From Octopus vulgaris (taxonomy: Eukaryota), in assembly GCA_951406725.2 (NCBI GenBank), contig OX597822.1:7564001-7628000 (forward strand): a DNA stretch of 64,000 nt, in the 5' to 3' direction. This document shows, piece after piece, positions 1-64,000 of the stretch (position 1 is the stretch's first letter; the number at the start of each line of letters is the position of its first letter). A program made the position numbers and the translations under genes. A model generated the notes under the pieces. It made no database searches and was not told where the DNA came from. It saw nothing but the letters and a program-made list of their open reading frames with translations.

Positions 1-92
1 GAAGACGAAGAAGAAGAAGAAGAAGAAGAAGAAGGAGAAGAAGAAGAAGAAGAAGAAGAGCAATAAGTGGAAGAAGAAGCAGAAGAAGAGGG
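1..92. repeat. (GAA)n microsatellite
   Basis: Near-perfect GAA tandem run with a few substitutions. Confidence 0.95.
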
Positions 93-324
93 AGTACGAA
101 ATCAAGAGAAAGAAAAATAAAAATGCGAGAGTTGTATGAACGTAGCAGGATGTTGGTGGAATCCTCTTAAGTAGTCAAGTGGCCTAAAAGTGACCTGTTG
201 CGGTTGTGATAGTAGTTGTGACAGGATTTGTTATGACGAAATTCATGGGTATTGAATTTTCTTTTTTTTATATTTGCCTGTGTATTTTTCCTAATGCCCT
301 TGTAATAGTGTCATTTGTGGTGTT

Positions 325-1125
325 TGCAATCAAAAGAGGTTTATATTTTGTAATAAATTATGACTCTTTGCTATTGTGCTGACAACACGTTGCATCGTCC
401 CTGAATTTATAGAGGGGAAAATTCTGAATCTCGGTTGTCTGTTAGTGACGCAAATGTCGATGTCTTCGCTGAATAATATTTTTCTGTATTCTTGAATTTT
501 GATCTAGGATTTATGTAGAGGCATGATTTGACGTAGACTGTTTTTGGTTTGGCCTATGTACTGTTCTCGACACCCAAAGCAAGTTAATAATATATTAAGT
601 TCTCCCAAACACGTGAGAAGTTTTTTTTCACTAAAACTATGACCCTGTTTGAAAGAGAACACTGATACCTCAATTAGGATGATGCATATAGCACATTTAA
701 TTCTTACGCCTTTTTTTATTGATGGCTTCAATGTTGTTGTCAAGTGTACTTGGGTTTGTGTTAGGAGACTTTTCATAGATTTGGGGTGTATTTTGCTCTT
801 TATGATGATGTGTATTAGAAGGATTAAATTCATTCTATGTTCCCTTTTTAGTAGTGATATATTCTGGAGGATGGTTTCGAAGGCTTCATTTTTAAGGGGG
901 CTGTGTATGGAGATGTATGCTAGGGCTTTTGGTCGTGAATCCTTTTTAATTTGGGATGTCTGTTTTTTTGGATATTTAGTTGTAGGTCACCTGTAAAGCC
1001 TATATCAATTATTGATAGTCGATATTTACTGGTACTGATTGTATTATTTATTTCATGTAGTCGTGTGTCCCTGTTGTTTGCATTAGAAATTATAGTACAA
1101 ATCCTTTTGGGGCAGGTGACAAGTC
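325..1125 (-). mobile_element. Penelope-like element 3' fragment (RT C-terminal linker plus GIY-YIG endonuclease), decayed
   Basis: Minus-strand ORF 504-833 contains NILLTCFGCREQYIGQTKNSLRQIM, a GIY-YIG signature. Downstream frames read FRIFPLYKF...KES*FITKYKPLL, a typical PLE endonuclease C-terminus. Stops and frameshifts are present. Confidence 0.8.
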
Positions 1126-1149
1126 GATTACATCTACGCCACCTCTCCA

Positions 1150-1252
1150 CCGGTATTTATTTAATCGACCCCGAAAGGATGAAAGGCAAAGTCGACATCG
1201 GCCGCTTATTTTTTTGCCCCGGGTGCTGAGGATTCCCCCAACTTGCCGCCTT
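1150..1252 (-). mobile_element. Partial tRNA-derived SINE, family S1
   Basis: Contains atcgaccccgaaaggatgaaaggcaaagtcgac, the reverse complement of the S1 core at 46329-46560. Confidence 0.75.
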
Positions 1253-1260
1253 AAAATAAT

Positions 1261-1419
1261 ACATTATTATAATATAATTAAGCAATCGAGTATATCTGTG
1301 TAACATTTTGAACTTAATAAAGAAATATTAAAGACAGTGGGGAATACTTTCACGAATCGTATTTGAAATTATTGCATCAACGAGAGCAAATGAGCAGACA
1401 TCCAATCAAATTCGATACA
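1261..1419. repeat. 159-bp direct repeat, copy 1
   Basis: Matches 2169-2327 with only a few substitutions. Confidence 0.95.
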
Positions 1420-1719
1420 CATTCTAGTGTGTCAGGAGTGGCACGAGTTGAACAGAAGGTATTGCTTGGAGACCGTGGGCGTATAGCATATATCTATTTC
1501 TATTTCGTTGTTACATTTCTTAATGAGAATGTCGGGGAATAGAAGTTGTTGATGACTATATTCCATCGTAAATTGAATGTTTAAGTCAGGTCCATTTATA
1601 AGTGCTTGAAATTATTTAAGTCTCTCTAGACTTTCATGCCAAAGAATGAAACAGTTATCCAGGTATCTCTTTTAGTGTATCTGTCTATCTTGCCACCTGC
1701 ATGTCGGTTTGTCTGTCTG

Positions 1720-1780
<61 letters not shown>

Positions 1781-1844
1781 ATATCAATTTATTCTCTCTC
1801 GCTGTCACTATATGTACACATATATATATATACAAGGGTTTGTT

Positions 1845-1892
<48 letters not shown>

Positions 1893-2168
1893 AATATTTA
1901 TGTATGCGTGTGTGTGTATATATACAGGTATATACATTCATGCACACACTTTTATATATATATATGCATGTATGTACCTACATACCCAGATACATACAGA
2001 CACTCACATATAACCGTCTGTGGCAAGTGTATTTATTTTTCCTTCGCCTAGTAATGTTGACAATCACATTGTGCTGTGTTATAACACCGTCTGTGTGATG
2101 TATTTCTAAACAGAAAGAGAATTGCATATGAATAGGTTATGCTATGTATATTGTCTAGAACATTAGAC

Positions 2169-2327
2169 ACATTATTATAATATAATTAAGCGATCGAGTA
2201 TATCTGTGTAACGTTTTGAACTTAATAAAGAAATATTAAAGACCGTGGGGAATACTTTCACGAATCGCATTTGAAATTATTGCATCAATGAGAGCAAATG
2301 AGCAGACATCCAATCAAATTCGATACA
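2169..2327. repeat. 159-bp direct repeat, copy 2
   Basis: Matches 1261-1419. Confidence 0.95.
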
Positions 2328-3722
2328 ATTACACATTTTGAATGACGAAAATTGCAGTATATGGGGAGATACAAATGGTTGACCTCTAAGCTATTATTTT
2401 GGCTTCGTATCTATTCTGATTATCTGTATATTATATCACTGCATAGTTTTCCTGTCAGACAAAATATCAATTTTCCTAAACATTGTAATTAGCCCGTACA
2501 TCATTTTCATCAGAGAGAAATATATTTCTTCAACCATTCATCATCATTTAAACTATAATGAATCTGTCAGGTATATTTAAAAACATCGTTATGTCTAATA
2601 TTCCCATGATTAAAGCGAAACATTTTCATAAACAAACAATTACGCACTACTTTAAAGCAGTATCTACCATTGATCTGTAATGCACAAGACAAAATGATTG
2701 AGATGAAAAGGTGGTCTTTCAAATATCAGCGTTCAACTGAAACTATACGTCAGTAATTGATTCCGGCAATGATTTACAGTTGAATTTTTATTTCAAACAT
2801 TCTAATATCTATTTTATCTTAATTTCCCGTTGTTTATGTTTCATGTTTGATATCATATGTTTTTTATTAAGTTTATTGATTTTGCTGTGAAATGATATGA
2901 TGTACTTGTGGCTTTTCCAAGCCCACTAAGAAGAGTTGAGATTGATGCAGTTAACTCTTCTCACAAACAGTTACAAATTTACGGTTGCAGATCACGAAAA
3001 TTCAGTGCAGGATTTCCTGGGGATAGGTCTATTAAGAGTAATGACAATGATTAGTATTTTGTACAAGGGCAGAATGTGTGTGCTGCATCTAGGAGAGAGG
3101 GGATGAAGTCTAAGAGGCAATTCTGCTTGTGGTGTATATGCTGATGGTATCAAAATAACAGCCGCTAGAAAGCCTGCCATTCAAATTTACGCGTGTGCTG
3201 TTTACTCTTTTCACGTTATATACGTCCGCACACTCTCACACACAGAAACACACAAAACACACACACCGACACACAGACACAGACACACATACAAATACAC
3301 ACACTCACATTCACATACACACACGCACACAAATATATATTAGAAAGAGACAAAGAACAAGTAAAATATGGTATCAATTTACACCATGACGTTCATAATT
3401 CAATCAAAATTGCTGAGTAGTTAGAGTGAATAAGGGGTTAAGAAGTGTGCCGTATAGTCACTTAGAGTAGTTTCTACGCCTAATGAGCAGGTGGAATATA
3501 AGCTATTGAGGTAAGAGTTCTATGTAAGCCAATGTTTCCGTTTTCGCAGAGAAAGCAGTCAGGAATATTCATATTAAAAGATATTAGTAGTTATCAGTTC
3601 ATTGGAAAACGAAAGAACATTGTTATCGAAAGATAGGGGCCCCGTTATCGGAAAATGAAGAAAATCCTATTGAAAAGTTAATACCAGTTAGCAGTCCCAT
3701 TGCTGAAGAATCAAGGTATATG

Positions 3723-3934
3723 TTTTTCTACTCTAGGCACAAGGCCCGAATTATTCGGGAGAGGGGCCAGTGGATTAAATTGACCCCAGTACGCAAATGA
3801 TACTTAATTTATCGATCCCGAAAGGATGAAAGACAAAGTCGACCTCGGCGGAGTTAGAATGCAGAACGTAAAGACAGACGAAATATTGCTAAGCATTTCG
3901 CCTGGCGTGCTAACGTTTCTGCCAACTCACCACA
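3723..3934 (-). mobile_element. tRNA-derived SINE, family S1 (Meta/Sauria-core-like)
   Basis: Reverse complement aligns with 46329-46560: tRNA-like head plus the gtcgactttgtctttcatcctttcgggatcgataaattaagt core. Confidence 0.85.
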
Positions 3935-4229
3935 TGAATCAAGGGACGTTCTTAGTGAAAGTTAATATTAGTGACCAGTTCCATTGTCATACATACGTAT
4001 CACATTACTTCCTTTTAATTATATAATTTGATAAGCACATTTATTGTAGATGTTTACAGATATGATGCAACTAACACGCATTCATCTTTTTCTTGATACA
4101 GAACATATGTTCAGACTATGCAGTGATATCCATTTGAAAAATCCTGAAGAAATTGCCCGAAACTTTGTCATTGGATGCTATATACGAAACAGAACGGCTC
4201 ATCACTTAACAGTGGGAAATTCTCCGTAG

Positions 4230-5175
4230 TTCTTATATAACTTAATGCCATTTTGAAGATGGCTACCACTGCATATTTGTTTCTGCCTTCATTCTGGGCT
4301 GTAGATTTTTAACTTTTGGCCCTTCTCCCACTAGCTAATTATGTCACATTGAGGTAATCTTTTCTTTATGACTGCTACGTTGCTAGTTCCGACCTTATAT
4401 TACATCATGAGGTGTCCATAGTTGGGGGCAGTAGTCTAAACGACTGAGAGCCAATGTCCTCTTCAGAACATTTCCTGTTCTCTGGTTCTGAATGATCTAA
4501 GGATCGATCCCATCAACCCCCCCTACATTTTATCATGTATTATGCACATGGAAATAGGCATCATTACGTATATGAATTCCAGGTCTGGAACTGATTTTGG
4601 TTCAAGGGTTACTACCTCTCCAGGGTCAGTATATCTTCTTTCAATTTCATTTAACTTCACGTGCTGGTATCGAAGGACATGGAATGTTACAACTTTAAAC
4701 CGCATTCTATTATTCTCAGGGCACCTGTATATTGCGTCCAGTTCTTCTTGCAGGAGCGCAAAATCTCTAGGGCTCTGTTCTCTCAGAGAGACATTTGTAT
4801 TTACTGCATTACTATAGAGAGTGACTATCTGTGGAGATGAGGACATGTCTAATAGGGCCACTGTGAATAGCAGTGACACCATGAAAGTGCCCTGTAGCAC
4901 ATCACTCAGCATTTATGTTTCTTTGGAAGCAGCCCGTTTGCCTACTACTCGCGTAGCCACTCTTGTAACATATCCCAATATGGATAAACTTATAAAAGGC
5001 TTTTGTAAAGTCAAGATACATCACGTTCACATCCGAGATGCTGAGAATCTTATTTAATACCCAAGCGAAGTGCTTTAGAATTGTATCAGGCAATTTATAC
5101 CTGGTGGAAAACAATGCTAGGTATGAGGTTAGAGAGATAAGCCTATAGCTTTCATTATTTGCTCTGCTTCTTATT
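4230..5175 (-). mobile_element. CR1/Jockey-group LINE reverse transcriptase fragment, decayed
   Basis: Minus-strand peptides SYRLISLTS, DVNVMYLDFTKAFYKFIH, LSDVLQGTFMVSLLF (SGVPQG-like), and LQEELDAIYRCPENNRMRF (LQxDLxxxxxWxxxNxMxF-like). Confidence 0.75.
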
Positions 5176-5194
5176 TTATGAATAAGGAATGGAA

Positions 5195-5262
<68 letters not shown>

Positions 5263-5375
5263 GTATGTATAGACAGCATAAAAATAACAAATAACAAGAC
5301 GACAATGACATGTAGAAATGGAATGTATTAACGTGAAGATCAGTAAATATGGAAAATAAATAATAATTGCGGTTG

Positions 5376-5410
5376 CTTTTACGTTCCGAGCGTGGATCTT
5401 CGTGTGAAAG
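5376..5410 (-). ncRNA. Degenerate minimal hammerhead-like motif (family H4) in a ~350-bp insert between (TA)n arrays
   Basis: Minus strand reads CTTT-CACACGAA-GATC cac GCTC-GGAA-CG-TA-AAAG. It aligns with 24016-24050, but the core is mutated. Confidence 0.4.
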
Positions 5411-5623
5411 AGGAGAAAGTGTAGGTCCGGAAAAGGAAAAAATATTCCAAGAAATGCACATGTCTCGTTACATGACTGACGTGACCGCACTTTGAGAGAT
5501 ATAAAGCAGTTTTTAACACAAGTGAGTGTAAAAATAGCCATTGTGTGTGTCTCAGTATGGTATATGCGAGTGTTTGTATGGGAGTGGTGTATGCGTAAGA
5601 TAGTGGTCTCGGCGATATATATA

Positions 5624-5674
<51 letters not shown>

Positions 5675-7668
5675 AAGGAATTTTAATAAAGGATAATAGA
5701 GATGTATGTATCTATGTGTGTGTGTACCCCAATATGCCCAGAAAGAATCCGAAGTTTTAAGAGATCATATTCTCAGCCAGAACGTGTATCATGCCTGCAA
5801 CGGTCGATGTATCCATGAGAGTACAGGTCTTTCAGTCTTTCATCATCTACATCAGGTCATATCAATCATTGTGTCAAAGGTTGTAATAACTGATGTCAAC
5901 ATTGTGCAATTTCAATGATGAAAGATTTGAAAGAAAGACATCTTTACTTGAAATTTAAGTTCAAGTAAATGAAATCGTTTGCGGGTATGCTTTGATGTTT
6001 GTGATAGCTTTACAAGAAGTAGTATTCTGCAATACGTTAATTGTTAGTAGTCTGTGAGTGATATGAAATATCACGGTTCCTACCAGATTTCCGAATCTAG
6101 AAGGATATTTATCGAAGATAATCACAAGTTTTGATGGCATTCCACAGTAATGAAAATATTATATTGCAAAATATCATAATGTAATCAGAGACAATCCTTG
6201 TTTGATTATCATTGAAGAATCAGAAGAAATATATATTCTAGAATTGTTGGTTCACATGATTACATCGCTGGTGTAACGCGCTGCTTCAGAATCTGTGCAC
6301 GGTGTCCGCAGATCGACATAAAAATATGATGTGTTCTTTGAGTGCATTGTTTCCTCCAGTTTCACAGTCCATCTTGAATTCACTTCGGGCAAAAGAAGAG
6401 TTTAATTAAAATTTGCTCCGGGATACCCGAATCTCTAACTGTAATTGCATTTTAGAATATACTGCAATGCTAGATAATATATTGGGAGCTCAAACGTATA
6501 TCGACGATGAACGGACGGAAGAGGTTAATTTTTATAGACAAGACTTACTAACCTTTGAACAAAAAGCTATCTTTTATATATTTGAGAAACGTATAGGATT
6601 GATTTCAATGATGATCTGTAGCACAAAATATTGGTTCCTATTCCTCCTATCACCACTCACAGTTTCTAAGTCGTTTTGTGGATAATAGTTACGTAGCATT
6701 ATTGATATTTACAACCAATCTTCGTTGATTCGAAGACATCAATGATCTTAAGAAACATCTCAGCCTCACAATTTATGATTTCCTCTACAATGCATCTATT
6801 AATTCTAAGTTCATTTAAGCGACATTTTATACTCTTAGATTCCTTAACTTAGATTTCTTAGATTTCTTCAGTGAAGTTTGAGAAAATATATCAATCATTG
6901 GCTAGTTGAACAAGAATTTCTTATATTCCCCTATAATAGCATGTTAATTGGCATGTAAGCTCCATATAATTAGCTAATTCTATAGGATCCAAATTACGGT
7001 GAGGGAGATTCTATTTAGGAGACATTACGTATCAGATTGGTTCAAATTTAATTCTATATAAGTTATCACTGCATGATTCGTTATCTGAAGTAAAAGCAAC
7101 ATTCTTAACTTCAGTGATTATATGTGAGCCAGATGTATTTGTAAGTCTATCATTATATACTTAAGTCTCATCGTTAACCTGAAAGGATTTCAACAGAGTT
7201 AGGAATCTAAATCCAAATTTGTCATCATGTTACGCAAATCCATTAAACAAACCTTTCATTATCGTAAAGCTCTGAAAAATTGATTGATGCTTTCATTTTT
7301 ACTTGACAAGTTAGATTAAGACGTAATTCTAATCACAAATTTTGATATTTCAATGTAAAATCGTTAATGGCTTATTTTAATTTTGAATAATTCATTCCAC
7401 TTCGATTAATAGTTAACTTCATAAAATGTTACTGCATATATAGGGAATATTAGCAAAAGTATAACAAAACTATGATAAAGTAATAGTGTATTACACCAAT
7501 TGCTACGCAATATTCAAAACAGTAACCATATTCCCCGCCAGGTAAAGAACTACAGTTAAAATGCTCAGTTTCCGATAATACAGTTCTATATTTAAGAAAT
7601 GAGGAATTATTTACATTATTTACATTATTTACATTATACGGATAGTTGTCCTCATCTTGTTTGTTGTT

Positions 7669-7716
7669 AACACAGCGTTTCGGCTGATGTAATCTCAGGC
7701 CTTCATCAGGTTTCTT
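7669..7716 (-). ncRNA. Minimal type-I hammerhead ribozyme motif (H1), cleavage triplet mutated
   Basis: Minus strand: aagaaac-CTGATGA-a-ggcctgagattacatcagcc-GAAA-cg-ct-gtgtt. Confidence 0.7.
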
Positions 7717-7802
7717 GGGGAAATTTGGATCCTGGGTTCTCATTCCTGAGGTATTTTTCGATGTTCTTTTTGTTGTTGCTGTTATAATTATTATTATTAT
7801 TG

Positions 7803-7902
<100 letters not shown>

Positions 7903-7922
7903 TTGATTCCAGGCAGTGACAT

Positions 7923-8001
<79 letters not shown>

Positions 8002-8029
8002 CAACAATAATAATAATAATAATAATAAC

Positions 8030-8060
<31 letters not shown>

Positions 8061-8120
8061 GCAACAGCAACAACATCGAAAAACACCTTAGGGATGAGAA
8101 CCCAGATTCGAAATTTCCCC

Positions 8121-8168
8121 AAGACACCTGATGGAGGCTGAAGGGTATATCAGCCGAAACGTTGTGTT
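8121..8168 (+). ncRNA. Minimal type-I hammerhead ribozyme motif (H1), one core change
   Basis: GACAC-CTGATGGA-GGCTGA(agggtata)TCAGCC-GAAA-CG-TT-GTGTT. Stem I is GACAC/GTGTT, stem II has 6 bp, and stem III is the palindrome AACGTT. Confidence 0.75.
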
Positions 8169-9709
8169 AACTCAAAAAACAAGATGAGGACAAATATCAG
8201 TCAAATATAAATAATTTAAATAATGCACAGCCTCGGAGTTGTCTAGATTTTGGATCGAATCTCCTGAAAGGCACAATGGGCGTGTGTAGAATTTCGTGCG
8301 CGGTTCGGTGTGAATGACGTGTTGTAATGGCCAGCTACGTTAATCTAACCAAAATTCTTGGAGCTACTAATGGAACTAAAATTCCTGTTACGGATTTTAC
8401 ATTTGTATCCCTGCCTTGTTCAGTGATTCTTGGAGGGTACTTACCGGAACTAGCTGCGGAAAGGGAGTTCCCAGCTCGCTGAGTCGAGAATCTGTTGTAC
8501 TTTTGAGAAAAGACCTGAGTAAATTACGTGTATTTAAATTCAAATCGTGGTCGCCGCGTACGATTACATTTCACAAATAATGCTAAAATAATTCTAACCA
8601 TGTATTGCTTAGATTGTACCTGATATTTTTCAAAAAGCAACATATTCCAACAACCCCATTTTTAAAAAAAATAGATATGAATACATATCTCACCGATATT
8701 CCAACCTACACACAGATACAGACACAGAAACACTATTTTTCTTCTCTTACTCGGCATATAATATTATGTAACAACACTTCATGTAATTTAAATAGATATT
8801 TTCTCATACGTTCGGTTGTTATTCAGTGAATAGCTATAAACTATACGCTCAGATTGACTCACATGCATAAATGTTGCGGCTCTTTTGTAATCCGCCATAC
8901 GCATTAATCATATTTTCTCTCGAGATCTGACCCATCCACTAACGGGCGAATAATTATCGCATCATTCAGTAAGCAGTGACATATCCAACATGTTAGAAAG
9001 CATCTCATTCTCTGGCAATATGCTCTTTGCTTTAGCTATTATTGCTATTATCGACAAAATTTTGAAAATGTTTTCAGTGAACAGTTAAAGAAAAAAATAA
9101 AGCAATTTATTGACTACTTCGTTAGAAAATTAAACACTCGAGTATATTGTGCGGCAGTTAATTAATCGAATTCTCAACTTAAATAAATATAATTAGAACA
9201 TGAGTATAATGCAATCAAATTTTCAATTAGATGAGGTTTTAAGCATTAAAATTCCATTGACTTTCTATTTCTTACTATGTTCTGTTCTCCCATTCTTCCT
9301 CTCCTTTTCATTCAGTTTCATTTTTTTTTGATATTTCCCTATATGCAGTTCTCTGTCAAAAACAGAAACAAAATCTCTTTAACAGCCACTCTTCTGTCTC
9401 TTCAAAAACATCACATCGCTAGGTTTCGAATTTTCTCATGTCAGGGTAATTTCTTTTTTTAGCTCTACATTTGTTACTAAATAGAATGTAGATATTTATG
9501 TAACTTACTTTCTTCGAGTTATTGGTAAACCAAACTATAATTATTTGCTTCATTAATATTCAATAATTTAACACAAAATCATACTTCCTTTATTCGGCCC
9601 CATAAAATCCCTTATTATTGCTGACATGAGGAGCAAAATTCTATTTTGTTAACAATTGTTGGTGTGTCGCAAAATAGGTTCTGTGTACTTGAAAATTCTA
9701 CACTGATTA

Positions 9710-10800
9710 TGAAGGCGTGATAATAAAGCAATGAAATCGCGCCTGCATTACTTTCAACTCTCCTTATTAATAACTGCGTTGTGACTTTCCTGGTAAATAG
9801 TCCTCTGATTGTTCAAAGAAAACGTAACTAGTAGAGACTTCTCTTTAAAATGGGCAGAATTTACCATTGCAGTGTTATCATGTGCTTGTGTAAAAAGAGG
9901 TTTATCCCCCAAGGAAATTCATGCTTACATGCTGGCTACTTTAGTGAAGAACATTCCAGCTTTATCAACAGTGCAAAAGTGCGCAGATGAATTTTGCGGA
10001 GTCGTGAAGATAATCTAAGGTATCGATGCCCTTTGTCTGCCACCAACGAGAGGAAAACATAGACTGTGTTCACCACATGGTGATAGCTGTCAGGCAACTG
10101 GCTATACATTAAATAGCCAATGCTATTAGCGTAACTCGTGAGGGAGTTGAGAATATACTGTTCAATGAAATTGGCATGACGAAGGTTTTCTGCTCGATAG
10201 ACGCTACGTTTTCTGATATCAGATCACATCACGAAAAAATTTTGGAATTTTTGGAGGCAGATCCAGCTGGTGCCTTGAACGTTTTCTAACGCAAAATAAA
10301 TGTTGGGTTCATCGCTTTGGGGGGAAGAAGGACAATCAATGTAGCGCTCCAAACAGGGCGAAAGTCATTTCATCTGCAGGGAAGGTAATAATATACGGTT
10401 GTGTTTATTGATTATCTTTAGAAAGGCTAAACAATCAGTTATGTAAACTTGATAAGGCAGCTATCGAACGGCCTAGAAAATTGACGAAAGGGTCCTTGTT
10501 TGTCATGACAATGTTGTAGAACACAAACCCTTGTTTCATTGGCTGCTGTGCATGTTTCTGGCATTGAACCCCTTGATTACCCTCCCTATTCTCCTGGGTT
10601 GGCCTATCTGACTATTATCTGTAACCCAACATCAAAAGAAAAATACTTGGCTGGGAAGTAATATCACAATGATGATGACATCGTATCAGTTGTTTATGAT
10701 TAACAGGATGAAAGATTCTTCACCTAAGGGATACAATCAGTGCAACACCGGTGGAGAAATGGTGGCTATTTTGAAAACTATACCTCATTTAGTTTATATC
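9710..10800 (+). mobile_element. Mariner (DD34D) transposase relic
   Basis: GLSPKEIHA...ATL...PALSTVQKCADEF N-terminus, then KCWVHRF, HDN and YPPYSPGLA (YSPDLAP-like) motifs in shifting frames. Confidence 0.8.
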
Positions 10801-10804
10801 TGAA

Positions 10805-11190
10805 ATCACATGTACGCGAAATGGCGATCTCATAAGAAGATAAACAGCGCTTGACCTTGCAGGTGGGACCCCAGTTAAAACGTTTTTTTAGGTCGAGTAG
10901 CCCATTCTGCTCAAAAGGTCTCTGTTTAAGGATGTTGAACGAAACACCAATGTTTCCAAAGAAGAATTATCCAAACTCCAAATAATTCCTCTAAACACAT
11001 GGCAATGATGCTCCCCAAATATTTCTGCTCGTGATCAGAAATGCACATATCGTCAGTCACTAAGGGACATGCTCAAATTGTTAAGATGAAACAAGTGACA
11101 ATCAAATCTCTGGTTTTACAGCAGAATATTTAGTGTAGCCCATCTTTTAAACGAACAGAAATCAATGTAATTAACATTTCAATTCAGTTC
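10805..11190 (-). mobile_element. Unclassified interspersed repeat, diverged copy of 16170-16598
   Basis: Shares blocks such as gagtagccca..gctcaaaaggtctctg and ttctgctcgtgatcaga.atgcacatatcgtcag.cactaagggacatgctcaa. Confidence 0.8.
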
Positions 11191-11499
11191 AGATGAGAAT
11201 CCATGAGAATCTCTGCCTAGTACTGCATCTCTTATTATTTTCATTACCATCTTCTTTCAATTCTGTTTGCACTTCTTGCTGAGTGTCTTCCTCAAAGCTA
11301 AGGCACAGAAATGCACTGTATACATTGGTATGCCATCAAAATAAACACACCAGATTGTTCATTCAGAAGGAACATGTGGTAGAGAAAAAGGGGGAGAAAG
11401 TCAGAGCGAAAAGCGAAAAAAAAATCAAAAATCAAAAATGTAAGCGAAGAAAATAAAAGTGAAAAAAGGAAAGGAAATTCACAGCGACCATGCTCCTCA

Positions 11500-11760
11500 C
11501 AGGATGTGTAACGTAGCAGTTAAAACAATATTTGGTATGCAAATCTAGCGATCATTTTAAAATAATCTTCAGTTCCTTTTTTTATCATTCCGAGTGCTCC
11601 TACAATCATTGGTATTGTAAATGTCTTCAAATGCCACATCTTTTCGATTTCAATTGGCAAATGTTCATATTTTCGGAGCTTATCAAACTCTTTTGGCGAG
11701 ATATTATGCTCATGTCAATAAATAAACATATATTATTGTTTTCGTTATGTCTCCATTTTG
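11500..11760 (-). mobile_element. R4/Dong-type LINE restriction-like endonuclease C-terminal fragment
   Basis: Minus strand reads CLFIDMSI...KEFDKLRKYEHLPIEIEKMWHLKTFTIPMIVGALGMIKK, homologous to 32800-32970. Confidence 0.75.
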
Positions 11761-11839
11761 AAGTAAAAATCCGAATGCAATTTTCGTAGGAAGAAAACTG
11801 ACAAGTAACGTGAATATTATCTGTAGATATGACGACTTC

Positions 11840-11912
<73 letters not shown>

Positions 11913-11944
11913 ACATATATATATATATATATATATATAATCAT

Positions 11945-12390
11945 AATTGTTAAGTACTATGTTTCTAGTTTGATAATAGAGTTTATTATAAGTAAAATTA
12001 TTATATTATTTATATCTTAAAAATATTGTTTACATATTTCTGATTATTTTTCAGATATTTCAATTAACCTGAAGATTGACTGTAACCATAACTCGAATTA
12101 TTAATTGAATTTAAATTATTGTTATTCGAATTGTACAGCCATGAAACGATCGTAGTGTTTTACACTTTATCTTTTATTAAACTTTTAATACTTTCGATAT
12201 ATATTTAAAATAATATAAATGAAATTAATTTTATGTATTGGCTTATGTTTTTCATTGTTTGATTTGCATAATAGTGGTTTTATCTCTAATTTAATATAAT
12301 ATAATATATTTATACTATAAAATTGGATTTAATCCTAATACTGATTTTTCCCTGTAAGTTTGGATTTATTCCCTAATATTTTATTATTAA
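11945..12390 (+). mobile_element. AT-rich non-coding element (family H3) between (TA)n arrays, carrying a hammerhead-like motif
   Basis: Homologous to 48870-49310. Its 3' part also occurs, inverted, at 20205-20412. Confidence 0.7.
12063..12160 (+). ncRNA. Type-I hammerhead-like motif with long stem II (H3)
   Basis: CTGAAGA-ttgactgta...tacagccat-GAAA-CGATCG-TA-gtg. Stem III is the palindrome ACGATCGT with a GUA triplet. Stem I is weak. Confidence 0.6.
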
Positions 12391-14184
12391 TTATATATAT
12401 ATATATATATACCTTCATTAAATGTTATCATCATTTCAAAAGTCAATTTTTGAATATGTCCTTTCGTTGAACAAGCGATGCGTATGAAATGCAGGCAGTA
12501 TTTCCGCAAATGCTGTGTATATCTCAGGGTACGCTTCTAGATATTTTGATAGGGTATCCACCAAATTTAGACAGATATCGTTGTATTTTCAAAAGGTTAT
12601 ATCCATTAATAATTCTTTGTTTCTGGGCAAATTGTGTCAAGCATTTGCTCTGCGTAATCTATAAATCTGGTGAAGCTTTGGTATAAATTTACTCAAAATG
12701 TTTGTTATTCGTCAATAAACTGTGCTGAAATTAACACTTAATAGATATAACAGGTATGCGTGATATTGATTCGTATAATCTGTATATGGATCTTGGTTAA
12801 TTTCAAGAGAGAAAAGGTATTTCCAAGCAAGGCATTCACTAAGAATTTGGCGTCAACATTCAGTCCTCCAGTAAACCATGACGGCCTTTTGTTCTCTATA
12901 TTTCCCCTAGGAGCTTATTGGCTTTAAATATAAATGCTCCTCATATTATATAACGGTACCTTATATTCCCAATTTTAATTTTTATTCACTTCCTTCTTTT
13001 CATTTCATAGTTTTTTTTTAAATCTTGAATGCATCGAAGTGGTGTTTGGCCATTAAGCCTCATGAATATACGAGCGATTGCTTGACTGAAGATACTGTAA
13101 GGTTAGTATAGCTGATAGTGATTAGTCTATAAAAGTTTATAAGTTGGAGACCTATTTGATTCTGCATAGCGTGTAAATGATATTACTTATAATGCAAGAA
13201 TTATGTAATCGCCTTATGCACTTTTGCACTTTAATGTAATGTCTCCACCCATATACTTATTACCGTATCACTGCCATTGTAATTTCATACTGTAGTTTAT
13301 TTTTCGTGACATTTAAATTAACATTAACTTATTCATCTAACATGCATACTTTAAATATTGTGTGTTGCACTATATCAAGTCCATGGATTTCTGTGTATAC
13401 ACAGAAGACATCTTAGATTCCATTTGCAGTGCCTTTTCTTTACGTTGAATTTGATATCAGTACTGTAATAGATGAATAATTAATATCAAGTTATCGTAGC
13501 ATATAAAACTCCACAGTACTCTGTAACGAATCATATACAATCATCTGGTTAAAATCATTACAACGTATGTAATGTACTGCAACGATTTTCCTTCATATCA
13601 TCAACTGAACAATTCGAATTCGATTCAACTAATATCTACAACAGTCCGCGTACGTGTATTTCTTCTTGTTTTTTTTTATGACTTGTCACTCAATCTGACA
13701 GAAACGCCCAGGACGTTTACATTCAAATTATGAAGAGAGAATGGGTGCTAATAATATAATCATAACAATATTATGACTAACCTTAAAGTATTCGACAATC
13801 ACTGCAGAAATGTATTCTGGCATAATGTAACGGACTAACAAATCTCTTTACGAACCAACAATCAATGTTGTTTGTGAACCGACACCTTCGAACTTCATTG
13901 CGAAATAACACGAATTCCATTTGAATCCGAACTCTCAACCTCTAAATCACTTGGATGGTTACTACTTATACTTTACTCGGGCCAGTCTATCTGCCGCAAG
14001 GTGGCATCGCAGCTCCCATCGCAACAGAAACAACAGCCCATTTCTTTTAACAAAAGATTATTGTATGGTTTTGTCAATCTGAAACAAATTTCCACATATC
14101 TATACACATTTTGAAAGAATATGAAATGCGTATATGGACACTGTTTCTTCCGAGGTGTGACATATATTACCAGAAAAAGGTAGT

Positions 14185-14385
14185 GAGCTGCTACAATCCT
14201 TAGCACGCAGAGCAAAATGCTTAGCGGCATTTCGTTCGTCTTTACTTTTTGTATTCACATTCCACCGAGATAGAATTTAACTGTCATCCTTTCGGGTACG
14301 ATAAAATAAGCATCAGTTGAGCATTGGCGTAGACCTACTCTCTCCTATGAACTTGCCAGCCTTGTTCCACAATTTAAAACCAATA
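14185..14385 (+). mobile_element. SINE family S1, diverged
   Basis: gtgagctg...ttagcacg...aaatgcttagcggcatttcg...tcatcctttcggg...gataaaataag aligns with the S1 copy at 46329. Confidence 0.75.
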
Positions 14386-15877
14386 TATTTTGTTACAATA
14401 AATCCATAAGTATAAGTCATATATCAATTATTTATAATATATTATAACAATGCTGAACATTATGCAGACTAGCTAAATTTAATATTTATTGTAATTCGTT
14501 ACTTTGATAAGAAATACTAAATTTGGAGATGCGCAAATAATTGCATTGTATTTTATTTTAATTACGTAAATAAAAGCATTTTTCTCAGCACAACAGGAAA
14601 GTCTGCCAGGAACCAAATGTAATAACTCAATGTAAAGACCTTACCCATAGCGTAAAATGTCACTGCGCAGACTTGGAACTAGGACGGTCTAAGCTTAATA
14701 CATAATGCATCTAAATGAACCAATAATAATTTAGATAACAAGTCTCAGATTTGGAACATTGGCACTATGCATGATGCAGTCACTTTTATATTCAAGAATT
14801 GCAAACGTATGCTTCTTAGGTATTTGAACTCCTATTTCCAGTTAAATGTTCATTAAGTTTTAGTATCATAATTATATATCATGCTGCTATATATTTGTGG
14901 TAACATAATTTCTAATATTTATAAATCTTATGTTCAGTATCACGACAATATATTCATAGGAATATCAATACTACAGACGATATCAAAACTATAAACAGAT
15001 GATAAAATTATTTTATTAATGTAGTAAAGTATAGTAAACTATGGCTTAAAATAAGTGATACTGAGTTTTGAGTATTATGCAACTAAACATTAACATATAT
15101 ATCTCGGAAATAAAATTGTCTCAAGACGGCTTAAATTTACATATAAATTTCGAATTACAATAATTTCAAAATTATACTAATATAAATATAAGAGACAAAT
15201 TTATTATTTACCACTATGATTCTACACGATAAGCTTGGGAAGTTGAAGCCTTGAACGAAATATATGACGTACAAGAGCATCAAGAACATTCATATACAGC
15301 CCTTATAAGTGGTTATATTAACGATGTCTTCCACTTCTCGAAATGCAACACGTAAAGCAAGATATTAATATTATCATAAAAAATCACAACGATATATAAA
15401 TAACAAATGTGTAGAAAAACATGATCTCCAGATAATAGTATTTTTGCAATTGATAATGATTACAATGTATACATAATTTCTTTCAAGCATTGTCTCATGA
15501 TATCGATGTCATTTTCATCCAAGCCAAATGAGAGAGAGAGAGCTGATGTTTTTGAATTGGTATACAGAAATGCATTACAAATATTTTATACTGTTAGTAC
15601 TCAGTTTAAAATATGATAGTCAAAAACACAAATAAAATTTCAATACATTTTCTCAAATAGCAAGCACTCATAAATTATAATTTTTTTTAAATGCACAGTT
15701 TCTGAAGTGATTCTTCAAATAACGGCCATGTTAAAATCATAAATGGATGTGAAAAGAGGGTATCACGACACTATTTTCACTATTTTACTAGAGGCTTATA
15801 ATAGTTTTTTTTTTATTACGTTGAAAATGAAAAGTTCACAACTACCTATTCATATTACTAAAGTTCCTTTTTCATTT

Positions 15878-16078
15878 AGTTCTATATTTAAAAGATGAGA
15901 TATTATGTACATTTTTTACATTCTTTATATTATTTACATTCGACGGATCTTTGTCCTCATCTTGTTTGTTATTAACACATTAACACACCGTTTCGACTGG
16001 TATACCCTCCAACATTCATCAGGTGTCTTGGGGAAATTTGGAACCTGGGTTTTCATTCCTAAGGTATTTTTCGATGTT
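15878..16078 (-). mobile_element. Penelope 3' pLTR (family H1) with degenerate hammerhead motif at 15982-16029
   Basis: Homologous to 7582-7765. Minus strand reads aagacac-CTGATGA-atgttggagggtataccagtc-GAAA-cg-gt-gtgtt. Orientation is the same as the adjacent PLE ORF. Confidence 0.8.
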
Positions 16079-16079
16079 G

Positions 16080-16157
<78 letters not shown>

Positions 16158-16169
16158 TTATTATTATTG

Positions 16170-16598
16170 AGTGAGAGAGCAGTGCATGACATCAAAGTGA
16201 CACTGGGGTAAAATATACGAAGCCCAATATACCCATCATGACTACCCGTCTGATAAGGGTACACCAGGCACATGCATCACAACCATATGTGCGCAACATG
16301 GTGATCTCATATCAAGATAAACAGCACATGACCTCGCAGGTGGGGCCCAGTTAGAATTTTCTTCAGGTTGAGTAGCCCATCCCGCTCAAAAGGTCTCTGA
16401 ATAAGGGTTGTTTAAGGATGTTGAAAGAACCACCCATGTTTCCAGAGGTGAATTATTCAAACCCCAAAGAATCCCCCCCAACACATGGCCATGATACTCC
16501 CCCACTACTTCTGCTCGTGATCAGAGATGCACATATCGTCAGCCACTAAGGGACATGCTCAACTGGTTAAGGTCAAACAACTGACAAGCAAATCTGTA
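16170..16598 (-). mobile_element. Unclassified repeat with (AAT)n tail, probably the 3' end of a non-LTR retroelement, inserted into the Penelope element
   Basis: A second copy lies at 10805-11190. The minus-strand 3' end runs into aataataat. It abuts the broken GIY-YIG motif at ~16600. Confidence 0.65.
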
Positions 16599-18260
16599 TG
16601 TTTCGCCTTTGTATAACCTATCACAGCTGCTTGAGATGGAGTACACGCAGTTTTTGGTCATATTCTCTTCTATTGGTTGTTTTACCCGAAGAAGATATTT
16701 GCGAAGCGTTGTATTACTCTTAAAGACTGTCCTGATGTTATATGGATCGCAAATCGTTTTTTGTGTGTGTATCCTTTCGGAGAGGCTTTCATATAAGGTA
16801 GAAAGTCTGTAGACAGTTTATTGGTTTTAACCGCTCTTTTCTTCATGATTGGAATAGATAGTATGTTTTGGGGGTAATTGTTGCTTAATAGATTGTTACT
16901 GAGCTTGTTCATTTCTTCGTCGTGGGTATTACGATCGCTACTTATGTTCTTTGCTCGATGTTTTAGGCACTGAGCAATTCCTCTCTTTACACTGTATGGA
17001 TGGCGGTAATTGAAGTCAATCTATCGTCTACTGAAGGTCGGCTTGCGGTATATGGATGTCCTGAATCCATACTTGGTGTGTTTTATTAATACGTCCAGGA
17101 ATGCTAGCTGATTGTCTTTTTTCTTTTCCATTGTGAACTGTATGGATGGCTTTATTGAGTCCACATGATGTGACAGCACTTGGACATCTTCCTGGTGGGG
17201 TCAAAGAATAAAGGTCAAGGAATAAAGAATATCTTAGCCATAGGGTTGGTTTTAATGGTGTTGATCCTAAAGCCACATTTTCAAAGAATTCCATGTATGT
17301 ATTGGTTCTTACCGGTGATAATGGCGAACCGATTACTAAACACTCTTCCTGTCGATATATATCAGTGTTCATACTGAAATAGGTAGTTTCTACACAAAAC
17401 GTCAAAATTTCCATCAATTTTCCTTTTTGGTAAACTAATGCGTTCTTTTAGATGGGTGTCTGTTGTTCTTGAATTACCGATAGTGCTTCAAAGTTGGGAC
17501 TTTGGTAAACAGAATTATCATAACTAGACTCATTACCTGGTTTAATCCAATGGGGGGGGGTATCCTTGATCAATTCTGTGAAGTGGACGGAATTCTTCAC
17601 GTGCTATGTTGACCTTCCTGCTAATGGACTGATTATATCCACAAGGAAGCAGCTCAGTGGGTGACATGCTGAACCTCTACAGCGCACTATAGGTCTTAAT
17701 GGAATACCATCCTTTTGAATCTTAGGAAGACCTTACATGTGTGGTAGTTTACTGTAGTGTTGAGTCAGTTGTCTGTACTTCATCGGTGTAAAGTGATCCT
17801 TGTTCTTGATCAAGATCTAAGACAACTTCCTCTCTGTTTTTCAGAGTTCAGACTTTCTTTACTTTGCTGTAGCTACCTTTACTTCTAAGACTTGCCATTT
17901 TTTCCGAGTAGTCAGACTTGTTCATCACTATTGTAGCATTTCCCTTGTCTGCTGGAAGTATTATGATGGAATTGTCACTCTGTAGTCTTTTGATAGCAAA
18001 CGTTTCTTCCTTAGTGATGTTTGGTTTGGGAAGTTTCACTTTTTCTAGTACCTGTCTCACTTTCCACTTTAGTTTATCTCCCTGAGCTTTTGGTATCTTT
18101 ACGGCTATCTCTTTCAATAGGGGCTATTATGTCCAAGTGTGGAATGCGCTTGTTGGTTGTCGCAAAGCAGAGACCTTTGTTTAGTACTGCTTCTTCAGAG
18201 GTTCCTAGATGTAAGTTACTTACATTAATTACTGCTTTCACAGGTGGCTGACGGACTTCA
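16599..18260 (-). mobile_element. Penelope-like retroelement ORF (RT plus start of GIY-YIG), pseudogenised
   Basis: VINVSNLHL..EEAVLNKGLCFA, IIILPADKGNATIVMNKSDY, GLPKIQKDGIPLRPIV, GSPLSPV..N.YME.FE, WLRY, FTMEKE..NQLAFLDVLI, IYRKPT, and NCVYSISSSCDRLYKGET (GIY-YIG). Multiple stops and frameshifts. Confidence 0.92.
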
Positions 18261-18261
18261 T

Positions 18262-18363
18262 AATGAAGCCTGGAAGGTAAATCAGCAGACACGTTGGGTT
18301 AACAACAAACTAGATGAGGACAAATATTCGTCAAATATAAAAAATATAAATAATGTAAATAAT
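18262..18363 (+). mobile_element. Inverted partial pLTR (family H1) at the 5' side of the Penelope ORF
   Basis: aatgaagcctggaaggtaaatcagcagacacgttgggttaacaacaaactagatgaggacaaatattcgtc is a decayed copy of 8130-8226. Confidence 0.8.
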
Positions 18364-18894
18364 GCCCTTTTTATTGTATAAAATACGATCATTGATGAGA
18401 AATTCTAATAAAATATTTGAAAATATCTTCCCATCTTCTCACTTGATGGCACATTGTATTGCTTGCTAACATGTAGTTCACATATGTCTTTTACAAAAAT
18501 TAATCGCAACCCTAGATTGAAAATATAAAATGACTTTTTTAAAATACGTTGTGTATACAAAAATGTTATGCCGTGGAAACAGATTCCTGTAGAATAGATG
18601 CCACTTAAATGTCCTCTACTTCTGTTAGGAAGTTGCACTGCAATCTACAGAAGGCTGTGAGTATAACTAAACCTAACTAGAAATTACATGAATATAAACT
18701 TCAAATGTTTCTTTCTAAAATAACACTACCGGCATATGCATCAGCGCAGTGTAAACATGTTTACTTAAGAAAAAGGTACCCAAACCAATGAACATGATAG
18801 ATAAATTGCATTATTCGACAATCCGAATGCTTGCTGCAGTTAGGTAACTAATCTCTTCGGTATTTCAGCCTGAAACTCTTTGTGGGGATTGTAT

Positions 18895-19386
<492 letters not shown>

Positions 19387-20171
19387 TATGTCACTCTTTT
19401 GTTACTTTCACCGAGGATTTATTTAATACAAATCACTGCAATGTAAAAGCAAGGTCTTCATATAAGTCACAGTATTTTACGCAGTTACTTTTATGATGCA
19501 TTGCAATTCAAATGTAACAGCTTGGTTTAAAATGACAAACTTCCACTGCAGTGAAAATTGATATTGTTAGGAAGTGAGAATATTGTGCAACAACATATTA
19601 ATATCAAAGCAGACATGAACAACAAAAGGCGCACCAACATTAAAAAATATATATATATTAAGATACGCCTTACCTTATTTCATTGAATTCCAGTAAAGAT
19701 AAATAAATGCATTCTACACAGCACAGAAGATATATTGTCATAATGGAATTTACAATAGTATTTTCCTACAGAAAATTTGAAACCGGCCGATTTGTAAGGC
19801 TGTATGTAAAATGATATTCAGAATTTTCGGCATGTATACAGATATTGTGACTAATTGTAAGTGAACGTTGATGGGCGAGTGAATTTCACTCACGTCTCAA
19901 GCGATATTTTTTATATCTGGACTGATTAGATAACAAGATGAGGTAGGACAACAGAGGACAGAGCATTCAGTAGTTCTGCGTCACTCTTCACCAGAAGCCT
20001 TGATTAATGTGAACGCTTATTTCCTGAATTTTACAATTTTGCTTCCATCAATAAAGGGCGTCTCATTTTATGGAACTATTGCAATGATGAGATTTATATA
20101 TGCAGCACAGCGCCGAGGTTTCGCGTTGCTTCAGCGTGAATATGTTTCCGGAGAGGGAAATTACACGGCTG

Positions 20172-20204
<33 letters not shown>

Positions 20205-20212
<8 letters not shown>

Positions 20213-20408
20213 AATATTAGGGAATAAATCCAAATTTACAGGGAAAAATCAGATTTAGGATTGAATCCAATTTTATAGTAAAATATTATATTATATTAAA
20301 TTAGAGACAAAACCACTATTATGCAAATCAAACCAAGAAAGACTTAAGCCAATACGTAAAATATTTTATATAATTTGTTTGATTTGCATAATAGTGGTTT
20401 TGTCTCTA

Positions 20409-20412
<4 letters not shown>
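20205..20412 (-). mobile_element. Family H3 terminal fragment with a 35-bp internal inverted repeat, flanked by (TA)n
   Basis: Reverse complement of ~12230-12390. aattagagacaaaaccactattatgcaaatcaaac (20299-20333) is inverted at 20377-20411. Confidence 0.75.
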
Positions 20413-20464
<52 letters not shown>

Positions 20465-20584
20465 CAGTTGCATCCTCGTTACACGAGAAAAGCCATTGCC
20501 AAGAAGACTTACTGAAATGGTTCATGATTATTGCCATGTGATGCGTTATATGTTTTTAACTCCGGCTGATCTTTAAAAAATTAT

Positions 20585-21110
20585 ATTACATATTAGACAA
20601 CTGTGATGGCTGGCACAAGGAAACAGGTGCCACCATATGCACTCTCGTAACATGTCTTTTTAGACCTCCAACTGAGAGGCACACCCTTCCACATTTTACA
20701 CACGTTCTGTTATGAATTTTAATAGCCACATCATTGTTTATCATGAGTCGATTTTTATGAGAATTTTGATGATTCACCAGGCGTGTACGACGCAAACACG
20801 TCGCTCACAAGCCGCACACATACGAAGCAACACTTTCTCACTCTCCACAGGTCCCCATCCTTTCTAAGCCTCCTCCTAATTCTCTCATAATTCAATCTCC
20901 CCCTCTCAAACTTTGAACAAACATCATGCACTGTCTTCCTCCATCCATGACCGTGCTGTGCCTCCCTCTCCCAATTACCAGCTGCAGTTCCTGTCAGTAT
21001 TTGAGCATCTTTAAGGCAACCCTTAAACCTTAGTGTAGGCATATTCGCTGGTCGCCTGCCATCTTCCAGCTGACCATAAAATAGCTGCCTAGCAGTCGCT
21101 CATCATCCAT
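20585..21110 (-). mobile_element. RTE-clade LINE 3' fragment (post-RT region and C2H2-like finger)
   Basis: RLLGSYFMVS or, frame-shifted, QLFYGQLEDGRRP..PTLRFKGCLK...NWEREAQ...WRKTVH, followed by CVKCGRVCLSVGGLKRH. This is typical of RTE C-termini. Confidence 0.8.
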
Positions 21111-21210
21111 CCTTACCAAATGCTCCCCCCCCCAATCAAACGTCTTTGCAAAATCATTGATTCTATACTTCTACTTCCAATCCACTCAAGCATCTCCACA
21201 ATACTAATGG

Positions 21211-21323
<113 letters not shown>

Positions 21324-21792
21324 TAGATAGATACATACATACATACATACATACATAAATACATATATAAATAAATGTGTATGTATATATATATATATAT
21401 ATATTTATGTGTGTATTTGCGCGTGTAGAATTGGAGAGGATTCGCGAGTGTCATTTGTGTATGCTTGTATGTATGGGAGTGTTGGTGAGAAAGGTTTTAG
21501 GGTCCGACTTCAAATCAACCCCAGTATGTATGGGCCTCTCATACGTAGGAAAAGGAAAGATACAAGGAAGGGAAAACGGAGGAAAAAATCGCCAGCGATT
21601 TTAAAGGCGGTCACATTTTGAATCAATATATATATATATATAAAAGACCACTATGTGGTCAGCCATATGCTAGAAGTAGATCACCTGCGATCAAACTACA
21701 AAGAAAAGAATGTTCTCTAGAGAAAAATTCAGCAGACACCAGAACAATATGCGGGCAAGACAAATGAAAATTATATAAAAAAAACAAGAATT

Positions 21793-21870
21793 AATCGCAG
21801 ACCTAGGTTTCGCCTATTACCGAAAGAATCACTTATGTAATCCTCATCCGTACGGCTCGTCAGTACGATC
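21793..21870 (-). ncRNA. Type-I hammerhead ribozyme with intact core (H2)
   Basis: Minus strand: GATCGTA-CTGACGA-GCC[gtacggat gaggattac ataa gtgattctt tcggtaata]GGC-GAAA-CCTAGG-TC-TGCGATT. Stem I has 7 bp, stem II is GCC/GGC plus a 9-bp distal hairpin, stem III is palindromic, and the triplet is GUC. Confidence 0.88.
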
Positions 21871-22204
21871 GTTCCACTAGCCCTTTAAATATATACACAT
21901 GTATTAGAATTATCTCAGATTCTTCAGAATTTTGTATGCTAGGATACTGCTTTTAAATTGATATTAATTAAATTAATATTCAACTTATCTCCCTTAATAT
22001 TTAAATGTTAAAATAAATATGTTCTCTAATAGGCAGCATTAAATGCAGTAAATTATTTACTGCAGATTTTGTTTCCGGAATTTTAGCGCGCCAGAACTCA
22101 GACATTTGAAATTAACCCCAATATAATCGGTGAAACTAAGCACGCGTCTGTTTTTTATACGGAAAACTGGTGATTAGTTTTACAAATTATATTACCTGTG
22201 GAAC

Positions 22205-22283
22205 GATCGTACTGACGAGTTCTACGGACGAGGGATTGCGTAAGTGATTCATTCGTTAATAGGCGAAACCTAGGTCTGCGATT
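22205..22283 (+). ncRNA. Type-I hammerhead ribozyme with intact core and weakened stem II (H2)
   Basis: GATCGTA-CTGACGA-GTT...GGC-GAAA-CCTAGG-TC-TGCGATT. Predicted cleavage is after C22276. Confidence 0.8.
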
Positions 22284-22566
22284 AATTCTTGTTTTTTTAT
22301 ATAATTTTCATTTGTCTTGCCCAAATATTGTTCTGGTGTCCGCTGAATTTTTCTCTAGAGAACATTCTTCTCTTTGTAGTTTGATCGCAGGTGATCTACT
22401 TCTAGCATATGGCTGACCACATAGTGGTCTTTTAGCCCTTTAAATATATACACATGTATTAGAATTTTCTCTGATTCTTCAGATTTTTGTATGCTAGGCT
22501 ACTGGTTTTAATTTGATATTAAATTAATATTCAATTTACCTCACTCATTATTTACATTATATATAC

Positions 22567-22644
<78 letters not shown>

Positions 22645-23859
22645 GTATGCGCATCTATACACGTGTAATGTTGTATGCTTGTCTAAGTGTATATGTGTGC
22701 ATTGTGTGTATGTATTTGCGTGCATATGTGTGTGTGCTTGAATTGTCTTCCTGTATATAGATTCGTTGCACTGTCGTTCTCCCATAATCTTGTGTAAGTT
22801 TCTCCGTAGTACAATTTAGAATACTGTAAATTATTAAGAATTATAATGGAGGAAATTTCTTTGTAAATAATTGAAGTGAACTTAACATTTGCTTATCATA
22901 TTGTATCTAAACAGTGATTCATCACATGTGACTTAACTGAAATCAAACGTGTGTTAAGCATTATTACGTTTTAAAATTTGCTTCAATTTGTAGAAGGAGA
23001 AAAGCTTCACTTGATATCCTAACATCATATATTAGATGAAATATGCAGGAAATCAGACTTTTATATTGGCGAAGCAATTTATCTTCACACAATACCTTTC
23101 AATAATACAATATTCTCACAATTTATCAAATTACTGATTAATGTCTTTCTCTATACAACATTTTCAAGTTGTATTTGATTTAAACTTATATCCATTGTGA
23201 AGGATACCAATAATCAATACAGACCTTTCACTTATGCAATACGTTCTTTCGTCTTGTTGATGTTAAATATATCTCAGTTAATACAGATGCCGTTGCTTTT
23301 TATTGATTTATTTCATGAATTCTTGTTTAGTCAAATTCTCATTAACTGATATCTATAGAAACCGAGGGAATTTTCTATAAATATTACCTTATCGTTTTCC
23401 AACTTAAGCAACTTTATGCTATACACTTTACGGGACAATGGTCCAGTGATAGATCACAGAATCTAGAAATTGTAGAATATGGCTTCAAATGGCATTTTTA
23501 TATCAGATTTGACTACATTTTCAATATCAAAAATTGCATGTTATCTAAGTTTATGTAGGTTCAAATCGGATGTTATACGAATCTAATTTTTTCATCAGTC
23601 ACGTTGTTAATAGGTAAGTTTTTTAATTACAATAACATAGAAAATGTAATGTTGAAGAGATATAGATGTGTGGTTCATTTCGCAAGATGTAGTTTTGCAT
23701 TTGAACTCACTATGCAACACAATATGCAAGTGAGGTTGTGTTGCAGCCACTGGGGTTTTCGGTGTGGAATTTATAAAATAGATAAATAGCGAACTAGATG
23801 GATAGATGCAAACACACAAACACAGGCACACACACACGCACGCACACACACATACACAC

Positions 23860-23914
<55 letters not shown>

Positions 23915-23924
23915 CATATATATA

Positions 23925-24100
23925 GGGAGAGTTTACGAAAAAAAGGGAAGACGAAGACAGGTGGTGTACGAAACAAACAGATTTATTAGTATAACACGCA
24001 GGAATAGAAAAAGTATTTTACGTTTCGAGCCTACGCTCTTCTACAGAAAGGGACACAGAAAAAAACAAGGAGAGAAAAAAATGTGTAGTGGCTAACGATC
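23925..24100 (-). mobile_element. ~175-bp element between (TA)n arrays with a minimal hammerhead-like motif at 24016-24050 (family H4)
   Basis: Minus strand reads TTT-CTGTAGA-A-GAGC(gtag)GCTC-GAAA-CG-TA-AAA. Related sequence is at 59075-59185 and 5376-5410. Confidence 0.6.
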
Positions 24101-24125
24101 TATATATATGTGTATATATATATAT

Positions 24126-24223
<98 letters not shown>

Positions 24224-24380
24224 ACTTATGCTAAAGTACTTTTATCATATAAAGTCATTGATACTTTTTCAAATATATATATATATATATTAACATAAAC
24301 AGCAGTTTATACACCGAAAGGAAGAATTGAAAATGGTATATATATAGGCAGGAAACACCTACATGGCTAAAAATAAGAGC

Positions 24381-24421
<41 letters not shown>

Positions 24422-24623
24422 TTACATATATATGCATATAAAGAAAATAAGTCATATGGAGAAACATACCTAAATCAATCATCAACCATCAGATAATACC
24501 CAATCAATACTTTATTAAACCATTAAACAACACAATGACATTATACAAAATATATTACAAATATAACTAGACATAGAAATAGGAATAGAAAATAAAAAAA
24601 TACAATTACATCGTAGCTGACAG

Positions 24624-24679
<56 letters not shown>

Positions 24680-24696
24680 ATATATATATATACATT

Positions 24697-25516
24697 ATAT
24701 GATGCACCATCATATAACGTAGTCTGGGACTGGCATCGTCTTTTCAAATGCCCTAGGATATCGTTGGAAACTGCTCCTATTCCTGGACGGCCACATTCTG
24801 CCATAAATATCTGCATAACTATCTGCCAAATAGCACACGATGTAAAGATAATTGTAGGGTCCATGGAAAAAATCATTCCCGACCATTTACCCGTGTGGAA
24901 GTTGTCTGCAGGAGTCAATTACTTCCTTCCAGAATCATTTGGCAATCTACCAAGAAAACATGGAGAACACAGGATGAAACACGCTTCCATCACTATGTTC
25001 CTGAGACTAAAATCCAGTCAATAGAAGCATGATAGCTCACCACCTCCAAAGAAGGCTCTTGCCCAATCCTCGGTAGGCAAGATGATCCTCACAAGCTTTT
25101 GGGGTCAGCACTGGTTAGTGATGATGGATTTTCTGGCAAAGGTCATCATAATTAACGGAGCTTCAGAAATTGTGAGACGCCACTAAGACAAAGTTCAAGT
25201 TTACAAAACCCATGTCGCTCAGATATAAGCACACTCCTGTGGCTATGAAACCCTTCCTCATCTACTTTTTACTCCAGTTTCGCACTATCTGATCTCCATC
25301 TCTTTCTGAATATGAAGTCTTTTTTAAAGGAAAAGCACCTTTCGGATGACGATGAACTTATTTCCGAGGTGACGTCTTCGCTCCAGACGCAACCTACTGC
25401 CTTCTACAGACGAGGTCTTCGCAGATGGCTATATTGGGAGGGACCAATAATTGTGCAAATTTCCATTTCAGTCCTTGAGAAGCTTGTCAGGGACAATCTT
25501 TAATGAACAGCACTAG
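24697..25516 (+). mobile_element. Mariner transposase relic with internal deletions
   Basis: YDAPSYNVVWDWHRLFKC.RISLETAPIPGRP, DETRFHHYVPETK, PPPKKA...SVGKMIL, and SDLHLFLNMKSFLKEKHLSDDDEL. Confidence 0.82.
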
Positions 25517-25704
25517 CGCGTGTGTGTGTGTGTGTGTTTGTGTGTGTGTGTACATATAAATATATTTGTAGTGGGTATTTTAGTTAGGTTTGGTGATTTG
25601 GTATATTTACTTAAAGGGAGATTATGAATAATTGAAAGCAATTACATTCCTCATATTTCTTTTCTATATTTCTTATATTTGTAACAAAATCTTAAATCCG
25701 TATA

Positions 25705-26098
25705 TCTTTATATATAAAAGTAAGGTTGTGTGTCTGTCTCCTACGATTTAGATTCCTAACTACTCCCACATTTTGGGGTGCAGTTTAACCAAAAGCGGGT
25801 ATCTTATAGTCGTGATTCATATCGAGCCCTTCTGAGTATTAGCGCGCGACTACGATGAGTCTACGATTTTAAAAATAATTTACCATCATCTCTTTCCATT
25901 TTAATGCATTTGTTTTCGCTATTATATAGGGGAGGTAACTCTCTAAAAATGTCTACGATGAGTCAACGATTTAAAAAAAAATACCATCATTTTTTCCATT
26001 TTTTATGCCTTTTTTGCTATTTTTGGGCTATAACTCTCTAAAAATGCTTTATAGTTATTTCCCTTACAAACCCGAGCAACGCCGGGCGATACTGCTAG
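25705..26098 (+). mobile_element. Non-autonomous Helitron
   Basis: 5' A|TC start (atctttatatataaaag), 3' hairpin CCCG-agcaacgc-CGGG, then CTAG|T, with no TSD. A second copy is at 38581-38964. Confidence 0.8.
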
Positions 26099-29000
26099 TT
26101 AAACATGTATTAATCTATAATGAGTTATAATGTTGTCTAGATTTTAATATTAATTTTTCTCTAGGTATATTATCTTTTTATCGACGTTTACCTAAGTAAC
26201 GAATGTTGCATAATGTAGTTCATAGATTTTTAACATTTTTTTATGTTTTGCATTGGTGGAAGTATGTAATTCTGAAATGGAGCTAAGCATTAAATTATAA
26301 ATATATTCTGATATTATTAGCTTCGTTCCCCTATGGTAGTAGTAGATATTTTTCTAAGTATTTTCTATTGACATATTCATAATTCTTTGAGCCATTTTCG
26401 TGATGCTTTCTCGCTTGCAAATGTATAATGTCTGGAAATATGTGAAGTTCCTTTCTCATGTTTGATACATGTGACATATAAACAAAACAATTTTCTGACT
26501 AATTAGCGCAGCTGAATCATTATTGAATATAAAATTCTTTTTCAATCTTGTCAAAGTCAGATGTGCTTGAGTGAGGGATTCTTACTTTAAAGGAAATAAT
26601 TTTGTATATATTCCTTATTGTCTATGTGACCTCTTTATCGATGTTATTTATAATTAATACTTGGAACGTTCCCCATGAAACATTCTATTTTAAATATCTT
26701 GAACACTTATTCCGGGTTTTGTGTTTCTTTTTTGTACTTCTGTACTTTCTGTTCTTTACACCACTTTCATCACTATCAGCTTCATCCTCCTTTTCCGCAT
26801 TTTCTTCAGCATGTTCTTAAATTCAGCGTATAAAAGTTAATATAAAAGTTAATATAACAGAACAGAATTAGTGCAAGATGATATGCTTATCAAGAATGCA
26901 TTACTTTATGTTCAACTTGTAAAATCAAGTAACGCTGCCGTTGATATTTTGAACTTCCTACATTTCCTCGACTCTAAAGTTTATAGACTCGTGACAAAAT
27001 TATGTATGTTACTTGTAGTTAATCAATTCGATCGACTATTTAGTTTTTAGAATGCAGTTATATTATTGTGACAAGGATATAAATTATTATCAATATTGAT
27101 GCAATCAAATTAACAGAAGAAATATGCAAAATCGTCAGAGCGTCGCACAATAGGCTTTATTTTCTTTTCCCCGGCTCTTTACGTCAGGAATCACATACAG
27201 CCACGGTCATCTTTGTGTTTATTCCTTCCATGATGCAAAAGATAGAGGAACAATCTATCACAGTGTTCAATGTAATGATCGTATCCCATTTGTCAGTATT
27301 GCTGGCCTTGTGCTATATGAATGTTCCATACCAGTGAGAAAAACAATTATAAATTATTGATATTCAGTATCACATTTCTTTGAATCATATCATCCCTGTG
27401 TATTGTCTTTGTAGATTCATGGAACCAAGTTATTTGAGTCACATGAAAGCGCCATTCACACAACATATAGTGCTGTCGCTTTCGGTGGTGATCTTTATCA
27501 TTTGCTTCATTTTCCAAACAAGATTAAATATTTATAGATATTTATATTCTCTTTTCTTCGAATCTGCTGGCATACGCTAGCGGAACTTCTGTGATCTAGA
27601 AAACGTTTCCTCTACATTGTAACCATACTGACATTTTTCATAGAGAATATAAAGTAAAAGTTTATAAATCCCAAAGAGATGTATTCGTCCGGTGATATAT
27701 CATGTACCATCCATTATGAAGACAGAGAGCACGTAACCAGTCCCAAAACTGGGCATTATTAGTTTTTTCTCATATTGATATATTGCCATATTTAATGGTC
27801 CACAGTTTCCAGTACTTAAACACATAATGATCATTCAGCACTTAACTGGTTTTCGTTTATGTTTATTTCAAAACGCCGGTTCCTACACGCTTATAATTAT
27901 GATTTATACACTCTTTAATTCTAAGGTTTTTCAGCTGATTTCCAGTCGATATGTCTTCTATGTATGGGACAAGCAATCCATATAAGAATATCTATTTTTA
28001 GACTTCTTCCTCCAGGAGGACTGCATCTTGTTTGAAAAACACTTCTGTTTCTATATATTTTTTTCCTGTTGTTAACTTTATATATAAGATTCTCTTTATC
28101 TATCGAAGCTCGACCACTTCCTAATGCAATACGCATGTCACCTTAAACATCATTTGTACTCTCAACATTCCAACTATATGCAGTATACGCTGAAGTTATC
28201 GTGGATTAGGCCAAAATTTACTGTAACTCACTCGACAGTACATCTACTTTTGTCCCCTATCAAGTAAAGAATATTGTAGAATGTCTCCTAAAAATATTTT
28301 TCTAAATGCATATCTCTTAAGAATTTTAATTTATTAGTTTTTAACAATATCCCTTTTTCTTAAGTATAACCCAAGTTAGAATTTAATTTTATTTTATTCT
28401 ATTACGCCATCCATCATGAGGATCAAATCTTTATACACCTCAATTTAATTGAGCAATTCATAGTCGAGCAACTAGTTGCGGTTTCATTTCCTTCATATCG
28501 AATACAGACATTGCATATTGATAACGCTCCTTATTATGCTTACTGCTCTTATTAAAATGCATGAATTTTAAAATTTGAATTTGTGATCTCTGAAAAGGAA
28601 ATAATCTATATAAATTTTATGATGACAATTCTGACTGATATTCATAAATAATGTGGTCAGAACAGAATCGATGCACTGCCATACAAACCTAAACGTAAGG
28701 AATCTACATAAAAATAACGTAATATTTTCTTTCACATACCATTTATCGCTTATTATCGAAAGTCCCCAAGGTTTCAGAATCGCATAAGACAAATATATAT
28801 GACGAACCGTTTAAAAACAGTACACTAGAGCCATAACGGTATGTTGTACTAATACACTCAGATGTTCCATGTGTATCATTAATTCCATTTATAGAATTTG
28901 AGGTACACCGATTTCTTATGGATCTTTGTAGTGTACAATGTTATTGCAATAATTTTTTTACGGTCGTAGACATTATAATTGCTACTGTAATGATTCAATG

Positions 29001-30172
29001 ATACTTGCCTGCGGTTATCGAATTTGGTTGATCGATTGTAATTTATCCATGACGAGAAGCACTAAGATGCCCTCCATGAAAAATATAGTGGGCTTGACCA
29101 ACCACTTGGTTTTCATTTGTGGGACATATTTGCAGTTATCTAATCGACAAATGCGTTTTATTGAAGAGCCTCCCATAAATGTTTCTTTCATAGACACTTT
29201 CCAAAACTTTCCAAATTAATATTTAAAAATTATATCCAGATATATATTTCAATGTTTATGCTATAGGCATTGCCGTTTTGCACTTTTGTACGGCTACTCG
29301 GCATACCGACACTCCACTCAATGTAATCAAAACAGACACCTTTTTAGTCATATCTCTTGTTCTCGTGATTATCAGACAGACTTCCTAAAGTTCTAAATCG
29401 AAGAAGTTTCAGAGAGAAGAGGCAATAGATTCTCAGTATTTAAGAGCATAACTGCCTCATATTATAAAGTACCGTGTTGTCCTCTATCATCATTTGTCTC
29501 CCTCTAAATCCATGGTGGTATATAAATAAATTATTTAAGATCGTAAAATCATCATCATCATTTTTTTCACTCAGGTCCGGTCTTATTCCTGCTAGGATGT
29601 GTGTGTGGGTAGCGCGTAAGCTTAGATATCTACAATTTTTCAGCAGTGATTCAAGTGCATAGAACCCTCCTGATAACACCTGCTGTCCCTAAGCGATAAG
29701 CGCCATGTAGGAGCTCTACAGAGCGTTCTATTCCAATCTCTTTCAGCCATTTGTCTATAACATTACTTTTTGTTCCCCTCGCACCAAATTTTTGGGGGCA
29801 CGACTTTTATAATTTTCATCCTCCAAATTCTTCATATTTCGTATTTTAATGGATTGAAATTTTCTCATCCTATTTCCTTTCGATCTTGGAGTCAAACACG
29901 CATGGTGCGTTGAAATTAGTATTATTAATAGTAGTAGTAGTATAAGTATAAAGGTGGCTTAGCCGGATTTATTCACACTCAATGCGCTCTGTGCTCATAT
30001 CCTGCCAATGTCAACCTTATCCTTCATCCGTTTGCGTTCTGTGTCTCAAGACTTACTCTTTCGCATAAATTTCATGGTCATACTCCTAAATCTTAAAAAT
30101 TAATATAATTATCACCTAGATTGTAGGAGTGACAGTTGAAGCAGCAGGAAGAGAAGCAGCAGCAGCAGCAAC

Positions 30173-30212
<40 letters not shown>

Positions 30213-32039
30213 ATGCCAAACTTGAATGAGCACACCATATATTCTATCTAAGGAGTAATCAGACCACAAGAGACAAAGGTACCTTTATTAAAGTCCGTTG
30301 ATCTTTAAGTCAAATTTGTATTATATTTAGTGCGTGTAGTGTAATGAAAATATATTGTTATTATTTGCCACATGTATTCCATTGGTACCAAACTTACTCA
30401 TACTGTAAGTTCATAATTTGCAAAATTGACCTTGTATACGTAAGAACGTATTTAAGTGCTGAATATTTCGCCATGAATCGCAATATACTTTCTTGCTTCT
30501 TTTATTGCCTTTTGTTGGTTTATATAATAATGTGCCCTTCGTTTTATACTACAGCAGGTGAAAATATATGGGAGGCTAAACAGCAACCTCCACTTCAGAG
30601 AACTACCCCCTACAAGCGTACTGGGTGTTTGAAATCGTTTTATATTTCACTTGTACGTGGTGACTTTGCATCCCATCATCTATCTCTTTCATATTCTTAT
30701 CGTGTCCACATCTCTCTATTCAAATGATCAAATGAGTTGAATATTTCACTATGCGTGTGGTTGTAATGGCAACAGTAATTCAGTATTAATATTTTATAAT
30801 TAATTTCGTTTTCAAATATATTTTCCCCAAGTCAACACGCAAATATTTTATTTGATGGTTGTTGAATTTATTCCTGAGATTGTAGTATACCGCAGAACAG
30901 AGTCATACGTCTCGTAATAAGTTTCTCGAAGTTTAACATGCATTAGTTCATAGTTAGTCCACTTGCTGGTAAAATTTCCTGCTCAGAGCCTCAAAAGAAA
31001 TTCAGAAAGTGCATGCATTTCATTTTCACTGAAGCAAAACCTCCGGAGACATCGCCCCTATAAAAAAATATAACGTTTAACATATTCTCATCATGACGTG
31101 TTTTGGGGGCAGGAAATTGATGAATATCCACATCGATAATTTAAATGACCATTTTTAACAGTATTATAATATAATTTTGCTGGGAGAATGCATAAATGTT
31201 ATTCGCCAGACCTTCTTATACATAACTGCGATACACATATGTACTGTCATTGATATTACCGACTGATAATATAGATTTTCCCATAAGTATAGAACAATTT
31301 CTTATTTGGATTTTCTATTTCCTTTTGTTATATTTTTACAGAATTAATTCATATTTATTTCATATATTCAAATACAACATCGTCCGTTGTTTTGTATTTA
31401 CTGTTTTTCTCTAGGGTGCTCTGGTGTCATCGGATTCATTTTATTTGTTTCTCAAGGGGCAATGTTTTAATTATTTATGTCTGTCTGGTATACAAATATT
31501 ATGCCGTGTATTGCTTTGTGATTCAAACACTTAAAATGATATATTTTGTATGCGTCTCATTTTAAAAACGTGTATGATACAGTATATTTTTTTATTGTTA
31601 CTACTATCATTCTGTTTACACAGTCATTTTGAAATACCTATTTATTTCTTCTTAGAGAAGAATGTGTCTGGAAAATCATATATGATATTCAAGATTAACA
31701 AAGATTGTGCACTAAAAATATGTACGTATCACTCTATAACAATATCTAGAATATTTCTTAAAAAGTATCCTCAGTTTTGTCAGTTTTTACTCAGGAACAA
31801 CTTCCCGCGATTAATGGCGTGACATACTAAACTACATACATATTTCGAAACTATTATATATTGTTTTCGATGATATAATGTTCTTTATCTACTAGACTAC
31901 TGATCTAAGCACTGCACAGCCAATATTATATTCAACTGCAGTGTACTTCTGAAATTTTTCGTTTATTACATTTACTTTGATATGTCAATGAAGTGGTGAA
32001 CCATCATTATAGTTGTCAAGTAGTGAAAAGATGAGTGCA

Positions 32040-33270
32040 AATTTCACCACAATCCACCTATAATTCCTTGGAATACTTGAGGCAGAGTGAATAAAGCAAA
32101 ATCACATGAAGGAAAAGGCCAAAAGAGAGTAGCTGGCGTGAGTGAGGACAACATTGCCTTCAAAGCTGAATGTCAGAAATATTATTTCGGCAATAGACTC
32201 GCACGTAATCGTAGTAGTTCGGTAAGGCGCTCGAATCCTGAAATCGACAGAGGAGGAGCTAAAGGTGATGTACAGGAAGTGAAAGAACCTCATAAAGATG
32301 CATCGACTCTATCATCCACCTGCAGACGCCCATTGCTTATACATGAAGAGCGTAAATGGGGGAATGATACTGATGGGTGGTCGCATTCCATGCGTATCGA
32401 AGTCGAGAGCGTAATGAGATACCTAGTCCAAAGTAAGGAAACATTGCTAGTGACAGTCAGGAATGAGAGAGTATTGATAGCTTATTGACCGGAAACTATC
32501 AAGCCAGTGTGAGAAAAAGTGGTGTAGACCCAAAGTACCAATATTGCAACAAAGTGATTGAAACCTAATCTCTGTTTTAGCATCTGTAGAATACAAATCA
32601 AGACATGACAGAGTTGGCCAATGTCTACATTGGATAATGTGTTGTCATTATAAAATGAAACCTACTGACAAATGGTAGAAGCGGCACCCTGAGTTTAAAA
32701 CTGAGGGAGAAAATGTGACAATTCTTTGTGACTTTCTAGTATGTACAGACCGGACCATCAAGGCAAATAATCGATGTTGCTGTAAAAGTCCAAAAGTCAG
32801 TTTATTGATTGATCTGACCATACCCTGTGACCATAATATTTTTCAGCAAAAGAATTCGATAAGCTCAGAAAATATGAAGAGTTGCTGATCGAAATTGAAA
32901 AGATGTGGCATTCAAAGATGGTTACAATACCAGTGATGTTAGGAGCACATGGAATAATAAAAAAAAGGAATTACAAATTATTTACGAATGATCCCTGGCT
33001 TGCGATCCATGCAGGAAATGCAACAGGCTGTTTTAACTGGTACGTGTCACGTACTGAGAAGAGTATTGTGGATGTGAATTTTCTTGCTTTTCTTCTAATT
33101 TTATTTGGTCACTTTTTCCCCTTTTCTCTCTGTCTTTCTTCCGCTTTTTCTCTTACACATGGTTTTATGTGTTTATTTTAGTTTACCAATATATGAATTG
33201 CGCTTCTCTGCCCTCGGTGTAGGAGAAGACACTCGGCAAGAATTGGAAACGGAATTGAAAGAAAATGATA
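32040..33270 (+). mobile_element. R4/Dong-type LINE 3' half (zinc-knuckle remnant, REL endonuclease, 3' UTR), decayed
   Basis: YKSRHDRVGQCLHWIMC, IL(C)DFLVCTDRTIKAN, LIDLTIPCDHNI, and KEFDKLRKYEELLIEIEKMWH..VTIPVMLGAHG. It ends in (GAT)n(AAT)n. Confidence 0.8.
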
Positions 33271-33279
33271 ATGAAAATA

Positions 33280-33344
<65 letters not shown>

Positions 33345-33347
33345 AAA

Positions 33348-33405
<58 letters not shown>

Positions 33406-33427
33406 GTAATAATAATAATAATAATAA

Positions 33428-33923
33428 CCAGAAAAGGTCACAGAAAACGAGAAAGCAACCATACTCTGGGATATGCCGATACACACAGATAGAGAAATTA
33501 AGGCCAACAGGACCAGATATAGTTGTCAGAGATCATGAAGAAAAAATATGCTTTCTAATTGATGTATCAATACCAGCAGATGACAACGTGTCTCTAAAAG
33601 AAATGGAGAAACTTTCAAAATACAAACACCTGGAAATACAGGTAACCAGAATGTGGAAACTAAAAACAGAAACAATTCATATCATAGTAGGTGAATTAGG
33701 CATGATAAAAAATATTCAGACAAATACATAACAAAAACAATAGGACTCACAAACATACATAACATACAGAAAATTGCACTACTAGACACTGCACACATCC
33801 TCCGCAGAACACTTTCCATACAATAACCATCAGAGCATCACAACAAATCACAGCACATACCCAAGGCACACAGAGCTGCGCTCGGTAGTGAAGTGAAAGC
33901 ACGCTATAAAAATAAAACTACAG
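33428..33923 (+). mobile_element. 5'-truncated R4/Dong-type LINE (REL domain plus 3' UTR) embedded in (AAT)n
   Basis: TILWDMPIHTDREIKAN, then (frameshift) PDIVVRDHEEKICFLIDVSIP.DDNVSLKEMEKLSKYKHL..RMW..KTETIHIIVGELG (PD...D REL motif). (AAT)n arrays lie on both sides. Confidence 0.88.
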
Positions 33924-33986
33924 AATAATAATGATAATAATAATATTAATAATAATGATAATAATAATAATAATAATAATAACAAC

Positions 33987-34075
<89 letters not shown>

Positions 34076-34184
34076 CATTAATAATTCACCAAGCTGCTTC
34101 TCTTTCTCCAACTACTTCCTCTAACCCTCACATATTTATCATTTTCTCAAGTACAAAACAAAAGTCGGAACTAAGCAACATTTA

Positions 34185-34582
34185 AGAAAACTGTACAGTA
34201 GTAGGAGCAAAGATGGCATCTCAAAACGGTTACAATGCCAATTATTGTACGAGCACTTGAGATGATCTAAACAGGAACTGAATATTACTTAAGAATGATC
34301 CCCAGATTACCATCCATGCAAAAGTGCAAAAAATTGTCTTAACTGGTACGTCACACGTCTTGAGAAGAGCATCGTCTTTGTGAATTTTCCATTTTTGCTC
34401 TCTATTTTCTTTGTTTACTTTTATATCACTTTTTCCTGTTGATTTTGTAAATAAACAACCTGGTGTGTTTGTTTCAACGGCCTACAGATATATACAGTGC
34501 CTTTCTCTGCACTAGGTGTCTGGAGGTCATTCGGCAAGAAAATGAAACAATTGAAGGAAGAGGATAATGAAAATGATAATAT
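34185..34582 (+). mobile_element. Short 3' end of an R4/Dong-type LINE, same family as 32040-33270
   Basis: Shares ttaactggtacgt.tcacgt..tgagaagag and the ctctgc.ct.ggtgt...tcggcaagaa 3' UTR with 33030-33260. Confidence 0.75.
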
Positions 34583-34691
34583 GCTTCTAATTAACGAACC
34601 GATAACGCAAGCAACTAGCAGAGAAAGAACGGCGGACGGATAATCACAAATACTATGAAATAGTTGAATTAGGTGTTTCACACACGCACAC

Positions 34692-34738
<47 letters not shown>

Positions 34739-35299
34739 CTACTATGCAATACCTCTTCCAAATGACACAAGATTAAACTCATATTCTAAATACCGAACGA
34801 AATGGACAAAGTAGGCAGTAACACAACAAAAGAATATGACCTGTGCTGCACAAAAAACACACAATATAAAAACTAATACTGCAGAAGATTGAAATAAATC
34901 TCCGTAACAAAACCTACTGATACAATACTATATCCCCACCTCCAAGAAATGCAGCAGACACTCCCCCACTAGCACAAAGGTCCAACAAATGATGCGAAAG
35001 AAAGTTGCTTGAAACTTTCAGACGCCGAAATGTAGCTGGTGATGATGAGGATTAGGAACGTTACCTTAACTCAGTTTATGAGAGACAAGGAGTTTCTGAA
35101 GAACCTCTGGTTGCGAAAAGGAAGTTGGACTTTAACGAAACTCCATTCCCTCGGCAGTGGTTTAGTAAAGATGCAGACTGACCACAGCTGTTATCCTAAG
35201 ACAGCATCAGCACATATTAGAGTAAGGAGAAGGTAGTGGACCAGCGAAGAAAACAGCGGACAGTGATGCAGGTGATCAAACTAATGCTATTAGGAGAAG

Positions 35300-37200
35300 A
35301 AAGTAGATGACAGAATTGGAGGTAGACAAAACTGAAAGTAGCGAATTGAAAAAGAAAGACCAGACAGTGGGAAAGACAAACAACAACATAACAGATACAG
35401 CTCAAACCAAAGAAGTACATAACAGAGAAAATAATAATAGCGCTGCCAATAAAGAAAGAGCAACTGACACCAGTAACTTAAGTGATTTAATAGAGGAAGA
35501 TCAGAAAATTCTAGATGAGTTGAAGGAAGTAATAAGGAAAGAAGTAAGAAAAAGACTGCCAGCATTAAGAGGCACCAACAACAGGAATCTGCTAGAAATG
35601 ACTCGGAAAGTAGATTCTGTTATCAGTAGAAGATACTAAAAATATAGGAGTCACTAACTTATTGATCTATGCAGCAGGGGTAGTAATCACGAGAAGAAAA
35701 GATATCACATAGGGAAAGATTAAGAAAGAAGAAATGTGGAAAAGGAGACTAGAAAATAAAATGAAGACTTTAAGGCAAGATTTGAATAGAATAGAAGCTT
35801 GGAAATCAAACACGTTAGGAAACACAGAATGCAAATATGCCCTCCAGAAAAGATACTTCGTCAAAGAGAAAAGATTTGGGATTGTAATAGAAGAGTTGAA
35901 ACAGTATTTTGTAGCAGTAGCAGGTAAGGTCTCCAGACCTCAGAGGAAAACAGATCAGTATCCACAGAAACTGATCTCTACTGAGATTGGATAACTAGAG
36001 GGAGTACATTATGTAGGATAAGGGCAAGGGCAATATCGCTTGCAACTATAGACCAACCACTTACTTACCCATGAGTGTAGACGTTGTTAACAGGAATGCT
36101 TTTAGAAAGCATTTGTAAGCACCTCAACAACCAGAATTTACTACCAGAAAACAAGAAAGGTTGCAGGAAGAAAGCTAGAAGAACGCATGATATGTTATAT
36201 ATAGACAAAGCAGTTCTAAATGAAGTTAAAGCTAGAAAGAAGAATCCAACACTAGATGGGCAGATTATATCAAAGCATATGATATAATGCCATACTCATG
36301 GATAAATGAATGCTTGAGTATACTCAGTATAGCAGACAACATAAGAGATAGCTATATCATGAAGGATTGGAAAGTATATGTCTACTCCGGTAACACTCTC
36401 TTAGGGTAAGTTAATATATAAAAAAAAAAATTCCCAGAAGCACTTGTAGTCCCCTTTAACAGTTGTCTTATGTTTGATCCCACTCAATTTAGTATTAAGG
36501 AAGGCAAAGGCAGGATATTAGTTCAGAAATTGTAAGGGAAAAATTAACCAATTGCTTTACATAGATGCTCTAAAGCTTTTTACAAGAATGAAAGAGACAG
36601 ATTCCTTAATATAGACTCTAAGACTCTTCATCAAAATACAAGCATGGAATTTGGCATAGATAAATGTGCAATAATAGTCACGGGAAGGAGATAGTTAGTC
36701 AATAGCGAAGGCATCCAATTACCAGGTGGCCAGACATTAAAATCATTGACAGGTGGAGAGTGTTATCACTATCTAGTAATATTAGAATCTGACAAATTAC
36801 TATCTGTAGAAATGAAAGCGAAAATTGAGGAGTAAATCCGTAGGTTGAGGGAGCTCTTTAAGTCAAAGTTAAATGGCCCGAATCTAGAGAAGTCTGCAAA
36901 TACTTGGGCAGTATCCTTACTTAGATGCTCAGCAGCTTTTACAGATTAGACAGAAACTGAATTAGCAAAGCTAGCCAGGAGAACTAGAAACGAATTCAAT
37001 ATAGATAGAAGACTTCATCCAAGGGCAGGAGTGGCCTATATAGAATGTAAGATGGAAGGAGGTAAATATCAGTGGATGAATGTGTGGAGTTAGCTAGATT
37101 AGACGTGGAGGTAAAAGTAAAGAAACTTTTTCAAAAGCTGCCAGAGTCACAGCAAAACCGGGAAACCAAAAACGCAAAGGAAGTTAAAAACCAGATAAAA
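35300..37200 (+). mobile_element. R4/Dong-type LINE ORF (N-terminus plus RT), internally deleted pseudogene
   Basis: WKRRLENK...LRQDLNRI, NYRPTTYL, LLPENKKGCRKKARRTHDMLYIDKAVLNEVK, WADYIKAYD, INQLLYIDALKLF, MEFGIDKCA, KSKLNGPNL...NTWAVSLLR. Confidence 0.88.
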
Positions 37201-38580
37201 AATTAGAAATTATCTGACTCGTTTATTTAGGTAGAAACACTAAATCCTCGTCCTTTTCCCTGACAATATACGCATACATACATATACGTGTGTATATATT
37301 TATTTATATACATATCTACAGAACTTTCTCTTTTTATGTATACATAAATACATACATACATGTGTGTGTATGTGCGTGTGCGTGTTGTTGTACAGACATA
37401 CGCCTACATACAAACGTATGTTCACACACATATACATTATGTAAACGGATGGTAGCTTTCAATATACTATTTAGCTTAATCTCAGATTTCTTCTACTGCT
37501 ATGCACATATTACAGCTTTAGAAACTAGCTACGTAGAATATTGAATAAAATACTAACGGACTCCTCCATATTAGAACTATATCATTAATCTCAAATCAAC
37601 ATTGACAATAGAGTTGAATTAAATAAGAAATCAATGCATCTATCTGATCGTAAATAAGAACGATGTATGTGGCTGTGCTAACTAACTATTTTACATCGAC
37701 ACAAAGGCAGTGGGATGGCGGTGCCAATATCGATAAAGCCTGAATTTCGTCCTTATTATCTGGATTTCAAAAGCTAATGTAAAGAAAAGCATGGCATCTT
37801 GGTAGCCAAGTATGTGGAATGTAACGCTTTAAATCTTAAAAGTACGTGCTAAATTGATTTTTATTGAAGATAAACCGTGACATGATATAAAGACCAGTTA
37901 ATGATTATATCTAGAGGAAATAGAGACACATTATTCTCGCTTTTCTGTTAAGCTAATGGAAAGTTTTGACAATACTTGTCCTGCGGTCCACGTCGAAGAC
38001 ACACTGTAGAATAGAATGAGGAAAACCTTGAAATAGATTATAAGACTGCGGTGTATGATGTGTATGTGCATTCACATGTGAGTACACAGGCATTCACACA
38101 TACACACACACACACACACATATATATATATTATGAGGGCGCATGGCCTAGTGCTTGGGGTGTTGTAACTTTTCACTGTCTAAAATAATCATACCTTGTC
38201 TTTGATGACGGAATTTCCTGTGCGGGGATATGCTAACCTACCCCTTGGCTTATCTCAGAAACCGCTGCGTGACTTCAATTAATCTCACCCTAATTAAATT
38301 GTTCTAAATGAGTTGACATACACAGTCTCCCTCGGTTTTGGTTTTTCCTCTAATATAGTATACACCTGCAATACCGAAATCGTACCACGAATTCCTTGAT
38401 CCATCATTAGCTGTTATCTTGGAACCTAATGGTCGACCAACTATAGCACTTACTCAGCCAACCTATTAATTTAGATCACAATTGAACTAAACTCCTCATA
38501 TACTACACACACACACACGCACGCACGCACGCACACGTACACGCAGACACACACTAATATATACATATATATATATATAG

Positions 38581-38964
38581 TATATATAAAAGTGAGGTTG
38601 TGTGCGGTCTGTCTCCTACGATTTAGATTCCTAACTACTCCCACATTTTGCGGTGCAGTTTAACCAAAACCGGGTATCTTATAGTCGTGATTCATATCGA
38701 GCCCTTCTGGGTATTAGCGCGCGTCTACGATGAGTCTACGATAAAAAAAAATTACCATCAATTTTTCCCATTTTAATGCATTTTTGGCATATATAAGGGA
38801 AGTAACTCTCTAAAAATTTATTATTAAATCTCAGAACGTAAAGAGCTACAGTACCCCCCCTTGTGGTTAGCCATAATGAGATGGCTATTATACTTTACAT
38901 CTCTAAAAATGCTTATATAGTTATTTCCCTTACAAACCCGAGCAACGCCGGGCGATACTGCTAA
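38581..38964 (+). mobile_element. Non-autonomous Helitron, copy 2
   Basis: The first ~230 bp and last ~65 bp match 25705-26098. The hairpin cccgagcaacgccggg is followed by ctaa, a variant of ctag. Confidence 0.78.
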
Positions 38965-39818
38965 TATAGTATATACACACATGCTTTCACGCACACACAC
39001 ACACATATTCTGCCTGTTCATTCAACGTGATTGGTTCTTCTTCCTTACAGTTTGCCATATTTCTTGTAAACCACATTCGCTCTTACTTCCACTTTCTCTT
39101 TGTCACGCGCATATAATTTTGCCTAACCCTCATCAAGTTCTCCACAAGTAACTATTCTTACTACATCCATATATGAAATGTAGTCGCACGATTGAACGTA
39201 GATTTGGTGTATTCTGGGATCTTCTCTACATTGCCTCGTTAAAATAAGCTGTCCACAAGGAAGTAAGCTTTTTAAAATATTAATAATCTATCTTGAATTA
39301 CAAATGCATTCCTAGCTGGAAGACAGCATTGCATTGAACATTTATATACTGCCGGCGTAGTTTAGACTAACATTTTATTGGAAGAATTATTTTGCAGCCA
39401 CTTTATTCTGTTTGATATCTACGTTGACGAACTTTGGAAAATTGACATCACTAGCTTTTTTTTTTTTTTTTTTAGTGCAAACTCATATTACTTCCTGTTC
39501 ATGATTGTTTTTCCTGAAACTTATCTTGATGTATTTTTATATTCTCAAATAACAAGTAGCGATGGTATGATTGCAGGGCTGATGCAAACAATTCTTTCAA
39601 CACCACCAACGAAATTAGTTCGATATAGCAGCGTCTGTTATCTACAGGAAAACCGCTATTTATATATTGTGTGCCGGTTATCAAGAGCAGAAGCACTTGT
39701 TTACTTTATAATCCATAGAGCTAATTTAATATATTGTTGGTAATTTTAACCTTATCAATAACAGTAATTTTGTATTTCACTGATATAGCTTACTTATATC
39801 TAGAAGATATACAATATA

Positions 39819-40186
39819 GGCGCAGGAGTGGCTCTGTGGTAAGTAGCTTGCTAACCAACCACATGGTTCCGGGTTCAAGTGTCTTCTACTATAGCTTCGA
39901 GCCGACCAATGCCTTGTGAGTGGATTTGGTAGACGAAAACTGAAAGAAGCCTGTCGTATATGTATGTGTGTGTGTTTGTGTGTCTGTGTTTGTCTCCCTA
40001 GCATTGCTTGACGACAGATGCTGGTGTGTTTACGTCCCCGTTACTTAGCGGTTCGGCAAAAGAGACCGATAGAATAAGTACTGGGTTACAAAAGAATAAG
40101 TCCCGGAGTCGAGTTGCTCGATTAAAGGCGGTGCTCCAGCATGTCCGCAGTCAAATAACTGAAAAAAGTAAAAGAGTAAAAGAGTA
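39819..40186 (+). mobile_element. SINE family S2 with a small deletion after the B-box
   Basis: Aligns with 18895-19386 but lacks gtcccactgcgtggcaccttgggca. Confidence 0.9.
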
Positions 40187-40199
40187 ATAGTTGATAATA

Positions 40200-40325
40200 T
40201 TCTTTCTTTAGTACAAATCGTGAAATCTTGGGGGAGGAAGACAGTTGATTAGATCTACCCCAGTATGCAACGGGTACTAAATTTTTCGACCCCGAAAGAA
40301 TGAAAGGCAAAGTTGACCTCAGAGG
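40200..40325 (-). mobile_element. SINE family S1, 3' portion
   Basis: tcgaccccgaaagaatgaaaggcaaagttgacctc core. Confidence 0.75.
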
Positions 40326-41187
40326 AACAGCAGTTGATAATATTAACTGACATAGGTTGTAATTTTTATCTAGGGTTAGAATTAAGTAAAATTACCTTCC
40401 CAAATATTGGAAATAAATCACACAGCGGAATAATCTCGCGTCTCTTGAGAAATGCATCCTGTAAATATTTTGTTCCTTTTCGATTATCTGCTGATATTCA
40501 GAGCATACTCTTGTGATTTTCCGATTATTTTACCAATGAAACAAATGTTATTCATTCTGGCTGCAAATAAGCAACACCATCTTGCATACACACACATGGA
40601 AGGAAGGCGCATCCATCACTTATTCAAACACTTCTGGAGCTATATAATGGTATGTGCGAAGATTTTGTACTCACAAATTGAAGTATCGACAAATCAATTC
40701 TACGATATCAAGCGTCTTCCGAATAAAGAATACACGGTGTGACTATCATTGTACACAGACACACACACACACATACACACACACACACACACCTTGCTAA
40801 GGAATTGTGATATTAATAACGCGGCGCAGAACCCAGCATACGTATGAATCTGAATAAAGCGTTATTGTAGTACAGAGCGGGAATAAGGAAGAAAATCTAA
40901 TGACAAAGGAATAACTGATTATCTTATGAGCTTAATTAGCTAACACCTGCTTTCGCTATAAGATGCACTGGACTCATAGTGTGGTTCCTGATTAATACTT
41001 CATAGCTTCATCTGAGCATCTAACAAGTTTGAAAACAGGAACTCGACCCTGATTCCACCACATCGTGTAACGGAAACAGCTGTAAGCTAATGACGTCTAT
41101 CAGATAATCATTTAATCATTTATTCCTTTGTCATCTCTTACATTCTTATATATACAGATACACGTAGTAGCTTACTTACTGACATAC

Positions 41188-41451
41188 GAAAATAAAAAAA
41201 TAAATGCGTCCTTTTAAAGCCTAGCCAGGCTCACGGGCCCGGTTTCCCGGTTTCTATGGCGTATGTGTTCCCCAGCTTGACTGGACGCCAGTTCATCTCA
41301 GCGTTACTCATTTTTGCCAGCTGAATGGACTGGAGAAACGTGAAATGAAGTGCTTTGCTCAAGAACACAACACGCCGCCCGGTCCAGGATTCGAAGCCAC
41401 AATCTTACGATCATGATGCTGACACTCTAACCACTAAGCCACGCGCCTCCA
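41188..41451 (-). mobile_element. tRNA-derived SINE family S4 (V-SINE-like central domain), full length
   Basis: Head ggaggcgcgtggcttagtggttagag...gcttcgaatcc, central gatgaactggcgtccagtc and catagaaaccggg, A-rich tail. A 10-bp TSD actgacatac is at 41178-41187 and 41452-41461. Confidence 0.88.
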
Positions 41452-41639
41452 ACTGACATACATTGAAAGTGCATTGAAAATGAATCCCACGTGGACAAGA
41501 TTCTTTCAGTGGGAGGTGACTGTACCCTTCTTGCGCATGCGCAGAAATTTTCGCACCGGTACAGAAGTACAGTGATTGTACCGATTTTCTTTTGCCAAAG
41601 CTTGGTGATACTCAAGTAGATTCTATAGGACTTTGGCGA

Positions 41640-41910
41640 TATTATAAGCAAAACTTAGATCAAGGAGTTGTACAGCCGCTTCAAACATAGGAGCACCTAA
41701 GTGGAGAGCGGAGCACGCTCAGGCAGGCCGTCTACAAGCCTAAATTAGGAACTGATTAAGAAAATTCGGTGAATAGCCATCGAAGACTGTCATGTAAGAA
41801 ACCAGGAAATTGCTAACGAAGAGGGAAGAAGCACAGGATCAGTAGATTCCATTTTATCGGAGATTTTGTGCATGCGAAGAGTGTCCGCAAAATTCGTTCA
41901 GAACATGTTT
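41640..41910 (+). mobile_element. Mariner N-terminal fragment
   Basis: IKELYSRFKHRST*VESGARSGRPSTS and ILSEILCMRRVSAKFV motifs. Confidence 0.7.
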
Positions 41911-42699
41911 GATTGTACAAACCTTAATCAAATTTCATCGCCACTGTTGTTGAGACATATTTTGCGGTCTCTGCTACATGTGTTCGATCGTCTTGTGTGC
42001 AAATGAAAATCTAAGTTACGTACATTACACGTCTGTACTCTAGGCATAAAAGCCGGGAGTTGAGGCCTACTGGCGCAAAGGATGAGTGGTGTCGTCTCCC
42101 ACCCAAAGGAGTTTGGCCACATGACATTACTTTTGGAAGGAAAACATATTGTCTGAAACGTTTCGAACGAACTTCGTATATTCAAACGTTCGAACTGTCA
42201 TAATCCGATAATCTACGAAAATCATAGTCTTAACATGCATTCGTTAGAATATAGTGTAATAGGGAAGCAATAACAAATAGTTTGATATAATACAATTGCT
42301 ACACTGCAAACAATAAACAGGCATATATAATATTAAATTGATATTGAAGATCGCAATTGCTGGTGTATCCATACAAAGAAATTAATGTGTATTCCTTTCT
42401 TTTAGCTCTTCAGTCACCCGACAATGGCCATGTCGCAGCAACGGCTTATTAAATTTTGTTGCACGAAATAAGCTCAGTAATTATTTATTTTCATGGTATC
42501 ATTTCTTCCTGTTCGTCTCTGGCTCTGTTCAAACAAGTTGAGAGTCTGTTTATTTCTCTGCCTAAGTAGGCCCAAACTAACAATCGTGTGCTGCGAAGTT
42601 TTTAAAATAAGACATTATATATCGTTTCAAAACTTTGGAAAAATGATAGCAGGTTCTGCAGAAAAGGTACTTAGATAACACCCACTCCAGTGCGTGAAT

Positions 42700-42910
42700 A
42701 CTATTAATTCTATCGATCTCGAGATGATGAAATGCAAAGTCGACACCCGTCGAATGTGAACTTAGAGAGTAAAGACGGACGAAATACCGCTAAACATGCC
42801 AGTAAATTTGAGTGGGGAGATAAGTTGATTACCTCGATCCCAGTATTCAACTGGTACTTATTTTATCAAACCCGAGAAAATGGATGTCAAACTTGACACA
42901 ATTCGAATAA
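42700..42910 (-). mobile_element. Two nested, degenerate S1 SINE pieces
   Basis: gatgaaatgcaaagtcgac...gtaaagacggacgaaataccgctaa, and ccagtattcaactggtacttattttatc. Confidence 0.65.
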
Positions 42911-43569
42911 GGCCAAATAAAATAAGGTAATCAATATGGAAGTAGAAGTGCAAATATTGAGTATAATTTACACCAATTAAACAACGGAAAGTAGATTTTA
43001 TAAAATCATTTACTGCTTTTTTGATAAGGAAATAAGTTCGATCCATTCATTGTATCTCTCTTCACGTTAACTATATTTCACACATTTAGATACTAATAAA
43101 ATTATGTTTTCCTTGAAACAATTCATGTTTCAAAATATGAAGTAATATTCGATGTCGTTGAATATATACAAAGAATTTATACAATCAAATGCAGATAAAT
43201 TCCTTCGCACAATATTAAAATATTAACTGGATATTAAAAAAATGTAGTTATTTGTAAAAAATTATTAAATATATTCCTCGCGAACACAACATCACTAGTA
43301 CAGTGAATATATTTAATGAATATATTTAAATACATCCCATATATTTTTTCAGTGATGTTTTAAAGGTATTGTCACTAAGATGTCGTAGGGGGCGAATATA
43401 AATATTATTCGTGCAAGAATGTATAATTTATTTTAAAGAATCAATTATGTATACACAAAGCTAATTGCATAAAAAATAAAATAAGAGAAAAAAATATGAG
43501 CATTTTAAAGTTTTATGTCGTTGAGACTTTATAAGAATCTGACAAGTTAATGGTTTCTCATATAAACTT

Positions 43570-44130
43570 GAACTCCGTCCGTTACGACGACGTGCGTTCT
43601 AATTGATCCGTTGAAGAATCAATTTGCTCGTGAAATTAACGTGCTGAGTACTCCGCATGCACGCATGCCTTTAATGTAGTTATCAAGGAGAACCAGCGTG
43701 ATCGAGAATATGACAAAGGTGGATCTTTGAATTTCAGTTAAAACCAATAATTGCCAACGTGAAATGAATTGCTTCGCTAAATGACACCAGACGCTGTTGA
43801 TAATCGAAACTCATGATCATACGTTCGTGAACAGAATAACCTAGCCATCAAGTTACGTGCCTTCACTGAAATTTGCACACCGTCGGTCACGACGAAACAT
43901 GATTTAGTTGATCCGAACAACGGAACACCTCGCTCGAGAAATTAACGTAGCAATGGCAAAATACATGAAGGCCGGTAGCGCCCTTGAAATACAGAGGCTA
44001 AAATATTTTGCAAGCTGAATGGACTGGAGAAACTTGATATAAAGTATCTAGCTCAAAAACACAATGCGTCGCCGGGTATCGAACTCACGGCAACTTTCAG
44101 TCATATACAATGGCCACAAAGCCACGCGCG
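43570..44130 (-). mobile_element. Two tandem old SINE copies with an S4-like head and the tail type seen at 52060-52230
   Basis: actccgtccgttacgacgacg...ttgatccg...gctcgtgaaattaacgtg is the reverse complement of the 52150-52225 tail. It recurs at ~43880-43950. Confidence 0.65.
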
Positions 44131-44254
44131 TTCCCGGTTTCTCTCATATTACTTGGGTTTTAGCGGATATGATACGGAAGCGGATATGTTGTGCTCTTCT
44201 GGTAGCATTTTTGAAACACAAAAGAGCACATAGAAACAAACAACAAAGTATTGG

Positions 44255-44451
44255 TTTTAAAACATGGTCAGCAATTTCGAGGAGACTGCAAGTCGATTAC
44301 ATCAATTCCAGTAATTAACTGGCACTTGTTTCTATCAATACCGAAAGGATGAAGCGTAAAGTCAACACTGGTGACATTTTAACTCAGAGCGTGTGAAATA
44401 CCGCTAAACATTTTGCTCCGTGTGCTAACGATTCTGCCAGCTCTCCTCCTC
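44255..44451 (-). mobile_element. SINE family S1, diverged
   Basis: gaaaggatgaagcgtaaagtcaac...gtgctaacgattctgccagctctcctcct. Confidence 0.75.
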
Positions 44452-44924
44452 AACAAGTAACAAAATATTGAGAAACATGTGAAAATCTAGGATACTATGA
44501 AACTGACACACTTCTAAAATCAGCAAAGGTATTCTTGTTATTTAATAGCAATAAGTAATAATTTTATACCCCATAATGAGATAAGTTTTGTTCTTGACAG
44601 AGGAGTTAAGGTGTCTATTCTAATCTAAATTATAATTGAAGCTGATTGATGAAAAGCACATCTGTGATTCGATTTGTAATTTATACTGATAGATCAATCG
44701 GAAAATTTTCCCCAAATTAACATTTTTAAATATTTGTAACAATAAATATATATGGATACCCAAATACTTTATTAATATATGACACCACTTAATACTCGGT
44801 ACCCAAGAGTATTTATAACGTAATAGAATTTGGAAATAAAGAAAATAGTCCCTTCAGAGATTTACGAAATGCAATGTCGCATATACAGATTCTAAAGTAA
44901 TGATAATACAAAATTCAAAATACC

Positions 44925-45300
44925 AAGAGCACTCAGAGAGTGAAAACCTCCACGAAGGCAACACCAACGTCTTCTCAACGATTAGGCAGAGATTAATTTT
45001 GAAATGAGAAAATCTGAAATAAACTTGACTGTTGTCACAAACAAGAATACTAAAAATGAACGCGACCGCTCTCAAAAATTAAGCTAAAAATAAAACACGA
45101 AAATTAATCCAGGATCCTTGTTTAGTACCAGATCTATCTCAAAATCTAATCAGTTCATGCCAATCATAGGGTCAAACATCCCTGAAAGTTTTATCTGATT
45201 CCATTGAGCGGCTCTTGAGTTATCTTGATTACGGCAAAAAAAAAATAAATAAATTAACACGACTGAAAACAATACCTCTGCCTTCGCTAATGCGGAGAAA
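44925..45300 (+). mobile_element. Probable non-autonomous Helitron/Helentron-type repeat
   Basis: 3' end gactgaaaacaatacc followed by the hairpin tctgc-cttcgctaat-gcgga. The overall style resembles rolling-circle derivatives, but there is only one copy in the window. Confidence 0.4.
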
Positions 45301-45564
45301 TTATAAGTTGGACTGTTTAAGGATACCACAACAAAAATTTCTATAAAATAGTAGCTGAATATCGAATGCACATGTCCATTTACGGGTGGTAACAGAAAAT
45401 ACATCATTGATGCTAATATATTAATCGCATTATCTTATTTGAGAATCAAACTTCTATAAATTGGGGATACTCAGAGGTTTTAACATTTTAACGAAGAGAG
45501 TTTGGTATAAAACACGAGTATTTTTGCTGTCAAATCTTATAATTCATCGATATGAATAGAAACC

Positions 45565-45615
45565 CTTGTGACTGGATTTGGTAGACGGAAACTGAAAGAA
45601 GCTTGTCTTTTAAAC

Positions 45616-45671
<56 letters not shown>

Positions 45672-46024
45672 GGTGCGTGCGTATGTGTATATGTATGTAG
45701 AAATTAATATATATATATGCGTATATATATGTACGTATATATGCATATATATGTATGTATATATATATGTGTGTGTGTGTGAGTGTGTGTGTGTGTATAC
45801 ACATGTATAAATATATATGTGTGTTTCTGTGTGTGTTTGTCCCCCACCATCTCTTGGCAACCGATGCTGGTGTGTTTTACGTACCCGTAATAAGAGTAGC
45901 TCAGAAATTTAAAACAAAACGATAAAAATAAGTACTAGGTTTACAGAGAATAAATCCTGGGGTCAATTTGCTCGAATATAGGCAGTAGTCAAATGACTGA
46001 AACAGAATAAAAGAATTAAAGAAT
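45565..46024 (+). mobile_element. 5'-truncated SINE family S2 with an expanded internal microsatellite
   Basis: ggatttggtagacggaaactgaaagaagc...[~210 bp TA/TG]...caaccgatgctggtgtg...caaatgactgaaaca. Confidence 0.85.
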
Positions 46025-46328
46025 GCAAGATAGTTTAATCCCACTTCAAAATTATGAAATACAGTTAGGGTTGCAAAAGATCAGTCACTGAAGCTGATAT
46101 TTTCAAGACTCTTCTAGCGACGTAAAACATTCTCTTTCATCTATATTGAGGCAAATTAGAACACGATACCTTTCATTTGAAAACGAATAATGGCATGCAA
46201 GTTTAATGGTATCGAAATTGAGCAGCATTACATAAATTTGCAGCATGAAATAATTAAAATTTCTTTCTCCCAAAATCGAAAGTGTCAGATTGTACAAATC
46301 TTGTTCCTTTCATATATCTGCTGTGGAT

Positions 46329-46560
46329 AAGGCGGTGAGCTGGCAAAAACGTTAGCACACCGGGCGAAATGCGTGGCCGTATTTCGTCTGCCGTTACGTT
46401 CTGTGTTCAAATTCCGCCGAGGTCGACTTTGCCTTTCACCCTTTCGGAGTCGATAAATTAAGTACCAGTTACGCACTGGGGTCGATGTAATCGGCTTAAT
46501 CCGTTTGTTTGTCCTTGTTTGTCCCCTCCGTGTTTAGCCTCTTGTCGGTAGTGAAGAAAT
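46329..46560 (+). mobile_element. tRNA-derived SINE family S1, near full length (Meta/Sauria-core-like)
   Basis: A-box-like gagctggcaaaaacgttagc, B-box-like gttcaaattcc, core gtcgactttgcctttcaccctttcggagtcgataaattaagtaccag. An imperfect TSD atatatct(g/a)ctg(g)tggat flanks it. Confidence 0.88.
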
Positions 46561-47106
46561 ATATATCTACTGGTGGATCAGAGATAAAGGGTCAATATTT
46601 ATCGAACACTATATGTACTATTTATCACACGGGAAGTTATTGAAACAATACAAAAGCTTTCGAATCTGAACTCAAATATCAGAGACATAGTCAGATATTT
46701 TAAGCATCAGCGCTATTTTCCTATTCCAGCGCGTTTTAGCTGAGATATTAGGAAAAATAATTTAATGCCACTGAAAATAACGTCTGTTGCACGCAATCTC
46801 ATCTGTCATATTCTAAAAATCAGTAAAACAGTTTCTTTTCATGAAGCAGTCGAGGCAAATTAATTTCAATAACGAACCCTCGCAATATTTTGACAGGCCG
46901 TCTGATTTAATTATTTTAATGTTTCTTTCAACAGTAATTTCTACTCTTCCTATCATGCATAGGGATAGAGAAAAATCTATAAATGCAATATTTTTTAGTT
47001 AAAACAAAATACACGCTAAAGTAAATGGAATCATGAAACTACATTATATATACAATATAATTCATGCACACAAACGCGCACATGCATATATATGTGTGCC
47101 TATATA

Positions 47107-47158
<52 letters not shown>

Positions 47159-47180
47159 CATGTATATATATATATATTGG

Positions 47181-47221
<41 letters not shown>

Positions 47222-47517
47222 ATTTTTCACTTATATATTTGTTGGAGTGTATCTACAGAGGATTGTAAATATTTATAACAGACCATGAAATCTTAAGATT
47301 TAGGATTATCCGAAATTTTGTAAATCTTCTTGCTCATTACCTCACATTTGACCTGGGGTTATAAACGGAGAACATATTTAGAGTGGATTGTGGGTTTTTC
47401 AAATCGACCTATTAGGCGCTGGCATTCCAGTGTCCTCAATTATAATTATAAATTTAAAATGATATATTTAGATAAATACATTCACACACACACACACTCA
47501 CACACACACACACACAC

Positions 47518-47556
<39 letters not shown>

Positions 47557-48329
47557 TATATATATGTAATCATCGGTATCGGATCACTGGCTCTGAATTT
47601 ACACGGTTTTCAATTTTTCATCTATTGCGGCGGAATATCATAGAGCAATAGAAAGCCAGGTAATATTTATATTAAACTAACACCAACTTGAGAAAGGAAA
47701 AGTTAAGCTATCAGGCATCAACCTCTGGAATTATACATGCAAGTATATCATAATCTATGCTGAGAGATTATTCAACATATGGTGCAGCTGCCCAGTGTTT
47801 TCATATTAAGGTTGCATGAATTATTGAAGATAATGATGCATACATATATAAAATTCAACACTAGTCCATTTTTTGAATGCCCTTACTAATTAAAGCGCAC
47901 AGTCAATGAAATTCCTAAAATATTAATTTCCTAAATATTTTTTTTTCTCCAAAATCGTGATTATGTTGTCCAAAATCTTTTAAAGTGCCCACGATTTCAA
48001 ACACGAGTGACACTATCTATAAGTGTGTACATGAGAGTGAATTGGACAATCGTATCTACCATGGAAGTGTTACACTTTCATAGAGCAAAGAGTTTATATT
48101 ATGAAATGCAGGTCCTATAAATGCAGGACTTAGTATGGCATAGAGTAGTACGATTTATGAAATTTGTGTTAGATACTTCTGCAAGAATACATTGCTAACG
48201 GTTTTAAAATTTCAGATCATTATGGAAATCTAAACACATTCTCAAAATAATTCTCTGCTCTCCTTTTCTCTGCTTCTCTCTAACTCTTTGTGTGTCAAGC
48301 TCCTGGTTTAATATTTCCTGTGATTCTTA

Positions 48330-48685
48330 GCAGCCTCTCGTCGCTCGGGTTGCACTCCGCCGTCATGGAGAGGCCCGATTGACGTGCAGGGTACTGAGGC
48401 CCTTTTTCTTTTCTCTTCGTTCTTCGTGCTGTTTTAGCCATAAGAAGACGCCATCCCTCTGGCTGGGCAGGCAGGCTGGTATTTTGTTGGATGACCGTTG
48501 ACTATTCAGGAGTTCATCCGCCCTTTGTGGGGTCTTGTTTTTCCATCCCACAGGGAGTCCAACAGCACCCTCCTCACCAAGTGAGCCTGGTGGGGTTGTC
48601 AGTTTAGTCGCCGACGTCCCGACCATGCAAGAGGTTGTACTGGATTACATGTTACCAGTAGCACTCTAGAGCGACCTGACAGTAA
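48330..48685 (-). mobile_element. GC-rich putative LINE (RTE-like) 5' UTR fragment
   Basis: GC-rich island starting at a (TA)n. It shares gtcaacgg(t/c)catccaa with 63158-63173 on the minus strand and has a structured 5' end. Confidence 0.45.
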
Positions 48686-48869
48686 TATATATATATATTT
48701 GATTATTTTTTTGTTAAATAATTAGGTAATTAGATATTGACTATAACTGAGATTAGGTTATTCTTGAGTTTATTATGTTTTTTTAACTGAATAGAGAAAT
48801 ACATTTTCTATCTATCTTTGCCTTAAAAATTTATATTTAACATTATAATTGGATTGTATGACATAATCA

Positions 48870-49305
48870 TAATCATTAAAGTTTCTAGTTTGATAATATT
48901 TTTTTTACAAGAAAAATTATTATTTTATTTATTTCTTAAATAATATTGTTTAAATATATTTGCTTATTTATTTAACTGTTATCATTAAACTTAAGATTGA
49001 CTATAACCATAATTCGAATTTATAATTGAATTTAAATTATTCTAATTCGAATTAGGTTATGGCCATGAAACGTACGTAGTGGTTTTACTTATCTTCTAAT
49101 AAACTTTTTAATACTTTTTGATAGTTATATATAATTATTAAAAAAATATAAATATTAATTAATAATTTTAAATTTCAATAATTTAAATTTTAAACTGTAC
49201 ATTTTATATATTTTGTAAATTATATTAATTATTTTTATTTTTATTTTTATATTTTGGTTTATGTTTTTTACTGTTTGATTTGCCTAATAGTGGTTTTATC
49301 TCTAA

Positions 49306-49310
<5 letters not shown>
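48870..49310 (+). mobile_element. Family H3 element, copy 2, with a degenerate hammerhead-like motif at 48984-49088
   Basis: CTTAAGA-ttgactataacc...ggttatggccat-GAAA-CGTACG-TA-gtgg. Homologous to 11945-12390. Confidence 0.65.
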
Positions 49311-49351
<41 letters not shown>

Positions 49352-49780
49352 TGGGGAAATGTGTGAGTAGCATCTTGTATGTTCAAATGTCCATAATTAA
49401 TCATAATATATTTAGAGTTCAAGAGATTCGTCTGGAGAGAGGTCCATACCACTATATTATTTTATTCACGACGTAAATTAACCAGTATCTCAGATTAGAG
49501 CAAAATGCATGATTGAACATTGGAACGAGCAGGCAGTCTTAAATATATAATCTTTCTTCTAACAAGTACAGGAAACTAAAGTAAATTCATTTGTTCACCT
49601 CCTTGTGAATCAGTAATAACATGTGATCGGCTTTGGTATTAGCATCTGACATGTTTCATTCATTTATGTGAGCAGAATAATTAACTAATTCTATGTATCT
49701 AATAGACTTTTCTTGTTCGCTTCAACTTACCTATTCTCCCTCACTATTTCCCTGGCACTTAATATACAAATCTATGCCGT

Positions 49781-49838
<58 letters not shown>

Positions 49839-51130
49839 TGTATGTATGTTTTTATGTATGTTTATATGTATGGATGTATTTATCTGTCTATCTAACTATC
49901 GATCTATCTATCTATCTAGATAAATAGATATATAGATATGTGTGTATACTAGAGAGAGAGAGTGGGAGAGGAAAGAAGACAGAAGCAAATGAAAGAGAGA
50001 GATTGATAAGAGAAAATGGATAGTAATTTCATTTATATCTCTATATCATACATGATTTTCTCAGACGAAGTCATTTCAAATCTTTTAGATATTTCTCCCG
50101 TATTTTACATCGGAATTCCAATATTCACGTGGTTAAATTTGTTGTTCATTCACTCGTATATCATTAAATATTGTACCGGTTATGGAGTAGTGTCGGTGGG
50201 ATGAAATATTTAAATCCTCTGTATAACGTTTGAATTGAGTCTAAATTAGACACAATAAAAACTAATTACGTTTCTTTATTGTTGCTAATATTTGCCCTTA
50301 TGTGGATATGGCATTAAATAAGTAGACAATGAAATGCAAACAAATTTATATATAGTACATGTGACGAAAGAAGCATGACGGATGTATAAATTTAAATAAT
50401 CCGTATAGAAAGTGAAGATCATGCGTAGTGCGTATTTTTAATTGACAAGAAATGATCATCCACAAGTACAAAATAATATGTTTTAATGTATGTATGGATG
50501 CATGTATGGCAACAGGCTCATTCTAAAAAAAATCAAGTAGTGTGCAAATGATTTGAGCTTAAATTCCAAATTCAACTTAAATTCCGAATTCCGAATCCAG
50601 GCAAAATGTTATGGAGACACAGCAATACAGAAAAACACAATATTCACCTCCAAACAAATACATACATACAGTTATACATACGTACATGTATACATACTTG
50701 CATATATAAGTACATACATGCATGTATGTATACTCACATGCATACATACATACATACATACATACATACATACATACATACATACATACATACATACATA
50801 CATACATACGTATACATACATACATACGTACATACATATATGCGTGTGGCTGAGGCTGAAGCAGTTTAGGATAGCATACGGGAGTATTGTGTAATTTGTC
50901 TTATATGTTACATCTTCTTATAAATATTTGTAAGCAGATGTGAAAGGAGCTTTACTATAGGGATATAAATCATATACTTTGCAAACCTGGCACACGTCTG
51001 TTTTAAAAGAATTAAACGGCTTATAAAAGAGGTGTTTTCAAATGCGTGTGAGTTTTGAATGTGATATAAGTGTCACATTATTTTCTTGTTACAGCATTTT
51101 CAATGTTGATTTAATAAGTATTTACAATAT

Positions 51131-51440
51131 GTGGAGGCGCAATGGCCTAGTGGTAAGAGCAGCGGACTCGCGGTCGTAGGATCGCGGTTTCGATTCCCAG
51201 ACCGGGCGTTGTGAGTGTTTATTGAGCGAAAACACCTAAAAGCTCCACGATCTCCGGCACGGGGTGGTAATCCCTGTTGTACTCTTTCACCACTCTTTCT
51301 CTCACTCTTTCTTCTGTTGGCCTGCTCGCTTCGCCAGCGGGGTGGCGTCATTCGAAGGCTAAAACAATGCGAACGCATTGTGACCAGCGATGTGTAGCAA
51401 CATATGATAGCCTGGTCAGTCACGGTGATCACGTGATGTG
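51131..51440 (+). mobile_element. tRNA-derived SINE family S3, tail type a, full length
   Basis: Head tggcctagtggtaag...gtttcgattccc. An 11-bp TSD atttacaatat is at 51120-51130 and 51441-51451. Confidence 0.9.
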
Positions 51441-51534
51441 ATTTACAATATAAGTGTCAAAAGGAATCGTAAATTATCACTGATTTGTGGTTTCGCTACA
51501 ATACAGAACTTAATATTTCATACGCAGTTTAAGA

Positions 51535-51730
51535 CGTGGAGCTGGCAGAATCGTTAGCAAAAGTAACAAGATGTTTACTGTCCTTTCGCTCAAATTTTAA
51601 ATTTCGCCGAGGACGATTTTGACTTCATCCTTTCGTGGTCATTTTTATTTCATTACCAGTAAAATATTGGAGTGAGTCTGATACACGAAACCCTTCCCCG
51701 AAATTGCTGGCACTGTGCCAAAATTTGAAG
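51535..51730 (+). mobile_element. SINE family S1, diverged
   Basis: gagctggcagaatcgttagc...cgccgaggacgattttgacttcatcctttcgtggtc. Confidence 0.7.
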
Positions 51731-51847
51731 CATGTCATATACAGCAAATGAATTGTTGCTAGTGCTTTAATTGAAAAGTTGAAATTTCGTGGGAAATTAG
51801 TTTTTTATTCACATAAGCATCTTGTATGTATATTGCTAAGAAGCAAA

Positions 51848-52234
51848 GTGGAAGCGCAATGGCCCAGTGGTTAGGGCAGCGGACTCGCGGTCGTAGGATC
51901 GCGGTTTCGATTCCCAGACCGGGCGTTGTGAGTGTTTATTGAACGAAAACACCTAAAGCTCCACGAGGCTCCGGCAGGGATGGTGGTGATCCCTGCTGTA
52001 CTCTTTCACCACAACTTTCTCTCACTCTTATTTCCTGTTTCTGTTGTACCTGTATTTCAAAGGGCCGGCCTTGTCACTCTCTGTGTCACGCTGAATATCC
52101 CCGAGAACTACGTTAAGAGTACACGTGTCTGTGGAGTGCTCAGCCACTTACACTTTAATTTCACGAGCAGGCGGTTCCGTTAATCGGATCAACCGGAACC
52201 CTCGTCGTCGTGACCGACGGAGTGCTTCCACCCC
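51848..52234 (+). mobile_element. tRNA-derived SINE family S3, tail type b, full length
   Basis: Same ~180-bp head as 51131. A 10-bp TSD aagaagcaaa is at 51838-51847 and 52235-52244. Confidence 0.9.
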
Positions 52235-53651
52235 AAGAAGCAAACTATATTTAAACAATTTCAAATTTTTCTTAAAGGAAATGCGCTTTGATATGCAAAA
52301 ATTTGCGTAATGAGTCTACTGAGGAGAAAGTTTATAAGGAATTTAGAAAGAATTTATGGTTCAAAATTGATGTCACTCCCTAGTTTCGACCTACGGGCCT
52401 TTTGAATTGCGGCATGAAAAGGTACACTTTTGCAAATATTTATTAATATAGATTGTATACTCACGCGTTCCTGACATATGAAGATAAATAGAAATTTAGT
52501 TGCGTCGAAGAGGATAATAATATATTTTGTGCATAAAGAAGTAGGAGAAACAAGGCTTACAAGGCGTATCACTATTGTTTAAGCTGTACTCGGGAGATAA
52601 GTATTGGTTAGATATAGGTCAGTATATATCGAGAAATAATTGCCGACGTCTATGTTAACTTTAAGTTGAATATGCTTTGAAAAAATACTTTTCAAAGGAG
52701 TAAAAATATTGAGAATTGTTCGAATCACGAAAGACTGTAATTATATGTGGTTTTGGTGGAAGGAGGAAACCTAAATTAAAATGAAAATGACCTCAAGTAG
52801 CATTTACTCAACCAGAAGTAGCATTGGCTCAAACACACACGCCACGCACACACATGCGTACGCATAAACGCACAAACGCACGCATACACACACAAACATA
52901 CACACACACACACACGCACACGCACACACACATAGAGGGAGTGAAATTGGGATGTCAGACGAAATAAATGTAAAGGATATTCATATGATTTTAGTAAATA
53001 ACCAGGCTACTTTTACGCTCCTATACAATTCCTTCCATTCACAGTTGACTTAAAACATCTGTTTTCGGGGAAAATGGCGGTCGAATAATAATCCAGTTAT
53101 ATTAAGATGAATATATAATATATCAATCGGAAAATAATATTCTATCTCTTATAATTAATAAAGACTTAATAGCTAACATTATCTCCTATAATCCGCCTGG
53201 AAGCTTAAGACCCATATGTATATCTATTTCGGATGAAAGTACAATACTGTCTCTCAAAGTTACGCCTTGCCCAGTTAGTGTTACTTGCTATGTGTATATG
53301 GTACCTATATTCTGCTGAGTTTACTGGTGACGTAAAATGAAGGACATGCAGCAGGTACGACATGCCAATCAGTCCAGTTATCGAGTCCATGAGCTAACGA
53401 AGGTGGAGCGACAATATCGAAACTCTAAAGCAGATGCCTCCATCTTTCTAGGAGTGCAAAGTGTGTGCAAAGAATATGATTGCGCCGCTCTCAATTTTGA
53501 ATCTGCTATAGACGTACAATAAAAACCACTTCAGGCAAACATTTTGTGAACAACAACAAAAATCCCACCAGGCAAACATCCTGTGTTCTTGTTTAATTAC
53601 AAGAAGTTTTAATGTACTTGAACGAATGTGACAGAGACATTTTTGGCAAAT

Positions 53652-54106
53652 TTCTACTTTGAGCACGCCATATAACCCCTCACGACTTGTTTTGTTTTAG
53701 AATTTTCAGAAATTTTTGGCAAATTTGTATTCTACACACGGAAATTTACAAGATTATAAAAAACAAAAAAAAAATGTTTCTAAATTTATAATTTTTTTTT
53801 TTTTTAACTTGAGAACATTTTTTTAAAAATTACAGTTTAAAATACGGAGATTCCGAACTTTTCGCTTAAATCCCAGGAATACACCTTTACATGTGTTTAT
53901 GGGAACTAAGATTTTGAAAAACATCAATACTTCAGACTGACAAAGAAAAAGTAGGTTAGATGGTGGTCATGAGATGAGCTAAAAATGCAGCAGTTTTCTT
54001 TGTTTTTCTCTCATAATAGTATGAATCCCTGTTTGTAGAACGCAAATCCGTAAAAGCATTTTTGAAAAAAAGTTATGAGAGGTTATATGAGGTGCTTAAA
54101 GCAGAA
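53652..54106. mobile_element. MITE-like element with ~90-bp imperfect terminal inverted repeats
   Basis: ttctactttgagcacgccatataacccctcacgactt...ttctacacac pairs with tttgtagaac...aagttatgagaggttatatgaggtgcttaaagcagaa. Confidence 0.72.
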
Positions 54107-54876
54107 TTCCAAATTTACATTTTAAACATGAAACTAAAAACTAAAACTTGCGCTTGTCGAACGCAATCGACATAGCTATGCACAATGCTACAGCACGCCG
54201 TCATAATCGTATTCCAATTAAATAGTATACTCAATCTGGACATCAGGAGTTTATATTTACTGCGGCGCGGTTGTTTAGCTTCTGCATCACTACTCGGTTA
54301 AAACCTTAATGGAGATAATTTAAACATTCATCCTCCTGTTTTGTTTTCAAGCATAGCACATATTCAAATTGATATAATTTTTAAGTTACTAGTGTATGAT
54401 TTTGTGGACACTTGATTGTTATTTATACCTGACAGAACGATAGACTAGTTAGCCTCTCCGTTTAATTGTATTTTTTGTTTGTCATTAAAGTTATACATAC
54501 ATTTCTAATAAAATTTTCTGATTGTGTCACAAAAGAAGCAATTCGATGAATTGGAGAGGAAATTAATTTACGTATATAGTTGAATTGATATTTACGAATT
54601 GTAAATTAATCGGATATTAACACATTAATGTAGTATCCACAAAACCAGGTTCGGTATTATTCCATATTGAACAGATGCACTAATATTAGAGTCGTTCTGG
54701 GAATTCAATCTCTCAATATGGAACAATGTGTTTCCTAGTGAGTTACAAATAGAATAAAACTTTATGTATTTACCTTATTGACTGGCCGGGCTAAGGAAAG
54801 AAGAATAACGGGATAATGAGTTTGAAAGCTCACCACACGTATCAACAATTTTCAAAACGTTTTTTTCCCATTTATT

Positions 54877-56035
54877 CAGGGGTTGGATAAAATAGTGGAA
54901 ATAGCAACATAGCGTCATAATTCTGAAATATCTATAAAACTGTCAAAGCTTGTTTATTTATTATTTTTTTAAATTATTATCAGTGTTGCTTGATATCTTT
55001 CCCTAAAATTGCTGTTTCTTCTCAGATATCATCAGAAAACGGTAATTACAATTTCATTAAATTGACAGATCTATCGGACTTTCAAAGAGGTCAAATTGTT
55101 GGTGCTACTATGGCAGGCGCTAGCATAACGGAAACAACGGAAATGTTTGGTGTATCAAAAAGTACTGTCTCGAAAGTAATGACAGCCTTTGAGAAAGAGG
55201 GAAAAAACTTCTCGTCGAAACAAAACTCCGGAAGAAAACCAAAGCTTTCAGAAAGAGACCGTCAAAATTTTATGCGAATTGTTAGAAAGGATCACAAAAG
55301 TACAGATTCCAAAGTCACTGCAGAGATTAATGACCACTTCGAGAAGCCAGTATCTACAAAAACTCTTCGCCAGGAGCTGTACAAAGCCGGATTTCACAGG
55401 AGGGCTGCAATCAGAAGACCACTACTTTCGAAAAGAAAGCTTTTAGAGTGGAATAAAAACCTACAGAATTGGTCCCTAGAGCATTCAAAGAATGTTATTT
55501 TCTCAGACGAGACATCCTTTACCTTATTTCCGACCACCGGCCGAGTATACACGGGGAGACAGACAAAAGAAGCGTTTGACCCAAACAGTTTTCTTTCAAA
55601 TGTCAAACATGGAGGAGGATCTGTGATGATCTGAGGTGCTATATCTTGGAAATCCTCGGCCCAATGGTTTCTCCTTACAGCAGAATTAATAGTGAAAACT
55701 ATTTAAGCATTTTATCCGATCAAGTTCATCATATGGTTGCGGAACTGTTTCCGGGGGGGACGCAATCTTTGAGGAAGATAATGCACCAATTCACACAGCT
55801 AGAGTTGATACACGAGGATCATTCTAGTGAAGTGGAACCTGACCTCAGTATTATTGAACATTTATGTTGCATTTTCGAAAGTCAAGTCAAGAGTCGTTAT
55901 CCTCCACTATTATCATTACAAGAACTGGAGACTGTTTTAGCTGAAGAATGGACAAAAATTCCTTTCGAAAAAATTCAAATTTGTACGAGTCCATACCTCG
56001 TAGGATCCAAGTTGTAATTACTGCGAAAGACAGTA
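54877..56035 (+). mobile_element. Tc1-family DNA transposon with pseudogenised transposase (about 55062-56030)
   Basis: Left end caggggttggataaaatagtggaaa. Peptides DLSDFQRGQIVG, SGRKPKLSERD, VIFSDETSF, VKHGGGSVMI*G, IFEEDNAPIH, PDLSIIEHL. W-to-stop at 55632 plus frameshifts. The right TIR was not seen. Confidence 0.93.
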
Positions 56036-58952
56036 TTATTATTGCTATTATTATCATAATTTACAACCAGGATCAGTGGCAGAGCATGTGATAATACAGT
56101 AACTTCGAACGGCATGTGGGTTGTATATGATGGTCTTCTAATAATTTTTCTATTTACGCAGTTTCAACCAGAAAATCAATTAACATTTGTGCGTGATGGC
56201 ACGCAGTGGGACTGAACACGGGTCATCTTTATTGCGAACCGAGCTTCTTAATCGTTCTGCCATAATCCACTTTACATTGAATTAAGTAATATTCTTTTCC
56301 TGCCAATACATATAAATGCCATTCTTGAATAAGAACTGCTTAAGGTGATACCGAAGTGTCATTATCCGAGAACAATCATTATATCCTTTCACTAGCCAAT
56401 TTTAAGCTTTGAAATGCGTTTCAATCTTTTGTTGAATTAGTTGAATCAATTCTAGATAAGCGTATCTTAGAGCGCACTCCAAATAAACATTCTGTGTAGG
56501 GCAAATCACAGAAACAAATATCACAATATTATTGACAATAACCGTATTTACTAATTTAGACGTGAATTTAAAAACACTACACACATTCTCCCGAACTGGA
56601 TAGCTATTGGATGTTACGTTTGAAAACATTCATCAAGTACTCATTTTTCTTTTGTTAAAATGTCAATGCATTCACTAAACAAATATTGAATTAGGGTATG
56701 GTATAATTTGTTGAGGAAATTGAAACTTCTATAGTCTTCACAATTTGTGAAAGACATTTTCATTTCCTACGCAAGGCATGTAAGCATTATGCATCAAACT
56801 TGAGTGTATTGGATGTTCAGTTAGTGAAGAAATTATTACATTCTGTACAAAGAATAAACAATTTGTGTAGATCTCCTTTGAATTTCCTCTACAAGAAAGA
56901 ACAATTTATTTTAAATCCAAACAAAGAACATTGGTTGAAATCTGGCTAATACTGGTTCTATCGTTTCCGATATTTTCTTTGTTTTCTTTTACTCTGCTAA
57001 GCTACGTTAACCACAATATATTGTTATTGTATTCGTAGTTCTACAACGATTGATGCCAACTTTTAAATTGGTGCATATGAAATTACGTGTAACATTGTAA
57101 TGTAGCTAACGACACTTTTCGATATTATGGTTCTCCATTTCCTCTCCTTCTGTTTGATATGTTGGACATAAGACAACTTTGATGAATAGATTCCGATAAA
57201 CTGGATTTACTGTCAAAATTTTACTTGTACGGAATGATTCATGTTCCATTGAGATCTGTAGACTACGAGATTCGAGACATATTTGTATCATTTGGTTTCA
57301 GAGTTGCTGTTTCAATCCTGAATTAAATCCATTACGCCTTTTCGTAATATATTGACTGTATATAACTACAGCGAAAATTAAATAGATTACAGTCAGTCGC
57401 ATGACCTCGGACATCAGACAGGTAGGTTTTGCATAGATTGAGTGTAAGCATTTTTTTCTCGATCAATATTTACCTGAAAGTTACCCGATACGATGTAATT
57501 AATCTCTATACTAATCCAATATATACACCACCAATAGTGTCAGCAGATTATGATCAACACTCATGGTACTACATAATCAACATCATTTAATACATATCCA
57601 CACCCCAAACTATAGAGGTTATTAGAACAGATTTGGAAGTTGTTAAATAACGCCCGGACATAATGCAATAAGGAAAGTTCGCTAACTTTTACGTCCTTGT
57701 GTTTTGGATATATTATTTAAACGAATCAGGGGTAAAGCAAATACTCAAAGACGTACTTCGACAATTGCTATGCAAGACTGCAAACGCTCTCAGTCGTCTC
57801 AGCGATAACGTTACTCTTTATAAGAGTTCAACGAGTCCCTCTTTTCATCACACAGAGGTGTTAACGTCTATCATCATAACACCACCGGTGGTGCTGAATA
57901 GCCTGGCAGAAAAAAAATAAGGTTTATTCGAAAAAAAATGAGGTTATTCTGCAGTCATGAATATGTATGTGTAGATATATTGAATAAAGGAATTATGATT
58001 ACAGTAGGTCTCACATGAAGAAGGAACAGTTGTAAAGGGAATGTCGGTAAAATCTTGTAGATTCGACACACAATTATTCTCCAAGTGGAGCGCTTCCGGG
58101 TGATATGACTATAAATCTCGGCGATGGGGAGCTTTACTGAATATACGCGAAGGCATTGAAGAAATTTGCACGCAATATTACCATCTCATGGAAAGACATT
58201 ACTCAAAGTAAGTTGAATATCAATGACTTGATTTGTCTCAGCAGTCCAATACATAGTTTTACCTATACATCATAAGGACAATCATCTCTCTTTTTATAAA
58301 TTACACATATAGAGAGAAATACCTATAATAATTCACCACAGATAATGACTCATGGCATTCTTAGGAAGCATTCAAAGAAATTATAGAAAGCACAAACAAC
58401 ACTCACAAGCAAGTATGTCTTGGAAAAAACATATGTAAAAATCCAGAGTCAAAATTAAACATTTGGCTAGGTGAATCGTTAATAAATATTTATCTCATAT
58501 CAACAAAGATGCAAAACGTTCACCCATGTGAAATACCCCAACTAAAATAACACTAATATTCAACCAAACACAGTCAATGTGGGTGAATTCAATATAAATA
58601 AATAAATTTCAAACAATTCCTTTGAGCACATAGGTATCCCAGCAATTTTAATTAGAATAAGTCTTCCTTAGATATCACTTACTCTTTTACGTAACTACAT
58701 TGAACATACGTAATGTCAATGATCTACAGAACACCTACTCTAAACACCATCCCGTCGTCTTCATAATACACGCATACGCAAATTATCAAAAGAAGCGTTT
58801 TGTTAGCATTAGCTAATATTTCAATGTAATGTTTTCCACTAATAAACATAAGGATTGGCCATATTCAGGAACGCCAAAACGAAGTGCAATAATGCTGTCG
58901 TATACATACACAGGTACATAGTGCACGAAAATATACATACATACACACACAC

Positions 58953-59024
<72 letters not shown>

Positions 59025-59041
59025 GCATTATATTATATTAT

Positions 59042-59074
<33 letters not shown>

Positions 59075-59079
<5 letters not shown>

Positions 59080-59185
59080 GAAATTTACAGAAAAACAAAA
59101 GCGGAAGACATTTTTATAAACGACAGGTAGGTGTATTAGTTTGACGTTCTGGAAGGTGGGAGATTTTTTAAAGTTTCGAGCCCAC
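59075..59185 (-). mobile_element. Truncated relative of the 23925-24100 element (family H4)
   Basis: tttacagaaaaacaaaagcggaagaca...tgtattagtttgacg...ttttttaaagtttcgagcc aligns loosely with 23930-24032 and follows (TA)n. Confidence 0.5.
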
Positions 59186-62100
59186 AAAGAAGATGTCAAC
59201 ATTTTAATGATACAACACAACACCAACGTATTGCAAAAGAGCACCGCCTTAGATATACCCTAAGTACTGTGATATTGGAATTTATCAACATGCAACAGAG
59301 GAACACAAAGTAAAAGAAAGTGATGAGAAACAAATTAAGCTGCAAAGATATGTATCCGAATTCTGTGAAACATCTTGATGTTGGATCGCTATATACTTAT
59401 AAATATGGTCGATGGACTCGCCATATTCCATATTAGAACGATAAATCAAATGATATGTCCACAGCCACTACAAGAAAGACCTTAAAAGTATATATGTGTC
59501 ATGAGCGTTTAAAAGAATTAATATAGTATTCACGAACTCAAATCAGGTGTACAAATCATCATTCCATTTCTTCCATACAAAAGTAATTTAAAACTGCAGT
59601 TAGCTAACTATCAATTCAAGTAATAATCACTAGCTTTCACAGCAATACTTATTAGGACAGAGTGCATCGAGAAAAATCATCCTAGATCGTATAAGATGCA
59701 AAAGGAGAATTAAAAACCAGGAAGTCTATGAAAATAATGCAATTATGAAACATAATTACTTACGTCGTCAACTTGGGAAGAGATACAGAATATGAACTAC
59801 CAGCGTTCCCAAATTTGGGAATTTCTCAAAAGAAGGATTCTGCGAAATATCTTTATATCTTTGAAATGCAAGAAAAACGCAAGGGATTGTACGTTTCGAA
59901 GTTACAAGCCTCTGTAAATTGCTGATAAATTTTTAAAAAAATGATTCTTTAATAGTTGTGACTTAGATAATCCCCTTTTTACATGCCGGTTCAAATGATT
60001 ACGATTGAAGATTATTCTACCCCAAATATATTGAAGAGGTTTTATGACAGTCTAACAGCAAATTTAAAAATAAGCAATATTGTAATTGACTTTGATATCA
60101 GTATAATTTTCAAAGCTATTCCTAGTTATGGAACTAAATATATACTACAGAACACAGCGCTAACCAACACTAAAAAAGTTACTCACGTCAAAAGGCCTGT
60201 TTTGTTTTTTACAAAACCATTTCCTATTTTCCTTGATGTCCATTTACTAAATAATTTACTGCATATATTCGCATATACAAGACATTTGCCACAATTTGTG
60301 AAAGCATACGCACAGATACGTACCTAGATAATCCGCCACACACAAATACTTACAGTACTATTGTTACAGCTGCTCATCTACTTCAGTTGTATACCAGTCA
60401 CGTATAAAGCTGACTTAACAATACATGAAGTAGTAAATACTAAATGTAGTCTTTTCCTTCACATCTGCAACACTATAGAAAACATCAGTTACAACATTTT
60501 AATGAAAACAAAATCATAGTTCAAGCAGGAATGCAAACATACAAACACACTATACACAAGGATACAAATTCTTAGTCATACACAAAGTTCCTCAATAGTC
60601 TAGAAAGTACTAGAAGACAGGAGCAATGCATATTATTATAGAATTTACACATCTCACTGCGATACGTTAGCAACACAGCACGAGAATATATATTGAGTCA
60701 TCCCATAAATAATGCGTTTTTTTTTATACTTCTTATTTCTCAAAATATATTCTCCTCCATTTTCTATAATATTCTTCCATTTATTGTGTAGAGTTTCAAG
60801 ACCCCTCTAAGACAATACTGATATTAAAGTAATCTGAAAAATTTCAAAGATCAAGTGAGAGTTGAAATCATTCTCCTGCTTCAATATTTTGTGCTACAAC
60901 CGAGACAACCCACCGCCTAAAGAAAAACAGGAACATTAAAGTTAACGTGGAGCTGAACTAATGGAAACTTATTGCAACGGACGAGAACAACGGCGTTGGC
61001 AAGAAATTCTAACCAGCATCAAGTGATAAACTCACGCAACAACTCACGCACTCGCTCACACACACAAACACACATGCATGTATACATACATACACGCACA
61101 CTCACACACACAATCACATACACATATATGCATAGAAAAATGTATGTGTTTGTGATTGTGTATCTATAAGTATCTGCGTGTATCAAAATTGTTTCAAAAT
61201 TATATGCTGTTCACCTATGATGTGAATAGATGTTGAATATTTAATCATATAGAAATTACAAAGAAGAGTGTTAGGAAGCATGAGTATGTTAGGTAAGTCT
61301 CTCAGGTATTACACGGCTCGATATCTTTAGAAACGTAATCCAGAAAGTTCAACTGATCTATATTTAGTATTTTCTTCTTCTTGAAGTATGTGTTCCGGAA
61401 CTTGCCTCATGCCGATAAGATTATTTCTTCAATGAAAGTTCGAAATATATTGCATGAAAATACAGGATCAATAACGGAAAACAAATACTATTTGGCAATG
61501 AAGTATTTTTAGAATTCTCTAGGTAATGAATTGGCAGAAATTCTTGAGGAGAGAATAACGATATTTTATAGGTGTACTAGTCTGTATCTGCATAAATTCT
61601 GCATTTGTGTTCACTATCATCATAAATATCCCCACAAAAATACGTCTAGGTTCTGGGAATTATGTTTGTATCTAGTCAAAAAGAACTCTGTAACAATTTT
61701 TACTTATCTGTATTTTATTTTAGTTTCATGAAATCTCTTACACACACCTTCAGTTTACATGTTAAAAGCTATCAAAATTAATGAAATTCCATAAACTAAG
61801 GAAGTTGTAGGCACACAGCAAACGATGAAACATTGCCATCTTCCTAGCAGTTATTCAGTCCCATGCTCTTTTATTATTTTGCTTTCTGATCAATATTTGA
61901 CGCGGTTCAAGGAACATTGTTATTTTGTATTTCAGTCATATATAACTGTATTTCTATGTATGAAAATACATGATATGAATATTATTTTTATTTCGATTAT
62001 TTTCATGTCCGCCTTTATTGGCTAACATACGATTAAGAGTGCTGCAAACTTCATCAATTCATTCTTCTTGAACTTCATTCACAGAATTACATTATGTAAT

Positions 62101-62752
62101 TTAAATAAATCTTCGCAAGAAATATTGTGTAACCTAATAAAAAATTATCTTGCGTTTTTTAACAAATTGGGCCATATACAAGATTTATATTGCAAATCTC
62201 CATCCACTTTGTGGATTATGTTCGCTACTAAACCGTATGTATCGCTAAGACAGTCAATTAAACACGTTACATGAGTCTAAATACCATAGACTGGAACACA
62301 ATTTAACAGACACCCTTCATTAATTCCTTGTTTCAAGGAAAGATACATTTTATGGAAAGACGAAATGTCAAAGTTGTATAACTTCTAATTTCGAGATTTC
62401 GCATTGAGACATAGCAATATCGCAACGATAATGTAATTAGTTAAAGGAAATCACTTAATGTCAACTATTATCTGTTTTAATTATAAATATATTCTCGGAT
62501 ATACGATTGTCTCGTGCATGTAATAAAAGACGTAATGAAGATAAATATGACAATGTAATTACTTTGTCACAAAATGTAATTGTATTTGATACACAAATCA
62601 TGATTGATTTCTACGTCCGTTATCATGCGTAAATTAATTATTTCAGAAATGAAAAATGAATGCAATTTTTTAAAGTTATAAACTAACATGATATAGAATC
62701 AAAAGACTGCGTAGAAACATTTTATATATGTATATACAATACGTATAAGTAA

Positions 62753-62791
<39 letters not shown>

Positions 62792-62799
62792 TACATACA

Positions 62800-63172
62800 T
62801 GGTGGCTGCCGACTCGTTATCGAGTATGTCCATTGCACGAAGCTTAATCAATGTTGTTATCATGCAATACCTGTGCAAGAAGAATTTTTAAAAGTGATGA
62901 TAGGCTGTGCACTGAGTCAATCCCACTCACTAAGCAATAGCAGCCATAATCCGAAAAGTAGGAAAAGTCAACGTCATCCGTAACCACTGAGTCGCAGTTT
63001 TATGTCGGAGTTATCCCAGTTACCTGAGTAACCTTCTCCTAGAAGGATGCCCCAGCAAAGGCTAGGTGTCCTTCACTCCCAATGGTTTAACCGCGTGATC
63101 GGGTATTTAGTCCGATTATTTCTGTCCCCGCGCATGATACAGCCTTAAGACAATTATTGGATGGCCGTTGAC

Positions 63173-63173
<1 letters not shown>
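62800..63173 (-). mobile_element. Putative RTE-like LINE 5' UTR fragment between (TA)n arrays
   Basis: The minus strand has ctaggagaagg..actc...taaaac, which resembles RTE leader motifs, and shares a 16-mer with 48330-48685. Confidence 0.45.
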
Positions 63174-63223
<50 letters not shown>

Positions 63224-63270
63224 TATATATAATATCCACGTGCGGTCAACACATCCCCACTATTTATTGA

Positions 63271-63348
<78 letters not shown>

Positions 63349-63470
63349 CTTTGTATGTATGTATGTATGTATATATGTGAACATATAATTGTTAAAGAGG
63401 ACAACAAACATTAAGGTAAGTCAAATATCTCAAGTCGTATACATTATTATTATTGGAGAAAAATTCAAAT

Positions 63471-63525
63471 TTCTTACGGCTATTTCATAGAAACCCCCGA
63501 TTATGGGATATTCCGTTATAAGAGA
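63471..63525 (-). ncRNA. Decayed hammerhead-like motif (possible family H5)
   Basis: Minus strand: TCT-CTTATAA-cggaatatccc(ataatc)gggggtttctat-GAAA-tagccg-TA-AGA. The topology fits, but there are two core mismatches. Confidence 0.35.
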
Positions 63526-64000
63526 CAAATAGGAAAAAATAGGAAAAATGAAAACTATATAATAATGAGATGGCGACACAGAGTATGAGAGTAAATGAAT
63601 GAGATGTAGAGAGAGTAGAACAAAGAAGCATAACATTTCATAGTACAATTTTCCCATCATGTAGAAACTGTAAATACATTGATATATAAATATACGTCGT
63701 AAGACACTGTGCAGTCAAGGCAACAGAACAATTGTGGACGGACTGATGTTATCTGGCAGTGATTAGCAAACAGTTTTAGCTTACTAGACGAAGGTAATGG
63801 GAAATGATATGCCCATACAAGCCAGGTTCCCATATGCTACTATATGATCAGAAACACAGCATCTAAAAAGTAGGCCAACTTCTTAGTCTGAAGTAAAATA
63901 CAATGTATTGCATACACAATCTTGCACTGAATACCGGCAACAATATATATATTTCAGTAGAAACACACTACTATGCTAAGCATCTGTAACTATATATATA

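Follow-up and report, generated by a model that had tools for sequence, protein, structure and literature searches.

A non-coding 555-nt hammerhead repeat of Octopus vulgaris, probably inserted into a (TA)n run by a Penelope-like enzyme acting in trans

The window analysed here comprises 64,000 nt of microsatellite-rich animal DNA (Octopus vulgaris, contig OX597822.1, positions 7,564,001 to 7,628,000 of the forward strand), whose short repeats, as far as we can judge, resemble octopus SINEs. Close to position 22,000 it contains an element built of repeated non-coding segments in the order A'-B-C-A-B, flanked on both sides by (TA)n. From left to right, the left part of the (TA)n target (21626–21642) ends in a TA with which the inverted arm also starts, and is followed by A' (21643–21877, − strand), an inverted, 5'-truncated copy of segment A that is 94% identical to 22198–22432. 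The direct part of the element starts with the first copy of segment B (B1, 21878–22006, + strand), the inversion junction being at 21877/21878, and continues into the single-copy, non-coding middle of the unit (C, 22007–22197, + strand), which has predicted helices and joints that are bridged by diverged contigs of the family described below. Then comes the direct copy of A (22198–22432, + strand), delimited by inverted-repeat comparison and carrying a hammerhead at its 5' end, and the terminal copy of B, or 'tail' (B2, 22433–22557, + strand), the end of which is the 3' end both of the element and of other copies of the family. The right part of the (TA)n target occupies 22558–22648; both target parts were read directly from the sequence and have no strand.

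The inverted repeat reported in the first-pass annotation is present, with 14 differences in 235 nt (94% identity) between 21643–21877 and 22198–22432, while the TA at 21641–21642, which had been counted into it, is common to the inverted arm and the flanking (TA)n. The outer end of A' coincides with the A/B junction of the unit, and its inner end lies 7 nt upstream of stem I of the hammerhead. The direct repeat with a period of 555 and starts at 21878 and 22433 is likewise there and is longer than the ~110 bp first given: it extends over 21878–22006 and 22433–22557 at 88% identity and therefore places the 3' end of the element at 22557, adjoining the (TA)n. The A'-B-C-A-B layout proposed for 21641–22545 thus stands, with a 3' end 12 nt further on. 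In the direct sense the element comprises 1.23 units with one ribozyme, the second ribozyme being inverted, and B adjoins the direct A and is absent from the inverted A', so that a tail is found at one end only. That there is no open reading frame, and that (TA)n lies on both sides (21626–21642 and 22558–22648), was also borne out: the longest ATG frame in 21641–22545 has 34 aa, and the six frames contain no RT or GIY-YIG ORF. We detected no tRNA-derived part in the element and neither a poly(A) tail nor a readable target-site duplication at it. A blastn search of the window returned no further copy, only AT-rich matches of at most 78 nt, and comparison of the unit with the Penelope-like element (PLE) remnants within the window gave nothing significant.

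Each arm contains a complete type-I hammerhead, as had been claimed, formed by stem I (GAUCGUA/UGCGAUU), CUGACGA, a long stem II, GAAA, the palindrome ACCUAGGU and GUC; CUGANGA, GAAA, NUH, a three-way junction and an open stem I, which characterise type I, are found in both. The motif on the + strand (22205–22283) is made up of stem I at 22205–22211/22277–22283, the core at 22212–22218, stem II at 22219–22264, GAAA and the stem III palindrome ACCUAGGU at 22268–22275, with the predicted cut after 22276, where it had been placed before. The better-folding copy is on the − strand (21793–21870, predicted cut after 21800). The descriptor hits two sites in 128 kb (both strands of the window), one per arm; in dinucleotide-shuffled windows the strict descriptor gave a hit in 0 of 30 and the loose one in 4 of 30. 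In the hammerhead scan that the first-pass annotation had suggested, Rfam Hammerhead_1 (RF00163) aligns to both arms, with 28.8 bits (E 1e-4) for the + arm and 30.3 bits (E 7.3e-6) for the − arm; as both scores are below the gathering score of 34, a scan of the whole window at that score returns no hits. Both scores are probably lowered by an inserted 33-nt hairpin, which interrupts loop 2 of the Rfam model; the AAUA of that loop is retained beside stem II.

How would these two ribozymes fold? As a monomer, the − copy is predicted to have its active fold 4.4 kcal/mol above the ensemble, and for the + copy the predicted gap is 10 kcal/mol. The predicted misfolding of the + ribozyme results from an alternative hairpin at 22196–22227 (+ strand), which buries the CUGACGA core with predicted pair probabilities of 0.93–0.97. 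This hairpin persists in prediction when 20 family-majority letters are inserted and may therefore characterise the family as a whole, and the active fold of the monomer is then still predicted to lie 5–7 kcal/mol above the ensemble. In a double hammerhead, estimated roughly from a hand-built structure, the − copy would be favoured by 3.7 and the + copy, which carries changes weakening stem II, disfavoured by 1.7 kcal/mol per ribozyme. On either strand 72–74 of the 79 ribozyme bases are predicted to pair with the far arm, in line with the earlier suggestion that a long hairpin masks the ribozyme whichever strand is transcribed. Since there is one cut site per strand, the locus cannot release a 555-nt monomer, which disposes of the idea of a unit-length product from this copy. 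The copy at the locus looks decayed and appears dead. The inner end of the inverted arm (22196–22198) coincides with the base of the core-blocking hairpin; this position may be the 5' terminus of the template RNA, and no recurrent start at 22196–22198 was seen among the 24 loose ends of family contigs listed of 445.

Elsewhere in the window there are sequences that we take to be decayed, 5'-truncated Penelope/Poseidon-like RT and GIY-YIG-like frames, at 16600–18366 (− strand), the RT/GIY-YIG stretch being placed by eye at about 16600–18260; a fragment at 504–986 (− strand), without a Pfam hit, presumably resembles a PLE GIY-YIG endonuclease. Pfam gave no recognition of the decayed PLE frames in the window. 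An inverted stub of a minimal-hammerhead repeat sits at the 5' end of the 16600–18366 (−) remnant. The minimal-hammerhead repeat also occurs as an inverted repeat, unrelated to our element, at 7614–8225 (85%), with a minimal hammerhead at 7709 (−), a decayed mirror of it near 8128 (+) and arms separated by (TTA)n and (TAA)n, and in further copies at 15878–16168 (ribozyme near 16022, −) and 18263–18366. The 12-mer ATTATTTACATT is present six times in the window (22547–22558, 7606, 7615, 7624, 15929 and 18363). Five of these copies lie near the ribozyme of this second PLE family, and the remaining one, at the element's 3' end, has the opposite direction relative to the ribozymes; the recurrence may be chance in AT-rich DNA. 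Other features are a broken Tc1/mariner-type transposase at 54927–56017 (+ strand; HTH_Tnp_Tc3_2, E 6e-9, first frame), self-inverted stretches at 20283–20430 (77%) and 40900–41134 (68%) from comparison of the window with itself, and a stretch at 43800–44354 that folds with a z of −3.6.

PLE insertions are described as partial tandems that carry an inverted, 5'-truncated copy at their 5' end and a tail on one side, with a bias towards (TA)n (Craig et al. 2021, PMC8557442), and the element has features of this type: an inverted 5'-truncated copy in a partial tandem, a one-end tail and a microsatellite target. In the account of Frangieh et al. 2024 (PMC11167929), the PLE tail corresponds to the sequence separating two RT start sites, PAc works mainly on uncleaved RNA, and priming requires no target homology; the overlap of TA at the junctions may therefore be due to chance. 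The pair of ribozymes on opposite strands, initially regarded as special, turns out to be less so, as opposite-strand hammerhead pairs 100–700 bp apart have been reported for PLEs (Cervera and De la Pena 2014, PMC4209133) and the window contains a second, unrelated pair at 7614–8225; such a pair is thus an expected by-product. The reading we favour, with moderate confidence, is that the locus holds a decayed copy of a non-coding 555-nt B-C-A hammerhead repeat that was inserted into (TA)n by the RT/endonuclease of a PLE acting in trans.

On this reading, a donor in which two copies of the unit, differing slightly, are arranged head to tail would give rise to a + strand RNA of the form A-B-C-A-B, at least 915 nt long and with both ribozymes uncut. 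The PLE protein would nick both strands of a TA run, priming at the end of B would copy B-A-C-B and priming at the A/B hairpin would copy A; joining of the two cDNA ends would then produce A'-B-C-A-B. B, lying between the two start sites, would in this case represent the PLE 'tail', and the ribozyme on the opposite strand would be a by-product. The insertion would have been left with one cut site per strand, buried by the predicted 235-bp hairpin, and would have decayed since. In the family at large, tandem donors are predicted to self-cleave, best as double hammerheads held together by the stem III palindrome, and the resulting 555-nt monomer would be highly self-paired and may be circularised, the alternative hairpin silencing its ribozyme if the fold prediction is correct.

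The unit is found far beyond the window. With the single unit 21878–22432 as reference, we analysed contigs from four of 24 listed public runs, three of them of DNA type and under three organism labels. The DNA-type runs yielded 1425, 1525 and 921 family contigs, most of them 90–99% alike, with 30 of 30 bins of the unit covered; the fourth run (X13), whose RNA type was guessed and which may hold DNA, yielded 185 contigs over 30 of 30 bins, and its depth profile tracks those of the DNA runs (Spearman 0.80–0.86); no conclusion is based on it. The run search listed no RNA run containing the unit, which is not informative about expression. The A-to-B joint accounts for 2 of the 8 listed joints and in addition for 12 of 12 among the rows listed (12 of 20), and contigs with ~10% other letters (8 records) extend across the B-C and C-A joints, across B-C in all three DNA runs. 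As all three joints recur in diverged copies, the 555-nt unit has spread as a unit: it is a many-copy family of its own and no one-off. No contig spans the whole unit, and two ribozymes in one direction were not seen among the contigs. Variant sites of the family are represented by 40 listed of 99, the phase between sites not being given.

Loose ends at the end of B run into (AT)n behind 22006 (12 contigs, X8) and into (GT)n behind 22000 (3 contigs, X2), these microsatellite ends being 2 among the 24 listed of 445. Half of the listed joints (4 of 8) switch to the opposite strand; their positions all differ from one another and from the junction of the locus, each has the depth of a single contig, and three of the four were recovered from two or more runs. 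The summed depth is highest at the 3' ends of B and A, ~10–100x above C and the ribozyme, where it should be kept in mind that depth sums are not copy numbers, that the trough separating these maxima could stem from the edges of the reference and that part of B is AT-rich. Truncation at the 5' end from two start sites would give such a two-peak profile. Related copies differ from the reference behind 22408 and 22417, and only 1–2% of the aligned contig sequence continues into unlike sequence, a weak measure since contigs break at branches. The hammerhead pattern was found at 0 loci in viral contigs. Three hammerhead loci in metagenome contigs were rejected as relatives because they share the motif only and have no blastn match to the element. 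One unrelated metagenome contig (L001:377–438) has a hammerhead-like motif in which stem I is 5 bp long and the stem III palindrome is identical to that of the element.

Compared with shuffles, the + strand of the unit folds with a z of −7.0 as a circle and −7.4 as a linear molecule, the − strand with −2.4 and −2.6, respectively, and 13 background windows fall between −3.6 and +0.8; with such a strand asymmetry we rejected an origin of the structure from foldback at the DNA level. The predicted structure is a closed branched rod with 63% of bases paired, in which C pairs with A behind the ribozyme (22019–22111 with 22306–22365) and forms a long hairpin of its own (22120–22193), both with helix probabilities of 0.8–0.99, while B also pairs with A across the unit. 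A further hairpin (22411–22437, + strand, GGCU...AGCC) is formed over the A/B junction, where it probably acts as the first RT start site, and two other sequences found at this position in related copies also close with GGCU/AGCC. Replacing 20 letters by those that are in the majority in all three DNA runs (drawn from the 40 listed of 99 variant sites) lowers the predicted energy of the circular fold by 8.5 kcal/mol, and random changes of the same type lowered it in 0 of 150 cases, with a mean of +14.5. Listed changes of the ribozyme in the family affect core position N7 and replace U-G by C-G at the base of stem II, and the stem III forms are self-complementary at 8/8, 8/8, 8/9 and 6/6 positions (among the 40 listed of 99 sites). 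Because majority letters strengthen the predicted fold and the stem III forms stay self-complementary, the RNA of the family looks as if it were under selection.

At the locus itself the arms differ mainly in stem II, as had been noticed from the start, with 9 of the 14 differences in its 46 nt and 5 in the 189 nt elsewhere (Fisher p 0.0002), and decay of CpG was rejected as the cause of this cluster, since it persists after removal of CpG-type changes (p 0.0005). Core, stem I and stem III show no difference in 33 nt, which is within chance (p 0.13–0.41), and selection on both cores at the locus was rejected on these grounds; the earlier view of the intact, shared core as a mark of selection is not upheld, with p 0.13 for its identity and a + copy predicted to misfold by 10 kcal/mol. 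At 22220, 22221 and 22240, which are among the arm differences in stem II, both letters are common in the family. At 21922, 22312 and 22388 the two copies agree in letters that are, for the most part, rare in it, and so they derive from one sub-lineage. B1 departs from the family majority by at least 7 letters where B2 agrees with it, and the departing letters of B1 and A break predicted pairs. The stem II cluster could stem from a hypermutable hairpin or from a switch between two RNAs.

What served as the template then? The direct part begins within 2 nt of the point at which the inverted arm is primed, i.e. the A/B junction, and by our estimate such an abutment would arise about once in 100 cases by chance if the two were independent. 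The shared register fits two primings on one linear A-B-C-A-B RNA. In LINE-1 twin priming the inverted 5' part is primed where the direct part ends, and PLE inversions may, by analogy, arise through twin priming. If the A/B hairpin were a hot spot for starts and stops alike, the argument from register would be weakened. The retrozyme route offers another template, namely a 555-nt circle, generated by cleavage of tandem transcripts and a host ligase and then copied by a PLE enzyme 1.2x from one primer and 0.4x from a second. Such a model has been proposed (PMC4209133) and would suit the intact cut sites of both copies, the closed branched rod with 63% pairing and a z of −7 on the + strand only, and the ribozyme that is predicted to be blocked in the unit RNA, as PMC7229834 describes for plant retrozyme and viroid circles. 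A single circle, however, predicts identical copies with even decay, and what is seen instead is the stem II cluster, with 9 of 14 differences in 46 nt (p 0.0002–0.0005), which leads us to prefer the linear dimer. Moreover, on a circle the second priming site would be reached by the first enzyme after 125 nt already, yet copying would have to end there in the second round only, and the main substrate of PAc, as reported in PMC11167929, is uncleaved RNA. We consider the circle unlikely for these reasons and rate an uncleaved linear dimer distinctly above it as the template. The proposal of the first-pass annotation, a circularly permuted 555-nt unit copied by a PLE with a 5' inversion, is thus retained for the unit, the hammerhead and the PLE pattern, and the single circle is the part of it that we would replace.

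Could the unit lack an RNA life of its own and represent no more than the pseudo-LTR region of an autonomous PLE, or something derived from one by a single deletion, with A, B and the ribozyme under selection within that PLE? Depth at the 3' parts of A and B greatly exceeds that of C and the ribozyme, so that these parts may belong to a larger family as well; related copies differ behind 22408 and 22417, and retrozymes of Xenopus match pLTRs (bioRxiv 10.64898/2026.07.22.740005). This origin is nevertheless quite doubtful in our view, given that the B-C joint is present in ~10% diverged contigs of all three DNA runs, that just 1–2% of contig sequence runs into unlike sequence (weak, because of breaks at branches), that C-A and B-A pairing spans the whole unit with a fold improved by family letters, and that the ribozyme is canonical, in contrast to the minimal type of the ORF-bearing PLE family in the window. 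Intact cores on both strands and a long hairpin predicted on both might also suggest an RNA device kept by the host, in which transcription of either strand would run into a ribozyme or a 235-bp hairpin, and the transcript would thereby be terminated, edited or silenced. Such a role is highly improbable, as the identity of the cores is within chance (p 0.13–0.41), the + ribozyme has a weakened stem II and is predicted to misfold by 10 kcal/mol, letters of B1 and A that are off the family majority break predicted pairs, and the same layout recurs among further copies and in a second family within the window. Equally improbable is an inversion after insertion, that is, a DNA rearrangement of a satellite-type tandem A-B-C-A-B with no second priming: A' is indeed a clean in-place inversion of the first A in a 1.6-unit tandem, yet the breakpoints have no repeats other than TA, inverted 5' copies are regular in PLE insertion according to PMC8557442, and the family has them at four other places. 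Insertion of the non-coding unit by a PLE enzyme in trans, from a linear dimer, remains the reading we prefer.

The locus is ordinary debris of a known process, and the family is of a known kind. Its wider meaning, which we put forward tentatively and regard as somewhat doubtful, would be a family of large animal retrozymes (555 nt), so far uncatalogued and probably from octopus, that makes viroid-like circles, with a hairpin in loop 2 and a ribozyme silenced by its own 5' flank, and with copies that show the full PLE insertion signature and two RT start sites 125 nt apart, the two-ribozyme copies being a record of their template. If true, this would amount to proof at the level of junctions that PLE enzymes move retrozymes, and would provide a natural data set on how PLEs form tandem and inverted ends. 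The link between animal retrozymes and PLEs rests, in the literature consulted, on co-occurrence and on likeness to pseudo-LTRs in vertebrates (PMC7229834; bioRxiv 10.64898/2026.07.22.740005), and the authors of the 2026 preprint state that they did not look for this kinship in other organisms (bioRxiv 10.64898/2026.07.22.740005). Here an invertebrate hammerhead unit without an ORF displays the PLE insertion pattern directly, with an inverted 5' copy, a tail and a TA target, and copies with two ribozymes allow a genome-only test between circle and linear template. The long tail, the loop 2 hairpin, the predicted self-blocking of the core and the record of the template are the points of interest.

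Among known systems, the unit resembles non-LTR retrozymes in being AT-rich and non-coding, in having one canonical type-I hammerhead with a stem III of 2 bp capped by a palindromic tetraloop, in its high predicted self-pairing, and in the PLE mobilisation and PLE origin proposed for both. Dimeric PLE hammerheads were reportedly described by Lunse et al. in 2017. Animal non-LTR retrozymes are presented as self-paired circles of 170–400 nt with PLEs as likely carriers (Cervera and de la Pena 2020, PMC7229834); at 555 nt our unit is larger than these and falls within the 51–972 bp given for units derived from pseudo-LTRs by Li, Clavereau and Pollet in 2026 (bioRxiv 10.64898/2026.07.22.740005). 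Since an active retrozyme needs two tandem ribozymes by the definition in that preprint, and the locus does not have two in the same direction, it is no 'active retrozyme' in this sense; of the Xenopus retrozyme dimers tested there, 1 of 9 cleaved and 8 of 9 did not (bioRxiv 10.64898/2026.07.22.740005). The unit differs from retrozymes by the 33-nt hairpin in loop 2, and it is set apart from animal retrozymes by its predicted self-blocked ribozyme, for which PMC7229834, in the sections available, names among animals only some mussel circles. The repeat annotation of Octopus vulgaris has 31 recently active Penelope-like families, and in its available text the words ribozyme and hammerhead are not used (PMC13282606). 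We found no description of the 555-nt family in the literature searched, which had supplements and most subscription journals outside its scope, and the family is probably uncatalogued, although the tables of the 2026 preprint, Dfam or Repbase could already list it.

With PLE insertions the element shares the partial tandem, the inverted, 5'-truncated copy near the 5' end, the tail at one end, the (TA)n target, the hammerhead in the repeated part and an opposite-strand pair within 100–700 bp (PMC4209133). In contrast to PLEs, it has no RT or GIY-YIG ORF, its hammerhead is canonical instead of minimal, and its tail measures 125–129 nt against the 30–40 bp given in PMC8557442; its 3' end lies 281 nt behind the cut site, compared to about 85–92 nt in PAc by our arithmetic from PMC11167929. 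Chlamys and Naiad elements, as portrayed in the available text of PMC8557442, differ from it in lacking canonical hammerheads. The element lacks the poly(A) tail and the readable target-site duplication of LINE-1 twin priming, with which it has in common an inverted part primed where the direct part ends. Finally, it is similar to MRC1, a non-autonomous PLE of the Chlamys clade that is short and ORF-less, with pseudo-LTRs and head-to-tail insertions (PMC8557442).
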